Shown here: positions 1 to 64,000 of the stretch, one piece after another | Layout of the letters: the number at the start of each line of letters is the position of its first letter | Numbering within the stretch: the first letter of the stretch is position 1 | DNA from: Myxococcota bacterium | Lineage (GTDB): Bacteria > Myxococcota_C > UBA6777 | DNA length: 64,000 bases | Assembly: GCA_023150835.1 (NCBI GenBank) | Contig: JAKLKB010000022.1 | Coordinates: 1 to 64,000, forward strand | Reading direction: 5' to 3' | Made by a program: the position numbers and the translations under genes | The notes under the pieces: generated by a model | Database searches by the model: none | What the model was told of the DNA's origin: nothing | Seen by the model: the letters and a program-made list of their open reading frames with translations, nothing else

Positions 1-174
1 GCGTCTGCGTCTCGTGCATACAGCGTGCGTCACGAAAAAACAACATCCCCGCTGCTTCCGACTTTCGCTCCCTCCCCTGTTCACGGGGGAGGGCTGGGGT
101 GGGGGGCCAACAAGCGCTTAACCTAACGCCTATGGGGCAAAGCCCCACCAAGCCGACGAAGAAAGGGCAACCAA

Positions 175-1512
175 GTGAAGAGACGATTGAGCTTGTATAC
201 GCTGATCTTTTGCATGTTGTCGTGGTTTCAATGGTCTTGTGGGGTGGGTTCGGGGGATTTGCACATACATGGGGAAGAAGACACACACGGACAGTTGGAT
301 GATGGGCGAACCGAACAAGCCTTGAAGGTCTCCGAAGCGATCTCGACACGCTGTTCAACATCGGCAGTTCGGGGGCTTTCGGAGCAATTATTGGCGGAGA
401 TCAACTGTATTCGCCCCGGGACGATGGCCTCGATCAGCGGGATCAGTGGTGTGACTTTGGGGAGTGCGGTGTTGCCTTGGCTGCAAAAGCCTGCGGCGGA
501 TGCTTTGCGACGAGCGGTGTCTGCCCGAAAAACCAGCATGTACATCACTTCGGCGATCCGAACGCTTCCGCAACAATACTTGCTTTACGAGTGGTATCGA
601 CGTGGGCGTTGTGGGATCTCTTTGGCGGCCTCGCCCGGAAACAGCAACCACGAAGCGGGATTGGCGATCGACACCAGCGATTATGGGGGGTGGCGTCCGA
701 CACTTTCCAACTATGGCTTTCGATGGTTGGGCGGAAACGATCCTGTACACTTCGATTATGTCCAAGGCGGCGTCGATCTGCGGGGTCTGTCGGTCTTGGC
801 TTTCCAACGCCTGTGGAATCGCAATTATCCCAACGACCGCATCAGCGAAGACGGCGGTTATGGCGCACAAACCGCCTCGCGCATCGCCCGCGCCCCGGGT
901 GATGGATTCCCCGTCGGAGCCGTCTGCAACAACCCACAACCTCCCAAACCCCCCGTCACTTCGCCCAATCCTCCCGACAACACCGAAACCACCGACGCCA
1001 TCGAAGTCTACTGGGCGCGTGAAGCAGACGGACGCTACAAGCTCCATGCACTCGCCCCATCGCGCATCGTCAAAGTCGAATACTACGTCGATAACTTCCT
1101 GATCGCCCTCTCCGAACGCTCGATCGCAGACAACTTCCCCGCGTTCTACCGCTTTACGGTCGAAAAACAACAACGCCTCTTTGAAGTGCGCGGCTTCGAT
1201 GCCAACGGAAAGCGCGTCGGCTTGGGCGTCGGTATGCTCGATGTCACCGACGGAACCTCCTTCTCCATCCGCCAACTCGGCGAACGCCTCTACGAAGTCT
1301 CCCTCGAACGCCCCCCCTCCGATGTCTCCGCCATCGAAGTCGACGTCGACCGCTTCCCTCTCACCGACACCACCAGCAACCAGCGCCGCAGCACCCGACT
1401 CGCCGTCCGCTTCGCCCTCCAACAGATCGGACTGCGCCAAGTCTCCCTCTCCACCTTCCACTCCGACGGCTCTCTGCGCGGTACCCTCCAACGCTCCTTC
1501 ACCTTCCGCTAA
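175..1512 (+). CDS. M15-family (VanY/D,D-carboxypeptidase-like) zinc peptidase with peptidoglycan-binding segment; probably a secreted lipoprotein
   Basis: SNHEAGLAID (SxHxxGxAxD) and DPVH zinc motifs; AFQRLWN...DGGYGAQT resembles a PG-binding domain; N-terminal signal ending WSC; Pro-rich linker to a C-terminal beta domain. Confidence 0.8.
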   Translation: MKRRLSLYTLIFCMLSWFQWSCGVGSGDLHIHGEEDTHGQLDDGRTEQALKVSEAISTRCSTSAVRGLSEQLLAEINCIRPGTMASISGISGVTLGSAVLPWLQKPAADALRRAVSARKTSMYITSAIRTLPQQYLLYEWYRRGRCGISLAASPGNSNHEAGLAIDTSDYGGWRPTLSNYGFRWLGGNDPVHFDYVQGGVDLRGLSVLAFQRLWNRNYPNDRISEDGGYGAQTASRIARAPGDGFPVGAVCNNPQPPKPPVTSPNPPDNTETTDAIEVYWAREADGRYKLHALAPSRIVKVEYYVDNFLIALSERSIADNFPAFYRFTVEKQQRLFEVRGFDANGKRVGLGVGMLDVTDGTSFSIRQLGERLYEVSLERPPSDVSAIEVDVDRFPLTDTTSNQRRSTRLAVRFALQQIGLRQVSLSTFHSDGSLRGTLQRSFTFR

Positions 1513-1522
1513 GAAACGTTCG

Positions 1523-1650
1523 TGCGATCCGCTGTAAACGCGCTGTGGGCGGGCAGCCACAGGGGGCTGCCCCTACATATTGCGCTCGCGCTGTGGGCGG
1601 GCAGCCACAGGGGGCTGCCCCTACATATTACGCTCGCGCTGTGGGCGAGT
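1523..1650. repeat. GTAG-type REP hairpins, 2 full copies and 1 partial
   Basis: GGGCAGCCACAGGGGGCTGCCCCTACA twice (reverse strand reads GTAG+palindrome); same unit near 7605-7658, 26590-26644, 48176-48217 (inverted) and 61607-61651; related hairpin at 12510-12543. Confidence 0.8.
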
Positions 1651-1690
1651 TTCGTGTGATGGGGCGCAGATATCCGCGCCGAGATGAATT

Positions 1691-1806
1691 GCACACTTTT
1701 TCCCAAAACGTTGCACTCTGCACACTTTTTCCCAAAACGTTGCACTCTGCGCACTTTTTCCCAAAACGTTGCACTCTGCGCACTTTTTCCCAAAACGTTG
1801 CACTCC
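1691..1806. repeat. 29-bp tandem repeat, 4 copies, no spacers
   Basis: Unit GC(A/G)CACTTTTTCCCAAAACGTTGCACTCT starts at 1691, 1720, 1749 and 1778. Confidence 0.95.
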
Positions 1807-1832
1807 GCACCAGCACGCTCCCAAACGCAACG

Positions 1833-2129
1833 AGAAGCGAACCTTGCATCATGACTCGGTGAGCTTGCGTGACGGCTTTGCAACCTTGGTTTTTGGGGAT
1901 GGAAACCAGACGGCTGTGGATGCGCTGTTCCCATAGCCAAAATCTCTTGCTATTTCAGCGAGATAAAAAACCACCTATTCAGCACACACAAGCCCCCCCA
2001 AACCAAGCGTCTCCTCCCTCTTTTGGCTCGAAAAGCGTCCGCTGCGGAAAATCGGGCTTCATGGGTCGAAAACCAAGGAGCAAAACCCAAAATCCAAGGG
2101 TGAAAATCCAAAAACCAAGATTTGCTTCT
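1833..2129. repeat. Long imperfect inverted repeat with 21-nt periodic arms
   Basis: (C/G)CTTG at 1842, 1863, 1884; CCAAG at 2073, 2094, 2115; 1833-1910 aligns without gaps to the reverse complement of 2052-2129; inner stem AGCCAAAA 1935-1942 with TTTTGGCT 2021-2028. Confidence 0.7.
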
Positions 2130-2192
2130 GGATGACGCGTTGCGCAAAGTCGGCACATTGCACAAAAACATCGCGAGACAAGAGAAGGGTGG

Positions 2193-3092
2193 TTAGTTGG
2201 GTTGTGGGATCGGTGAGTCGTTGTCGTCAGTGTCTTCGTCGGAATCTTGGTCTGTGGGGGGAGTGGCCTTGTTGGAGCGGCGGGTTGCGAGACCGAGAGA
2301 GATCAGTTGGGTGCGACGGAGGTTGGCAGCGCGTGCGGTTTGGCTCCATTCGGCAAACCACTGTGCGATCTGGACGAGCCATTGGTCTTGTTTGGCTTGG
2401 AGGGTTTCGGCGTCGACAAGGTGGGCGGTTTGAGGGGAGCTTTTTGCGGTGTGGAGCCATGCGCGGAGTTGTTGAAGGATCTCGGGGGAGAGGATCTTGC
2501 GTTGGTAGAGGAGTTGAGCGGCTTCTTTGTCCTGTTTGGCGGAGGCTTTGCGTTCGGGGCGAGAAGCGTTTTCAAGGGCTTCGACGCGATCCAAGAAGGT
2601 TTGTATGGAAAGGACGGCTCTTTCGCCTTGTTCGGCTTTGAGGTCGTGGAACAAAAAAGCGTGTTGTTCGGGATAACGATACTGAAGGGCAGCGCTTGCG
2701 CGTCGGAAGTTGGGTTCATCCCATCGATCAAGGGACGCGATCGCTTCTTTGTAAGAGGCCGTGTTGGGTGCGGCTTTGGGTTGATTGTACGCGGAAAGTT
2801 GGTGCAAAAGCTCCCAACCTTCTTGATGGTCTTTGGGGGAATAGCCGACATCTTCGAGATGCCGCATGATCACAGGGTAGCGACCAAGCGCCATCAAAAA
2901 TCGAAAGGCGCGTTCGGGGGCTTTTTCGAGCTGGTGGCGGGAAAACAACGTCGAAGAGAGCGCAGCCGAAGGGGCAGCAGCAGGAGGGACAGCAACAGCA
3001 GGGACAGACACAGAAGACGCAGCGTCCGAAGAAACATCGCCCGAAGGCACAGATACTGTGGATTGTGCAGACTTTTTGCGAGGCGCAGCCAT
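2193..3092 (-). CDS. Hypothetical alpha-helical protein (~299 aa)
   Basis: ATG at 3092 preceded by GGAG; low-complexity N-terminus, helical core (GYSPKDHQEGWELL, LDRWDEPNF, FLDRVEALE, WFAEWS...LISLGL), acidic tail; resembles uncharacterised Myxococcota proteins (from memory, not searched). Confidence 0.75.
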   Translation of the reverse strand: MAAPRKKSAQSTVSVPSGDVSSDAASSVSVPAVAVPPAAAPSAALSSTLFSRHQLEKAPERAFRFLMALGRYPVIMRHLEDVGYSPKDHQEGWELLHQLSAYNQPKAAPNTASYKEAIASLDRWDEPNFRRASAALQYRYPEQHAFLFHDLKAEQGERAVLSIQTFLDRVEALENASRPERKASAKQDKEAAQLLYQRKILSPEILQQLRAWLHTAKSSPQTAHLVDAETLQAKQDQWLVQIAQWFAEWSQTARAANLRRTQLISLGLATRRSNKATPPTDQDSDEDTDDNDSPIPQPN

Positions 3093-3428
3093 CAAGCAAC
3101 TCCTTATTCCATCACGAAACAGCGCCCTTCGTCCCATCACGAAGCAGCGCCCTTCGTTCCATCGCGAAGTAGTGGGGAAATCGACCCAAGATCGCGGACA
3201 CAAGCCCCTTGCAGAGAACCCGATGTGATGTGGGTCCTTGTTTCTCTGTGGGTGTTCTCTCAAAAGCAACGGCAAGCCTTCTTTTATTCTACATCTCTTA
3301 GACGATAAAAAGCAACCGAAGTCCTAGCCCACCCACAAACCAGAGCAAGCGCTGCACTCAACAGCCAACCCCCGAATTCGCGCCGACACGCCTCCCCTGC
3401 GCTTTGATGACGCGATCAGCACCCAAAC

Positions 3429-3569
3429 CCCCCGTGTTCGCGCCCGCCAAGCGACAACCACCAGACTTTTTAACGCCCATATCCGTGCGTAGCCAAAACC
3501 CCCGTGTTCGCGCCCGCCAAGCGACAGCGCTGTCTGTTTGAAAAACGATGTTGGTTTCGCCGATCCCAC
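3429..3569 (-). repeat. Partial copies of the ~120-bp dispersed element (its end duplicated, period 70)
   Basis: CCCCCGTGTTCGCGCCCGCCAAGCGACA at 3429 and 3499, continuing into TTTGAAAAACGATG...TTCGCCGA. Confidence 0.7.
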
Positions 3570-3712
3570 ACCAACAAAAAAACCCACACCAACAAAAAAA
3601 CCCACACCAACAAAAAAACCCACACCAACAAAAAAACCCACACCAACAAAAAACCCACACCAGCAAAAAAACCCACACCAGCAAAAAAACCCACACCAAC
3701 AAAAAAACCCAA
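3565..3712. repeat. 18-bp tandem repeat, ~8 copies
   Basis: Unit CCCACACCA(A/G)CAAAAAAA. Confidence 0.95.
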
Positions 3713-3723
3713 ACACAGGAGAG

Positions 3724-4590
3724 TCATTTAGCCCAAGAGGGACGTTGACAAGGGAGGGCTTTTCCGCTCCAGAGGGCGAGGAAGTCTTTGTGGGAGTAGC
3801 GGATTGCGCCGCGAGCGGGGTCCCAGACAAGGATGCGGTCGTGTTCTGTGCCAGCGAAGACAGCGGCGTGGTCTTCTTGTGGGCTGCGGGGGGATAGGCG
3901 GATGAAGAGGATGAGGGGTGGTTTTTGCTGTTGGAGTTGAGAGAGCGTCCATGTAGCGCGTTGGCAGGAGATACCGAGGGTGGCGAGTCCATAAACGATT
4001 TGAGAGTCGGAAGTTCCCAGAACTCGGGAGGTACGAAGGAGTTGAACCATCTCGCGTTCGGAGGTTTCGCGGCCCCAAGCGCGGAGGACGGAAGCGGCGC
4101 TGGCAGCGGCACAAGAGACGGGGGAAGTTTGGATGACGACGGGGCCTTGGATGATTGGATCACGCAGATCGACGAGGGCGGTTTCGGTGCAGAGCCAATG
4201 GCCGGATTCGACGATCACAGCGAGCAAGACCCCAGCGATGGGGAGTTTCCAGCGTTCGGCGTGACCGCTATCAAAGGCGACTTGGACGGCAAGGGCGGAG
4301 AAGAAGACGTAGGCAAACAGGACGGCGCACCAGATCGAGGGTCCGAGAGAATGGCCGACCCACAAGGGCAAGGCCCACTCCATCTTGGGATACTTCGAGA
4401 GTCCGTAGCCGTAGAGCATCGGCAGGAACACCAAAGCAAGCATCACGTAAAGATAAGGCGCGTGATGCAACACCTCTTGCAAAGGCAAACTGCCACCGGC
4501 TTTTTTGCGCAAACGTCGGGCCTCACGGTATCCTGCCCAGATCGCAACAACGTACACAAGAAGATGTAGCCACAAAGGAATCGCGGTCAT
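3724..4590 (-). CDS. Membrane protein with C-terminal C39-like cysteine peptidase domain
   Basis: About 4 hydrophobic segments, then QTSPVSCAAAS (Gln/Cys), DHAAV (His), VWDPARG (Asp); ATG overlaps the upstream TGA (ATGA). Confidence 0.75.
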   Translation of the reverse strand: MTAIPLWLHLLVYVVAIWAGYREARRLRKKAGGSLPLQEVLHHAPYLYVMLALVFLPMLYGYGLSKYPKMEWALPLWVGHSLGPSIWCAVLFAYVFFSALAVQVAFDSGHAERWKLPIAGVLLAVIVESGHWLCTETALVDLRDPIIQGPVVIQTSPVSCAAASAASVLRAWGRETSEREMVQLLRTSRVLGTSDSQIVYGLATLGISCQRATWTLSQLQQQKPPLILFIRLSPRSPQEDHAAVFAGTEHDRILVWDPARGAIRYSHKDFLALWSGKALPCQRPSWAK

Positions 4591-5087
4591 GGCAGGGCCT
4601 CGTTGGGTTTGAAGTGAAAGAGGCGGGGATCTTGGGGGCCATCGACGGCCAAGATCCCGACGTGGTGTTGAGAAAGATACGCAAGTCCATTTTCGCCGAT
4701 GTATCCGCCGCCGACGATGATGACTTTTTTGATCCCAGCGTGATGGATAAGTTTGGCGCACATCAGGCAGGGTTCCCCTGTGACAAAGAGCCAAGCACCT
4801 TGGGTGGGGACGCCCGAAGCAGCGCAGTTACAGATGACGTTCATCTCGGCGTGATGGCAACCGATCTCCATGCGCATCCCAGAAGGGATCGCCATCGTGT
4901 CGCGCAAACATTCATCGCCGCCGCAGAGTTCACCCCCTCCACGCGGCCCGCCGTTGTAGCCGTCCATCAAGACGACGTTGCGTTCAGGGTCAAGCAACAA
5001 AGCCCCAAACTTGCGGCGCGGACAGTTCGAGGCTTTGGCAAGGGCGAGACATTGTTCGATGCGGATCTGTACATGCTTTTCTTTCAC
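4587..5087 (-). CDS. dCMP deaminase family (ComEB-like) protein
   Basis: GYNG, HAEMN and PCLMC zinc-deaminase motifs; GTG start with AAAGGA upstream. Confidence 0.9.
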   Translation of the reverse strand: MKEKHVQIRIEQCLALAKASNCPRRKFGALLLDPERNVVLMDGYNGGPRGGGELCGGDECLRDTMAIPSGMRMEIGCHHAEMNVICNCAASGVPTQGAWLFVTGEPCLMCAKLIHHAGIKKVIIVGGGYIGENGLAYLSQHHVGILAVDGPQDPRLFHFKPNEALP

Positions 5088-5304
5088 GCAGTTTCCTTTC
5101 CGAATGCTCGGCGGTTGGGGATACAAGAAAAACTCATTGCATCAGGCGCTAAGATCTCGTATGATTTGGCCCAATTCTATGCGCAAGGCATCTTTATACA
5201 ACACTTTGCGGGATCGCGCCAAGAAGTGTTTGAGGCCGAGGAAAGGGAGATCGGCGTCATGTTGCTTGCGCATCATCCATCCCCCAGATCGCAAAGGATC
5301 ACCC

Positions 5305-7557
5305 ATGTCCACCACAAATATCCGCTTCCGTGACCCCCAAACAGGCCAGATGCACACCGTTCAAGCCGAACTCGTCAAGAAAGTCAAACAAGACAACCCC
5401 CAAAGTACCGAAGCTCTCAAGCACAATCCCAAAGACGGCAAGATCGATCTGTTTGTCCAAGCCGACAAAAATTACAGCGATGGCTACGGCAAAACCAACC
5501 GCGAAAGCTACCACCTGCAAATCAACAGCACCGCCCTCAGCAACGAACAAGTCAAAGCCCTTGCAGAAGCCCTGCGGGGTGGCAGCGACAATGCGATCCA
5601 GATCGATGAAGGGCGGGGATTCACGGTCTTTTCGGCACAATCCGACATCTACTCCGAGCGTTCTCGGTTGTTTGGACAAGATCGCCACAACCCCAACGTC
5701 AGTTTGACTGGAAACGACGCTGACAAGGTGTTTTTGAGCCGCAACGGTGTGTTTTCGACAGCGGCAGGAACGGCCCCTGCGAACCTCAAAGAAAGCGCCA
5801 AAGCCCTGTACAACGCAGCCGAGACAGCGGACAAACTCGCAGAAGGTCAAAACCTGTTTTCGCTTGGCGAAGTCTCGCAGACCACCAAAAAGAACACGCT
5901 TTCGCAGATCCGCGAAACGCTCGAACAAGCCCGCACCAGCAGCGAACTTTCGCCCAACGAAGCGGCCCAAGTCCGAAGCAGCGCAGCCACCGTGTTGACG
6001 GAGATGCTCAGCAGCCTCGGCAACAAAGGCACCGATGCGAAACTCAAGCAGCAAGCCTTTGCACAACTCAACCAACTGATCCAAAACGAGACGATTGGTG
6101 GCCTCAAAGAATCGATGATCTTTAACGCAGTGCGTGTACAATCGGGCCTTGGCGACGTGGATCGCGCCACAGTCGACAAACTGCGCGCCGAGATCGCCCC
6201 CACCCATCCGCCCACCGACCAGTGGTTTGCCGATGGCAAGCGCGAGCTCAACATCAGTTTTGCAGCGGGTCATGGCGAAGGCTTCTACGAAGGCATCACC
6301 GACTACTTCAAGCAACAAGGATTTACGGTCAAAAGCGAAGGCAACCGCTCAAGCTGGAACGCCGAACCCCGCCAACTTCAACTGACCAAACGCATCAACG
6401 GCGAAGAATACAAAGTCAACGTCGATCTACGGGACTTCAAAGACGATTCGTTCAAAGATATCGCCAACGACAAATACGATGTCGTCGTGTACCAAGGACA
6501 CAGCAACCTCGGAAACAACACGCGCAACTCGCTCAAAAATGCTCCCGACGCCACAGGCAAAGACAAGCTGATCTTCCTCGGCCTGTGTTCGGGCAAAGAC
6601 AACATCGACGGCGTGCGCGAAGCGTTCCCCGAAGCCCAGATGGTGACCACCTTCAACTCTTCCTACTTCAACACCAAGCCGATCGCAGGCGGCGAGGTGC
6701 AATTCACCCAAGGCGAAGACGCCAAAGCCTTGATGCAGATCGTCAACGGCGCGCTCAATCGGGCATCATGGAACGATATCAACAAAGGTATCCGTGACAA
6801 CGCGGTGGGCTGGAGCCACAAAGACGGAACCATCGGAAACTACGTCACCCCGCTCGATCTGCAACTCAACGCCCGCTTTCGAGACACCGACAATGACGGC
6901 CAAGCCATGACGATGGATCGGCACTTTAACCTCGATGTGATGGAAGTGCGCCCCGGTGTCAGCTCGGGCCTAACCCCTCGCGACAACAACGCCGAGGGAC
7001 GCAAACTCAATGGCGAACTCCCCCATCTCGCGGCAGCCTTCGCCAACACGATGGATCTCTACAATCCGACCTATGACCAATTCAGCCACAAAGGCCGGAT
7101 CATGGCGGATGGCTATTACAAAGGCAACGACAACGATCCGATCGTGAAGTTTGAGACGCGCACCGAAAATGGCGAAAAAGCCTTCGTGATGAAAGTCAAC
7201 GAACGCTACGCCCACATCGGCGAAGAAGCCTTGCGCGCCATCACGATGGTGGAATACAACCGTCACCTCGCCAAGACCGAAACAGGCTACCCGATCAAAG
7301 ACAAGACCGAGCGCGAGTTGGTGGGCTTGTTGACGGCAGCAGCGAGCTTGACTTACGACGCAGGATACCGCGATGCAGCGGTGTTTGAAGCCCTCGTCAA
7401 GCACTACAACCTCCCCGCCGGTCTGCGTTGGAGCGATGCAGGAGGCCTGATCGATCAAGAACACCACGACTACACAGGATCTGCTCAAATGGCCAGAAAA
7501 TGGATGGAAAAACTCTCTCCCGAAACCCTCCAAGCCCTTCGTACCGCCCTCCAATAA
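5305..7557 (+). CDS. Hypothetical protein (~750 aa) with possible caspase/gingipain-like His-Cys domain
   Basis: Long ORF with consistent codon usage; AAAGGA RBS; YDVVVYQGHS and LIFLGLCSG strand-His / strand-Cys motifs. Confidence 0.7.
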   Translation: MSTTNIRFRDPQTGQMHTVQAELVKKVKQDNPQSTEALKHNPKDGKIDLFVQADKNYSDGYGKTNRESYHLQINSTALSNEQVKALAEALRGGSDNAIQIDEGRGFTVFSAQSDIYSERSRLFGQDRHNPNVSLTGNDADKVFLSRNGVFSTAAGTAPANLKESAKALYNAAETADKLAEGQNLFSLGEVSQTTKKNTLSQIRETLEQARTSSELSPNEAAQVRSSAATVLTEMLSSLGNKGTDAKLKQQAFAQLNQLIQNETIGGLKESMIFNAVRVQSGLGDVDRATVDKLRAEIAPTHPPTDQWFADGKRELNISFAAGHGEGFYEGITDYFKQQGFTVKSEGNRSSWNAEPRQLQLTKRINGEEYKVNVDLRDFKDDSFKDIANDKYDVVVYQGHSNLGNNTRNSLKNAPDATGKDKLIFLGLCSGKDNIDGVREAFPEAQMVTTFNSSYFNTKPIAGGEVQFTQGEDAKALMQIVNGALNRASWNDINKGIRDNAVGWSHKDGTIGNYVTPLDLQLNARFRDTDNDGQAMTMDRHFNLDVMEVRPGVSSGLTPRDNNAEGRKLNGELPHLAAAFANTMDLYNPTYDQFSHKGRIMADGYYKGNDNDPIVKFETRTENGEKAFVMKVNERYAHIGEEALRAITMVEYNRHLAKTETGYPIKDKTERELVGLLTAAASLTYDAGYRDAAVFEALVKHYNLPAGLRWSDAGGLIDQEHHDYTGSAQMARKWMEKLSPETLQALRTALQ

Positions 7558-7604
7558 CCAAACGCCCAGACAATGCCCGAGAGAAGTATCCACAAAGGGA
7601 GGGG

Positions 7605-7658
7605 GCGATCTGTTGTAGATGCCCTGTTCTTGGGCAGCTACGAAGGACCGCCCCTACA
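7605..7658. repeat. REP-like element (degenerate)
   Basis: GCGATCTGTTGTAGATGCCCTGTTCTTGGGCAGC...GCCCCTACA between convergent genes. Confidence 0.65.
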
Positions 7659-8361
7659 TCTTCCGTACACACGATGGGCGGATCTCGTATGATTCGCGGG
7701 CGTGGGGGTGTGGGATTTGGACAGGGTGAAGACGAAAAGGATGGGGTTGGATATCGAAGACGGTGGGGGGCCGCTCGCTTTCCCAAGTGGTGACGTTGAG
7801 AAAGATCGTTGATTCCTCGGACCAGAGTCCGCCGTCTTGGTGGATATGGCCGAAGAGATGGACTTTTGGAGAGGTGCGGCGGACGGCAGCCCGCAGATCG
7901 GCACATCCTGCGCGTCCGTCCGTAGGTCCGCGATCTCCGATGCCCTGTGGAGGGCCGTGTGAGATCAAGATATCGGTGTGGGAAGGGATCAGCGCCCACT
8001 TGTCGGCGAGCGCGCTGCCACGAGGAAGATTGAATGCCCAGTCGTTGTAAGCAGGCTGCCACGGACTGCCCCAAAAGCGCAGACCATCGAGGATGACGCC
8101 GCTGTCTTCGAGATAGATCACGGATGGATCGAGCATTGCGAGGGCTTGTTCGCGGTGTTCGGCGAAACAGCGGTCGTGGTTTCCTGCGATGATCACCTTG
8201 TAGCGATGGGGAAGATCGCTCAGCCATGCAGCGACAAACGCCCATTCATCGAGCGTTCCGGCTTGTAGGAGATCACCTGCATGGAGAAAGACATCCCCAA
8301 AAGGGATCTCTCCGAGATCGGCTTGGTAAGTGTGTGTGTCTGCGACAGCCACGATACGCAT
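7654..8361 (-). CDS. Metallophosphoesterase (calcineurin-like, MPPED type)
   Basis: ADTH, HAGD, GNHD, SHGPP and GHIH motifs; AGGAGG RBS before MRIVAV. Confidence 0.9.
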   Translation of the reverse strand: MRIVAVADTHTYQADLGEIPFGDVFLHAGDLLQAGTLDEWAFVAAWLSDLPHRYKVIIAGNHDRCFAEHREQALAMLDPSVIYLEDSGVILDGLRFWGSPWQPAYNDWAFNLPRGSALADKWALIPSHTDILISHGPPQGIGDRGPTDGRAGCADLRAAVRRTSPKVHLFGHIHQDGGLWSEESTIFLNVTTWESERPPTVFDIQPHPFRLHPVQIPHPHARESYEIRPSCVRKM

Positions 8362-8924
8362 ACTTGCGCCCTCCTGTTTGCTGTGGATTTCTCTTGCGTT
8401 AGAACAAACCTTCGAGTATATCACTTCACCTTTCGCGGACAGGTGCTTATGGTGAGACAAAGGTGCGGCCACAACAGGCGTATCTTCGCTCATAGCAGCG
8501 CCGAAGAATCCGCTTGTGGTGCGGAGGTTGAACCGATCGCCGCACAAGGGCGTCCAAGCGTTGGTGTGCCGAGGCTCCCCCAAAAGGAAGGTTCGACAAA
8601 TGTCCTTCTTGGTGGTACGTTGCAAGGCGGCACCTTCGATTTCTCGGGTATGTGCGGGGCTTGCTGGGTTGGCAAGACGACATCCCGAACGAAGCACCCT
8701 CGGAAGCGCGGTCGCATCCGTGACGTCGCATTCGTTGTGTGTGCAGGAAAGAGAGAAATCCATGCTGATGTCTACAGGTTTGAATCATCGTACCCTCTCT
8801 GCACAAGACCGTATCCGCTACATCCGCAGCGCGGGCCCCAAGTGGAAAGCCAAGACATCGGCTTGTTCGTTGTACCTTGCCTTGTATTCGATGTACAAAG
8901 TGCGCACGCCTCGGAGAATGTCGG

Positions 8925-10931
8925 ATGACCGGCCCGCATGGCAAATCCACACACAAACATTCTCGGCGTGAACTCTTTCAAGCCGTGATGACGTTGTTGC
9001 GCCGCAAGATGCAACAGGTCGGCTATACTCCCGTCGTCATCGAACAAACTTGCGCTGCATGGGAACGCTTCTGTCAGATCGCCAAACCACAGATCCGCTC
9101 CGTTGAAGCCTATGCTGCGGCGATGGAGTACGCCGCGATCTTGCGCTTGCGAGGTGGGCAGATCACCCAGCGCGCCGTCGCCGAACGCTACATGGTCAGC
9201 CAAGCCTCCGTCGCACGCCTTCACCTGCGCATCCTCAATTGCCTCGCCCCCCCTTCATCATCTTCCTCGCTCGAATCGACCTCCCCATCGTCTTGCTCGC
9301 TCGCGACACCCTTTTTATCGCCATCCTCACACGAATCACTCCCACCCTCACCATCCTCTCAACAAAACACATCGATCTCATCGCCATCATCGGCATCGTC
9401 GGCCTCTGCGAAGATCTCGGAGAAGGCAGCGGCATCGTCGGCCTCTGCGAAGATCTCGGAGAAGGCAGCGGCATCGTCGGCCTCTGCGAAGATCTCGGAG
9501 AAGGCAGCCGCATCGTCGGCCTCTGCGAAGATCTCGGAAAAGGCAGTATCCGCTGGATCGCTTGAAGACGGGATGTTTGGGAGGATGTCGGAGGAAGAAC
9601 AAAGCGAAGAGCTGGCGAGGCTGCAAAGTTTGCCGATGGTTCGGGAGCGTTGGGGAGCGTTGTTGTTGCGGAGTGAGTCGGTGGCGGCGTTAGAACAACG
9701 GGATCTGCGGGAGTATTCGGATGTTGTACCGCCGTTGTTTTCTGCGTTGTGTGTGCGGCCTCGTCGTCCATCCGATCCAGAGGCAGTGGTGCTGGTGTGG
9801 ATAGATCTAAGCCGCCGTCGGATCTTGGGGTGGTTTCCGACAGACGTTACACAGATGGCGCATCTATGGGAGTTGTCTTTGCGGCTGGTGATGGAACGTC
9901 CGTTGTATGGGATGCCACGCCGCCCTGTAGATGTGGTGTTGCCGGCGGTCACACCGTTCGACGGGATGGCGCAATGGCTTTCGCCGTTGGATATCCATTT
10001 GACGCCCTTGGATCGGCAAGAACTCGTTGCGCTAGAATCGTCGATATTGGGCAGTTTGTGTGAGGCGCCGTATTCGTTTGTAGAAGAAAACTCTGCGCGC
10101 TATCGAGAAGATCGGGAGGTGTTTTTTTCTTTGGCAGCGCGGGTTGCGATGGATCTAGGAGAATGGGCAGGAGAAGAGCTGTGTTTGTGGGGGAGAAGCG
10201 GAGATCTGGGGGGGGCTTTGTATCCCGAACCTGTAGGGCCTTGTGTGGGTCAGGATATCTTGACCGCGCTGCGGAAAGCGCGCAACGGTGTGAACAAAGG
10301 AGGGGCGTGGTGGTTTGCATGGAATCGCGGTGGGGAGGGCTTATTGTGTTGGGCCGCCCAAGCAGCCACGCTTGGGGGATATCTGGCGACGCACTTAGAA
10401 CGCCGAGGGCTGCGTTTGAACCAACGCGCTCAACTGGCTCGTCTTGTCGAGCAACTTTTGCGCTTTGACGAACGCAACATCGAAACGCTTTCCTCGACAT
10501 CTCCCATATCGCGCTCCTCCGCATCAACGGCTTCCGCATCGCGCTCCTCTGCCCCGACGGTCTCCACCACATCGGCCCCCGCCGCTCATTTCTCGACAAC
10601 ATCGGCCTCTTCCGAAGGTCGGGTGATCTGGGAGATGCGCTTTCAGCGGGGGGCTGTACTCTCGGCTGCGTTGCGCCGCCATCTCTTCGAGGAAGGTTAT
10701 GAGATCGCCCATGCACGGGCATTTCCGATGCTTTGTGTGCGCGAACTCACGTGCGGTTTGTTGCCTTTTACCGAATATCTCTGGCCTGCGGTGAATGGCT
10801 TCCTTGCGGATTGGGACACGCGATGCGGAGCGTTGTTGCGTGAACAACGCGCATCTCTGGCGTTGGACGTCTTGCCTGCCGAAAACAAAGAACACCCCCT
10901 CGGCTTTGCGTCGTTGTTGTCGCTTGGGTGA
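8925..10931 (+). CDS. Hypothetical protein with N-terminal cyclin/TFIIB-like HTH segment and Ser-rich linker
   Basis: YAAAMEY...ITQRAVAERYMVSQASV helix-turn-helix-like segment; internal 13-aa repeat; start uncertain. Confidence 0.6.
   Translation: MTGPHGKSTHKHSRRELFQAVMTLLRRKMQQVGYTPVVIEQTCAAWERFCQIAKPQIRSVEAYAAAMEYAAILRLRGGQITQRAVAERYMVSQASVARLHLRILNCLAPPSSSSSLESTSPSSCSLATPFLSPSSHESLPPSPSSQQNTSISSPSSASSASAKISEKAAASSASAKISEKAAASSASAKISEKAAASSASAKISEKAVSAGSLEDGMFGRMSEEEQSEELARLQSLPMVRERWGALLLRSESVAALEQRDLREYSDVVPPLFSALCVRPRRPSDPEAVVLVWIDLSRRRILGWFPTDVTQMAHLWELSLRLVMERPLYGMPRRPVDVVLPAVTPFDGMAQWLSPLDIHLTPLDRQELVALESSILGSLCEAPYSFVEENSARYREDREVFFSLAARVAMDLGEWAGEELCLWGRSGDLGGALYPEPVGPCVGQDILTALRKARNGVNKGGAWWFAWNRGGEGLLCWAAQAATLGGYLATHLERRGLRLNQRAQLARLVEQLLRFDERNIETLSSTSPISRSSASTASASRSSAPTVSTTSAPAAHFSTTSASSEGRVIWEMRFQRGAVLSAALRRHLFEEGYEIAHARAFPMLCVRELTCGLLPFTEYLWPAVNGFLADWDTRCGALLREQRASLALDVLPAENKEHPLGFASLLSLG
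9391..9546 (+). repeat. 39-bp in-frame tandem repeat x4 (SSASAKISEKAAA)
   Basis: Unit CGGCATCGTCGGCCTCTGCGAAGATCTCGGAGAAGGCAG. Confidence 0.95.
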
Positions 10932-10990
10932 CATTCGCTGGGTACAAGAACACCCCCTCGGCTTTGTGTCGCTGTGGTCGCTTGGGTGAC
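10888..10990. repeat. 45-bp direct repeat (period 58) duplicating a gene 3' end
   Basis: AAGAACACCCCCTCGGCTTTG...CGCTTGGGTGAC at 10888 and 10946, 3 mismatches. Confidence 0.85.
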
Positions 10991-11047
10991 GGGAGTTTGT
11001 GGTCTCCACAAGTCGGCGACACCCACGAAAAGAAAGACTCTTTCTCG

Positions 11048-12280
11048 ATGAAGCAGATCTGTCGTCTTGAAAATCCTATTCAATACTACGCGTGGGGATC
11101 ACACGAATCCATCGCACGATTGCAAGGCCGAGCCATCCCTTCGAAGAGTCCCGAAGCAGAACTTTGGATGGGCGCGCACCCCAAAGCCCCCTCTTGGGTG
11201 GCGAAGGACTCCGAAAAACACTCTCTGCTTGCGTTGATGCAATATGAATCCACCGCGATCCTCGGAGCGCAAGTCGATCAGCGCTTTGCAGGACGACTAC
11301 CCTTTTTGTTGAAAGTCCTTGCTGCATCAAAGCCTTTGTCGATCCAAGCCCACCCCAACCTCGAACAAGCCCGTGTGGGTTTTGCACGAGAAAATGCCTT
11401 AGGCATCCCCTTTGATGCGTGGGATCGCAGTTATCGAGACGACAACCACAAACCCGAGCTGATCTGCGCCATCACGCCTTTCTGGGCGCTACGCGGCTTT
11501 CGCCCTTATCACGAGATCCTCGAATGGATCGAGATCTTGCGGTTGGAGGCGTTGTACCCCGAATCCAAGCAATTCGCAGAACAACCCAACGAAGCCGGAC
11601 TACGCACCTTTTATTCTGCGCTATTGACGCTGCTTCCCGAACGCAAAGCACAGCTCCTCACCGAAGCACGGCGCGGCGCACAACGGTTGTGCGAGCATAC
11701 CGACGCTCTAACCCAAGAATCCGCCCGCATCGGTCGTTGGATCTTACAACTTCACGACCATTATCCCGATGATATCGGGATCTTGTCACCTGCGCTCCTA
11801 CACACCATCTGCCTGCAACCCGGCCAAGCCATGTACCTCCCTGACGGCGAACTCCACGCCTACCTCGAAGGCACCGGCATCGAGATCATGGCCAACTCCG
11901 ATAATGTCTTGCGCGGCGGCCTCACCAACAAACACATCGATATCCCCGAACTTCTCCACGTCTTGCGCTTTGCCCCCACCCGCATCGAACTCCTCACTCC
12001 ACAGCCAAGCACCGAAACCCCCGAAGCCTTTTACTCTACACCCACCGAAGAATTCTCCCTCTCTGTCCTTCACCTTCTCCCCTCCCTTCGCTATACCTCC
12101 CCTTCGCTTCGCAGCGCCGAGATCTGGCTTTGCCTCAATGGCTCCGCTGAGATCAAAACACACGCACAACCCGAACTCCAACTCGCCCAAGGCGACGCCA
12201 TCCTCGTCCCCGCTGACGCTCCTCCCTACCAGATCACCGGACACGCCACCCTCTACAAAGCCACCACTCCCCTTCTCTAA
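11048..12280 (+). CDS. manA: Mannose-6-phosphate isomerase, class I
   Basis: YAWGS, AELWMGAHP, LSIQAHP, NHKPEL, HAYL and EIMANSDNVLRGGLT motifs. Confidence 0.95.
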   Translation: MKQICRLENPIQYYAWGSHESIARLQGRAIPSKSPEAELWMGAHPKAPSWVAKDSEKHSLLALMQYESTAILGAQVDQRFAGRLPFLLKVLAASKPLSIQAHPNLEQARVGFARENALGIPFDAWDRSYRDDNHKPELICAITPFWALRGFRPYHEILEWIEILRLEALYPESKQFAEQPNEAGLRTFYSALLTLLPERKAQLLTEARRGAQRLCEHTDALTQESARIGRWILQLHDHYPDDIGILSPALLHTICLQPGQAMYLPDGELHAYLEGTGIEIMANSDNVLRGGLTNKHIDIPELLHVLRFAPTRIELLTPQPSTETPEAFYSTPTEEFSLSVLHLLPSLRYTSPSLRSAEIWLCLNGSAEIKTHAQPELQLAQGDAILVPADAPPYQITGHATLYKATTPLL

Positions 12281-12319
12281 AAAATGAATCTTCCCCCAGC
12301 AGGGTTGGACTTGTTTTGT

Positions 12320-12440
12320 GTGGGGTTTCACCCCACGCCCCGCCATAGAACTGCGTTCCCTTGACCCCCTATCGGCGAACAGATCATCGCATCTCAAACC
12401 AACGACTGTGTCGCTTGAAATGCCTCGAACACGGGTTTTT
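12320..12440 (+). repeat. ~120-bp dispersed double-hairpin element (copy)
   Basis: GTGGGGTTTCACCCCAC...CCTTGACCCC..TCGGCG...TCAAAC...CGCTTG...CGAACACGGG. Confidence 0.8.
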
Positions 12441-12471
12441 CGTCGACAAGCCTCACCCTCCTTCTCTAAAA

Positions 12472-12589
12472 ATAGGAGTTACGCAGTTCGATACGAAAAA
12501 GGCCCATGTTCGGGCGCAGGCGGTTCGCGAACCGCCCCTACAACGGGTTGATTCTTCACGCTTTCCCTCTTCCACTGCGTAACTCCTAT
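12472..12589. mobile_element. MITE-like element with 16-bp perfect inverted ends and an internal REP hairpin
   Basis: ATAGGAGTTACGCAGT (12472-12487) and ACTGCGTAACTCCTAT (12574-12589); internal GGCGGTTCGCGAACCGCCCCTACA. Confidence 0.7.
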
Positions 12590-12595
12590 AAAAAA

Positions 12596-12653
12596 TGAAT
12601 CTTCGTTCACAACGGCGCTTGACAAAGCCGAACAAAAAATGAATGTTGATTCA
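12596..12653 (+). promoter_or_regulatory. Candidate ccr promoter -35 flanked by two TGAAT-N4-(A/G)TTCA palindromic operators
   Basis: TTGACA at 12619-12624; TGAATcttcGTTCA 12596-12609; TGAATgttgATTCA 12640-12653; no clear -10. Confidence 0.45.
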
Positions 12654-12729
12654 ACGAATGTAATTTGTTTGCCTAAGCGAGCGAAGAAGGCAAGCGTACG
12701 GGGAGAGTGCAAGCAAGGAGGAAAGAAGA

Positions 12730-14517
12730 ATGGTGCGTCGATTGTATGAGATAAAAGAGCAGCCGCCGATGGGAGAAGTGCCTGAGCAGATGTACGCTTG
12801 GACAGTAAGGAAGGAGCGATATGGGGAGCCGAGGGAGGCATGGCGTTTGGAGGTGGTCGATGTGCCGATGTTGGGGGAGCATGATGTGTTGGTGTATGTG
12901 ATGGCGGCGGGAGTCAACTACAACAACGTGTGGGCGGGTTTGGGAGTACCGATGGACGTGATCGCAGCGCGCAACAAAGCGGGCGAGTCAGAAGCGTTTC
13001 ACATCGGGGGAAGCGATGCGTCGGGGATCGTGTACAGGGTGGGATCGAAAGTGAAAAATGTGCGGGTTGGGGATGAAGTGGTGTTGCATTGCGGTCAATG
13101 GGATATGATGTGTCCGTATGTGGTATCGGGGGGCGACCCGATGTTTTCGCCGAGTTTTCAGATCTGGGGATACGAGACGAACTACGGGAGTTTTGCGCAA
13201 TTTACACGGGTGCGTTCGGAACAATGCTTGCCAAAGCCCAAGCATCTGACGTGGGAAGAAGCAGCGGCGTATATGTTGGTGGGAGCGACGGCATATCGGA
13301 TGTTGCTGGGTTGGGGAGAACATTCGGTGCGCAAAGACGATGTGGTGTTGGTGTGGGGAGGTGCGGGAGGGCTGGGATCGATGGCGATCCAGATCGCCAA
13401 GGCCAAAGGAGCGATCCCGATCGCGGTGGTGTCGAGCGAAAGCAAACGCGAGTATTGCATGAGTTTGGGTGCGAAAGGGGTGATCAATCGCAAAGACTTC
13501 GATCATTGGGGGATGTTGCCGCATTGGAAAGATGAGGTGGGGTACAGTCGTTGGTTGAAAGGGGTGCGGAACTTTGGTCGGGCGATCTGGGATATCTTGG
13601 GGGAGCGGCGCAATCCGCGCATTGTGTTTGAGCATCCCGGGGAAAGCACGATCCCGACGTCGATGTTTGTGTGCGATACAGGTGGGATGGTGGTGATCTG
13701 TGCGGGTACAACGGGCTACAACGCCACAGTCGACTTGCGCTACTTGTGGATGCGACAAAAGAGCCTCCAAGGCTCTCACTTTGCAAACACCGAACAATCG
13801 GCAGGGTTCAATCAATTGGTGATGGAAGGTTTGGTGGATCCGTGTTTGTCGAAGACCTTTGCGAACGAAGAGCTGCCTGATGCCCACCAACTGATGTACG
13901 AAAACAAGCATCCACACGGCAACATGGCGATCTTGATCGGTGCGCCGATGGAGGGTTTGGGCGTCTCGGCAGCGTTGCAAAAAGCCCGTGCTTCGGCAAC
14001 CATTGAAGCTTCTGCCCCCGAAGAATTTTATATCCCTCCCCACCGCGAGATCGCCGAACCTCGGCTACCCCAAAGCCTCGAAGATGACCCCGTTGTGAGC
14101 GAAGTGATGCGCCCTGACGTTGTCACGTGCGCCTCGCACATCAGTATCCGAGAAGCTGCACGCATGTTGTACGAGTACGATGTGCAAGGGATGGTGGTCA
14201 CCGATCCCGAAGGATGGGCGGTGGGCGTGGTGTCGCAAACCGACGTTGTGCTGGCACGCCAAGGCCGCAGCGATCCAGAGATGGACAAGCTGACGGTTGC
14301 TGATGTGATGACGCCGCGTTTGATCGGCTGTCGCCCACATACCCGCGTATCCGAAGCCATCACCAAGATGACGCGCATGAAAGTCCATCGCCTCGTGGTG
14401 GTCGAAGAACACGGCGACAAGCTCAAGGCCGTCGGATTGATGTCGATGCGCGCCATCGTACGCAGGATGGCTGGCGTCCCTCAACCCATCCATCATGGCT
14501 CCCCTCCCACCCGCTAG
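12730..14517 (+). CDS. ccrA: Crotonyl-CoA carboxylase/reductase with C-terminal CBS-domain pair
   Basis: [58 protein letters not shown] and GSHFAN; after ~aa 450 two CBS repeats ([11 protein letters not shown]...[18 protein letters not shown]...VGLMSMRA). Confidence 0.92.
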
Positions 14518-14608
14518 ATCGTTGCGTTCGGCTCTTGCAGAACCGTACAAAACAACACATACTGCGTCGGTTCAAATCACCCGAATCTGCGTAGAAGGGG
14601 ACACCACG

Positions 14609-16009
14609 ATGAGCGACGACAAAAAACAGCAACCACCCGCCGAAGACGAGCAATCCTCCCAAGACACCAACCCAAACAAAGCCAAAGCCGCCCCCGTTGG
14701 AAAGACGTCGCGTTTTTTCAAACTGGCCGGGATGACGGCCTCCGTCGCAGGAAGCTACGCCGCCACCCGCATCAAATCGATCTTTCAATCCAAAGAAGAC
14801 GCCGAACGCGATCGCGCCGCAGCCCACAAGGCCAGCGGAGAGCGGATCGCCGAAACCCTCGGTCAGCTCAAAGGAGCCGTGATGAAGGTCGGTCAGATGG
14901 CTTCGATCGCCAGCGATCTGCTGCCTCGTGAATTCACCGAAGCCTTGGGGACGTTGCAAAAAGAAGCCCCACCGATGGAGTTTTCCGTCATCGCCGAGCA
15001 GATCAAAAAAGAACTGGGTGCCCCTCCCGAAGAACTCTTCGAATTCTTTGATGAAGAACCTTTTGCCGCAGCCTCGATCGGCCAAGTCCACCGCGCCACG
15101 CTCGAAGACGGTCAAGAAGTCGTGGTCAAAGTCCAATATCCCGGCGTCGACGACGCTTGCGATAGCGATCTGGCCCATCTCAAGGTCGCTTTGCGCGCAA
15201 GCGGCTTGGTCAACGTCCGAAAACGAGACCTCGATGCGATCTTCGCAGAGATCCGCGACCGTCTACACGAAGAACTCGACTACCGCCAAGAAGCCAAAAA
15301 TGCCCAACTCTTCGGCGCGTATTACAAAGATTATCCGCATATCGTCGTCCCCAAGGTGATCTCCGAACGCAGCACCCAACGCGTGATCACCCTCACCTTT
15401 GAACAAGGCGACCCGATCCAAGTCGTTCGCCCCCCTCGCTATCCCCAAGAGATCCGCGATCAACTCGGTGTCCAATTCTTCCACCTCGTCTGTAGTCAGA
15501 TCTTTCACCTCAAAGCCGTCCACGCAGATCCCAACCCCGGAAACTTCGCCTTCCGATCCGACGGAACCATCGTCATGTACGACTTTGGCTGTGTCAAATA
15601 CCTACAGCCCGCCATTATCGAAGCTTACCGCGACACCATCGTCTGTGGACTACGCGAAGATTACGATGGCGTCGAAGATGGACTGCGCCGCTTGGGTGTC
15701 CGCGAGATCGAAGGCCCCCCCGTCGAATACGACTACTACAAAGAATGGCGTGATCTTTTCCTCACTCCCTTCATCCAAAAAGAACCCTTCGATTATGGCC
15801 GATCGACCCTCCACAACGAAGTCATCGCCCGTATCCCCGGCGTGATGAAGCGCCTTGCCTCCTTCAAACCTCCCGCCGAACTCACCTTCCTCGATCGCGC
15901 CATCGTCGGGCATTACGGAAACCTCCGCAAGATCCGCGCAAAAGGCCGATTCCTTGAGATCCTCCAACAATACATCGACACCATGCCTCCCGCCCCCGAA
16001 GAAGCCTAA
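14609..16009 (+). CDS. ABC1/AarF/UbiB-family atypical kinase
   Basis: KGAVMKVGQ, PFAAASIGQVH, VVKVQYPG, EELDY, HADPNPGN and YDFG. Confidence 0.93.
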   Translation: MSDDKKQQPPAEDEQSSQDTNPNKAKAAPVGKTSRFFKLAGMTASVAGSYAATRIKSIFQSKEDAERDRAAAHKASGERIAETLGQLKGAVMKVGQMASIASDLLPREFTEALGTLQKEAPPMEFSVIAEQIKKELGAPPEELFEFFDEEPFAAASIGQVHRATLEDGQEVVVKVQYPGVDDACDSDLAHLKVALRASGLVNVRKRDLDAIFAEIRDRLHEELDYRQEAKNAQLFGAYYKDYPHIVVPKVISERSTQRVITLTFEQGDPIQVVRPPRYPQEIRDQLGVQFFHLVCSQIFHLKAVHADPNPGNFAFRSDGTIVMYDFGCVKYLQPAIIEAYRDTIVCGLREDYDGVEDGLRRLGVREIEGPPVEYDYYKEWRDLFLTPFIQKEPFDYGRSTLHNEVIARIPGVMKRLASFKPPAELTFLDRAIVGHYGNLRKIRAKGRFLEILQQYIDTMPPAPEEA

Positions 16010-16012
16010 ACT

Positions 16013-16152
16013 TGGGCTGTTTTGTGGGGCTTTTTGTGGGGCTTTTTGTGGGGCTTTTTGTGGGGCTTTTTGTGGGGCTTTTTGTGGGGCTTTTTGTGGG
16101 GCTTTTTGTGGGGCTTTGTGTGGGGCTTTTTGTGAGACTTTTTGTGGGGCGC
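16013..16152. repeat. 12-bp G-rich tandem repeat, ~11 copies
   Basis: Unit TTTTTGTGGGGC, running directly into the dispersed element at 16144. Confidence 0.95.
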
Positions 16153-16264
16153 TGCCCCACGCCCCGCAAGGGACCAATGGCCCCTTGACCCCGTGTCGGC
16201 GGAAGATCGTAGGCTTTTCAAACGAACGGCGGCTCCGCTTGAAAAGGCGCGAACACGGGGGTTT
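16144..16264 (+). repeat. ~120-bp dispersed double-hairpin element (copy)
   Basis: GTGGGGCGCTGCCCCAC GCCCCG CAAGGGACCAATGGCCCCTTG ACCCC...TTCAAAC...CGCTTG...GCGCGAACACGGGGG. Confidence 0.85.
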
Positions 16265-16612
16265 GGGATGGAAAGGTGTGAAGAAGAAACGAAAAGAAAG
16301 AAGAGGGCAGCGAAGAGTTGAGACCCGATTCGAGGGTAGCGTAAAGTACCGAGTTTACGGCGGTGGGTGAGGTGAGTGCAACGTTGTGGGGGACCGTCTG
16401 GGGGTGGTGCGGTGGATCAGGGTGAGGTGTAGGTGCTTCTTGTATCGGATTATCGGGGGGGTTGGAGGGGGTGGTGACTGGGGCGAGTGGGACGGTGGAT
16501 GAGATCAGGGGGGGACTGCACCTTTGCAACGGGCGGAGTATCGGGGGGTGTAGAGATGCGCGGCGAACACTCTCGGGCGCGGAGTTGTGCGCGGTGGGTG
16601 CTGCTGGCTCTC

Positions 16613-16738
16613 CTAAGTACCCGTCGCTTGGCCTTGTTTTCGCTTCGCTGCGAGGTCGTAGGTGAGGCGTCGGCGATGTGCAGCAAGGAGATGTTCTTGC
16701 GCAGCACGCTCATGTTCCTCCGCCATGTATGCACTCAT
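16613..16738 (-). CDS. Candidate small protein, 41 aa (MSAYMAEEHERAAQEHLLAAHRRRLTYDLAAKRKQGQATGT)
   Basis: Read manually; AGGAGA upstream; preceded by a structured leader; no homology evidence. Confidence 0.3.
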   Translation of the reverse strand: MSAYMAEEHERAAQEHLLAAHRRRLTYDLAAKRKQGQATGT

Positions 16739-16931
16739 TAGAAACCTGTCTCCTGCTTCTGCGTATCACACAGACATCAAAGGAGAAACCCGTGAGGGAA
16801 CAACCGACTGCCGAAGCAGTCACACGTTGTCAGGAAGCCTACCGAGGGGGGGGTCTCAACTTCTTCACTTTTCAAAGAACAGGCTTCAAGGCTAAGCACA
16901 CCCTACTCGGTAACGCAAGCCTCACGATGCC

Positions 16932-16960
16932 TTGACAGGAAAAAAAAAAGGGGGTATCTC
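16932..16960 (+). promoter_or_regulatory. Candidate sigma70 promoter of carAB with A10/G5 homopolymer spacer
   Basis: TTGACA + 17 nt (GGAAAAAAAAAAGGGGG) + TATCTC (weak -10). Confidence 0.45.
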
Positions 16961-17013
16961 CGCGCCGCATGAAGAAAAAGCGCAAGGATCGAACTTTCAA
17001 GGGAGGGATCACG

Positions 17014-18192
17014 ATGGCGCAACAAAGGAAGGTCGCACGTTTGGTCTTGGAAGATGGTAGCGTCTGGAGGGGTTGGGGGTTTGGAGCCGAAGGAACCCAA
17101 GAAGGAGAGGTGGTCTTTAACACCAGTTTGACGGGGTATCAGGAGATCTTGACAGATCCGAGTTATGCGGGGCAGATCGTGTTGATGACAGCGCCACAGA
17201 TCGGAAACACAGGGATGAACGAAGAAGACAACGAAGCAGGGCGCACGTATCTCGAAGGGTTTGTGGTGCGTGAGTTGAGCCCAAGCACGTCCAACTGGCG
17301 GGCGTCTTCGGATCTTTCGGACTGGTTAAAGGCGCGGGGCGTGATCGGGATTACGGGGGTGGACACACGGGCGATCACACGGCGTTTGCGCGAACGGGGC
17401 TCGTTGTGCGGCCTCCTGACCACCGATGAGATACAAACAGACGCGGGTCTTGTGGAGCGTGCGCGCCAAGTCAAAGGAACGGACGGCAAGGATCTTGTTT
17501 CGCAAGTGACCTGCAAAGCCCCCTATGTATGGGAAGATCGAACACAAAAGACGTGGGAGTTTACGCAATACTTTGGATCGATCGAGTGGGATAGTCGAGA
17601 AGATCGCCCTGCGTTGCATGTGGTGGTGATGGACTTTGGTGTCAAACGCAACATCCTTCGTCGGGTCGCGGCATGGAATTGTCGGATCACGGTGGTTCCT
17701 GCGCAAACAACGGCGGAAGCGATCTTGGGTTATCAGCCCGATGGGATCTTGTTGAGCAACGGCCCGGGCGATCCATCTGCGGTGACGTACGCGGTCGACA
17801 CGATCCGCGAACTGCTTGGAAAAGTCCCGATCTTGGGGATCTGTATGGGGCATCAGCTTGTTTCATTGGCGATGGGGGCGCGTTCGTACAAGCTCAAGTT
17901 CGGGCATCACGGCGGCAATCACCCTGTCAAGTATCTGCCCGAAGGACGGGTCGAGATCAGCGCACAAAACCACAACTACGCGATCGATGCGGCCAGTTTG
18001 CCCAAAGAAGTGGAGCTGCTGTACGTCCATCTGCACGACCAATCGTGCGCGGGTATCCGCGATCCGCAGCGTTGTGTCATGGGCATCCAATACCATCCCG
18101 AAGCCGCTCCCGGTCCGCATGATGCCGATCCGCTGTTTCGCCAATTTATCCAGATGATGCTCCAACACAAAAAGACACGCCCAACGGCCTAG
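17014..18192 (+). CDS. carA: Carbamoyl-phosphate synthase small subunit
   Basis: GEVVFNT, GYQEILTDPSYAGQI, LSNGPGDP, GICMGHQ, KFGHHGGNHPV and QYHPEAAPGPHD. Confidence 0.97.
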   Translation: MAQQRKVARLVLEDGSVWRGWGFGAEGTQEGEVVFNTSLTGYQEILTDPSYAGQIVLMTAPQIGNTGMNEEDNEAGRTYLEGFVVRELSPSTSNWRASSDLSDWLKARGVIGITGVDTRAITRRLRERGSLCGLLTTDEIQTDAGLVERARQVKGTDGKDLVSQVTCKAPYVWEDRTQKTWEFTQYFGSIEWDSREDRPALHVVVMDFGVKRNILRRVAAWNCRITVVPAQTTAEAILGYQPDGILLSNGPGDPSAVTYAVDTIRELLGKVPILGICMGHQLVSLAMGARSYKLKFGHHGGNHPVKYLPEGRVEISAQNHNYAIDAASLPKEVELLYVHLHDQSCAGIRDPQRCVMGIQYHPEAAPGPHDADPLFRQFIQMMLQHKKTRPTA

Positions 18193-18282
18193 AACATCGG
18201 TTCCTTTGCAGGTAAAGAAGCAGCGTTGTTCAAGCAAGATTTTTCGGGCAAACCGATGCGTTGGCCCCACGGGAGCGAGAAG

Positions 18283-21200
18283 ATGCCCAAACGAACCGAT
18301 ATCCATAAGATCCTTTTGATTGGTGCGGGTCCGATCGTGATCGGCCAAGCCGCCGAGTTTGATTATAGCGGAACCCAAGCCGCCAAAGCCCTCAAGCGCG
18401 AAGGCTACGAAGTGGTCCTCGTCAACAGCAATCCCGCCACGATCATGACCGATCCCGAGCTTGTGGATGCCACCTACATCGAGCCGATCACGACAGAGAT
18501 CTTGGAGATGATCATCGCCAAAGAACGTCCTGATGCGCTGCTTCCGACGGTGGGAGGGCAGACAGGGCTCAATGCGTCGATGAAGCTTGCCGAAGCGGGT
18601 GTCCTCGAAAAATACGGCGTGCAGATGCTCGGTGCTTCGGTGCAAGCGGTACGCTTGGCCGAAGATCGCAAGCTGTTTCAGGAAAAGATGCTGGAGGTGG
18701 GGCTTTCGGTTCCACGCGGTCGGATGGCAAACAACGTCGAAGAAGGCATCGAGATCGCACGAGAGATCGGAAGTTTTCCGTTGTTGCTGCGGCCTTCGTT
18801 TACACTTGGCGGAAGTGGCGGCGGGATCGTCTACAACGAAGAAGAGTTTGCAGAGCGCCTCGCGTTTGGTTTGCGCGAAAGTCCAACGCACAGCGTGCTT
18901 GTCGAAGAAAGCATCCTCGGTTGGAAAGAGTACGAGTTGGAGGTGATGCGAGACCGCGCCAACAACTTTGTGGTGGTGTGTACCATCGAAAACATCGATC
19001 CGATGGGCATCCACACAGGGGACTCCGTCACCGTGGCTCCGTCGATGACGCTGACGGATCGGGAGTTTCAGATGATGCGCGATCAGGCCCGCGTGGTGAT
19101 GCACGCGATCGGGGTGGAGACGGGCGGTTCCAACGTCCAATTCGCGGTCGATCCACAGACGGGCAGGGTGATCGTCATCGAGATGAATCCGCGTGTCAGT
19201 CGTTCAAGCGCCCTTGCAAGCAAAGCAACGGGTTTTCCGATCGCCAAGATCGCCGCACTACTCGCAGTGGGCTACACCCTCGACGAGATCAAAAACGATA
19301 TCACCCAAACCACCGTCGCTTCCTTTGAGCCAAGCATCGACTACGTCGTCACCAAGCTGCCGCGATGGGCCTTTGAGAAATTCCCGGGCGTCGATCCCAC
19401 GCTCGGAACACAGATGAAATCTGTCGGAGAGGCGATGTCCATCGGTCGCACCTTCAAAGAATCCTTTCTCAAAGGCTTGCAGTCGTTGGAGTTGTCTCGC
19501 GCCCCCTTCCCAACGCCTGAAAATGCCCTGTGGGACAGGCGGATCGAAAGCCTTGCGAGAGGCCGCGCCGAGCGGATGTGGACGCTTTGGGAGGCTTTTC
19601 GTGCAGGCCATTCGGTCGAAGAGATCAACCGTGTGACGCACATCGACCCGTGGTTTTTGGTGCAGTTTGAGCAGATCGTGGCGCTAGAGTCCGAAACAGC
19701 AGCGTATCACGACGCCAAAGACCTGCCGCCCGCTTTGCTTCACCAACTCAAGCAAAGCGGGTTTGGCGACGAGCATATCGCATGGCTGTTGATGCAGCCC
19801 GTCTGGCCGCCCCGTCCGATCCCCGTCGAAGAACGCTTGGCTCGCATCATGGAAAAGAAACATCTCCCAAGCGCCCAATCCATCGGCAAGATCCGTCAGA
19901 TGCGCAAACAACAGGGCATCCAGCCGACGTATCAGATGGTGGATACTTGCGCGGCAGAGTTTGCGGCCCATACGCCTTACTTGTACAGCTCTTACGAAAC
20001 GGAGAGCGAGGCCCCGCCCTCCAGCCGCGAAAAAGTGATCATCCTTGGAGGCGGTCCCAACCGCATCGGCCAAGGGATCGAGTTCGATTACTGCTGTGTC
20101 CACGCAGTCCAAGCCGTCCGAAAGCGCGGATACGAGGCCGTAATGATCAACTGCAATCCCGAGACTGTCAGTACCGATTATGACACTTCGGATCGGCTGT
20201 ACTTTGAGCCGTTGACGGTCGAACACGTCCTCAACATCGTCGAGCGCGAACAACCGCTCAAAGGCGTGATCGCCCAATTTGGCGGGCAAACCCCACTCAA
20301 CTTGATCCATGATCTCCATGCCAACGGCGTCCCCATCCTTGGATCTTCTCCCGACACCATCGATCGGGCTGAAGATCGCGGGCGCTTTGGCGACCTGCTG
20401 CGCGAACTCGATATCCCAAGCCCCGCCTTCGGGATCGCCAAGTCTCGCGAAGATGCCCATGTGATCGCCCGTTCGGTTGGTTATCCTGTGTTGGTGCGGC
20501 CCTCTTACGTCCTTGGTGGGCGGGCGATGGTGATCGTTTATGACGAAAGCACCCTCGATGGCTACGTTGCCACCGCCCTTGCAGCCTCCCCCAACCAAAC
20601 CTTGTTGATCGATCATTACCTCGAAGATTCTTTTGAGGTCGATGTGGACGCGCTTTGCGATGGCGAACAAGTCGTGATCTGCGGCGTGATGCAGCACATC
20701 GAAGAAGCCGGCATCCACAGCGGCGACTCTGCCTGTGTTCTTCCGCCCTTCAAGATCTCCGCCTATCATCTCGCCTATATCCAAGAATACACCGAGCTTT
20801 TGGGGCGTTCACTCGGCGTGATCGGCTTGATGAATATCCAATACGCCATCAAAGAAGATCGCGTCTATGTCCTTGAAGTGAACCCCCGCGCAAGTCGCAC
20901 CATCCCGTTTGTAAGCAAAGCCAAAGGGGTCCCCTTTGCCCGAATCGCCACCTACACCATGCTCGACCGCACCTTGCGCCAAATGAATCTCTCCGAAGAA
21001 CCCGCCATGCGCGGATTCTTTGTCAAAGAAGCTGTCCTGCCCTTCAAAAAGTTTGAAGGCGTGGATGCTCGCCTCGGCCCCGAGATGCGCAGTACCGGCG
21101 AAGTCATGGGCTTTGCCGACTCCTTTGGGCATGCCTTTGCAAAAGCCCAAGCTGCTGCAGGAGATCCCCTGCCCGCCAAAGGCAGCGTCTTTGTCAGCGT

Positions 21201-21615
21201 CAACGATTACGACAAGTCCGCTGCACTCAAGATCGCCCGCGACCTTCACCGAATGGGTTTTCCAATCCTCGCAACACGCGGAACTGCCGAATACTTCGAG
21301 CGAAACAACTTACCTGTTGAACGCATCAACAAAGTTCGTCAAGGTAGCCCCCACATCGTCGAACTGATCAAGGCCGGCAAAGTCGCCTTGATCCTCAACA
21401 CTCCCCTTGGACAAGTCGCTTACGAAGAAGGCGCACAGATCCGCACCACCGCTGTGCGTTATGGGATCCCTCTGCTCACCACCCTCAGCGCAGGGCAAGC
21501 CGCCGTCCAAGGTATCCAAGCCCTCCGCGCCAAACAACTTAGCGTCCGCTCCCTCCAAGAACACTACCGCCAAATCCCCACCCTCCAACAGTACAAATTC
21601 GATCAAAATCCCTAA
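18283..21615 (+). CDS. carB: Carbamoyl-phosphate synthase large subunit
   Basis: [62 protein letters not shown] and MGS tail. Confidence 0.98.
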
Positions 21616-21875
21616 CGATACCCTGCTCGGTGCCGCTTGTTGGCCTTGCGCTTGGGGAATAAAGTGAGCATCCAAGAAATCGATAACAGAGATGTTCGAT
21701 CCACCAAAAAGCACAGCAAAGAAACCCGGATCATCGCGAAAGAAGGATCGTTGTGCTCAAGTGAAGAATGTGGAGGGAACGGATGGGTTTGCAGCGAGAG
21801 ATATCGCGTTGGTTGGAGATCCTTGATCGCCGAAAGCAGCGACGGGCATCGGCAGCCCCAAAAGAAGGGGAGACG

Positions 21876-24800
21876 ATGGATGTGCGTTGGGGGGGCCTGC
21901 GCTGGTGGTTCTTGCCGGTATTTGTGGTGTGTGTGGGGAGTTGGGCGGCGTGGGTGTTATGGAAGACCACGAAGATGGCCGATTCGCCTTATGGGATGGT
22001 GATCTTGGATGCGCCCTTGCCTTCTGCCTTGCGAACACAGCCTTGGTTTGGGCAAGATCGACGTTATTTCGTTCTTCAACCACAAACCGATCCTGCGCAA
22101 GTGGTGTTGTCGAGACCCGGGCGAGGGGTGCGAGCCTATCGCGGGCAAGAAGGCGTGCCGCTGTTTGGAGTGCAAACACCGCTGACAGAGCTGTTTCTCC
22201 CGCCTTGCGATGCACCGCCCGAGGCGGATGCAACGTACTTTTACACAGGCGACGGGATGATCTTGTGGGCGTGCCTCCAAGATCACGAACGCATCGGGTT
22301 GTACCGCGTGGGTTGGCGTTTTTCCGAAGCGGCATGGCGCAAAGGCCGCAGCCTCGGATACAGCGCAGACAATGCGATCGTGATGGGGGGGGCGATGTTG
22401 CCATTGCACAGCGCGACCTTGCGTCTTCAAGGAAACGAGATGCAGCTCCGCCCCCAAGGAACGTGCCTTTCCCTTCCTCTCCACACAACGCCCTCCGAAG
22501 ATATCCTCACCCCTCAAGCTCCCCCCAAAGATGCCGATGGAGCCGCCGCACAAGTCCCCCCCAAAGATGCCGATGGAGCCGCCACACAAGTCCCCGCCGA
22601 AGGCGCAGCGCAAGAAACAACGCCATGCGACAAAAGCGCCCGAACGATCGCCGCAGGCGTGTTGTTTCGTTTGCATAGTCCGAGGTTTCCGCATCGTGCG
22701 GTGACATTCCGATGGCAGCGCGCTTTACAGCCGAACGAAGGGATCGATCTGTGGCTTCATCCTGCGCTTGGTGAAGGGACAAGCATCCGTGTCCTTTCGA
22801 TCGAAGGGCTACGACTGGCGCGTCAGCGGGGCTTCTTGGTGGGGCGAGCCGATCTGTACTTTCGGGATATCTTGCCTGACGCGACGCGCACCCGTGACTT
22901 GGAAGAAGTCGTGCATCAGATGGTTTTGTCAGGCGCATTGCATTACCTCGAAGGCGAGGACTTGCGAAAACGCTTAGAACATCCGCCCTTTGCACCTGCG
23001 CCCTTGGATACTTGGATCGCTGGTGCGCTCCAAGATCAACAACGGCGGTTGTTTTCCCCGCTCCAAGAAGATCCGTTTCTTCGCAATCGCCTTGCGATGG
23101 TCAACCAAGCCCTTGCACGAGGAGATAAAACTCGCGCCCGCGCCTTGTTCCGTCTCCAGCGCCGCAACGATATGCAAAAAAGCGAACTGTTGGGCCTTGG
23201 CATCGGAAGCATCATGCTCCAATCTCCGCGCCGCAACCTGCTTTCTCCACGACAACAACGACGCTCCACACAGCCCGATCTTCGGCTGCAAACCACGCTC
23301 ACCACCCGCCGCACTCCACGCCCTTTTTTGATCGAAGTCCTCCCCGAGCCCCTGACTTCGCCCCCGCGCATCTTGTACCTTCACAACGAACAAACCGAAG
23401 TGATCGTCTTGGATATCTTGCCCAAAGAAGCCAAAAAACGCCGCCTGTCCGAAGTGTTGGCAGTCGCAAATGGCCGCGCCCTGATCTGGCACAACGACCA
23501 ATGGCTCCAAAGCCCCGACCCCTTCTTTGCCACCGCCGATGCCCTCCAAGAACAACCCTCCGCCCTTTCCACAACATCCGATCCATCGAAGTCTTCCACA
23601 ACATCCGATCCATCGAAGTCTTCCACAACATCCGATCCATCGAAGTCTTCCACAACATCCGATCCATCGAAGTCTTCCACAACATCTGATCCATCGAAGT
23701 CTTCCACAACATCCGATCCATCGAAGTCTTCCACCAATACATCCACTCAAGGCTCAGAAGGTTCGGAGCCATCGCGGTTTTTATATCGCGTCACGGGGCG
23801 TTGGTGGCAACGAGAACCTGGGCGTCAACGCAGCAGCACGTGGTGGCCGCTACAGGCGATTGCGCGGCAACTGGCGGCATCGAATGCAGAAGAGGCGTTG
23901 GCCCGCCAGATCCTTGAAGCCAACCGCGCCCAAGTGCAGACGCGCCCGCATTGCGGGAACCAGAGCGTGCGCCAAGGCAAGCGTTGGGTGCATCGCCCGG
24001 GATGTTGGGAAAAGACGACGCTGTTTGCGCAGGATGCGATGTTGGTGATCCCTTGTGGAGCCTTGCTGCGGGAGGCATTGCGCAAGCAACGATGCCGCGC
24101 AGGGCAACCGACGGTGACGTTGGATCGCAGTGGGCGCCCGTTGTTGCCACCGATCACTTCGTACAACACGTCTTATCATGGCATCGTGATATCGAAAACA
24201 ACGGACGTATCAGGGACAGATCGCTATTTTCTTGTGCCGCTCAAAGAAAGCCAGACCGTTCAGCGCAACCACTACGATCTCACGGCGCAAAAGCGTTATC
24301 CGCTGCGGGATGGGGATCTTTTGTTGCTTGGCAAGCGGCAGATCCGTTTTTCTGCGCCACCGATCAGCGTCGCGTATTCGCGCTTTCAAGGGGATCGGAT
24401 CGTTCCCGTGTATCCACATGGGCCGTTGTACGGGCATGTGATCGCAGGGAGCGTGGGGGGGCCGTATCGCAACCACCCCGCCGATCTGCGTACACAGCTT
24501 CCTCCGCCCCCACCCGCCTCAGCCAATGGCGCGCTTGTTCACGATGGGCCGCGCAAGATCGCGCTCACGCTGGATCCTGACCTGCAACAGATCGCGTTTC
24601 GCGTGGGACTACAGCATTTTTCTCGCCTTGATTCCGCCGCCTTTCAACAGCGCTTTCGCCGCCGTTTTTTCCGCAACCCTGACAAGCCCCACGCAGGCGC
24701 GATCTTGTTGCTTGAACGCAAGCAAGGGCAAGTCCTGACTGCCTTAACTTTTCCAGCCCTCGATCCCAATCCCCCCGCTCAAACCGAGGCACTCCAAGAT

Positions 24801-26540
24801 CAAAGCGAACGGGCCATCCGCTATTTTTATGGTCAGATCCTTGATGCGCACGATCTAACGCGGCCCTTGCTTGCTTACCGACAAGGTGCGCTACCGCCCG
24901 ATCCACCGTCCGCAACAAGACGCACCCAAAAGCCTCCCCTGATCCCTTCGCTGCTTGAGGCCCTTGCATGGGAGCGCGAAGAAGAACAGCGCGGGATCCG
25001 ACCGATGGATCGGAGTGGTTGGTTAACGGAGCGTGCGATCTACGGCTCGCTGACGCCGGGTTCGACAGCCAAGATCGTGACGGCTGTGGCGTATGCTCGT
25101 TTTCTTCGACAACAAGGACAACCCGTCCGCTTTCCAAAGCACCAATGCGCGGGAGGGATGATGTTTCAATTGCAACGCCGCATCGGGGATAAGCAAACAG
25201 CGTGGCGAGATTCATCGATCCACTTTCGCTGCCACAAACGCGGCGGACACGGACACATCGATCTGCAAACCGCGATGGCGTCCTCTTGCAACGTCTACTT
25301 TGCCAAGCTGGCGTTGGCGATGGTCGGGATCCCTGAAAAGCAACTGGATCGGCCCGCTGCTTCGGTGCGTTGGCATTCAAGCCGAAACAGCGGAACGGGC
25401 CGTTATGAGGTCTTTCGCTTTCCGACCGACAGCATCGCACAGCACGTCGATGACCCCAAACACCACGCTCTTTGGGAAACTGCCGCGATGTTCGGCTTCT
25501 CGATGCGCTACACCTACCAACACGCCCCCAAACAGATCAGCCATTACACCGATCTGCTCTTCACCCCTCGCTACGGGCCTTGGAAGCGCCCTCCCACCGA
25601 TCTCAAACCTGCGCAACAGCAGCAGATCGCACAACAGCTTTTGCACGAACGGATCGTCCAACAACATCCGCTCGGACACTTCGGCATCGGGCGCAGCTTT
25701 GCCTTCGCCGCCGCTTATCCTGCTTGGCAACAATGGAGCCGACAAGCCCGCGAACCCCGCTATCAAAAGAAAACTTCGCCACAAGCCACCTTTGGCTCGT
25801 TTGCGGCTTCTTTGCGCGGGATGGCCTACGTCGGCTTCGGCCAAAACCTAACGATATCTCCGTTGGTGATCACCCAAAGTCTCGCTGCGGTCGCCAACGG
25901 CGGTTGGCTCCCTGCGCCCCAGATCTGGCTTGGCGATTGGCAACACAACACACCTCCCCCCCAACCTCAAGCCCGCAAACCCACCGACCCTGTTCGTGTG
26001 CTTTCCGCTCCCGATGCTGCGGTACTACGCGAAGCCCTTGCTGCCGTGACGGCTCGCGGTACAGCCGCACAGCCGTTTGCCCGCCTCAATCGCCGATGCC
26101 TCGCCGCCTATGGACTCCGTATCATCGGTAAAACCGGCACCGCCGAAGCCCTTAGCGCTCGCGCTCGCAAACATCTGCTTCAACAAGTCATCGCCACCCG
26201 CCACACCCACAAAGGCTCCCACGCTGCCTTCCTTAAAGACACAGGCTGCCACCAACGCTCCTCGTGGCGCTACAACTATCCCGAAGAAGCCGTCGCGGAC
26301 TCTCTCTTCGTTGGTGCATTCGTCCCCACCGAAACCCCCGCCACCCAAGCCCTGCCCTCCCCTCTTCCTTTTCCGCTCCAAGATCTCACCTTTGCCTTTG
26401 TCGTCAAACACGGCTACCACCCCGAAGGCGCTCCCTGCCGCAAAGCAGGCCAAGATATCGACCGCTCCGAAGCACGCTATCTCGCTTACGATACCTTGCT
26501 CGCCATCCTCCAAAGCCTCGGTCTTTGCTTGACAATGTGA
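21876..26540 (+). CDS. Very large membrane-anchored penicillin-binding transpeptidase-domain protein with FHA-like and LysM-like segments
   Basis: N-terminal TM; PGSTAK (SxxK), SSCNVYF (SxN), GFGQN and GKTGTAE (KTG); YPLRDGDLLLLG FHA-like end. Confidence 0.8.
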   Translation: MDVRWGGLRWWFLPVFVVCVGSWAAWVLWKTTKMADSPYGMVILDAPLPSALRTQPWFGQDRRYFVLQPQTDPAQVVLSRPGRGVRAYRGQEGVPLFGVQTPLTELFLPPCDAPPEADATYFYTGDGMILWACLQDHERIGLYRVGWRFSEAAWRKGRSLGYSADNAIVMGGAMLPLHSATLRLQGNEMQLRPQGTCLSLPLHTTPSEDILTPQAPPKDADGAAAQVPPKDADGAATQVPAEGAAQETTPCDKSARTIAAGVLFRLHSPRFPHRAVTFRWQRALQPNEGIDLWLHPALGEGTSIRVLSIEGLRLARQRGFLVGRADLYFRDILPDATRTRDLEEVVHQMVLSGALHYLEGEDLRKRLEHPPFAPAPLDTWIAGALQDQQRRLFSPLQEDPFLRNRLAMVNQALARGDKTRARALFRLQRRNDMQKSELLGLGIGSIMLQSPRRNLLSPRQQRRSTQPDLRLQTTLTTRRTPRPFLIEVLPEPLTSPPRILYLHNEQTEVIVLDILPKEAKKRRLSEVLAVANGRALIWHNDQWLQSPDPFFATADALQEQPSALSTTSDPSKSSTTSDPSKSSTTSDPSKSSTTSDPSKSSTTSDPSKSSTTSDPSKSSTNTSTQGSEGSEPSRFLYRVTGRWWQREPGRQRSSTWWPLQAIARQLAASNAEEALARQILEANRAQVQTRPHCGNQSVRQGKRWVHRPGCWEKTTLFAQDAMLVIPCGALLREALRKQRCRAGQPTVTLDRSGRPLLPPITSYNTSYHGIVISKTTDVSGTDRYFLVPLKESQTVQRNHYDLTAQKRYPLRDGDLLLLGKRQIRFSAPPISVAYSRFQGDRIVPVYPHGPLYGHVIAGSVGGPYRNHPADLRTQLPPPPPASANGALVHDGPRKIALTLDPDLQQIAFRVGLQHFSRLDSAAFQQRFRRRFFRNPDKPHAGAILLLERKQGQVLTALTFPALDPNPPAQTEALQDQSERAIRYFYGQILDAHDLTRPLLAYRQGALPPDPPSATRRTQKPPLIPSLLEALAWEREEEQRGIRPMDRSGWLTERAIYGSLTPGSTAKIVTAVAYARFLRQQGQPVRFPKHQCAGGMMFQLQRRIGDKQTAWRDSSIHFRCHKRGGHGHIDLQTAMASSCNVYFAKLALAMVGIPEKQLDRPAASVRWHSSRNSGTGRYEVFRFPTDSIAQHVDDPKHHALWETAAMFGFSMRYTYQHAPKQISHYTDLLFTPRYGPWKRPPTDLKPAQQQQIAQQLLHERIVQQHPLGHFGIGRSFAFAAAYPAWQQWSRQAREPRYQKKTSPQATFGSFAASLRGMAYVGFGQNLTISPLVITQSLAAVANGGWLPAPQIWLGDWQHNTPPPQPQARKPTDPVRVLSAPDAAVLREALAAVTARGTAAQPFARLNRRCLAAYGLRIIGKTGTAEALSARARKHLLQQVIATRHTHKGSHAAFLKDTGCHQRSSWRYNYPEEAVADSLFVGAFVPTETPATQALPSPLPFPLQDLTFAFVVKHGYHPEGAPCRKAGQDIDRSEARYLAYDTLLAILQSLGLCLTM
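23567..23733 (+). repeat. 27-bp in-frame tandem repeat x6 (STTSDPSKS)
   Basis: Unit TTCCACAACATCCGATCCATCGAAGTC. Confidence 0.95.
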
Positions 26541-26589
26541 TCACCGACAGAATCAGCGATCTCCGAAAGAAGTGTACACAAAGGGTAGG

Positions 26590-26644
26590 TGCGATCCGCT
26601 GTAGACGCCCTGTGGTTGGGCAGCCACAGGGGGCTGCCCCTACG
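26590..26644. repeat. GTAG-type REP element
   Basis: TGCGATCCGCTGTAGACGCCCTGTGGTTGGGCAGCCACAGGGGGCTGCCCCTAC between convergent genes. Confidence 0.8.
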
Positions 26645-26677
26645 TTTTTCGATCGCACAGAGATCATATGAGCGATC

Positions 26678-29600
26678 CTAGCGGCACTCCCAATGGATCA
26701 CGCGGCCGTCGCCTCCGCCGGAGTAGAGGGACTTTCCATCAGGACTCCATACCAACGCGTTCACGCCCTCGGTGTGTCCGCCTTGATCCCATCCAAGGAC
26801 TGTCGGCGGATCGATCGAAGAGACCTTCCAGATGCGGATATCTTTGTCATCTCCGCCCGAAGCAAGGAGATGACCTTCGGGATGAAAGACGAGACTGCGG
26901 ATGATCGAGGTGTGACCGACTCCCGCTCCAACAGGAAGGGTTTTCAAAAGATTGAAGTTGTTGCGAACATCCCAGATCTTGATGGTGTGGGCGGTGAGGT
27001 TGGTTCCAGCGGTTGCGAGCCAATTCCCGTCGCGACTCCACGCGACCGCATTCACCACGCCACCGTGGGGATTGCTGTCGTTGCCATCTTTGAGGGTGAT
27101 GGTCGAAAAGCTGAAATCTCCGAGATCTCGGATGCGGATGGTGCCGTCGTCGCTGACGGACGCAAACTTGTATCCGTCAGGAGCAAAGGCCAATCCGTTG
27201 ACAGCAGCACCTGTGTGTTCCGTCCATTGGTTATCGCGACCCCAACCTTGGGAGGTAAAATAATACCATGCGTTGATCACCCCCGAGGTATCCGCAGACA
27301 AAAGATGAGGGAGTCCAGTGTGCGGACTCCACGCAACAGCGGAGATCGGGGCTGCGTGAGGGTTGGTGGTGGATGCGCTCTGTTGCGTGCCAAAGCTCGG
27401 GCCTTGGACGGAGGCGACTTTCCGATCGGTGGTTCCGTAAAGAAGCAACAAAGAATTGGGTGTTTTGGGAGAAGGATGAAGGCTGGGGTAGACAGAGAAG
27501 GTAGACAGAGCAGAAAGAGAAGAGATCGAGGATTTGACGGACGCAAGATCTTGAGGGGGACCAGCGCGATGGAGAGCGCCGTTGGCAGTCCACCAGACGA
27601 GGAAATCTTGGTTGGCGGTCATACCCAAGCCTTTGACGGGGTTGGACTTGGAGTAGAAGGCATTTTGGGATTTGAGAGCAAATTGATCGCAGAGGTTGGG
27701 GCAAGAAAAGTAGAGATAAGCGGGGTTCCCTTGGCTGGCTGTGATCAATTCATCTTTGGTGGGATTCCATGCAAAGTGCCAAAACGCATAGGCATCGGAA
27801 TAAAGGATCGAGACCACCTCGTAGTCTTTGGTTTCCCAGATCCTGAGGTTGACGGAAGGGAAGGCATCGATGGCCGCAAGGAGCCTTCCATCGCGGTTAT
27901 AGGCAAGTTGCGTGACCTTTGCGATAGTTTGTTGGCGTGGGTCTTTGGGGGGATCGCTCAGTTTGCCAAGCGAGTAGATCACGATCTGCGAATGGTTCTG
28001 GGCTGCCGATCCGCAGGCGATCGCGATCTCGTCTTTGGCGGGGTGAATCGCCAGCGCGTAGATGAGTTTGGAGACGGATGTGGACTGGGTTTGTTTGCCA
28101 TCGCTCATCCCCCACACACGGATACGACCGTCGATGCTTGTGGAGACGAGCTGTCGGCTTGTGCGATCAAAAGCGAGACCACTGATACTTGTTGCTTTTG
28201 CTGCGAGATCAAAAAGCACGAACCGTTCTGCGCCCGTTTTCGCGTCCCACACGCGGATCTTGTATTCGTCAGAGGCGCCGCCCGCCGAAGCCAAGAGCTT
28301 CCCATCGGGCGACCACGCCAAGCGCTCGATCCCTCCTTTGTGAGCGTAGCCTTGGTTGGTTTGCTTGAGGAAAAGCAGAGGCTGATAACTGCGCGTGCTC
28401 AAAAGCAAGATGCTTTCGTCTTGCATCGCAAGGGCGATCTCCGCCCCCACAGGATTCCATGAAAGCAACGGAGTGGCTGCGATGCCCAGATTGTTTAGTA
28501 TCGGGAAGGGGGTAGAGTTTCCGACAAAAAAGAAGCGTAGTACACGCTTCGAATCGACCGAAGCAAACTGCAGCCCATCCCAACGAAAGGCGAAACGAAC
28601 GTCAGCGTTGGCATCCATCGAACCGACAGAAAGAGCATCATCGCGTGTGGTTGGAATGCACTTGCGGCACAGATCCGATCCATCGGGTGCGTTATCGATT
28701 TTTCCGTCGCAATCGTTGTCACGGCCATCGCAGGTTCGTTCCACACCTTCGTACACAGCGCCAAAGCTTGGGGTTCCTGCACATCCCACAAATGTCCCGC
28801 CCACGCAAGATTCGATGCTTCCCGCACAAACGCCTTGTTGCTGCGCACACGGGCGAGTCAATTTGTCAATTTGCCCATCGCAATCGTCATCGAGGCCGTT
28901 GCAGATCTCGGTTTGGGGTGTGACTTCGCCCATGCAAGCGCCCCAGATACCGTTGGTGGTGCAGGTCGCCTTACCTACTTTACAGGGGCTAACATCGCGG
29001 GTATTGGAAGGGCCGCTATAGCATTCTTTTTGTTCGCCGGGCTTGCAACAAGCTTGCCCATTCGTGCAGGCGCACACGCTATTTTTGCAGATCTCTCCCG
29101 CAATACAGGCCTTTCCACAAGCGCCACAATGCTTGCTATCCGATACAGTATCCACGCAAGTCCCCGCGCAGTCGGTCTCGCCTTGGGTGCAACCACACCC
29201 AACGTTGGGGGCCAGACCGCAGGTTTCGTCTTGCGGCGTGCTACAGTCGTCTTTTTTTGCGGGCAGGACTTGGTTGAGGCAGGCGCTGTCCCACCGGTTG
29301 TTTTTGCAAGATTGGACGCCTGCTTTGCATCGACCGTTGGCCAACGTGCCGACGGGTCCGATATAACAAGCGCGGGTGTCGCCATCAGCACACAAACAGC
29401 CGTTGGGAGTGTCGTCCACTTTGCCATTGCAATCGTTGTCTCTTCCGTCGCAAACCTCGATAGATGGGAGGATTTGATCGCGACAGGTGCCCCATCGATT
29501 TTGATCGGTACACACCTGCACGCCCGCTCGGCACTCTGCCACGCCCAAGGACGCGGCGTGTCCAGCAAAACAGGGCCGCTCTTTGCCTTTGTCTAGGCAT

Positions 29601-30010
29601 TGACACGTCGCGATCCCCCCTTCGACGTTGTCGATCTGACCGTCGCAATCGTTGTCTGCGAGATCACAGATCTCGAGGGTAGGGAGTTGTTCACCCAAGC
29701 AGGTAGACCACAGACCAAAGACTTCGCAGATCTGGATGCCCGCTTTGCAAGAGCCTTGGCAGGTATAGGTTCCCCCCGCAGCCTCACGTTTGCAGCCCTT
29801 TTCGCCCGAATAACACGGGCGTTTGATCCCGGGAGAACATTGGCGCACGTTGCAAAAGCCGTCCATATCACAATAGATGTTTGGGGCAGATCCTGCACAG
29901 TCCACGTCAGATTCGCAGACACGACGGTCCTTTCCGAAGCAGCCACTCCCCCCAAACCACGAAACAAACAGCACAAACAACAACACACAACCCATCCATC
30001 GACGATGCAT
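26678..30010 (-). CDS. Cys-rich lipoprotein with E-x-C-D/N-G-x-D-N/D-D-C-D-G repeats and C-terminal WD40 propellers
   Basis: Signal ending GSGC; EICDLADNDCDGQID-type repeats; many WSPDG / IRVWD / SGGDDKDIRIW WD40 units. Confidence 0.85.
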   Translation of the reverse strand: MHRRWMGCVLLFVLFVSWFGGSGCFGKDRRVCESDVDCAGSAPNIYCDMDGFCNVRQCSPGIKRPCYSGEKGCKREAAGGTYTCQGSCKAGIQICEVFGLWSTCLGEQLPTLEICDLADNDCDGQIDNVEGGIATCQCLDKGKERPCFAGHAASLGVAECRAGVQVCTDQNRWGTCRDQILPSIEVCDGRDNDCNGKVDDTPNGCLCADGDTRACYIGPVGTLANGRCKAGVQSCKNNRWDSACLNQVLPAKKDDCSTPQDETCGLAPNVGCGCTQGETDCAGTCVDTVSDSKHCGACGKACIAGEICKNSVCACTNGQACCKPGEQKECYSGPSNTRDVSPCKVGKATCTTNGIWGACMGEVTPQTEICNGLDDDCDGQIDKLTRPCAQQQGVCAGSIESCVGGTFVGCAGTPSFGAVYEGVERTCDGRDNDCDGKIDNAPDGSDLCRKCIPTTRDDALSVGSMDANADVRFAFRWDGLQFASVDSKRVLRFFFVGNSTPFPILNNLGIAATPLLSWNPVGAEIALAMQDESILLLSTRSYQPLLFLKQTNQGYAHKGGIERLAWSPDGKLLASAGGASDEYKIRVWDAKTGAERFVLFDLAAKATSISGLAFDRTSRQLVSTSIDGRIRVWGMSDGKQTQSTSVSKLIYALAIHPAKDEIAIACGSAAQNHSQIVIYSLGKLSDPPKDPRQQTIAKVTQLAYNRDGRLLAAIDAFPSVNLRIWETKDYEVVSILYSDAYAFWHFAWNPTKDELITASQGNPAYLYFSCPNLCDQFALKSQNAFYSKSNPVKGLGMTANQDFLVWWTANGALHRAGPPQDLASVKSSISSLSALSTFSVYPSLHPSPKTPNSLLLLYGTTDRKVASVQGPSFGTQQSASTTNPHAAPISAVAWSPHTGLPHLLSADTSGVINAWYYFTSQGWGRDNQWTEHTGAAVNGLAFAPDGYKFASVSDDGTIRIRDLGDFSFSTITLKDGNDSNPHGGVVNAVAWSRDGNWLATAGTNLTAHTIKIWDVRNNFNLLKTLPVGAGVGHTSIIRSLVFHPEGHLLASGGDDKDIRIWKVSSIDPPTVLGWDQGGHTEGVNALVWSPDGKSLYSGGGDGRVIHWECR

Positions 30011-30104
30011 GATCCGCCCTCAACCTTCTTGGAGCAACAACTCGCACGATATCTTTGACAGCCGCAAGAAGATAGAAAAGAGCAAGGCGGCTCGCAAGAG
30101 GCAA

Positions 30105-31595
30105 TCAAGAGAGAGAGTGTGTTTTTCGCGAGACGCGGGTGATGCGCAACCACAGCGTCGCATGTGCGCCCCCTTCGGGGCGGTTGTTTAACGAAAAATC
30201 CCCGCCATGCAAGAAGCTGACTTGTCGGACAAAAGGCAGTCCAAGGCCCGTACCTTTTTTACCTGTGTCGGGATGTTCGAGAGAGTAAAAGCGATCCATC
30301 ACGCGGGGCAGCGCATACTCGGGGATACCGGGACCTGTGTCCGTCACATGGAAGGCGACTTGTCCATCGGGCGAGGACTCAGCGGTAAGGTGGATGGTGC
30401 CGTGGGCAGGTGTAAAGTGCAAGGCATTTTGGACGAGGTTGGCGAGGGCTTGGGCGATCAAGAAACGGTCCCCAAAGATCGGGGTGGGGGTGTCTTTGTG
30501 GATCGTGCGATCGAGCGTGATGCAACGTTTTTGGGCCTGAGGCAAGAAACGTTCGGAGATCTCGGCAAAAAGCTCTTCGAGGTCGATGGGTTCGTCTTTT
30601 TCGAGCGTGTCGCGTTGTTCGAGAGCAACGAGATCCAAGAGACGTTGGACGATATCGTGTAGGCGTCGCGTTTGATCGCTGATGTTGTTGAGAAAGTGGC
30701 GGCGCGTCTGTGCGGGCATATCTTCATCTTCGAGAAGCTCTGCGGCCCCTTGTATCGCGGATATCGGCGACTTGAGTTCGTGCGTGAGTTGGGTGACGAA
30801 GCGTTCGAGGTCTTGGCGTTCGATCAGGGCATTTTTCATCTCGACGAAGGCTTGAGTGAGTTCGCCGATCTCGTCATGCCCAACAGGGGGAGGCTCGACG
30901 CGACGGCCTTTGGTGATATCGCGTGCGTATTGAGTGAGCCGAAAGATCGGAAACAGCATCGCTTGGGTCAACAGCCATGTAGACAAAAAGACGATCACCC
31001 CACCGATCAACACTCCCCGAAACACCTTGGTTTGCGCACGTCGCGCCCATCCCACCAACGAGCTTTTCGAACGGCACACCGTCAAGGCCCCAAAGATCCG
31101 ATCTTCGCGCATCAGTGGAAAAGCCACAAACATCGCGTCCACCTGCCGCCCTTGTTCATCCACAAAATAGCTCGACGAACGCGCCCCATACTGGCCACGC
31201 AACGCACGAAACACATCATTCCAACGGCTATAATCCTTTCCCACCTCCGAAGGCAGCGTCGAATCGTAGCGCACAACGCCCTTGGTATCGGTCAAATAAA
31301 CTCGTGTGTCTAGCTGTTTCTTTTCCCATTCGTAGATCCGCGCACGCAACGCCCCTTGACGCAAACGCTCGATCACTCCCGCAAGATCGCTACCATTGAA
31401 ACCTTCGGGGCCTTTGCTCTTGGGGATATCGCGCTCCACGATCCGCGCCAACGTATAAGCATGCTCCACCATCCCATCTTCCATGATCCGCAAAAATTGT
31501 GGTCGGATGTTCTCAAACAGCCAATCATAGGCCGCATAACCACACCCCAAACACAACAACATCAACCCCAACAACACCTTGATCCGCAACCCCAT
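30105..31595 (-). CDS. creC: Sensor histidine kinase CreC
   Basis: RVYLTD...GKDYSRWNDV..ALRGQYGARS periplasmic signature; THELKSP H-box; NLVQNA, DTGPGIP and GTGLGL. Confidence 0.92.
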   Translation of the reverse strand: MGLRIKVLLGLMLLCLGCGYAAYDWLFENIRPQFLRIMEDGMVEHAYTLARIVERDIPKSKGPEGFNGSDLAGVIERLRQGALRARIYEWEKKQLDTRVYLTDTKGVVRYDSTLPSEVGKDYSRWNDVFRALRGQYGARSSSYFVDEQGRQVDAMFVAFPLMREDRIFGALTVCRSKSSLVGWARRAQTKVFRGVLIGGVIVFLSTWLLTQAMLFPIFRLTQYARDITKGRRVEPPPVGHDEIGELTQAFVEMKNALIERQDLERFVTQLTHELKSPISAIQGAAELLEDEDMPAQTRRHFLNNISDQTRRLHDIVQRLLDLVALEQRDTLEKDEPIDLEELFAEISERFLPQAQKRCITLDRTIHKDTPTPIFGDRFLIAQALANLVQNALHFTPAHGTIHLTAESSPDGQVAFHVTDTGPGIPEYALPRVMDRFYSLEHPDTGKKGTGLGLPFVRQVSFLHGGDFSLNNRPEGGAHATLWLRITRVSRKTHSLS

Positions 31596-31651
31596 CCACG
31601 ATTCTCCCCATCCATCCGCAATCTTCTTGATGCAAACTCCTGCCCACCACG

Positions 31652-32350
31652 CTACAGTTCGAGCGCATAACCCACACCGCGCACCGTTCGGATCGGGTCG
31701 TCTTCGTCGCGGATCGCACGCATCTTTTTGCGGATGCTCTTGATGTGCGCATCCACTGTCCGATCCATCGTCATCTCAGGCTCTTCCCAAGCCCGTGACA
31801 AGATCTCTTCGCGTGAAAAAACTTTGCCGGGTCGCCCCAAAAACAACGACAACAAACGGTACTCGTAGCGCGAAAGGTCCAAAGCTTCGCCATAATAGGA
31901 GATGCGCATCTTCTCTTTGTCTTCGACAAACGGGCCGATCGCTTGGGGAGGTTCTTCGGAGGCATCGCTTTCGCTGTGAGGCCCACCCACGCGCCGAAGA
32001 ATCGAGCGGATACGCGCCACCACTTCACGCGGCGAAAACGGCTTGGTCACATAATCGTCCCCCCCAAGCTCCAACCCGATGATCCGATCGACTTCTTCCG
32101 CTCGCGCACTCAAAAACAAGATCGGCACTTGGCTTTCTGCACGGATCTCTCGGCAAAGATCCAAACCGTTGCAATCTGGTAAGCCGATATCCAACACCAC
32201 CAAAGAAGGCCGATGCCCTCGAAACCACGCCAGCCCTTCGGCTCCTGTCATCGACCAATGCGTGCCAAAGCCTTCCCGACCCAACGCATACAACAGCGTT
32301 TCCGCAATCGGTCGCTCATCTTCGATCATCAAGATCGTTTCTTTGCTCAT
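31652..32350 (-). CDS. creB: OmpR-family response regulator CreB
   Basis: IEDE, LDIGLPD, DDYVTKPFSPREV, DRTVDAHIK and TVRGVGY; adjacent to creC. Confidence 0.9.
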   Translation of the reverse strand: MSKETILMIEDERPIAETLLYALGREGFGTHWSMTGAEGLAWFRGHRPSLVVLDIGLPDCNGLDLCREIRAESQVPILFLSARAEEVDRIIGLELGGDDYVTKPFSPREVVARIRSILRRVGGPHSESDASEEPPQAIGPFVEDKEKMRISYYGEALDLSRYEYRLLSLFLGRPGKVFSREEILSRAWEEPEMTMDRTVDAHIKSIRKKMRAIRDEDDPIRTVRGVGYALEL

Positions 32351-32394
32351 GATTTTTCCTCGCCGGTGCGCCAAAACAAAGACACACAAGGCCG

Positions 32395-33165
32395 CTACAG
32401 TTCGGTCAGTCGCAGCACATAGTAAGCAAAAGGCGTTTGCCCAGTCGGGCATGTTGAGCCACGCCAGTTGAAGCGATTGATCGAAGCCGCCCGATAGCGG
32501 TGCTTTTGATCGTCTCGCACTTCCGTCACTTGGCCCGGGGAAAGACGAAACGATTGGCTCGATGTCTCCAACAACAGATCCCGATACACTTTGGTTCCAC
32601 AAGTATCCAACTGCGTTCCAGCTTCGGTGGTGGTGTCTTCTTTGATCTGAAACTGCCCAAAACGCTCGTCCTTGAGCAAGGTGCCTCCCGCACCGCTCGT
32701 CACCGTAAACAACAGCGAACCGTCTTTGTGTGTGATCAACATCGCGTACCCTTGGCCGAGTTTGTCTGCTTCAAGATACAACAGCCTGATCGGCGTGGCT
32801 TGCGTCAACGGAGCATTGTCATCCCCGGGAAGCCGATAATACAGGTCGTGCCGCGCTCCTGTCGTGTCCAAGATACCGATGCGCTGGTTAAAACGGCAAG
32901 CCGTACAACCCGACACAGGATCTTCCCCCGGACTCACCACTGCCAACGAATCGATCGCCCCTTCGATCTCCCAACGACACGGGACATTGGGGGTCGCCTC
33001 CGAGCATCCTGCCGCTTTTTGCGCCGTCACCAAACGAAAGATCGCCTCCGACAACGGTACGATCGGCTTTCCACAACCCCACACACACCACAAGATCACA
33101 CAGCCCCACAACCACCACACACCTCGATTCACTCGGTGCGCTCGCTCCCTTCGTCTATCCTCCAT
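32395..33165 (-). CDS. Hypothetical lipoprotein
   Basis: Hydrophobic signal ending VWGC; co-oriented immediately upstream of creB; start uncertain. Confidence 0.65.
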   Translation of the reverse strand: MEDRRRERAHRVNRGVWWLWGCVILWCVWGCGKPIVPLSEAIFRLVTAQKAAGCSEATPNVPCRWEIEGAIDSLAVVSPGEDPVSGCTACRFNQRIGILDTTGARHDLYYRLPGDDNAPLTQATPIRLLYLEADKLGQGYAMLITHKDGSLLFTVTSGAGGTLLKDERFGQFQIKEDTTTEAGTQLDTCGTKVYRDLLLETSSQSFRLSPGQVTEVRDDQKHRYRAASINRFNWRGSTCPTGQTPFAYYVLRLTEL

Positions 33166-33537
33166 CCTTCAATCCTTTCTTCTTCACATACGACCCGTAC
33201 ACACACCGCACAACGCTTCGTCACCTGCGCCAAACTCGGGCCCATCGTCGCCCAAAAACAGCCTCCACACAAGGGCCTTGATCGACCGCCATCCGCGTAC
33301 GCAACTGCCGCTTCGTTGCACTTCTTCTTGCCCTTGTTTTGCCACTCCGCTACCATCCCCTTGTTTTCTTGTGCATCGCGTTTGAGTATATTTTTGCCCA
33401 CAACGTTTGTCCGATCCGTGGCAGGTGCGGGCAGCTTGTGCAAGCGCCAACAGGTCGAGTCTGTTTTTGCCCACAACTTTTGTCCGATCCGTGACGAAAA
33501 TGGGCCACCAGCTTTGAGCAAACAGGAACCGAAGCCC

Positions 33538-35583
33538 ATGCAACGTACCATCCCCCCCCCACCCAAAGCACAAGGGTCGATCTTGCTCGAAGACCCTTTC
33601 TTGGGCATGGAGATCGGTGCGCTGCGCATCATCGAATTGATCGGAGAAGGCGGATTTGGGGCCGTTTACAAAGCACTCAACCTCCACACTCAAACCCACC
33701 AAGCCATCAAGATCCTCCGCGTCAACCGCAATGCCCACCTCAAACAAGCCATCCACGAACGCTTTCAACGCGAAGCGCATATCCTTCAACAACTCGATCA
33801 CCCCTACATCGTACGCAGCGGTGAGTTCGGCCAGATCGCCGATGGCGTGTTTTACCTCGTCATGGAATACCTACAAGGCGAATCCCTTCACGAACGACGC
33901 TTGCGCCTCCAACAAATCCCACCCACCGACCTTTTGCGCTGGCTGCCCCAACTCGGTTCAGCCCTTCAATACATCCACCAACGCGAGATCATCCACCGCG
34001 ATCTCAAACCCGAAAACCTCTTCCTTCACCGCGCCCACCCCCACAGCGAAGAAGTCCTCAAGCTCCTTGACTTCGGTATCGCCAGCGCTGCTGCCGAAAG
34101 CTCCATCACCCAAACAGGAAAAGCCTTCGGCAGCCCGTTGTATATGTCCCCCGAACAAGTCAAAGGCGAAGGCAAACGCGCCACTCCCCAAACCGATATC
34201 TATTCCCTTGGCGTCATCCTTTTTGAAGCTCTCACAGGCGTCCCCCCCTGTCAAGGCGAAGGCCCCGCCCTCATGTTCGCCCACCTCATGACCCCACCCC
34301 CCCGCCTCTCGCACATCTGCCCCAACATCCCTTGGAACGCTCCGATCGAACAAACCCTCCAACGCGCACTCGCCAAAGAACCCGAAGAACGCTGGCCCAC
34401 GATCCAAGCCATGCTTCAACCACTCCTACAAGGACTCCAACAACTCGCCCTCGAACTCTCAAACAAAACCTCAGGGGATCTCTCTCGCCTCACCGCCCCT
34501 CAGCGCGGCACCTCCGCTTTTGCACAATCCCCCCCGCTTTCGCGCTCTCCCGATCTGCTCCACCAAGACGACGACGATCACCACCAAACCGCCGCCATGA
34601 CGCCCCCTGCGCTCGCTCACCTTTCCATCCTCTCCGATCCCTTCGCCCAAGAAGAAGCCACCCTCGCCAAACCCAGTTCGCGCATCGGCTCTTTCGACCA
34701 GCTACCCGCAACCCAACAACTCACCTCCACACAAGAAGAGATCGAAGTCGCTTTCATCGAGCAAGACGAGATCCTCGACCTCGACACCGCTCACGCCGAT
34801 CTCGATCTGCCCTCTTTCCGCGCACCCATGACGCCCCTCCCTCGCCATACCACGATCCCTTCTCCCCCCGTCCCGCCCCCTGCCCCACCGCTCAAGTCTC
34901 CCCATCTTCCGCTGTCTTCGGCCTCCCCTCACATCCCGCCGCCTCCTCCTCCCTCTCGGCCTCTCACTCCTGCTCCCCCTTCTTTTGGGCACGCTTCGCT
35001 GTCCTCTTCGGCTTCGCCTCCTCAAACCCAAGCGGCCTCCTCCCCTTCGCCGCTTTCTTCCCATCCACCGCTTCCCTTCACACAAACAACGTCCACGCAA
35101 CAAGCCACCACGCAAGCTCTTTCTGCGATCGCACCTTCACGTTCCACCGCACTCCCTTGGTTGTTGCTGATCTTGGGATTCGTTCTTTTGCTCTTTGGCC
35201 TTGTTCGCTTGCTGTTCAACGACGAGATCCACCGCGCCGAACAAGTCTTACCCCACGAACAAGCCTTCCCTTCAAAATCCACACAGACCCAACCTCCCGC
35301 ACCACACTCGCAAACTTCCCCCTTTTCTCCCGATGGACGGCCTTCTTCACAAAACCCAAACCCACACACCGTTCCGTCCACTTCGCAAAAACGCCACCCC
35401 GCGCAGCATCCATCGCACACTCCCCCCTTTGATCCCAAACATCACCGCAAACAGCCTTCCCTCAAACGCTTCGGAAAACAAAGACCGCTTCTAAAGAAAA
35501 AGAAGAAAAAAACCACATCACCCCAACACCGCAAAAAAGACCCCCGTGGCCTGTTTGAATTTGAACCCGAACTTTCACCTTAA
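33538..35583 (+). CDS. Hanks-type Ser/Thr protein kinase with Pro-rich linker and C-terminal TM
   Basis: GEGGFGAVY, AIK, HRDLKPEN, DFG, YMSPEQ and DIYSLG; TM LPWLLLILGFVLLLFGLV; start set at MQRTIPP. Confidence 0.93.
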   Translation: MQRTIPPPPKAQGSILLEDPFLGMEIGALRIIELIGEGGFGAVYKALNLHTQTHQAIKILRVNRNAHLKQAIHERFQREAHILQQLDHPYIVRSGEFGQIADGVFYLVMEYLQGESLHERRLRLQQIPPTDLLRWLPQLGSALQYIHQREIIHRDLKPENLFLHRAHPHSEEVLKLLDFGIASAAAESSITQTGKAFGSPLYMSPEQVKGEGKRATPQTDIYSLGVILFEALTGVPPCQGEGPALMFAHLMTPPPRLSHICPNIPWNAPIEQTLQRALAKEPEERWPTIQAMLQPLLQGLQQLALELSNKTSGDLSRLTAPQRGTSAFAQSPPLSRSPDLLHQDDDDHHQTAAMTPPALAHLSILSDPFAQEEATLAKPSSRIGSFDQLPATQQLTSTQEEIEVAFIEQDEILDLDTAHADLDLPSFRAPMTPLPRHTTIPSPPVPPPAPPLKSPHLPLSSASPHIPPPPPPSRPLTPAPPSFGHASLSSSASPPQTQAASSPSPLSSHPPLPFTQTTSTQQATTQALSAIAPSRSTALPWLLLILGFVLLLFGLVRLLFNDEIHRAEQVLPHEQAFPSKSTQTQPPAPHSQTSPFSPDGRPSSQNPNPHTVPSTSQKRHPAQHPSHTPPFDPKHHRKQPSLKRFGKQRPLLKKKKKKTTSPQHRKKDPRGLFEFEPELSP

Positions 35584-35601
35584 AAGCGAAAGCGAGACAC
35601 G

Positions 35602-36657
35602 ATGCACCGACACCCCAAGATGCTTTGGTGGATCTGGTTTTTTTTCTGTGGCGTCTCTGTGATGTGTTCGACCTCTGCGCCTTTACGCGCAAACCAAGCC
35701 TCTCTTGAAAGCCTCTATCAAAACGGAAAACGCTTGGTTGTCCAAAAAGAATACAACGAAGCGTTGCGCGTCTTTGGGCGTGTTTTGGTGTTGATGCAAA
35801 AGCAAGAACAGGCACAAACGACGGCCAAACAACGCGAACACTGGCGGCAACAACGTGCGCGCTTGTTGTATGTGATCGGTCGCACCAGCGAATATGCCTC
35901 TTTGTGGGCCGATGCCTACCGCGCTTATCGCGGTAGCGAGTCGCTCAAACCCAGCGACGCCATGCGCAATGCCATCCGCAAGCGCATCCAAGCCCTTCTC
36001 TCCCACATACCCGCCACCCTCACGCTCCACACAGAGCCCGAACAAGCCGAGATCGAATTGATCGATGCCCAAGGTCGGGTCCATCAAGGAAAAAGCCCCC
36101 TCAAACTCACACTCCCCCCCGGCTCCACCACCTTCTCTATCCAACAAAAAGGCTACGAGACCAGAAAACGTCGTCTCTCCCTCGACCCCCTCCAACACAC
36201 GCAACTTTTTCTCGAATTGCTTCCCCTTCAAACAGCGCAACAGTCGAACGCTCCGCCCTCGACTTCGTGGCGTGTTCCTGTCGCGTGGGCCAGCGTCGGG
36301 ATGGGACTCGCTTCTTCCATCGCGAGCATCGCCTTGATCGCCGTCTCTCAACAACAACTCGCGGCCTACGACGCCCAACGCGCCTCCCCGAAAGCCACCG
36401 CCCAATTCGCCCTCGACCCCGAGCGCTTTGTCGATCCGCTGCGCAGCGCACAAAGCACCGAAGCCGCCAGCATCGGAACATTCGCAGGGGCCTGTGTTTT
36501 CTTTGGTCTCGCCGCTGCGCTGCTCTTTTGGTCTCCCCCCAAGCCTCCATCCACCGCCGCATTGCCCTCTCCAACATCCTTCCTTCCCGCCCCCTCGACC
36601 TCTCCAATCGTCGCCACTTCCCCGCCACTCCCGCAACGCCTCTATCGGATCCCTTAA
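35602..36657 (+). CDS. TPR/PEGA-domain membrane protein
   Basis: Signal peptide, TPR-like helices, LHTEPEQAEIEL...GKSPL...KGYE PEGA pattern, two C-terminal hydrophobic helices. Confidence 0.8.
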   Translation: MHRHPKMLWWIWFFFCGVSVMCSTSAPLRANQASLESLYQNGKRLVVQKEYNEALRVFGRVLVLMQKQEQAQTTAKQREHWRQQRARLLYVIGRTSEYASLWADAYRAYRGSESLKPSDAMRNAIRKRIQALLSHIPATLTLHTEPEQAEIELIDAQGRVHQGKSPLKLTLPPGSTTFSIQQKGYETRKRRLSLDPLQHTQLFLELLPLQTAQQSNAPPSTSWRVPVAWASVGMGLASSIASIALIAVSQQQLAAYDAQRASPKATAQFALDPERFVDPLRSAQSTEAASIGTFAGACVFFGLAAALLFWSPPKPPSTAALPSPTSFLPAPSTSPIVATSPPLPQRLYRIP

Positions 36658-38255
36658 AACACCGCTCCCTCCCAATGCTCGGGAGAGATGGCGTTGCCTT
36701 GGATGATCTGGCTGTACAATTCGGCACTCTTTCGGGGAGTCCGTTGGAAGCCGTGTAGATAGTCGATGTGGATCAAGCCAAAGCGAGAAGTAAAACCTTC
36801 GGCCCACTCGAAGTTATCGAGCAGCGACCAATGAAAATATCCGCGTACATCGGCCTTTGCATGATGGATGGCGTTCCAGACTTCGCGCAGATGGGTGACA
36901 AGAAAGTGTTGGCGTTGTGTATCGTCCAAAGACCGACAATCGATCCCATTTTCAAGGACATAGATCGGGCGTTGGTAGCGTTGGTGGGAGGCTTGGAGGA
37001 TGCGATAAAAACCGTGTGGATACAACGCCCAATCAAGATCGCTTTTGCGTTCGTTGGGATCGTGTGGATCGTGCATCAATAGCGAAAATCGTTGCGGTGA
37101 AAAAACGTCGCTTTTTAAGTAGAATCGGCCATAATAGTTGATGCCAACATAGTCCATTTTTCCTGCCAGTCCGGGGATCTTTTGAAACGGCGTTCCCATG
37201 ATCTTGTAAGTGCCTGTATGGATGGCGTCGAGAAAGTCCCAGACAAAGGACTGTTCGGCGATCCGCGCCGCCAAACGGTCGAGAGGTGCGCCGTTTCGGT
37301 AGGGTTCAAAGGCGCGGGTGTGCTTGGCGATCCCGATCTCGATGCTCTTGTTGCGCTTGGCGGCATCGGCCTTGAGGATATCGTAAGCAAGCGTATGGGC
37401 CTCCAAAAGTCGCACCGCAAGACGGGCCACAGCCAACAATCCCCCTTTTCGCTGCTCGTGTGGAGGAAAGACGCCGACAAGATAACTCGTGTACAACCAT
37501 CCCACAGGCTCATTGAGCGTACACCAATGCGCGCAGCGTCCGCCAAAATGCGCGGCCACCCCCCGCACGAAACGGCCAAACTGTTCGAGCGCATCGTTGC
37601 GTTCCCATCCGCGTTTCCCCTGTTTTTCTTCCCAAAACCACGCTGGCGTGGTGAAGTGAAACAGCGTCACCGACGGCTTGATCCCAAGGGCCTCCAGTTT
37701 GTCGAAGATCGCCCCATAATAACGCAGCCCTTCCTCGCTGGCCTCTGTTTGCTCGGCTGTCGGGAAAAGACGCGCCCAACAGATCGAAAAGCGGTAGGCA
37801 TTGTGTTTCATTGCAGCGGCAGTATCGAGGTCTTCGCCAAAGCGTGTATCGTAATCTGTTTTCTTGGCGATCACCTCCGCAGGATAATCCCCAAGCTGAT
37901 GGATATGCCCGGTGTTGTTGGCCTGCGGCGAGTATTTCTCGAAATGTCCCTCGGCGAGAGCGCGCTTTTCAAAGGCCGTCCAGTCGGTGTTTTGCTGGGA
38001 CTCCACTTGTTGCGCAGCGGTCGCTGTCCCCCACAAAAACCCTTCGGGAAACTGATATGGCGGCGCATCCGTAAAAGGCGAAAGATAGTGTGGGTGACGC
38101 AATGCCCCGATCCATCGAAGAAACCACCACACAACCACGCCACCCAAAACCAAGACACCCAACAGATACCACACCCTGCGCCTCCTTGCAGACAACAACG
38201 ACACCTTTTTCGCCAAACTTCTCCACAAGCCACCATTCCCCTCCCCCCCCAACAT
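36654..38255 (-). CDS. Glycoside hydrolase family 1 with N-terminal membrane anchor
   Basis: FPEGFLWGTATAAQQVES, YRFSICWAR, TLNEP (acid/base), VLENG (nucleophile) and WSLLDNFEWAEG; start uncertain. Confidence 0.9.
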   Translation of the reverse strand: MLGGEGNGGLWRSLAKKVSLLSARRRRVWYLLGVLVLGGVVVWWFLRWIGALRHPHYLSPFTDAPPYQFPEGFLWGTATAAQQVESQQNTDWTAFEKRALAEGHFEKYSPQANNTGHIHQLGDYPAEVIAKKTDYDTRFGEDLDTAAAMKHNAYRFSICWARLFPTAEQTEASEEGLRYYGAIFDKLEALGIKPSVTLFHFTTPAWFWEEKQGKRGWERNDALEQFGRFVRGVAAHFGGRCAHWCTLNEPVGWLYTSYLVGVFPPHEQRKGGLLAVARLAVRLLEAHTLAYDILKADAAKRNKSIEIGIAKHTRAFEPYRNGAPLDRLAARIAEQSFVWDFLDAIHTGTYKIMGTPFQKIPGLAGKMDYVGINYYGRFYLKSDVFSPQRFSLLMHDPHDPNERKSDLDWALYPHGFYRILQASHQRYQRPIYVLENGIDCRSLDDTQRQHFLVTHLREVWNAIHHAKADVRGYFHWSLLDNFEWAEGFTSRFGLIHIDYLHGFQRTPRKSAELYSQIIQGNAISPEHWEGAVF

Positions 38256-38455
38256 CGTGCGGCTCTCCACCGCAGACAGCAAGAGCCACCCCACGATCAA
38301 ACACGCGTTGCGCCCAAGCATCGAAACCTTGTGTGACGAGATCGAAACGTACAAGAGCCGCCCCGCGATCAAAAACGCGTTGCGCCTGTGACGCATCTCT
38401 TGTATATCTGCCGAGGTTGTGTAGCCTCTTGGTGGAAAACGACCCCGACACGTGG

Positions 38456-38575
38456 AACCCCGTGTTCGCGCCACTCCAAGCGAGAGAGTCGTTGTGTTGA
38501 AAAACCGTGATCTCTTCGCCGACATCGGGGTCAAGGGGACGGAGTTCCCTTGCGGGGCGTGGTACCTCGCCCCAC
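38456..38575 (-). repeat. ~120-bp dispersed double-hairpin element (copy)
   Basis: Reverse strand: GTGGGG..CCAC GCCCCG CAAGGGAACTCCGTCCCCTTG ACCCC..TCGGCG..TTCAAC..CGCTTG..GCGCGAACACGGGG. Confidence 0.85.
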
Positions 38576-38632
38576 AAAACTTATCCAACAAAAACCCCAA
38601 CAACCCCTATCCAAATTCAAAAACATGGAGTG

Positions 38633-39691
38633 ATGGCGCGAATGACATCTTTGGAAGCGATCTTTGATTTTCTGGCGACGGGTCAACCACCGCATCGGGA
38701 CGCGGGGATCTTTGGGGCGACGATCCCGCCCGAAGAGGCGCGGATCCATCTGATCGGCGTGCCTTGGGACGCGACTTCTTCGTATGGCCAAGGCTCCCAT
38801 GCGGCCCCTGCGGCCATCCGCAGCGCAAGCCACCAATTAGACTTGCTCGATCGCGTCTTTGGTCGGGTTTATCGAGCGGGTATCGTGCTGGATGTGTTGC
38901 ACGAGATCGCCGAAAGCAATGCGATCGCACGCACCAAAGCCGACCAAGTCATCGCCTCTTTAGAAGGGGGTGAGTCGCCTGATCCCGATATCCTTGCCCA
39001 AGTCAACGCGCTTTCTGATGACGTTAACCACAAAGTCTACGAAGCCGTCAAAGCCAGCCAAAGCCAAGGCCGATTTGTCGGATTGGTCGGAGGAGAACAC
39101 AGCATCCCCTTTGGTGCGATCAAGCGGATGGCTGAGGTGTATCCGTCTTTTGGCATCTTGCATCTCGACGCTCATCACGATCTGCGCGATGCTTACGAAG
39201 GATTTACACACTCGCACGCTTCGATCTTTTACAACGTGATGCACGACTTCCCACAAGTCGAGCGCCTTGTCTCTGTCGGCATCCGCGACTTCAGCGCCGA
39301 TGAAGCCAAACTTGCCGAAGATTCCAACGGGCGCATCCGCGTTTGGTATGACGAAGACTTGTTTGCACAAAAAGCCGAAGGAACGACGTTTTCGAAGATC
39401 ACGGATCAGATCTTGGCCGCATTGCCCGAGACGATCTACCTCAGCGTCGATATCGATGTCTTGTCCCAAGCCGACTGCCCCAACACGGGAACGCCTGTGC
39501 CGGGTGGTCTGAGCTTTCACGAAGTCGTGTACCTACTCCATCGCCTCGGTCAAAGCGGCCGCAAAGTGATCGGCTTTGATCTCGTCGAAGTCGTCCCGAG
39601 CGAAAACAGCGAATGGGATCTCAACGTCGGAGCGCGCTTGCTTTACAAGCTTTGTGGCGTCTTGGCCCATACCCAAGGGCTTCTGCGCTAG
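38633..39691 (+). CDS. speB: Agmatinase (ureohydrolase family)
   Basis: GGEHS, LDAHHD, SHAS, VGIR, SVDIDVL, TGTPVPGGL and DLVEV. Confidence 0.85.
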   Translation: MARMTSLEAIFDFLATGQPPHRDAGIFGATIPPEEARIHLIGVPWDATSSYGQGSHAAPAAIRSASHQLDLLDRVFGRVYRAGIVLDVLHEIAESNAIARTKADQVIASLEGGESPDPDILAQVNALSDDVNHKVYEAVKASQSQGRFVGLVGGEHSIPFGAIKRMAEVYPSFGILHLDAHHDLRDAYEGFTHSHASIFYNVMHDFPQVERLVSVGIRDFSADEAKLAEDSNGRIRVWYDEDLFAQKAEGTTFSKITDQILAALPETIYLSVDIDVLSQADCPNTGTPVPGGLSFHEVVYLLHRLGQSGRKVIGFDLVEVVPSENSEWDLNVGARLLYKLCGVLAHTQGLLR

Positions 39692-39745
39692 GCCTTTGCC
39701 AACCTACACTCCTATCGTGTCACACCGACCAAGAGCCTGCGGACG

Positions 39746-41119
39746 ATGTTTTATCAAGCGCTTGCCTATCGAGAGCCTGTGGATTATGTGACGCCTTGGG
39801 CGCAACAGCCTTGGTGTCTGTGGTTGGACTCTGCGCGGAGAGACGATCCACGCGGTCGCTACAGCTTTTTGGCAGTCGATCCTTCGCAAAAGGTGGTGGT
39901 GCGGGGGCGGCGGGTGGAACTCACGGAACAAGGGCAGACCACGATCCAAGAAGGCGATCCATTGGGGATCTTGGAGGCACTTTGGCGCGAGCGCAGCGGC
40001 CCTTGTCATCCACAGATGCCGCCATTTCAAGGCGGTTATGCGGGTTATTTGGGCTACGATCTGGCGCGGACACTCGAACGACTCCCCACGCTGGCAGAAG
40101 ATGATCTTGGCCTTCCTGACGCGATGTTGGGACGCTACGAAAAAGTCTTGGCGTTTGATCATCAAACGCGCAGTTGTTGGGCATTTGCCCGAGATGTCCA
40201 ACAGCTAGAAGAATGGGTCAAGCAGCTTGAATGCGCCGAACCACCGCCCTATCAAGGATCTGCCTTGGTATGGCAGACGCACTTTACCCCCGAGACTTAT
40301 GCCGATGCGGTCGCGCAAGTGATCGCGTATATCTGGGCAGGAGATATCTTCCAAGCCAACCTCTCGCAGCGAATGGAAGCGCGATGGTCCAACGGATGGT
40401 CCGCGTTCGCGCATTATTGCCATCTTCGGCGCGTCAATCCCGCTCCCTTCGCAGCCTACTTCCACACCGAGCGAGTGACGTTGGCGTCTAGCTCGCCCGA
40501 GCGCTTTTTGTGGGTGCAGGATGGCAACGTGGAGACGCGCCCGATCAAAGGGACGCGGCCACGCGCTCTCGACCCACTGCGCGATCAAGAATACCAAAAC
40601 GAACTGCTTTCAAGCGCCAAAGATCGCGCAGAGAACGCCATGATCGTCGATCTGATGCGCAACGATCTCTCGCGTGTCTGCACAGACCACAGCGTCGAAG
40701 TCCCCGAACTGTGCCGCATCGAGTCCTTTTCAACGGTGCATCACCTTGTCTCGACGGTGATCGGGCACCTGCGCTCGGATGCAACGGCATGGAGCTTATT
40801 GCGTGCTTGTTTCCCGGGGGGTTCGATCTCAGGCGCGCCCAAGATCCGTGCAATGGAGATCATCGAAGCCTTGGAACCTACACGACGCGGCCCCTACTGC
40901 GGAAGCATCGGATACATCGGTTGGGACGGTACCTTGGACACCAGCATCACCATCCGCACCCTTGTCTACACAAACCAACGGGTCTATCTGCAAGTCGGCG
41001 GTGGGATCGTCGCCGACTCTATACCCGCCCAAGAATACCAAGAAACCCTCGATAAAGCCCGCGCATTGCTCGATAGTTTCGCCTACGAGATTCCGCGTTC
41101 TGTTCCGTATCGGGATTAG
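39746..41119 (+). CDS. pabB: Aminodeoxychorismate synthase component I
   Basis: GYLGYD, GDIFQANLS, SSPERF, PIKGT (PabB-type), AENAMIVDLMRNDL, FPGGSISGAPK and GGGIVADS. Confidence 0.9.
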   Translation: MFYQALAYREPVDYVTPWAQQPWCLWLDSARRDDPRGRYSFLAVDPSQKVVVRGRRVELTEQGQTTIQEGDPLGILEALWRERSGPCHPQMPPFQGGYAGYLGYDLARTLERLPTLAEDDLGLPDAMLGRYEKVLAFDHQTRSCWAFARDVQQLEEWVKQLECAEPPPYQGSALVWQTHFTPETYADAVAQVIAYIWAGDIFQANLSQRMEARWSNGWSAFAHYCHLRRVNPAPFAAYFHTERVTLASSSPERFLWVQDGNVETRPIKGTRPRALDPLRDQEYQNELLSSAKDRAENAMIVDLMRNDLSRVCTDHSVEVPELCRIESFSTVHHLVSTVIGHLRSDATAWSLLRACFPGGSISGAPKIRAMEIIEALEPTRRGPYCGSIGYIGWDGTLDTSITIRTLVYTNQRVYLQVGGGIVADSIPAQEYQETLDKARALLDSFAYEIPRSVPYRD

Positions 41120-41145
41120 AAATCGAGCGATTGGGTTTGTTTTTA

Positions 41146-41268
41146 TGGGGTTTCACCCCACACCCCACAAGGGACCGAAGGCCCCTTGACCCCGTATTGG
41201 CGAAGAGATCACAGGTTTTTCAAACCAGCGGCTATGTCGCTCGAACGGGCGCAAACGCGGTTTTTTTG
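41146..41268 (+). repeat. ~120-bp dispersed double-hairpin element (copy) between pabB and pabA
   Basis: TGGGGTTTCACCCCAC..CAAGGGACCGAAGGCCCCTTGACCCC..TTCAAAC; bracketed by direct repeat TTGCTCGATAGTTTCGCC near 41066 and 41316. Confidence 0.85.
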
Positions 41269-41352
41269 TTAAGATGTCACACCGCTCGCTCGATTTTCCT
41301 ACAACAGCCGGCGCCTTGCTCGATAGTTTCGCCCACATTCCCGAGACCACCG

Positions 41353-41970
41353 ATGTTTTTGTTGATCGATAACTATGATTCCTTTGTGTACAATCTTGCG
41401 CGCTATCTCGGGATCCTCGGCAAGACAAGACAAGTCATCCGCAATGATGCCCTTTCGTTGGCCGAGATCGAAGCCCTACAGCCCGAGGCCATCGTGATAT
41501 CACCCGGGCCTTGTTCTCCTGATCAAGCAGGGATCTCGCTCGATATCGTGCGTCACTTTGGGCCGAAGCTCCCGATCCTTGGGGTGTGTTTGGGACACCA
41601 ATGTATCGGGCAAGTCTACGGGGGATCAGTGCTGCGCGCCATCCGCCCGATACACGGTCAAACCAGTCCGATCCAGCACGATCGCCAAGGTCTATTTCTC
41701 GGACTTCCCGAGCCGCTCGAAGTCGCTCGTTATCACTCGTTGATCGTCGTCTGCAAACAAGACTCGCCGCTTGTGGTGACGGCACACACCGAACAAGGCG
41801 AGATCATGGCGCTGCAACATCCCGTGTATCCGTCTTATGGCGTGCAGTTCCACCCTGAGTCCGTACTCACGCCTCACGGTCTTGATATCCTGCGAAACTT
41901 TCTGCGCCTCGCTGAGGCATGGTGGCAAGCCCGACCCACACAAGAGGCCGAACAGACGGAGGCCGCCTGA
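41353..41970 (+). CDS. pabA: Aminodeoxychorismate/anthranilate synthase component II (glutamine amidotransferase)
   Basis: LIDNYDSF, ISPGP, GVCLGHQ, RYHSL and QFHPES. Confidence 0.92.
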   Translation: MFLLIDNYDSFVYNLARYLGILGKTRQVIRNDALSLAEIEALQPEAIVISPGPCSPDQAGISLDIVRHFGPKLPILGVCLGHQCIGQVYGGSVLRAIRPIHGQTSPIQHDRQGLFLGLPEPLEVARYHSLIVVCKQDSPLVVTAHTEQGEIMALQHPVYPSYGVQFHPESVLTPHGLDILRNFLRLAEAWWQARPTQEAEQTEAA

Positions 41971-42047
41971 TGTGGATGGTGTGGAATGAGCGACCCACAC
42001 AAGAGGCCGAACAGACGGAGGCCGCCTGATGTGGATGGTGTGGAATG
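41932..42047 (+). repeat. 57-bp direct duplication (period 59) of the pabA/pabC junction
   Basis: CGACCCACACAAGAGGCCGAACAGACGGAGGCCGCCTGATGTGGATGGTGTGGAATG at 41932 and 41991. Confidence 0.95.
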
Positions 42048-42910
42048 GGCAATTGATCGAGGCGGAGGACGGGGTGATCCCTGCGATGGATCGAGGTGTT
42101 TTGTTGGGAGACGGCGTATTCGATACGTTGTTGGCAGCAAGCGGAGGAGCGGGCGCAGAAGAAAAGCTGCGGGTGATGTGGGGAGAAGCTCATTATGCGC
42201 GTTTGCTCCGTCATACGGGCGAGATCGAGATCGCGTTTCCTTGGTCCGAACAAGAATGGCGAGGATATCTCGAAGCCTTGATCGAGGCGAGCGAAGAAAA
42301 AGGCGGACCGAAGGGGTATTGGGCGATACGGACGACCGTCACGCGGGGGGTGGGACCGCGAGGGATCGGGATCCCTGCGCAAAGTGTGCCGAATGTATGG
42401 ATGACGATCAGCCCGTATGTTGTAAGAAAATCGCCATCTGCGCGGGTGGTCTGTGGTGTGATGCGGCGCAATGAAAGTGCGTTGAGTTCGCGAATCAAGG
42501 CGCTGGGGTTGTTGGATATGGTGTGGTCTGTTGAACAAGCCCGTCGTTTGGGGTACGACGACGTGGTGTTTTGTAATCATGCGGAGAAGTTGACGTGTTG
42601 CAGCACGAGCAATGTTTTTTGGGTGTTTGCGGATCGCATCCAAACGCCTCCGCTGCGGGATGGCGTGATGGATGGCGTCACACGCGCTTGGGCGCTCGGC
42701 AAAATGCAGCAGTGGGGAGTTCCTTGTGTGGAGGACTCTTTGCCGATGGAGGTGGTGAAACAGGCCGTCGCCGCCTTTTCGACAAGCTCGCTGGTGGGGA
42801 TTCGACCGTGGTCTTGCTTGGCATGGAAAGGCCAAGAGTATGCGCTGGAGAGGGCGCATCCTTGGGTCGAACGGTTGCAAACAGCGTGGGACAAAAGCGT
42901 GCTTGTGTAG
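42029..42910 (+). CDS. pabC: Class IV aminotransferase, probable 4-amino-4-deoxychorismate lyase
   Basis: DRGVLLGDGVFDT, HYARL, RIK (PLP Lys), SNVF and GVMDGVTR; pab operon context. Confidence 0.8.
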   Translation: MWMVWNGQLIEAEDGVIPAMDRGVLLGDGVFDTLLAASGGAGAEEKLRVMWGEAHYARLLRHTGEIEIAFPWSEQEWRGYLEALIEASEEKGGPKGYWAIRTTVTRGVGPRGIGIPAQSVPNVWMTISPYVVRKSPSARVVCGVMRRNESALSSRIKALGLLDMVWSVEQARRLGYDDVVFCNHAEKLTCCSTSNVFWVFADRIQTPPLRDGVMDGVTRAWALGKMQQWGVPCVEDSLPMEVVKQAVAAFSTSSLVGIRPWSCLAWKGQEYALERAHPWVERLQTAWDKSVLV

Positions 42911-42945
42911 AACGCCTCGTTGTTTTGGCCAGGTCAAGGCTTCGA

Positions 42946-43033
42946 CAAAAACGCCATCTTCGCGCCAGTTCAAGCGACCGTGTCGTTTGTTTGAAGGACA
43001 GTGATCTTTTCGCTGAATACGGGGTCAAGGGGC
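42946..43033 (-). repeat. Partial copy of the ~120-bp dispersed element
   Basis: Reverse strand: GCCCCTTGACCCCGTATTCAGCGAAAAGATCAC...TTCAAAC...CGCTTGAACTGGCGCGAAG. Confidence 0.75.
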
Positions 43034-43112
43034 GTCATACGAGATCCGCCCATTGATACGAGATCCGCCCGTTGTGTGATCATAACGGTCGGATCTCGTA
43101 TGAGCTCTTGGC

Positions 43113-43292
43113 CTAATCGCTTTCAGGCTCGAACATCTCTTTGCTGGCTCCGCAGATAGGGCAGACCCAAGAGTCGGGCAAGTCTTCAAAGGCCGTACCG
43201 GGCGGGATGTCGTAGTTAGGGTCCCCTTCGGCGGGGTCGTAGGTATAACCACAAGGGACACAACGGTAATGCTTTTTTTCGTTCGTATTCAA
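43113..43292 (-). CDS. Rubredoxin
   Basis: [12 protein letters not shown]...[20 protein letters not shown] start 7 nt after GGAG. Confidence 0.93.
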
Positions 43293-43350
43293 AACATGAC
43301 TCCACAAACCAACAAAACATACATAGAAAGAGAACCAACGCAGCGAACAA

Positions 43351-43471
43351 AAACCCCCATGTTCGCGCCACACCAAGCGGTCGTGCTGTTGAGTTGAAAC
43401 ACTCTCGAACAGCCCGTCAAAACGGGGTCAAGGGGGCTGCGACCCCTTGTGGGGCGTGGGGTGAAACCCCA
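43351..43471 (-). repeat. ~120-bp dispersed double-hairpin element (copy)
   Basis: Plus strand: CCCCCATGTTCGCGCC...CAAGCG...GTTGAAA...GGGGTCAAGGGGGCTGCGACCCCTTGTGGGGCGTGGGGTGAAACCCC; extra terminal hairpin near 43522-43536. Confidence 0.85.
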
Positions 43472-43584
43472 AAAAACAAGCCGAGAGTGGCGATGGACGA
43501 CTTCACATCGCGGGTCAGGTAGGGGGTGAAACCCCAAAAAACAAACCGAGAGGCATGGCTCCTCAGCCGACGAACAAAACAGAC

Positions 43585-44421
43585 TTAAAAGAGATCGGAT
43601 TCATCAACCGAAGGTTTGGTGGCGAGCAGACAACCCGCACGTACAACGACTTCGATCGGGGAATGTGTGTACATCGCCTCGAAGAGACGGGTGAGTTCTT
43701 GGACAACGCGGTCGCGGTTGTGATGTTGCAAGGAAGGGAGCCATAGGCTCAAAAAGCCCCGTTGGATGAAGGTGTGCGCGAACATGGCGTGGGCATTTTC
43801 AAAGAACAGGCGGAAGCTTTGACGGCGGAGATTAACGCGCTCAAAGCCGATCTGATGGAGGAGATACATGGCTTGTTCGGGGAGGCGGTAGAGGTGTTCG
43901 TGGACATCGATTTGTCGGAGGGCTTCGTGTTCGCCGATCTGTTCGAGGAAAGTGCGTGTCGGTCCAAAGAGATCGGTCAGGCTTCCACGCAAGGGCGTGG
44001 TCAATAAGGCCAATCCACCGGGCTGGAGCGTGCGCCAGATCTCTTCGAGCATGGTATCGGGGGGATCCACATAAAATAGGCCAAGGTTGCAGCACGCGAG
44101 ACCAAAGAGATCGTCGGGGATGCGGAATCGTTCGGAGAGTTCGCTGTGATGGAAGAAGATGCGGTGTTGTCGAAGGGCTTCGGTGGTTTTTTCGCGGGCG
44201 ATATCCAAGAGATCTTGGACGGGGTCGATGGCGATCAATCGGGCTTTTCCGACGAGTCGATCAAGGAGGGCAACACTGAGGTTGCCGGCGTTGCAAAACA
44301 CTTCGAGGACGGGCTGATCGAGTTGAGCGGGGACTTCGCGTAGCAGCAGTTGGGCAAAAGGCCCGGACCACAAAGGCCAGATGTCGCGTTCGTATACTGC
44401 GGCTGCGCGTTCAAAATCCAT
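43585..44421 (-). CDS. Class I SAM-dependent methyltransferase-like protein
   Basis: VLEVFCNAG (degenerate motif I), LIAID and EIWRTLQPGG; AAGGAG RBS. Confidence 0.75.
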   Translation of the reverse strand: MDFERAAAVYERDIWPLWSGPFAQLLLREVPAQLDQPVLEVFCNAGNLSVALLDRLVGKARLIAIDPVQDLLDIAREKTTEALRQHRIFFHHSELSERFRIPDDLFGLACCNLGLFYVDPPDTMLEEIWRTLQPGGLALLTTPLRGSLTDLFGPTRTFLEQIGEHEALRQIDVHEHLYRLPEQAMYLLHQIGFERVNLRRQSFRLFFENAHAMFAHTFIQRGFLSLWLPSLQHHNRDRVVQELTRLFEAMYTHSPIEVVVRAGCLLATKPSVDESDLF

Positions 44422-44629
44422 TGCGCGGTGACTCCTTGCTAAAACACACTTGCGTCCGTCTGCGGAGAAAAGGCTTGCCCCCTACAGAGCGCGTTGTTTG
44501 CTGGCGGGCAAGACTTGCCCCCGATTGTGTTCCATTGTAATCTTTTTGCCCTTTTGTAGAAAAAAATGTGCAAGACGGCAGATGCGCTTGCATCGCTCGT
44601 TGCCCACCTGACGGAGGAGAAAAAACAGT

Positions 44630-47600
44630 ATGTGTGGTATCGTGGGACTCCTGACCCTTCCCGAGGCCAAGATTTCGCAAGAAGCTTTTGCCAAAGCACT
44701 GGAACAAGCCGAAGCTTTTCATCCACAGATCGCGCAGCTTGTGCCCGAGGCTTTGCACGTGGAGATCAGCCGACTTCAGGGCTGGATCGAAGAACTGCCG
44801 GGCTTTTCGACGGCGCTGGCCCTTGGCGAAGATCCCCAAAAGCAGGAGCAGATCGAGCGGATCGCAGCGATCTTCCGCGATGCTTTGCGACGTGTGCAAC
44901 TTGGACAAGAGCGTGCCGATGGCTTCCATGAGCTTGAGCAGTGGAACCAACTGGGGACGTTGTGTCGGGATCTGCTGTGGCGTTTGGAGCAGGATATCTT
45001 GGCGGGGCAACAAGAACTGTTTCAGTTTGTTCCTGCGCCTTGGCCGATAGAGTGGGCGGATCGTCTGCGTGCGATGTGGCAGATCGAGTTTGTATTACGC
45101 GGGCTGCAACGTTTGGAGATCCGAGGCCGTGATTCGGGGGGGATCAGCATCTTGCTGCATTTCCCAAACAGCGACGCCTACGACCAGATGGTCCGCCAGA
45201 TCGAAGCCTCGCCGTTGCGGGGCGAATGGTCGCGCAGACAAAAGATCGAAGGATTGTTGACAGGGGCGATCTGCGGTCACGATCTGCTGCATGGCGAACA
45301 ACGCCAGTTGATCTTTCTTTACAAAGTCGCCGCAGAGATCGGCAATATCGGCGACAACGTGCGCGAACTGCGCCGCCAGATCCACGCCGACGAGATCCTC
45401 CAAAAAGCGCTGTCTCTGCCCAATGTGCGTTGTAATCCACTGACCCACACACGTTGGGCCTCGAACGGCATCATCAACGAATACAACTGCCATCCCCAAG
45501 GCAACGATGCCAACGGCATGAACGCCGCATCCACCCGCCTGTTTGCGGTCCTCAATGGCGACGTCGACAACTTCCAAGAACTGCTCGATGCGTACACTCG
45601 CCGCACCCAGCAAAAGATGCCTGCTGGTGTGACGACCGACGCCAAGATCATCCCGTTGTTGGTCGAAGAGCGCTATCGCGCCACAGGCGATCTGCGCGAA
45701 GCCTTCCGTTTGTGCCTTCAAGAATTCCAAGGCTCTTTTGCGATCGCGCTGCATCACCTAGACGATCCCGACAAGATCTGGCTTGGCTTGGGTGGTAGTG
45801 GGCAATCGCTGTATCTGGGGATTCATCCTCACGCAACGTACGTTGCTTCCGAGCTTTACGGACTTGTCGAAGGATGCAGCGCCTTTGTGAAGCTGGACGG
45901 AGAGCGCGAGCGAGAGTCCGGAAACGCCGCATCACGCGGGCAGTTGGTTGAGATCTCGATCGGATTGATCGGGACACCTCGCCCCTTTTTGGGCTGGAGC
46001 TTTGATGGCGTGCCGTTGGGTGAAAAGGACCTGCCGATCAAGACGGCACAGATCACCACTCGCGATATCGATATCGCGGGGTATCCGCACTTTTTCCTCA
46101 AAGAGATCTCGGAGTCCGTGTCTTCAGTTCGCAAGACACTTCATGGGCGTTTCTTTTTGAAGGACGATCCCCAAGAACCCTTTTTGTTTAACTTCGATGA
46201 ATCGGCAGTTCCTGAAAGCATCTTGCGGGATCTGCGCGAAGGCAAGATCACGCAGATCTTTTGCATCGGTCAAGGGACCGCAGCGGTCGCAGCGATGGGG
46301 GTTGCCGAGGCTCTCCAAGACGCGCTCAACGGACACATCAGCATCCGCGCCACCAAAGCCACCGAGCTTTCGGGCCATATGCTGCGCGAAGATATGGAAG
46401 ATGTCCTTGCGATCGCCGTCAGCCAGTCAGGAACCACAACGGACACCAACCGAACGGTCGATCTATTGCGTCAACGCGGTGCGCGTGTACTCGCGATCCT
46501 CAACCGTCGAAACTCGGACCTCGCCTTCAAAGCCGAAGGCGTGTTGTTCACAAGCGATGGTCGAGATGTCGAGATGTCCGTCGCTTCGACCAAAGCGTTT
46601 TATTCGCAAGTGACGGCAGGAGCGCTGTTGGCGCTTTATCTCGGCTACAGCACAGGCAAGCTGTCCAATGCGCGGGTCTTGCAAGGACTCCAAGAGCTTC
46701 GTTCGATCCCTGCCAAGATGGAGCAAGTGTTGGAACTCAAGGATCAGATCCGAGAGGTGGCGCGCAAGTACGCGCTGCGCAAGCGATATTGGGCCGTTGT
46801 GGGAAGCGGTCCCAACCAGATCGCCGCCCACGAGATCCGCATCAAGCTCAGCGAACTTTGTTATAAGTCGATCTCTTGCGACTACATCGAGGACAAAAAA
46901 CATATCGACTTGAGCGCCGAACCGCTGATGTTGATCCCTGCGCTTGGACTTGATGAAGCCAACCTCAGCGACTCGGTCAAAGAAGTGGCGATCTTCAAAG
47001 CCCACCAATCCATCCCCCTTGTGATCGCAAGTCATGGAGCTGATCGGTTTCAGCATTATGCAGACGCGGTCTTTGTCGTGCCATCGACGGTTTCGCATCT
47101 CTCTCCCATCCTCGCAACCATCGTCGGCCATCTTTTCGGATACCACGCAGCTTGCGCGATCGATGACCTCTCTCAATTCCTCCGACAGATGCGTTCCAAG
47201 CTACTTGCGGCCCTACCCACCCTCGAAACAGAACCCGAGCGTTTGCTCAATCCCAACAAACACAGCGAACTGCGGTCTCTTCTGAACGAACTGCTCCAAA
47301 AGCTGCAAACACCGCACTTTAATTCGGCGCTTGAAGTCCAAACAGCCACGCGCATCGCGATCCAAACCCAACGTTTGTTGTTTGCCCACCTCGACGAATC
47401 GACCTTCGATGCGCCCGAACAAACCGAATCGCCCTTTGAGTTGGCGCAGCGGCTGTTGCAGACCTTTACGGTGGGCGTGAACGAACTGAGCCGACCGATC
47501 GACGCGATCAAGCACCAAGCCAAAACCGTCACCGTGGGGATCTCTCGCCCTTCGCCGACGCTGAGTGGCCCGATCGGTCAGGCTTTCCGAAAGATGCAGA

Positions 47601-48157
47601 TCGATCCAACGTTGGTGCTGTGGCGAAACCTCTCTTACTTGATCGCCGCCGAGCGTTTGATCGGCAAAGTCAAAGGTGCCGTCCTCTATCGCGTCGAAGG
47701 ACTCGATGCGGAGGGCTTCCCAAACTCCAAAAGCAAGATCTACAAAGAAGCCTCTTCGGGGATCGCCGAAGTGTTGCCTTCGCGTACAGAATCCGATCCC
47801 ACGCTGCGCGGCTCCAAATGGCTCGCCCTCAAAAAAAATGCCGTATCCATCGGCGTTGGGCGAAACGACAACCGCAAGATCGCGATCATCCCTCTGCGTG
47901 GAGCCGCACCCCGTCAAGCCCGCATCTTGCTGCTGCATCTGGACTTTCACGAAGAAGCCGCCCTCGCAGATCGACTCCATCTGTTGCGCGCACGCGGCCC
48001 GATCTACGACCTGTTTCGTGCGGCTGTGACGGAGATCGGTCAAACGTGGTCCGAAGATCTCTTGGCCAAAGTTCCTGTGGAGCTGCTCTTTGAAGACACC
48101 CCCGATCGTTTTGTCAGCAGCCTCCAAAAACACAGCGAATACGAAATCCGCTCATAG
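44630..48157 (+). CDS. glmS: Long-form glutamine--fructose-6-phosphate aminotransferase-like protein (GATase-II + SIS)
   Basis: MCGIVG N-terminal nucleophile, RGRDSGG, HTRWAS, NGDVDN, SQSGTT, VASTKAF and AKTVTV. Confidence 0.8.
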   Translation: MCGIVGLLTLPEAKISQEAFAKALEQAEAFHPQIAQLVPEALHVEISRLQGWIEELPGFSTALALGEDPQKQEQIERIAAIFRDALRRVQLGQERADGFHELEQWNQLGTLCRDLLWRLEQDILAGQQELFQFVPAPWPIEWADRLRAMWQIEFVLRGLQRLEIRGRDSGGISILLHFPNSDAYDQMVRQIEASPLRGEWSRRQKIEGLLTGAICGHDLLHGEQRQLIFLYKVAAEIGNIGDNVRELRRQIHADEILQKALSLPNVRCNPLTHTRWASNGIINEYNCHPQGNDANGMNAASTRLFAVLNGDVDNFQELLDAYTRRTQQKMPAGVTTDAKIIPLLVEERYRATGDLREAFRLCLQEFQGSFAIALHHLDDPDKIWLGLGGSGQSLYLGIHPHATYVASELYGLVEGCSAFVKLDGERERESGNAASRGQLVEISIGLIGTPRPFLGWSFDGVPLGEKDLPIKTAQITTRDIDIAGYPHFFLKEISESVSSVRKTLHGRFFLKDDPQEPFLFNFDESAVPESILRDLREGKITQIFCIGQGTAAVAAMGVAEALQDALNGHISIRATKATELSGHMLREDMEDVLAIAVSQSGTTTDTNRTVDLLRQRGARVLAILNRRNSDLAFKAEGVLFTSDGRDVEMSVASTKAFYSQVTAGALLALYLGYSTGKLSNARVLQGLQELRSIPAKMEQVLELKDQIREVARKYALRKRYWAVVGSGPNQIAAHEIRIKLSELCYKSISCDYIEDKKHIDLSAEPLMLIPALGLDEANLSDSVKEVAIFKAHQSIPLVIASHGADRFQHYADAVFVVPSTVSHLSPILATIVGHLFGYHAACAIDDLSQFLRQMRSKLLAALPTLETEPERLLNPNKHSELRSLLNELLQKLQTPHFNSALEVQTATRIAIQTQRLLFAHLDESTFDAPEQTESPFELAQRLLQTFTVGVNELSRPIDAIKHQAKTVTVGISRPSPTLSGPIGQAFRKMQIDPTLVLWRNLSYLIAAERLIGKVKGAVLYRVEGLDAEGFPNSKSKIYKEASSGIAEVLPSRTESDPTLRGSKWLALKKNAVSIGVGRNDNRKIAIIPLRGAAPRQARILLLHLDFHEEAALADRLHLLRARGPIYDLFRAAVTEIGQTWSEDLLAKVPVELLFEDTPDRFVSSLQKHSEYEIRS

Positions 48158-48242
48158 TACGATCGTAAAGAGGTCGGGGCAGATAGGTGTGGCTGCCCAA
48201 GCACAGGGCGTCTACGCACTCTTCCTCGCTTTGGCTGGCTGC

Positions 48243-48449
48243 CAGAGAGCGCTCTCGGGTGCGGCAGCGGTCAACAGCACCCGACGGGCATTGCGAGAGC
48301 GGTTGTGTGGGTTGGGTGTACCGTTGGAAATCGGAAGCGGGGGGCAAACGAAGTACAACCGCAGCCGACAAGGGTATGCGAAAACGCACTGGCTCGATGC
48401 GGTGTGTGTGGGCGTGTCGGGAGAACGTGTGTTCGTGGCCGCAGAGCAA
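48243..48449 (+). pseudogene. iscB: C-terminal remnant of an IscB (RRXRR/HNH, IS200/IS605) nuclease
   Basis: AAAVNSTRRALRERL..LGVPLEIGSGGQTKYNR..GYAKTHWLDAVCVG matches the IscB post-HNH/RuvC-III region; no N-terminal half or start codon context. Confidence 0.8.
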
Positions 48450-48748
48450 GATAAGGGGGTTTCCACGCCGAAGAGTCGATGATTCGCCTGCGTTCGTTTT
48501 GACAGTTTGCCTCTTTCTTTCCTCCTCTATACTTCTCGCTTTTCATCTGCCTTGCTGCCATCTCCTTCCACGACAAGCCTTGCCTTTTTGCTTGGTTGGT
48601 TTATTCTTCGTGTATGTTTTCGCGTTCATGCGATATCATCGAAGAAGAGCATCAGAAAAAGCAGAAATCAGTTAGGCGAATAAGTTCTTATTCGGATGGA
48701 TTTCGTGCGAAGCGCTGGTTCGTTGGGCTTAAAAGGAAAGGTCATCTT

Positions 48749-51700
48749 ATGCGTTGGTTTGGCATGGTTTTCTGGAGTATTGTGCTGGGTGGGAGTATGG
48801 TGTCGTGTGGAGGGGGAGGAGAGTGCATCAACAACATCCAACTGAGCGAGTACAACACAAGCGGGTTTCAATGCAGCAAAGCGTGTGATTGCAGCAATCT
48901 GCGCTATGAGGGCTACTGTATCGCGGGGGTTTGCGTCTCTTCTGCACGCACAGCCGCCCAACGACGGGGAGAGATCCGCCCCTGCAAACTCCAGCAAAAA
49001 GTCGACAAGTGTGAGTGGGGGAAACAAGAAGCACAACCTATCCCGCTCAAGGAGCTTTTGTGGGGCGATTGTGTCCCCCCAACCCCAACCCCCGAAAACA
49101 CCCGCGAAGCTTGCAGCGATAGCCAAGACAACGATTGCGATGGCCTGACCGATCTTGATGATGCGGATTGTAAAGCGTTTTGCCGTCCGGGCGACGTCAA
49201 GCCCTGTTATACAGGAGCCACAACGACACGAAATGTCGGCGAATGTAAAGACGGAACACAGACTTGCCAAGCAGATGCCTCGTGGGGGGCGTGTGCAAAC
49301 GAAGTGTTGCCTCAAAACGAAACCTGCGATGGATTGGACAACAACTGCAACGGCCAAGTCGACGAGGCATGCGGTTGTACAAAAGACGCCGACTGTCCGG
49401 GGGAATCGCGTTGCAAGTCGGGAAGCTGCGAGATCACACCTTGCCCTTCTGGACAATCGCGTTGCGGAAAAGAGTGCGTCGATCCACAAACTGATCCCCA
49501 ACATTGCGGGCGTTGTAGTCTTGCGTGTACGGGAGGCAATGCTTGTCAAAAAGGAGTGTGCCGTTGTCTCAACGGACAAACGGAGTGCAAAGGAGCTTGT
49601 GTCGATACAACCCAAAGCAACGCTCATTGTGGGGCGTGTGAGAATTCTTGTGGAGATCGCAAGGTTTGCCAACAAAGTCGCTGTGCTTGTCGGAGCGATC
49701 TGCTCGAATGTAGCGGAGATTGCGCTGATATCAACAACGACGACAAACATTGTGGAGGCTGTGGAAAGTCGTGTAAAAGTTATGAGGCCTGCCGAAGCGG
49801 AAAATGCGAATGCAAAGATCCCAAGGGATTTTGTGGTGGTGTTTGTGTGGATATCGCGACAGACAGCAAGCATTGCGGAGGATGCGACCAAGTTTGCGAC
49901 TCCAACAAAGAGCAGTGCGTGGGGGGGAAATGCGTGTGTGCTTCTTCTTTGGTCTTGTGTGATGGAGTATGCTTTGACACGAAAAGCGCCTTCCAACACT
50001 GCGGAAAATGCGGAGTGGTGTGTGGTGTCGGGGAAAAGTGCGAAGGTGGGCGGTGTGTGCCGTTGGCTTCGATCGCAGCAGGAGCGGCGAATACCTGCGC
50101 GATCTCTGGGTGTGGCCATCTCAAATGTTGGGGAAGCAACGGCGCAAATATCTTGGGGCGAACTTCCTCAACAACGCTGTACTGGCCGGGATGGGGCGTC
50201 GTAGATTTTGGCAGCGGACAAGGGCGGCAGGTTCAACAAGTCGCTGTAAATAGTTCGCACGCTTGCGCGATCTTGTTGGATCAAAGTATGCATTGTTGGG
50301 GTGCAAATCAGCACGGTCAGCTAGGCTACGGCGACACCACAAATCGCGCAACACCCGATCCTTTGGGGATAACGTTTCCCGTTGGTTTGTTTCCCAAGCA
50401 GATCACTTTGGGAGAGATGCACACGTGCGTTGTATTCAACGATCAAAGCGCCCGATGTTGGGGGAAAAATCATGTTGGGCAATTGGGATACGGAGATTCG
50501 CAACCGCGCAACAGCCCGCTCAGTCAAGCGGTTTCGGTGGGAACAGGGAGAACGGTCAAGCAGATCGAATCGCTGCTGGATCACACCTGTGCGATCTTGG
50601 ATAATGGAAGTGTCAAATGTTGGGGGGCCAATGATCGCGGACAACTCGGCTATGGCGACAAGACCACACGATCTTCTCCACCAGTGGGTGTGGTGTCTCT
50701 TGGTGCGGGTCGAACTGCGCTGGCTTTGGCGCTTGGGAGGGATTTTTCTTGTGCGCTGCTTGACGATGGCAGTGTCAAATGTTGGGGGGCCAACGATCAC
50801 GGGCAACTCGGCTATGGTGATACCACGCTGCGAGACGCCCCTGCTGCGGATGGGATCGATTTGGGGGTTGGGCGCACCGCCAAGCTGATCAAGGCGGGAG
50901 GCTCGTATGTTTGTGCGCTGCTTGACGACGGAAGCCTCAAGTGTTGGGGAAGCAACGTTGCAGGGCAGATTGGAAACGGCGAGTCAGGTTCAGGAAAGTT
51001 TCTGGCAAAGCCCGGAACCCCCGTTGCTCTGGGCGTCGGCAGGACGGCAAAAGCCCTTTCGTTGGGAGCAGGACACACTTGTGCTGTGTTGGATGATGAG
51101 AGCATCGCTTGTTGGGGGGACAACGCCAACGGTCAATTGGGCTACGGAGACAATCTGTTGCGCTCTCAAGTGACGGGTGAGCGGGTGTTTTTGGGCCAAT
51201 CGGTGTGTGGTGGGGCGTGCCGAGAGGTTTATCGATCGGGTGATTGTGGGGGATGTGGCGTTGTTTGTTCGGGCGTACAGGCGTGCTTGTCCGGCCATTG
51301 TACCGCCCCTGTGATCGCCATCCACGCCAACGCCCAATACACCTGTTCGCTGCAAAGCAACGGAGACGCCAAGTGTTGGGGAGATGGTGTTTATGGCCAG
51401 CTTGGGTACGGGGATACGTTGATGACAGGAAATAGGTACAGAAGCCCGAACCGAACGGCCATCCAAATGGGTGTGGGCCGAAGCGTACGATCGCTTGGTG
51501 TTGGAGAGAGCCACGTCTGCGCGATCTTGGACAACGGGGCGGTAAAATGTTGGGGGGATTCTACAAACGGTGCGCTGGGGTACGGTGACTTTGTGGTGCG
51601 CGATGTGCCAGACGCAAACCCAATCGATCTCGGAAGCGGGCGCACTGCCAAGGCCCTCTCCGTGGGCGGGCAGCACACTTGCGTGATCCTCGACAACGAC

Positions 51701-52447
51701 GCGCTCAAGTGTTGGGGGGTAAATATCCAAGGCCAACTTGGGCTTGGAGACCTCAACGGGCGCACGAAGCCTGAGGCCGCACCTATCAATCTTGGGACAG
51801 GGCGAACGGCGAAGGCGGTGGCTTTGGGAAAACACCATACTTGTGCGATCCTTGACAATGGGGAGGTCAAATGTTGGGGGAATGGGGTCGGCGGTCAATT
51901 GGGCTACATCAACGTTGCTGTAAAAAATGCACCCGACAGTGCGCCCGTTCCGTTGGGGGTGGGCAGGACGGCCAAAGCCATCTCAGCGGGAAAAACGCAT
52001 ACTTGTGCGATCTTAGACAACGATACGGTGAAATGTTGGGGGGCGAATGCGCAAGGAGAACTCGGTTATGGCGACACCACGTCACGCAATCCACCCGATG
52101 CCAACCCGATCAACCTCGGCACAGGGCGGACGGCCAAGGTGATCTCCGCAGGTTTGGCCCATACTTGCGCGGTCTTGGACAATGGCAGTGTGAAGTGTTG
52201 GGGAGCAGGTGGTGAGGGGCGTCTAGGCGATGGCAATGCAAAGGATCACAGCGTCCTTGCGCCGATGCTTGTGGATATCGGTGTGGGGCGCACGGCTAAA
52301 TCCGTTTCGGCGGGATCTCGGCACACCTGCGTTCTTTTGGACGATGACAACGTGAAGTGTTGGGGCTACAACTACGACGGCGAATTGGGCTACGGTGACA
52401 CGATCCATCGCACAACCCCAAGCCTCTATCCGATCCGCTTTTTTTAG
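48749..52447 (+). CDS. Cys-rich lipoprotein with two RCC1/BLIP-II repeat propellers
   Basis: Lipobox MVSC; C-V-D-x4-HCG-x-C repeats; about 14 HTCAILDNGxVKCWGxNxxGQLGYGD units. Confidence 0.88.
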   Translation: MRWFGMVFWSIVLGGSMVSCGGGGECINNIQLSEYNTSGFQCSKACDCSNLRYEGYCIAGVCVSSARTAAQRRGEIRPCKLQQKVDKCEWGKQEAQPIPLKELLWGDCVPPTPTPENTREACSDSQDNDCDGLTDLDDADCKAFCRPGDVKPCYTGATTTRNVGECKDGTQTCQADASWGACANEVLPQNETCDGLDNNCNGQVDEACGCTKDADCPGESRCKSGSCEITPCPSGQSRCGKECVDPQTDPQHCGRCSLACTGGNACQKGVCRCLNGQTECKGACVDTTQSNAHCGACENSCGDRKVCQQSRCACRSDLLECSGDCADINNDDKHCGGCGKSCKSYEACRSGKCECKDPKGFCGGVCVDIATDSKHCGGCDQVCDSNKEQCVGGKCVCASSLVLCDGVCFDTKSAFQHCGKCGVVCGVGEKCEGGRCVPLASIAAGAANTCAISGCGHLKCWGSNGANILGRTSSTTLYWPGWGVVDFGSGQGRQVQQVAVNSSHACAILLDQSMHCWGANQHGQLGYGDTTNRATPDPLGITFPVGLFPKQITLGEMHTCVVFNDQSARCWGKNHVGQLGYGDSQPRNSPLSQAVSVGTGRTVKQIESLLDHTCAILDNGSVKCWGANDRGQLGYGDKTTRSSPPVGVVSLGAGRTALALALGRDFSCALLDDGSVKCWGANDHGQLGYGDTTLRDAPAADGIDLGVGRTAKLIKAGGSYVCALLDDGSLKCWGSNVAGQIGNGESGSGKFLAKPGTPVALGVGRTAKALSLGAGHTCAVLDDESIACWGDNANGQLGYGDNLLRSQVTGERVFLGQSVCGGACREVYRSGDCGGCGVVCSGVQACLSGHCTAPVIAIHANAQYTCSLQSNGDAKCWGDGVYGQLGYGDTLMTGNRYRSPNRTAIQMGVGRSVRSLGVGESHVCAILDNGAVKCWGDSTNGALGYGDFVVRDVPDANPIDLGSGRTAKALSVGGQHTCVILDNDALKCWGVNIQGQLGLGDLNGRTKPEAAPINLGTGRTAKAVALGKHHTCAILDNGEVKCWGNGVGGQLGYINVAVKNAPDSAPVPLGVGRTAKAISAGKTHTCAILDNDTVKCWGANAQGELGYGDTTSRNPPDANPINLGTGRTAKVISAGLAHTCAVLDNGSVKCWGAGGEGRLGDGNAKDHSVLAPMLVDIGVGRTAKSVSAGSRHTCVLLDDDNVKCWGYNYDGELGYGDTIHRTTPSLYPIRFF

Positions 52448-52658
52448 GACAAGAGGTTTCGCTTTCGGACCAAAAACCTCGCGTCTGCGGTACTTCAGCG
52501 AATAGACACCACAGCGGCGATCTCACAAAAAGCTTCCCTCCCCCAAAACTTTTTTGTAGTATGCAGGCGACACCCACCTTTGAAGAGAGACTCGCGGCGT
52601 TTGCAGAGGTTTTTCGCACGCCGTTGTGTAGAGCAAACCAGAAAGAAAGGGCGCTGGA

Positions 52659-54497
52659 ATGAGCAAAATGCTCACCTATTCGTTGGGGATCGTGCTATGC
52701 ATGATCCCCTTCTTGATGCATTGTGGTCCCCCGAACTGCCAAGTCGAAAAAGATCATCCTCTTTGCCTTTCCGAAGAGGCTGCGGGTGACGCTTCGGAAG
52801 CGATCACCGAGCAAACCAACCCGAACGAACGCCTTCCCACCGATGATGCAGAGCCATCTGTACACGACGGTACAGGGGAAACTGTCGCCGATGGGGCCGA
52901 AGAACCCGCGATCAACGAATCGAATCCTGATGTAACCACCGAACAACACAACGACGACTTGAACCCTGATTCGGATAACCCGAGCATTACGTCGATTGTC
53001 GGAGACGGTTCCGCTCGTGCCGTTGTGTACAGTACGGGTACACAAAAGCCCGATGATGCAGTTGAATCACCCAATCGGTTTCGGAACAACTGGCAGCTTC
53101 ATGGCAAGCACCTCGACCGATTGACGGGGGCTTTGCTCGTTCTCAAAAAAGATGAATCCAAAACATTCGGCTCCAACGAGGGCCTAGTACTTGACGCTGG
53201 AGGTTCTTCGATGCTTCGCACTTTGACTCTTCCCAAAACACTCATCGCTGGTTTGTTTGTTCTCTACGGTCTGATCGGTAACAACAAAGTCTCTCTTGCT
53301 CAAGTTTATGTTCTTCAAGGCGAAAAAGGTGATTCGGGCGCTTCTGGACAAAAAGGCGACCAAGGCGACAAGGGCGACAAGGGCGACAAGGGCGACAAGG
53401 GCGACAAGGGCGACAAGGGCGACCCGGGCGCCCAAGGCGCAAAGGGTGATCAAGGTATCCAAGGCATCCAAGGCGCAAAAGGCGATCAAGGCATCCAAGG
53501 CGTCCAAGGCGCAAAAGGCGACCCGGGCGTGGGATTCGATACGCAAACGGTGACTTACATCAACGGCTTGAAGACGTACATGAGCGTCAACACATCGAGT
53601 AAACTGGTCAAATTTACGGGGGCGAACGTTCAGATCGTCAATGGTTTGTCTTCGACCAGCACCAAGGACGGAACAGGTAACCTGATCGTGGGTCACAACG
53701 AAAATCGCGCAACACCGGCGGATCGTAGCGGCTCTCATAACGTGGTCGTAGGCGATCTGCATGTGTACAAAAGTTATGGCGGTTTTGTTATGGGAAAGAA
53801 CAACGCCATCGAAGGCGCATACAGCAGCGTTTGTGGCGGTGGCAATAACTCCGCCACAGGCTACGCAAGCAGCATCAGCGGCGGAACGAACAACATCGCG
53901 AGCGGCGAGGGAAGCAGTATTAGTGGAGGCAACGGAGGTCGCGCTGTTGCGAATACTTCGAGCATATCGGGTGGCATGAATAACAGCGCAACAGGCGAAT
54001 TCAGCAGCGTATCGGGCGGTATGTTCAATGAGGCCAAAAGCTTCGCATCGTCGGTAACAGGCGGCGCAAGCAACATCGCGGGTGGTTTGGCCTCCACGGT
54101 TTGCGGTGGTGGCGTGCTGGATCTGGTGAACGGTGTCTATGCCAAGTCAACCTTCGGCAACAAGGCTTATGGCCGTTACAGCAGCGTGAGCGGTGGCAAG
54201 AATAACACTGCTGGGGATGCCTCGAATGGTACGCTTGGTGCGTCCAGCAGTATCTCTGGTGGTCTGGACAATATCGCAACGGGCGAAGCAAGCAGCGTCA
54301 GCGCCGGCTCTTCAAATACCGCGAGTGGGTATTTTAGTAGCGTTTCTGGGGGGGCCATCAACAGCGCAACAAGCCAAGGCGCGAACGTTTCTGGCGGGCT
54401 ACAAAACACCGCCGTCTCCCTGTACAGCAGCATTCTGGGTGGGTCTGGGAAAACCACCGGATCAGGAACATGGACGTGTTCCTCAACCTGCCCCTAA
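52659..54497 (+). CDS. Collagen-like lipoprotein with C-terminal S(V/I)SGG beta-helix repeats (fibre/adhesin-like)
   Basis: Signal ending LMHC; about 24 G-X-Y triplets (GDK/GIQ/GAK); ~14-aa N-x-A-x-G-x-x-S-S-V-S-G-G repeats. Confidence 0.8.
53359..53423 (+). repeat. 9-bp in-frame tandem repeat (GDK) in the collagen domain
   Basis: AAGGGCGAC units. Confidence 0.9.
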
Positions 54498-54581
54498 ACC
54501 GCACGCAGTTGGTTGCGATCGGATTTGCGCGGTTGGATGGTTTGGTGGGGTGTTTTGGTTTCGCACCAAGGATGGTGACGG

Positions 54582-54941
54582 ATGATCGAAGTCTACAAAG
54601 AGTTTCGTTTTGAGGCGGCGCATCGGCTGCCCAATGTTCCCGAAGGCCACAAGTGCGGTCGTTTGCATGGGCATTCGTTTCGTGTCGAGGTCCATATCTG
54701 TGGCGAGCTCGATCCGCATCTCGGGTGGATCATGGATTTTGGCGAGTTGAAGGCAGCTTTTGCCCCGCTGTACGAGCGTTTGGATCACCACTATCTCAAC
54801 GAGATCGAAGGGCTCGAAAATCCGACCAGTGAGAACTTGGCGCGATGGATCTGGCAACAGTTGGCCCCGACGCTGCCGCAGTTATGCAGGGTGGTGGTCA
54901 AGGAGACCTGTACTTCGGGATGTCTCTACGAAGGCAGATAA
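54582..54941 (+). CDS. queD: 6-carboxytetrahydropterin synthase
   Basis: [34 protein letters not shown] and ET. Confidence 0.95.
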
Positions 54942-55286
54942 CGCGACCGCAAGTCGTTTCGCCAGCGCCATTCGAGGAACGCGATCCCCCCGACAAAGAT
55001 CGCTTCGCCCCACACCTGCAAAATCATCGACCCACAAAAGCTTGTGCATCTGTGTTTGCCTGCCTTTCTTTTTTGCCCGCCCGATCAAGGTTTCGCCGCT
55101 TGTGGAAGAGCGGCCTCACAAATCAGATATCGACATCAAAGAATTTTTGCATAAGATCCGAGAGTCTAGGCATCGTCTCTTTGGGGAGGCCATGCAAGGG
55201 TCTTCGTATATCAAGGGCAACGAAAAGAGGCAATGCTTTTCTTCACTCGAATGACAGTTGAACTGTTCGGATATTCGGGGGTTTTT

Positions 55287-58200
55287 ATGTTGATACGTTG
55301 GATCGCGATCGGTTGGGTCGGTTTGGTTTGTTTGTTTTCTTGTACCGAGCAAACCACCAAGTGCCAAAAAGACGGCGACTGCCCGAGTGGGATGCAGTGT
55401 CTTGCGGGGCGGTGCTTTTGCCCGAGTGGTTTGAGTGTGTGTGGCACGGCGTGTGTGGATCTGCGCGGTGCAGCGGAGCATTGCGGTGCTTGTGGACAAG
55501 CCTGCAAAGGTGGCAAGCGATGTCAGCAAGGAAACTGCGTTTGTGGGGCAGGGCAAGTCGACTGTGGTACGGCTTGTGTTGATATCCGCAGTGACGGGAC
55601 GAATTGCGGTGGTTGTGGGCGGACTTGTGCGAGCGGAGAGTTTTGCACCAACGGGCGTTGTGCGGCGTCTTGTCCGAGCCAAACCCCCCAATCTTGCGGC
55701 GGAAGCTGTGTTGACCCCCAGAACGATCCGCTGCATTGCGGTCAATGCAACCTTGCGTGTAAGGCAGGGGAGTTGTGCCAAGCAGGCCAATGCGTCTGCT
55801 CGCAAGGACGGGCCTCTTGTGGCGATCAGTGTGCTGACCTACAGAGCAATCCTGCGCATTGTGGGTCTTGTGGGCGAGCTTGTCCGAGCGGGCAGCGCTG
55901 CGCGAGTGGACAATGCCTTGCGAACTGCCCCGAAAGTACGCCAACGCTGTGTTTTGGGGGATGTATCGATACCAAGACCGACGGCCAACATTGCGGACAA
56001 TGCGGTCAGCGCTGTCCTACACAACAGCAGTGTACAGATGGCCGTTGTGTGTGTCCGAACGGAACCATCCTTTGTGACGGGCGTTGCGTCGATCCAAGGA
56101 TCGATCCATCGCATTGCGGCACCTGTGGGAACGTCTGCAACAACGGGGTTTTTTGTAGCAAGGGTCAATGCCTCCCTGAGTGTACCGTCGCGACGGAGAC
56201 GATCTGCTTGGGTGGCTGCGCGGATACACAGACGGATCCTGCCCATTGTGGAAAGTGCGCAAACGCTTGTGGGATCGGCTTTGTGTGCAAGGGTGGGCAA
56301 TGCCTCTGCCCAGACGGCCAGACCGATTGCAACGGGCAATGCGTGGACACCAAGATCCACGCGCTACATTGCGGAGCTTGCGCAAAAAGCTGTAAGGATG
56401 GGGAGGTTTGCGCAGCGGGTGCGTGTACCGCTTCGTGTCCGACCGAAACGCCGAAGATCTGTTATCAGGCTTGCGTCGATCCGCAGACCAATACGCTGCA
56501 TTGCGGCGATTGCAACCGCCGTTGCCAAGCAGGGCAGATCTGCGACAAGGGAAGCTGCCAATGCCCAAACGGGACGCGATTGTGTGATGGCCTATGCACC
56601 GACATCAAGACAGACGGACTCCATTGTGGAGGCTGTCATCGCCGTTGTCCCGACCGTTTCGCCTGCCAAGCAGGGCTGTGTCAACTCCAATGCCCAAGCG
56701 GACAGATCGTCTGCAACGGCGGATGTGTGGATCCGAAAACAGATGACAGCCACTGCGGAAAGTGCGGTGTGACATGCCAAGCCCCGCAACGCTGCCAAGA
56801 CGCCCGATGCTTGTGCCCTTCGGGGCAGACGGCCTGTGGAACAGGCTGCATCGATCTGCAAATCAACCCCCAACATTGCGGCGTTTGTGACAAAGCCTGT
56901 GGTGCGGGTGAGCAGTGTGTGGCAGGAAAATGCCAGACCAATTGTTCCACAGGGCAAAGCGTTTGTGCTGGAAAGTGCGTCGACGTCAAAACGGACGCAG
57001 CGCATTGTGGAGCGTGTGGAAACGCCTGTGGTACGGGGCAATTGTGCGTCAATGGGCAGTGCGGATGCAGTACAGGGCAGACTTTTTGTGCGGGGGCTTG
57101 TGTCTTTACGGAGTGGGATCCCGCCCATTGTGGATCGTGTGGAAATGCCTGTGGTGCGGGGCAGTTTTGTGTGCAGGGCAAGTGCCAAAGCTGCCCACCT
57201 CAAGCCCCACAATGCGGCGCAAGTTGTTGTCCCAACCAGCTTGCTTGTTGCAATAACGCTTGTACCGATACACAAAACAGTCTCCAACATTGCGGAGCCT
57301 GCGGGCAAACCTGCACCGCGACGCAAGGCTGTTGCAGCGGAACGTGCATCACTCTTCAAAACAACAACCAACACTGCGGCGCTTGTGGAAATGCTTGTGC
57401 TTCTCCGCAGCGCTGTTGCGGGACGGCTTGTGCGAATACAGATCAAGATCCACAAAACTGCGGAAGCTGCGGGAACAAATGTCCTGCAGGAAGCTCTTGT
57501 TGCGGTGGCGTCTGCAAAAACTTACAAACGGATAACCAAAACTGCGGAGCGTGTGGGACGTTTTGTGGCCGAGCTCAAGTCTGTTGTGGTGGCACTTGTC
57601 GGAACTACCTGACGGATCCCCAACACTGCGGAAGCTGCGGGCGTGCGTGCGCGGCTGGGCAGGCTTGTTGTAACGGGCAGTGTGTGAGCACACAAACCGA
57701 CACGCAACATTGCGGAGGCTGCGGGCTCGCCTGTAGTACCGCACAGCGGTGCTGTAGTGGAAAATGCGCGGGACTACAAAATGATCCCCAACATTGCGGA
57801 GGATGCGGAATTGCTTGTACGACAGGGCAGTCGTGTTGTGGTACGGCGTGTGCGAACACGCAAACCAGCACGCAACATTGCGGAAGATGCGGGACAAGCT
57901 GCCTTGCGGGGCAATCTTGTTGTAGCGGAAGCTGCGCAGATACCCAAAGCAATCCGCAAAACTGCGGAAGCTGCGGGTTGAATTGCAATGCAGGGCAGGT
58001 CTGCCGCAGCGGAGTCTGCTCCGCCTGTGCAGCATCTAGCGAGTGTCCAAGCAACCAGTTCTGCCGCAATGGTCTATGTACCCCCTGCACAACGGCCTGC
58101 GACAACGCCTATTCATTCTCCAGCACAGGGACCGCTTCTCCTCGGGAGCTGTTTGTGGATGGCAGTGGCAATCTGTTGTTTGGTGGTTTTTATACAGGCA

Positions 58201-59378
58201 GCGTGACTTTTGGCGCGAATGTGCTGACCTCGCTAGGCCAAGAAGACGCTTTTTCGGTCAAGATGAGCCAGACAGGGGCGACGTTGTGGGCCAAAAGCGC
58301 GGGTGGAACGGCCAACGATCAAACAGATGGAGATGGCATCGACGGTTCGGGCAACCTCTATAGCATCGGTTTGTTGGGACGACACAGCACGCCGATGACC
58401 TTTCCGACCAATCCACCGACCACATTGACACCACGCGGTCCTTACGACGCGTACGTGATGAAGCAAAACAGTGCGGACGGAACAGCGGCATGGGCCGTCC
58501 AACTGGGCGGCAATAGCTATGATTGGTCCGGCAAGATCGCGACAACCGCAGCAGGAGATAGCTTTGTCACGGGCTGGATCGTCGGCCCCAATCAGCAGAT
58601 CTGCGCGCATACCGTGACCGACTCGTACCACGAGATCTTTGTGGCGCGAATTGAGCCGACGGCGGGCCGTTGTATGTGGGCCAAGACGGTGGGAGCACCC
58701 GGCGTGAGTGATTATCCTGCGGGCTTGGCGGTGAGTGGAACGAATGTGTATGTGACGGGCCGTTTCCAAGGTACGGCGAGCTTTGGGGCGACGCAGTTGA
58801 CCTCGCTAGGTGGCTTTGATGGCGTGGTCTTTAGCATGACGGATCAAGGCGCTTTTGGGTGGGCGCGTGGTTTCCACGGCACGCAAGATATCCTTGTGGG
58901 TGGCGTTGTGGTCGATGGGACGAACCTTTATGTGTACGGGACTTTTTCGGGGACCGCACAATTCGGCAGCTACTCCCTGACCGCAACGGGCGGAGCCAAC
59001 GCGTTTGTGGTGCGGATGACGAACACAGGCACGGTGTCTTGGGCAAAAAATCTCGGAACATCCGGGATCTTGCAGATGATCCGCACGGCATCTGGAAAGA
59101 TCTACATGACAGGGAGCTTTTCAGGCACGATCCGCCTCGACAACATCACGCTCACCTCTGTCGGCGGCAACGATGTGCTGTTTGCAGAGATCGATAGTAC
59201 GGGGGCTTTCCGACGTGCAGAGCGGGCTGGTGGCCCAAACAATGACGCGGGGCGCGGGATCGCCGTCAATAGCGCTGGACGGATCTTTATCGTCGGAAGC
59301 TACGATCGGCAAGGTTCTTTTGGCCCTGCGAACCTCACCGCCTCTGGCAACGCCATCTTCTTGTGGGCTTTCCAGTGA
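55287..59378 (+). CDS. Giant Cys-rich repeat lipoprotein with C-terminal beta-propeller
   Basis: Lipobox LFSC; more than 20 C(V/I)D-x4-(H/N)CG-x-C repeats, later ones with CC; C-terminal blades with V(T/Y)G-x-F-x-G-T-x-x-FG and G-x-x-D. Confidence 0.85.
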   Translation: MLIRWIAIGWVGLVCLFSCTEQTTKCQKDGDCPSGMQCLAGRCFCPSGLSVCGTACVDLRGAAEHCGACGQACKGGKRCQQGNCVCGAGQVDCGTACVDIRSDGTNCGGCGRTCASGEFCTNGRCAASCPSQTPQSCGGSCVDPQNDPLHCGQCNLACKAGELCQAGQCVCSQGRASCGDQCADLQSNPAHCGSCGRACPSGQRCASGQCLANCPESTPTLCFGGCIDTKTDGQHCGQCGQRCPTQQQCTDGRCVCPNGTILCDGRCVDPRIDPSHCGTCGNVCNNGVFCSKGQCLPECTVATETICLGGCADTQTDPAHCGKCANACGIGFVCKGGQCLCPDGQTDCNGQCVDTKIHALHCGACAKSCKDGEVCAAGACTASCPTETPKICYQACVDPQTNTLHCGDCNRRCQAGQICDKGSCQCPNGTRLCDGLCTDIKTDGLHCGGCHRRCPDRFACQAGLCQLQCPSGQIVCNGGCVDPKTDDSHCGKCGVTCQAPQRCQDARCLCPSGQTACGTGCIDLQINPQHCGVCDKACGAGEQCVAGKCQTNCSTGQSVCAGKCVDVKTDAAHCGACGNACGTGQLCVNGQCGCSTGQTFCAGACVFTEWDPAHCGSCGNACGAGQFCVQGKCQSCPPQAPQCGASCCPNQLACCNNACTDTQNSLQHCGACGQTCTATQGCCSGTCITLQNNNQHCGACGNACASPQRCCGTACANTDQDPQNCGSCGNKCPAGSSCCGGVCKNLQTDNQNCGACGTFCGRAQVCCGGTCRNYLTDPQHCGSCGRACAAGQACCNGQCVSTQTDTQHCGGCGLACSTAQRCCSGKCAGLQNDPQHCGGCGIACTTGQSCCGTACANTQTSTQHCGRCGTSCLAGQSCCSGSCADTQSNPQNCGSCGLNCNAGQVCRSGVCSACAASSECPSNQFCRNGLCTPCTTACDNAYSFSSTGTASPRELFVDGSGNLLFGGFYTGSVTFGANVLTSLGQEDAFSVKMSQTGATLWAKSAGGTANDQTDGDGIDGSGNLYSIGLLGRHSTPMTFPTNPPTTLTPRGPYDAYVMKQNSADGTAAWAVQLGGNSYDWSGKIATTAAGDSFVTGWIVGPNQQICAHTVTDSYHEIFVARIEPTAGRCMWAKTVGAPGVSDYPAGLAVSGTNVYVTGRFQGTASFGATQLTSLGGFDGVVFSMTDQGAFGWARGFHGTQDILVGGVVVDGTNLYVYGTFSGTAQFGSYSLTATGGANAFVVRMTNTGTVSWAKNLGTSGILQMIRTASGKIYMTGSFSGTIRLDNITLTSVGGNDVLFAEIDSTGAFRRAERAGGPNNDAGRGIAVNSAGRIFIVGSYDRQGSFGPANLTASGNAIFLWAFQ

Positions 59379-59413
59379 TCTCTACGACGCGCAAAGAAAG
59401 GAATCTGTGGATC

Positions 59414-61540
59414 ATGATCCGTCGGAATATGCCTGCGTCTCTTTTTCTTCGTGGTGTCTGGGCCTCGCATCTTCGGCTATTTTTGGCTTGGCTTGGGATG
59501 GCCGCAATCCCGCTTGCTTGTGGAGGGGTTGTGTTTGCTCCTTGCGCAGACGACAAAGCCTGTGCCCAAGGCCAACGCTGTCTCAACGGAACGTGCCTTT
59601 GTCCCGAGGGCAACGCTCTTTGTAGTGATGCTTGCCAGAATCTACTCCAAAACAACCAACACTGCGGCGTTTGTAACAACGCCTGTCCAAGCGGAAAAAG
59701 CTGCGTCCAAGGGGGCTGTATGTGTCCCGCAGGCTCGGTGGATTGCAACGGGGCCTGTGCCAACTTGAACGCGGACGTCAACCATTGCGGGCGTTGCGGG
59801 CAGATCTGCTCTGGCGGTGAAAAGTGCGCAAGTGGCCGTTGTGTGACGGATTGTCCAAGCACGACATCTACCGATTGCGGCGGAGCTTGCATCGATCTTC
59901 AAAGCAGCGCCAAGCATTGCGGAGCTTGCAACAAAGCCTGTGCGGACGGGCAGATCTGCGTCAACGGCGTGTGTCGGTGTCCTCCCGGGGATCTGTCTTG
60001 TGGTTCTGCTTGTGCCGATGCAACGGTCTCGAACCAACATTGCGGGGTCTGCGACAATGCTTGTCCGAATGGTCAGCGTTGTGCAAGCGGGCAATGCGAT
60101 ACAAGCTGCCCTGAAAGTACCCCCTCTCTGTGCCTTGGTGCGTGCGTGGACACGCGCTTCAACGATCTGCATTGTGGCCGTTGTGCGGAGCGTTGCGAAG
60201 AAGGGCGGCGCTGTGTCGATGGAGTGTGTCGCTGCCCCGATGGGATGCGCGAGTGTGCGGGCCGTTGCGTGGATCTGAATACAGATCGCGAACATTGCGG
60301 AGAATGTGGGCAGATCTGCGCCCAAGGTTTGCTTTGTGCTGAAGGCAACTGCGTTGTAAGCTGTCCCGAAGCGACCCCCAACGCTTGTTTTGGCGGCTGT
60401 TTTGCGACGCAGACCAACCCCAATCATTGCGGTGGGTGCGGAACGCGCTGTTTGGATGGACAGGCTTGTAGCGGCGGAAGCTGCGGGTGTTCTGCGCCGC
60501 TTTCTCTATGCAACGATCAATGTGTCGATACGCAAACCAACGTACTTCATTGCGGAAAATGCGGCACACGTTGTCCTGATGGAAAGCGTTGTGCTGCCGG
60601 TCAGTGCGTCACCTCTTGCCCGACGGAAACGCCAAAGATCTGTTATGGCGGATGTATCGATATCCAGAGCCATCCGCTGCATTGCGGAGGCTGCGGAAAA
60701 CGCTGTCCTGCGGGACTCACCTGCAAGAGCGGGCGTTGTGATTGCCCAAGCGAGCGAACTCTTTGCAATGGACGCTGCGTCGATACCCAAACCAGCCGCC
60801 TTCATTGCGGCGCATGCGGTCGCCTCTGCCCAACGGGGTACACCTGCCAAAAGGGCGGATGCGTCATCCTTTGCTCTACTGCTTTCCCCAACCTGTGCGG
60901 AAAGCAGTGTGTCAACCTTCAAAGCGATCGCCGCCATTGCGGGACTTGTGACAAGGCTTGTGCTGACGACAAACGTTGCGAACAAGGAAGCTGCATCTGC
61001 CCCCTTGCACAAACTGAATGCAGCGGAAAATGCGTCGACACCCAGACCGATCTCCAACATTGCGGAGCTTGCGGCAAAAAATGCCCAAGCGGTGAGCGTT
61101 GCGTGGCGGGTGTTTGTCGGACAGATTGCCCTATAGGACAAACCCAATGCAGCGACCGTTGCGCAGATACCCAAACGGACGCCCAGCACTGTGGTCAATG
61201 TGCAAACGCTTGCGGCCCGACCTTGCGCTGTAGCGGAGGCCAATGTGTTTGTGCAGATCCAAGCTTTGTCGAATGTAGCGGCGTGTGCGTCAATACCAAA
61301 CTGGACCCCCAACATTGCGGTCAATGCAGCAAAAAATGCCCCACAGGACAGGCCTGCGACAACGGAACGTGCCAGCTTTGTCCCCAAGGCAGTCTCCAGT
61401 GCGGCACGACCTGTTGTCCCGGGAACTTCCTTTGCTGTGGCAATGCTTGCGTCGACCCGAAGATCAATCCCCAACATTGCGGTCAATGCAGCAAGGTTTG
61501 TTCTGCGGGACGCCCCTGTAGCAACGGTGTTTGTCAATGA
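59414..61540 (+). CDS. Cys-rich repeat lipoprotein made almost entirely of repeats
   Basis: Lipobox PLAC; about 17 HCG-x-C repeats; start uncertain. Confidence 0.82.
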   Translation: MIRRNMPASLFLRGVWASHLRLFLAWLGMAAIPLACGGVVFAPCADDKACAQGQRCLNGTCLCPEGNALCSDACQNLLQNNQHCGVCNNACPSGKSCVQGGCMCPAGSVDCNGACANLNADVNHCGRCGQICSGGEKCASGRCVTDCPSTTSTDCGGACIDLQSSAKHCGACNKACADGQICVNGVCRCPPGDLSCGSACADATVSNQHCGVCDNACPNGQRCASGQCDTSCPESTPSLCLGACVDTRFNDLHCGRCAERCEEGRRCVDGVCRCPDGMRECAGRCVDLNTDREHCGECGQICAQGLLCAEGNCVVSCPEATPNACFGGCFATQTNPNHCGGCGTRCLDGQACSGGSCGCSAPLSLCNDQCVDTQTNVLHCGKCGTRCPDGKRCAAGQCVTSCPTETPKICYGGCIDIQSHPLHCGGCGKRCPAGLTCKSGRCDCPSERTLCNGRCVDTQTSRLHCGACGRLCPTGYTCQKGGCVILCSTAFPNLCGKQCVNLQSDRRHCGTCDKACADDKRCEQGSCICPLAQTECSGKCVDTQTDLQHCGACGKKCPSGERCVAGVCRTDCPIGQTQCSDRCADTQTDAQHCGQCANACGPTLRCSGGQCVCADPSFVECSGVCVNTKLDPQHCGQCSKKCPTGQACDNGTCQLCPQGSLQCGTTCCPGNFLCCGNACVDPKINPQHCGQCSKVCSAGRPCSNGVCQ

Positions 61541-61606
61541 TATCGGATGGGTGCAGTTGGATGGTGTTTGTGGGGTGTCATACGATATCCGAGTGATGTG
61601 TATATA

Positions 61607-61651
61607 CGTAAACGCCCTATTCTTGGGCAGCCACGGGGGGCTGCCCCTACA
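61607..61651. repeat. GTAG-type REP element
   Basis: GTAAACGCCCTATTCTTGGGCAGCCACGGGGGGCTGCCCCTACA. Confidence 0.8.
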
Positions 61652-61684
61652 TTTTTAGGATCACGCGCCCTGCGGATTTCGCAT

Positions 61685-61795
61685 CACCCCACTCCCCACT
61701 TCCAAGGGCGCGGCTCCCTTGCCCCCGTGTTGGCGGACTGAGCGGCTACTTTTCAAACCAACGACTCTGCCGCTTGCAGCAGCACGAACACGTCT
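61685..61795 (+). repeat. Diverged copy of the ~120-bp dispersed element
   Basis: CACCCCAC..CAAGGGCGCGGCTCCCTTGCCCCCGTGTTGGCGG...TTCAAACCAACGAC...CGCTTG...CGAACACG. Confidence 0.75.
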
Positions 61796-61854
61796 TTGTT
61801 GGTTGCGTGAGTCCTGTGGGATAGGAATCTTGGGGGGAGCATACCGCGTGGATG

Positions 61855-62955
61855 CTATCTGCGGACGCGGACGACTTGGATAACTTGCGGAGGATCTTCT
61901 TGTTTTCGGCGTGCGGCGATCAGGAAAGATACCAGAAACATCCCCATGCCTGCCCCCATCACCCACGAAGAGATCGTCACAAATGGCCCAATCAACGGCT
62001 CGACAAGCATCTTGACGAAGGGCAAGGCCATCTCGGCCAGCTTTTGCGAGGCGCGATCCGAGACCAAGGGGAGCCCGCTTGTGAGGCGTGTCAGATCGAT
62101 CCCCGAAGCCGCTATCTGCGTCAAGCCTTCCTTGATACCGGACGATGCAGACCACACGATAGCTCCTGAAAGGGCGACGGTGAAGCCCATCGACATCAAA
62201 AATCCCCGCGTACCCGTCGATGTCACAAGCAGCGCCCCCAAACACAACAGACCAAAGGGGAAAAAAAAGAGCGACCACGAAAACTTCCGCACCATCACCA
62301 GATCGGTCGCAAGTTCTTGGCTGTGTTGTGGTGTGAGCAAGAGATATTTCTGGGTTTTTTTCGCGCTCTCGGCTTGCAATCGCGCCCAAATCAAGCGCAG
62401 AGCCTCTTCACTTGGCGAACACGCAGGGTAGGTGCCCTCCGAAGAGGACTTGGTCAAAGCAACGGTCCATCGGGCTTGTTGTTGGGTATCGCAAGGCGGC
62501 ATCTTGGCCATCACACCTCTGACGTATTGCTGCACCACAGGCCCCGTTAACGCCGCATAGTACGGCCCAAGACGGATAGTGATCGGCTTGTCTACGGTCT
62601 TCCCTTGCACGACCCCGCCTAGCCGCGAAAGCGCGACCAGCAACTCCCCTTCAAACCACGTTTTGAGACCACTTTTCTCAAAGACTTCGGACAACTTCAT
62701 CGGTGCTTGTTCGAGTGCCATCAGCCACTTTTGGGCTTCAGGATCTTTCGCCATATCGGGGGACTTGGAGATCACCCGCAACGCTTGATCGGCCAACGGC
62801 GGCAGGTCACGTACCACCTGTTTGGGGACGTTGCTTGTGTAGTCCCGCACCAAGGCGTCTTGCGAAAAAGCCACCACCATGATCGCGACGATCATCCCTG
62901 TCACTCCGAACGCCAACAGCACAAACCAACCCACCAGCTTTTTGATCACTCCCAT
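61855..62955 (-). CDS. Hypothetical membrane protein (N-terminal TM, soluble domain, ~3 C-terminal TMs)
   Basis: GAGGAG RBS before MGVIKK; hydrophobic segments at both ends. Confidence 0.7.
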   Translation of the reverse strand: MGVIKKLVGWFVLLAFGVTGMIVAIMVVAFSQDALVRDYTSNVPKQVVRDLPPLADQALRVISKSPDMAKDPEAQKWLMALEQAPMKLSEVFEKSGLKTWFEGELLVALSRLGGVVQGKTVDKPITIRLGPYYAALTGPVVQQYVRGVMAKMPPCDTQQQARWTVALTKSSSEGTYPACSPSEEALRLIWARLQAESAKKTQKYLLLTPQHSQELATDLVMVRKFSWSLFFFPFGLLCLGALLVTSTGTRGFLMSMGFTVALSGAIVWSASSGIKEGLTQIAASGIDLTRLTSGLPLVSDRASQKLAEMALPFVKMLVEPLIGPFVTISSWVMGAGMGMFLVSFLIAARRKQEDPPQVIQVVRVRR

Positions 62956-63286
62956 CGGCTTTTTTCTCCTCAGCAACATATTGACGATGCGCGCTGTACA
63001 TTGGGACATCCCCCTGCTCTCAGCAAGCCCGTCGGCTGTTTTTCTCTCAAACAGCTTTTTCTCAACACACAAGCGCCCACAACATCGCTGTTTTTGCGAA
63101 CAAGCCTTGACGAAACGACCCTTGTTGGCCAAGATCTGCGCCTGCCAACGCAGAGCCACAACGCTCAACACCAACACGCTGAGGCGAGGCAAGCCACGAC
63201 CACGACCACTTCTCGCTTCGCTTTGTGTGCAACGATCACGACGGCAGGTTGCACGCACTCACTTCTCACACAAAAGGCGCCAAACG

Positions 63287-64000
63287 ATGGGCAAGATCTT
63301 CGTGATCGGTGCAGGACGCTCCGCTTCTACTTTGATTCGTTATCTTCTCGAAAACGCCGAGGCTCAATCTTGGGAGATCCGCGTCGGTGATATCAACCTC
63401 GAACTCGCCAAACAAAAGATCGCCGGTCATCCGCGTGGACAAGCCGTCTTGTTTGACTCGCTCGACCGCGCCACCTACGGCGACCACATCACATGGTCCG
63501 ATCTGGTGATCTCGATGCTCCCGGCTTCGATGCACGTCCCGATCGCACGCGAGTGCATCGATCACGGAAAACACCTTCTGACCGCTTCGTACATCTCCGA
63601 TGAGATGCAAGAACTCCACGCCGAGGCACAAAAAGCCGGCGTACTCTTGCTCAACGAGATGGGACTCGACCCCGGCATCGATCACATGTCTGCGATGCGT
63701 ATGCTCGATAAACTCCGCGAACAAGGCGTTCCCATCGTTCGTTTCGAGTCCTTCGCAGGTGGACTCCTTGCCCCCCAAAGCGAAGCAAACAACCCGTGGC
63801 GCTACAAATTCACATGGAACCCCCGCAACGTCGTCCTCGCAGGGTCGGGTTCTGCCGTCAAGTTCGTCCAAGAAGACCGCTATAAATACATCCCTTACCA
63901 GCGGCTGTTTCGTCGCACAGAGATCATCGAGATCGAAGGATACGGCAAGTTTGAAGGGTACGCCAACCGCGACTCGCTCAAGTACATCGATGTGTATCGT
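63287..64000 (+). CDS. Saccharopine dehydrogenase family protein (runs off the window)
   Basis: Read manually: MGKIFVIGAGRSA Rossmann motif, ISMLP, LTASY, NEMGLDPGIDHM, YKFTWNP and YANRDS. Confidence 0.9.
   Translation, partial: MGKIFVIGAGRSASTLIRYLLENAEAQSWEIRVGDINLELAKQKIAGHPRGQAVLFDSLDRATYGDHITWSDLVISMLPASMHVPIARECIDHGKHLLTASYISDEMQELHAEAQKAGVLLLNEMGLDPGIDHMSAMRMLDKLREQGVPIVRFESFAGGLLAPQSEANNPWRYKFTWNPRNVVLAGSGSAVKFVQEDRYKYIPYQRLFRRTEIIEIEGYGKFEGYANRDSLKYIDVYR

Follow-up and report, generated by a model that had tools for sequence, protein, structure and literature searches.

In the iteron replicons (P1 RepA with incC and incA, F RepE and pSC101 RepA), direct repeats of ~19-22 bp, or about two helical turns, are located beside the gene for the protein that binds them. 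Additional repeat clusters elsewhere act in control, and the gene for the binding protein is autoregulated through the repeats. In the type II/Ib plasmid centromeres, exemplified by R1 ParR-parC, the par promoter is flanked by two sets of phased iterons, to which ParR, a small protein encoded next door, binds cooperatively, thereby repressing its own synthesis. The rtp gene of Bacillus subtilis, which encodes RTP, adjoins inverted Ter repeats, and the REP, BIME and ERIC sequences are dispersed, imperfect palindromes that occur in several copies per genome. Myxobacterial genomes are among the largest in bacteria and encode many lineage-specific protein families without a known role.

The locus described here is located in a 64,000-nt stretch of DNA from a Myxococcota bacterium, which we refer to as the window. 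A gene on the minus strand (2193..3092), delimited by its open reading frame and start codon and matched by an identical 299-aa database protein (P0001), encodes an all-helical protein, and its stop codon is followed by two inverted arrays of short repeats. With moderate confidence, we interpret the region 1690-2122 as a cis-acting DNA element with two inverted arrays of predicted protein-binding sites, most likely bound by the 299-aa protein. The family to which this protein belongs most likely represents a DNA-binding protein with its own cluster of putative binding sites, and we judge the arrangement to be a new form of the iteron, or operator-plus-binding-protein, theme.

As in the iteron replicons, direct repeats of the ~17-22 bp class with a spacing of about two turns are found next to the gene of the presumed binder, but here the arrays form an inverted pair around a conserved centre and the loci are chromosomal, with a similar relative position across most Sorangium genomes. 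A centre flanked by two arrays of short, phased repeats, with the putative binder encoded adjacently, is also reminiscent of R1 parC, although the period is 20-21 bp here as compared to 11 bp in R1, and, unlike in ParR-parC and ParB-parS, there is no gene for an NTPase of the ParA, ParM or TubZ type as a conserved neighbor in the loci scanned. The combination of a putative DNA-binder gene with an inverted, composite pair of sites, and with further sites elsewhere in the chromosome, resembles the RTP-Ter system, from which it differs in that each genome has 1-3 genes and at most 4 elements, placed at ~0.77-0.87 of the coordinates in most complete Sorangium chromosomes. Like REP, BIME and ERIC, the elements are intergenic, imperfect palindromes in several copies per genome, often located after stop codons between convergent genes. 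Unlike these, they have a very low copy number, an internal periodicity of 20-21 nt in the arms and a specific link to one protein family across genera, and their hairpin is not maintained between strains of the window lineage.

The proximal arm, nearest the stop codon of the gene (2069..2122), consists of three units of ~21 nt with CAAG cores that start at 2074, 2095 and 2116 on the plus strand and read CTTGG in the direction of the gene. It adjoins a conserved box (2013..2068), which shows no differences in L069, a close strain, and is partly kept in the second copy of the element, on C217. The arms are separated by this box and a variable centre (1901..2012), which has 18/112 differences to L069 and is partly conserved in the C217 copy. 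The distal arm (1833..1900) also has three units, with CTTG cores that start at 1843, 1864 and 1885 on the plus strand, and is joined to a 29-nt tandem array (1690..1810; 4.2 copies) that is present in both copies of the A-type (C151 and C217). The unit sequences of the two arms differ, except for the inverted core. Because the distance from 1885 to 2074 is 189 nt, or nine times 21, all six cores share a single 21-nt register. The motifs listed in a preliminary description of this DNA, (C/G)CTTG at 1842/1863/1884 and CCAAG at 2073/2094/2115 with a spacing of 21 nt, agree with the sequence in both position and composition.

The phasing was scored as the chain of a tetramer repeated at exactly 21 nt plus the chain of its reverse complement. 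The window element scores 6, a value reached by 0/1000 dinucleotide shuffles of 1811-2192 (mean 0.04, maximum 4); an exact 6-mer chain test scores only 2, and the 4-nt core is thus needed for the signal. In a tandem-repeat scan, the proximal arm was recovered with a period of 22, 2.5 copies and a score of 56. The genome contains as many as 3091 tandem arrays, of which 248 have a period of 21, and it is therefore less remarkable than elsewhere to find a 21-nt array next to a gene. This abundance, along with a marginal alignment of the arms, is what could be expected of chance or functionless slippage debris. We nevertheless find such an origin scarcely credible, given the outcome of the shuffles, the recurrence of the pattern across genera and the second A-type copy on C217, which has kept the architecture at 71-74% identity. 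In that copy, the proximal-arm unit has expanded to ~5 copies (C217:426-523) and the homologous distal arm has CTTG at 196 and 217.

As far as can be told, the region of the element is non-coding, as had been suggested for the ~500 bp on the 3' side of the gene. No open reading frame is conserved between the window and C217 copies, which are distinguished by 1-nt indels, and a search for tRNA and tmRNA genes gave no match to the window element. The Rfam covariance models produced two chance-level matches (E 1.9 and 2.6), far below the gathering scores and outside the element. No intrinsic terminator, in the form of a short G+C-rich hairpin with a T-run, was detected within 1650-2192, and no sigma-70-like promoter was recognized in the element by a consensus scan. 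A CRISPR array was considered and rejected, as the units are arranged head-to-tail without spacers and PADLOC gave no significant match. The 48-nt unit at 1539-1647 and the unit at 3423-3526, which flank the element, are dispersed REP-like repeats, and the true REP-like units of this genome are present in tens to hundreds of copies. The initial characterization of the element as neither a terminator, a CRISPR array nor a REP sequence, located between REP copies and repeat debris, is in keeping with these results. The idea that the 29-nt unit is an amplified outer arm fared less well. Located between the stop codon and the proximal arm, a 17-nt stretch (2146..2162) of uncertain membership in the element does agree with the 29-nt unit, read as its reverse complement, at 13/17 positions, but the match is weak, with 13/500 shuffles reaching the same value, and the case for amplification is marginal.

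The arms could alternatively pair to form a structured RNA or DNA hairpin, either as a bulged stem in the 3' UTR or as a cruciform, which would stabilize or terminate the transcript, or be bound or processed by the protein. The arms in Sorangium are almost perfectly complementary and form a stem of ~57 bp in strain So ce56 (fold z = -7.4; 0/200 shuffles fold as well), and complementarity of the spacers in the arms is retained between paralogues in Sorangium that differ in spacer sequence. The frequent location of elements just after stop codons in convergent intergenic regions is also consistent with a hairpin. In the window, however, the ungapped alignment of 1833-1910 with the reverse complement of 2052-2129 has 44/78 identities (50/78 pairs with G-T allowed), whereas the best 78-nt inverted alignments in 300 shuffles have a mean of 38.0 (sd 2.1, maximum 45) and reach 44 in 7/300 cases. 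The coordinates and the phased motifs of this alignment, as proposed earlier, hold, but the arm-wide complementarity is only marginal; the signal therefore sits in the phased cores and not in the arms as a whole. The best local inverted arms identified in a repeat search, 1874-1897 and 2086-2109, are 24 nt long and 83% complementary. Likewise, the inner stem that was thought to continue the fold (1935-1942/2021-2028) forms a perfect inverted repeat of 8 bp in the window, but it is broken in L069 and not kept in the C217 copy. The window element folds weakly as RNA (z-score -1.5 for the gene strand and -2.2 for the plus strand), many loci have their arrays upstream, over the promoter of the gene, and the consensus RNA structure of the Sorangium centre is weak, with a total energy of -12.5 kcal/mol and a covariation term of +0.17, and hence no net covariation. 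The Rfam and terminator searches also speak against a hairpin.

The comparison with L069, a near-identical strain with 99% protein identity, bears directly on this question. The distal arm has 10/68 differences, every one of which falls outside the three cores and none of which is compensated in the proximal arm, which itself has 1/54 differences. Across the box and the proximal arm (2013-2195) there are 1/183 differences, while the gene has 14/476 at the nucleotide level and just 1/158 at the amino acid level. The 29-nt array varies in copy number, with two units (58 nt) missing in L069. Uncompensated changes in the distal arm outside the CAAG cores favor phased protein-binding sites in DNA over an RNA hairpin, in line with the suggestion that a conserved core with variable flanks marks candidate phased binding sites. 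Selection is seen on the cores only, and their conservation alone between strains points to a sequence-specific reader. We consider a hairpin unlikely, and the long bulged hairpin RNA envisaged in the preliminary description is not upheld. A search of metatranscriptome runs with the So ce56 locus recovered small shares only, and the contigs, which are 90-99% alike and come from relatives other than So ce56, cover the gene, the gene next to it and the edge of the proximal arm, leave out the centre and are uninformative about RNA from the element.

Phased arrays are also present beside other genes of the family. The second family gene in this genome (C202:41349-42277) is directly preceded by a 21-nt repeat in eight units, with CCAAGG as the core, and farther upstream by two CCTTGG motifs. 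In the same taxonomic family, locus L007 has ~4 units followed by ~8 inverted units with a 21-nt spacing that extend up to the ATG (score 11), L004 has four copies of GCTTGTGC followed by four copies of GCACAAGC upstream of the gene, and L008 has 2.5 perfect 21-nt units upstream. Even a metagenome homologue with 33% identity has a 21-nt repeat upstream, with eight units and GAAGCTT as the core. The absence of a periodic palindrome beside homologous genes had been named beforehand as grounds for rejection, and this test came out in favor of the association. We surveyed 54 named Polyangia loci, which were searched for with a six-row family alignment, using a phased-chain score of at least 5 as the threshold and control windows located >800 nt away. 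Such scores were obtained for 25/97 flank windows, corresponding to 25/52 Polyangia loci, as compared to 8/176 control windows, and inverted array pairs were seen in 20/97 flank windows versus 4/176 controls; the shuffles had a mean of ~2 and a maximum of 3-5. The remaining 27/52 loci, including the three Polyangium loci and L009, have no strong array within 600 nt. The arrays beside family genes have a period of 20-21 nt, are mostly arranged as inverted pairs and share the core GAAGC/CAAG. In the usual layout, the stop codon is followed by a GCTTCCGAC-type arm, the centre and a GTCGGAAGC-type arm, and in some homologues copies of the motif are also found in promoter regions. Neighboring gene clusters are shared only within the synteny of 13 Sorangium loci, which leaves the element as the gene's sole constant partner.

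The elements also occur on their own. In this genome of 7.56 Mb, there are five elements (two A-type and three B-type) and only two family genes, and the Sorangium genomes have 1-4 full-length copies each (arms plus centre, about 300 nt, 74-79% identity). Three Sorangium elements have no family gene within 1.5 kb (L073, L089 and L092), and at L087 only a remnant of a family gene lies beside the copy. The gene that precedes the L073 element is presumably mltG-like, judging from its C-terminal translation. The two elements of So ce56 are located next to the gene, at 10.53 Mb, and away from it, at 6.14 Mb. The So ce56 copy that follows this mltG-like candidate is missing at that place in 5/5 other Sorangium genomes, so copies come and go. 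The dispersed copies in both this genome and Sorangium fit the idea of a self-contained cassette. Since elements without a gene exist, another factor could be the binder. At the DNA level, a search of 40 relatives with the window element gave matches in 0/40.

From these copy numbers, gene-less copies and absences, and from the abundance of other REP-like repeats in the genome, it could be argued that the element is a low-copy, dispersed palindromic repeat of the REP, BIME or MITE kind, or a regulatory element of some other factor, and that the family gene is merely a frequent neighbor, for example through co-duplication. We find this rather doubtful. The association with the gene spans genera in which the repeat units have diverged beyond recognition, which is not expected of a hitch-hiker, and the type of repeat unit tracks the protein clades in Sorangium. 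Furthermore, REP and MITE families have far higher copy numbers, and the restriction of conservation to the cores between strains again suggests a reader of the sequence. Two other functions were considered for the Sorangium elements and rejected: an invertible switch, as the centre has the same orientation in all 14 aligned loci, and a sigma-54 promoter in the invariant box (GAGCACGA..TTTCGCGTACTTAG), in which the -24 GG and -12 GC positions do not fit the sigma-54 consensus when compared by eye.

The protein itself was first described as an orphan, a label that no longer applies, as it belongs to a large Myxococcota family of 1928 clusters (E<=1e-3) for which there is no Pfam model. Residues 1-46 are disordered, residues ~47-275 form a helical core and the C-terminal tail is acidic; the AF2 model has a pLDDT of 84. 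The core has a pI of 9.55, and eight Arg/Lys positions are conserved in at least 88% of 124 family members, although the whole proteins in the family are not basic (median pI 6.4). The Pfam search of the window protein gave a sub-threshold match only and no recognized DNA-binding domain, PHROGs gave no match to the family proteins, and no fused domains were detected with Pfam in eight longer family members. With PADLOC, the window protein weakly matched a CARF/HEPN model (E = 0.011, 12.5 bits), and the three other proteins searched had no match. Profile searches of PDB sequences gave no match below E = 0.024, the value of the one match obtained, and Foldseek searches of the PDB with two models gave no match at E<=0.001. 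The best VIA Z-scores of these two models, 7.5 and 7.1, are in the range usual for unrelated helical bundles. No winged-helix fold, as in the Rep proteins and RTP, or other fold was recognized for the 299-aa protein with Foldseek or VIA, and for its helical domain of ~230 aa no ribbon-helix-helix match, as in ParR, or other match was recognized.

Matches in the ESM Atlas were to unnamed Myxococcota clusters only. The NCBIfam model NF052641 ("PQLLE family protein") has weak matches in 4/4 members tested (E 1.2e-7 to 0.034). The window protein scores 13.8 bits and three relatives score 15.8-31.6 bits, as compared to a cut-off of 80 bits, and a search of this genome with the model gave no match. 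On these scores, none of the four belongs to NF052641, to which the family is probably related at a distance. In the part of the literature accessible to us, nothing was found on the family, the matches to the word "PQLLE" being unrelated peptides, nor anything relevant on iterons or intergenic inverted tandem repeats in Sorangium or the Myxococcota, or on GGAAGCTTCC in Sorangium.

In formal terms, the closest match is a replicon: direct repeats of ~20-22 bp with a two-turn spacing are clustered on both sides of a spacer, beside a gene that presumably encodes the binder, and extra clusters are located elsewhere. Gene and element also behave as a duplicating cassette. The locus might accordingly be read as an iteron-type replication origin, a copy-control locus or the centromere of an integrated or former replicon, with the protein as initiator or centromere binder, but we regard this as very unlikely. 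Neither the protein nor the neighbors of the gene, which in the window are VanY-like, peptidase C39-like and a deaminase, match Rep, ParA or ParM families in Pfam or NCBIfam, and the So ce56 element has no DNA match among 72,556 plasmid records. No cluster of DnaA boxes was seen in the centre upon inspection by eye. In most complete genomes, the main Sorangium locus is located at ~0.77-0.87 of the coordinates of the chromosome (0.47 in So ce1000), and this position, along with some shared clusters of neighboring genes, is that of a resident chromosomal gene. A site at the replication terminus was rejected as well, as the loci in most of these genomes are not opposite the coordinate origin.

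We return to the interpretation of the element as a DNA site for the family protein. Each array would offer a short core, CAAG/CTTG in the window and GAAGC/GCTTC in most relatives, every 20-21 bp, and since this corresponds to two helical turns, the sites would face one side of the DNA. With the arrays flanking a centre of 100-190 bp, the helical 299-aa protein may load cooperatively on the phased sites of both arms, which could then be drawn into one nucleoprotein complex. Arrays that cover the gene's own promoter, as in the C202 paralogue, G004 and other relatives, could mediate autoregulation, while those located after the stop codon or standing alone may represent further sites, with a role in a regulon, in titration or in chromosome organization. 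More tentatively, we can imagine an unrecognized class of sequence-specific DNA binders, with an all-alpha fold unlike the solved ones, that polymerize on iterons with a 21-bp phase and bridge the two inverted arrays. The gene-plus-site cassettes and gene-less sites would then be myxobacterium-specific landmarks in the chromosome, for its organization, segregation or replication control, analogous but unrelated to ParB-parS and Rep-iteron systems.

A family of ~1900 clusters without a Pfam model thereby gains a concrete and testable hypothesis, in that the sites clustered next to its genes have a readable core, GAAGC/CAAG, and a two-turn spacing, and more copies of them are present elsewhere in the chromosome. 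If it is true that the protein binds, this would be a new DNA-binding fold that comes with a ready-made recognition code, and the sites would constitute a chromosomal system of a new kind, in a group for which chromosome organization is poorly understood. Should binding not occur, the element would still stand out as an unusual periodic palindrome of low copy number. Since Sorangium cellulosum So ce56 is in culture, has been sequenced completely and contains one family gene and two elements, the hypothesis is readily testable in this strain.

The gene for the 299-aa protein (an ORF at 2193-3092, minus strand) is convergent with that for a VanY-like peptidase (175-1512), their stop codons facing each other across a 680-bp intergenic stretch. 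From left to right on the plus strand, this stretch contains 2.3 copies of a REP-like 48-nt unit (1539-1647), 4.2 copies of a 29-nt tandem unit (1690-1810), a left, distal arm with CTTG cores at 1843, 1864 and 1885, a centre, and a right, proximal arm with CAAG cores at 2074, 2095 and 2116, which ends 70 bp from the stop codon of the 299-aa gene. The six cores share one 21-nt register, and the 3+3 arrangement was found in none of 1000 dinucleotide shuffles, which upholds the inverted motifs at 21-nt spacing in the preliminary description and makes chance an extremely improbable explanation. The longer similarities claimed there stand only in part: the arms do align with 44 identities in 78 nt, but this is marginal (shuffle mean 38.0, sd 2.1; 44 reached in 7 of 300), and the 13/17 match of the 29-nt unit to the outer right flank is present but weak, being equaled by 13 of 500 shuffles. 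Searches of the element in the window were negative for Rfam families, tRNAs, sigma-70-like promoters and terminator-like sites. We give about even odds to the hypothesis that it is a cis-acting DNA element, composed of phased inverted arrays of candidate binding sites, that belongs with the protein family and has the protein as its probable binder.

Upstream of the 299-aa gene are 2.5 copies of a 25-nt tandem unit, directly before the start codon (within 3107-3169), and 8.2 copies of an 18-nt unit (3565-3711), both unrelated to the 21-nt arrays. Between them, CCAAG at 3186 and CCTTG at 3207 are spaced by exactly 21 nt, and this pair (3186-3211) could be a single candidate operator of the same kind as the element. 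According to a Pfam scan, the neighboring genes encode a membrane protein with a peptidase C39 domain (3724-4794, minus), a dCMP/cytidine deaminase (4587-5126, minus) and an 859-aa protein without a Pfam match (4978-7557, plus).

The 299-aa protein had been described as an orphan. A word-index search returned only 8 proteins, and an exhaustive profile search yielded 1928 family clusters at E<=1e-3, while the nearest clusters in the Atlas belong to the Myxococcota; thus, it is not an orphan. Within the same taxonomic family, phased arrays were located upstream of the gene at three of four complete homologue loci: about four units followed by about eight inverted units reaching the ATG (L007), four units and then four inverted ones (L004) and 2.5 perfect units (L008). 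The fourth, L009, has no phased array, and a fifth match, L005, is not counted, being a fragment located at the end of a contig. A wider survey of one genome per species gave 54 loci, two of them duplicates of L004 and L009 and two others near-identical to each other, all in Polyangia-type myxobacteria as judged by record titles (Sorangium, Polyangium, Byssovorax, Labilithrix, Minicystis, Sandaracinus and many MAGs). Many of these, for example So ce56 and a Sandaracinus MAG, have two inverted arrays of period 20-21 just 3' of the stop codon, 100-150 nt apart, while others have arrays upstream of the family gene.

As an unbiased score, we summed the longest chain that an exact 6-mer forms at steps of 19-23 nt and the chain formed by the reverse complement of that 6-mer. 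Scores of at least 5 were obtained in 25 of the 97 flank windows, belonging to 25 of 52 loci, as compared to 8 of 176 control windows taken from the same loci at a distance of over 800 nt from the gene, and inverted pairs in 20/97 and 4/176 windows, respectively; shuffles had a mean of about 2 and maxima of 3-5. Among the eight control matches, three (L010, L012 and L017) resemble the same type of element, at a distance of 1.7-2.4 kb from the gene. Owing to the length of its core, 4-5 nt, the window itself reaches a score of only 2. Periodic inverted arrays thus recur next to many homologous genes, whereas their absence there would have spoken against the preliminary description. The core differs by lineage: most genera have GCTTCCGAC / GTCGGAAGC, some have GCTTG / CAAGC, and the lineage of the window has CTTGG / CCAAG. 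A metagenome homologue with 33% identity has eight upstream 21-nt units with a GAAGCTT core. No neighboring genes of the family loci are conserved beyond Sorangium synteny. By eye, sigma-70-like hexamers (TTGCAG ... TATCAT and similar) lie between the last unit and the start codon at L068/L006 (C202), L007, L009 and L070, with repeat units on either side of them at L007.

A second copy of the element, 71-74% identical to that in the window, opens the short contig C217 of the same genome, and keeps the same order of the 29-nt array, an arm whose CTTG motifs are spaced by 21 nt, the core and the right-arm unit; here, the right-arm unit is expanded to about five copies of 21-22 nt, and the adjacent gene encodes a TPR protein with no kinship to the 299-aa protein. 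A profile built from these two copies identified a third, more distant element on contig C133 (E = 1.3e-4), which together with copies on C202 and C12 represents a second subtype; this comprises between five and eight units of 21 nt that have a CCTTGG core, together with a centre and a pair of inverted cores spaced by 21 nt. The genome contains exactly two family genes, that in the window and a 50%-identical paralogue (C202:41349-42277) directly downstream of the C202 element, and hence two of the five elements adjoin the only two family genes. Since tandem arrays number 3091 in this genome, including 248 with period 21, this coincidence alone is not decisive.

So ce56 has one family gene and two full elements. 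Within 1.5 kb of the second element there is no family gene, and this element follows a gene that we take to be mltG-like, by eye from its C-terminal translation. A distance of 1.5 kb or more from any family gene favors a dispersed palindromic repeat recognized by another factor, an alternative that we consider unlikely. Five other Sorangium genomes have 1-4 full-length copies each, and in all five the copy after the mltG-like gene is absent at that position. Some Sorangium copies lack a nearby family gene, one is accompanied by no more than an N-terminal remnant (L087), and one family gene (L090, the L056 locus) is split over two reading frames by a frameshift or sequencing error. The pattern for gene and element is thus that of a duplicating and decaying cassette, of which the element can survive without the gene. 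In So ce56, a trypsin-like peptidase gene (L028:3554-5197; Trypsin_2, E = 1.9e-11) lies past the element, convergent to the family gene, and has relatives in five further Sorangium loci; at L004, the gene after the homologue resembles a serine protease by eye.

We also considered the possibility that the arms form an RNA or cruciform hairpin. A metagenome contig (L069), whose protein is 99% identical to the window protein, differs at 14/476 nt and 1/158 aa in the coding overlap, at 1/183 positions over the stretch that begins at the stop codon and takes in the proximal arm and adjacent box, at 18/112 in the centre and at 10/68 in the distal arm, every one of the latter outside the three CAAG cores. 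None of these ten changes is compensated in the other arm, which disfavors arm pairing. Furthermore, the 8-bp inner stem that was thought to continue the fold is broken in both L069 and C217, and the predicted folding of the window element does not surpass that of shuffles (z = -1.5 and -2.2), so the long bulged hairpin RNA originally proposed finds no support here. In Sorangium, however, the arms are almost perfectly complementary (z = -7.4) and remain so between paralogues with different spacers, which fits a hairpin but also iterons whose whole units are kept alike by conversion. In the Sorangium centre are a 24-nt box that is almost invariant and a palindrome of 18 bp; the centre shows no net covariation as RNA, and these two features may be further candidate protein-binding or promoter-like DNA sites. 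In metatranscriptome contigs of relatives, the gene is covered and the centre lies outside the coverage, a pattern compatible with either reading. Altogether, we regard a hairpin as improbable.

For the 299-aa protein, an AlphaFold2 model (124 sequences) predicts a confident all-helical core (pLDDT 84 overall, >90 for 195 residues), with a disordered N-terminus and an acidic C-terminal tail. The core has a pI of 9.55 and eight conserved basic positions. No clear match was found among solved structures and no fitting family in Pfam, PHROG or PADLOC, although the NCBIfam family PQLLE is probably a distant, sub-threshold relative, and the whole family proteins are not basic; the features of the protein itself therefore do not demonstrate DNA binding. 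The gene and element can be likened to known systems in which a binding protein is paired with a cluster of iterons or operators, and we think it very unlikely that they represent a former replicon's iteron origin or centromere. Searches of literature titles and abstracts turned up no account of either the family or the element.

The genome, in which the window is C151:1-64000, is extremely dense in tandem repeats (the 3091 TRF arrays have scores of at least 50, in 7.56 Mb), with periods dominated by multiples of three (18: 278 arrays; 21: 248; 24: 193) and many arrays at contig ends. Several dispersed REP-like families are also present (window 1539-1647 and 3423-3526; C217:515-645), including the 48-nt hairpin unit, a unit containing GTGTTCGCGCC (35 matches at <=4 mismatches, on 30 contigs) and a unit of about 125 nt with very many blastn matches over many contigs. 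Such units are frequent contig break points, and the sequence at the end of C133 is similar to that at the beginning of the window. A 17-copy 21-nt array inside an open reading frame (C115:37608-37967) is similar to the right-arm unit; it would encode a 7-aa repeat and is probably unrelated to the element.
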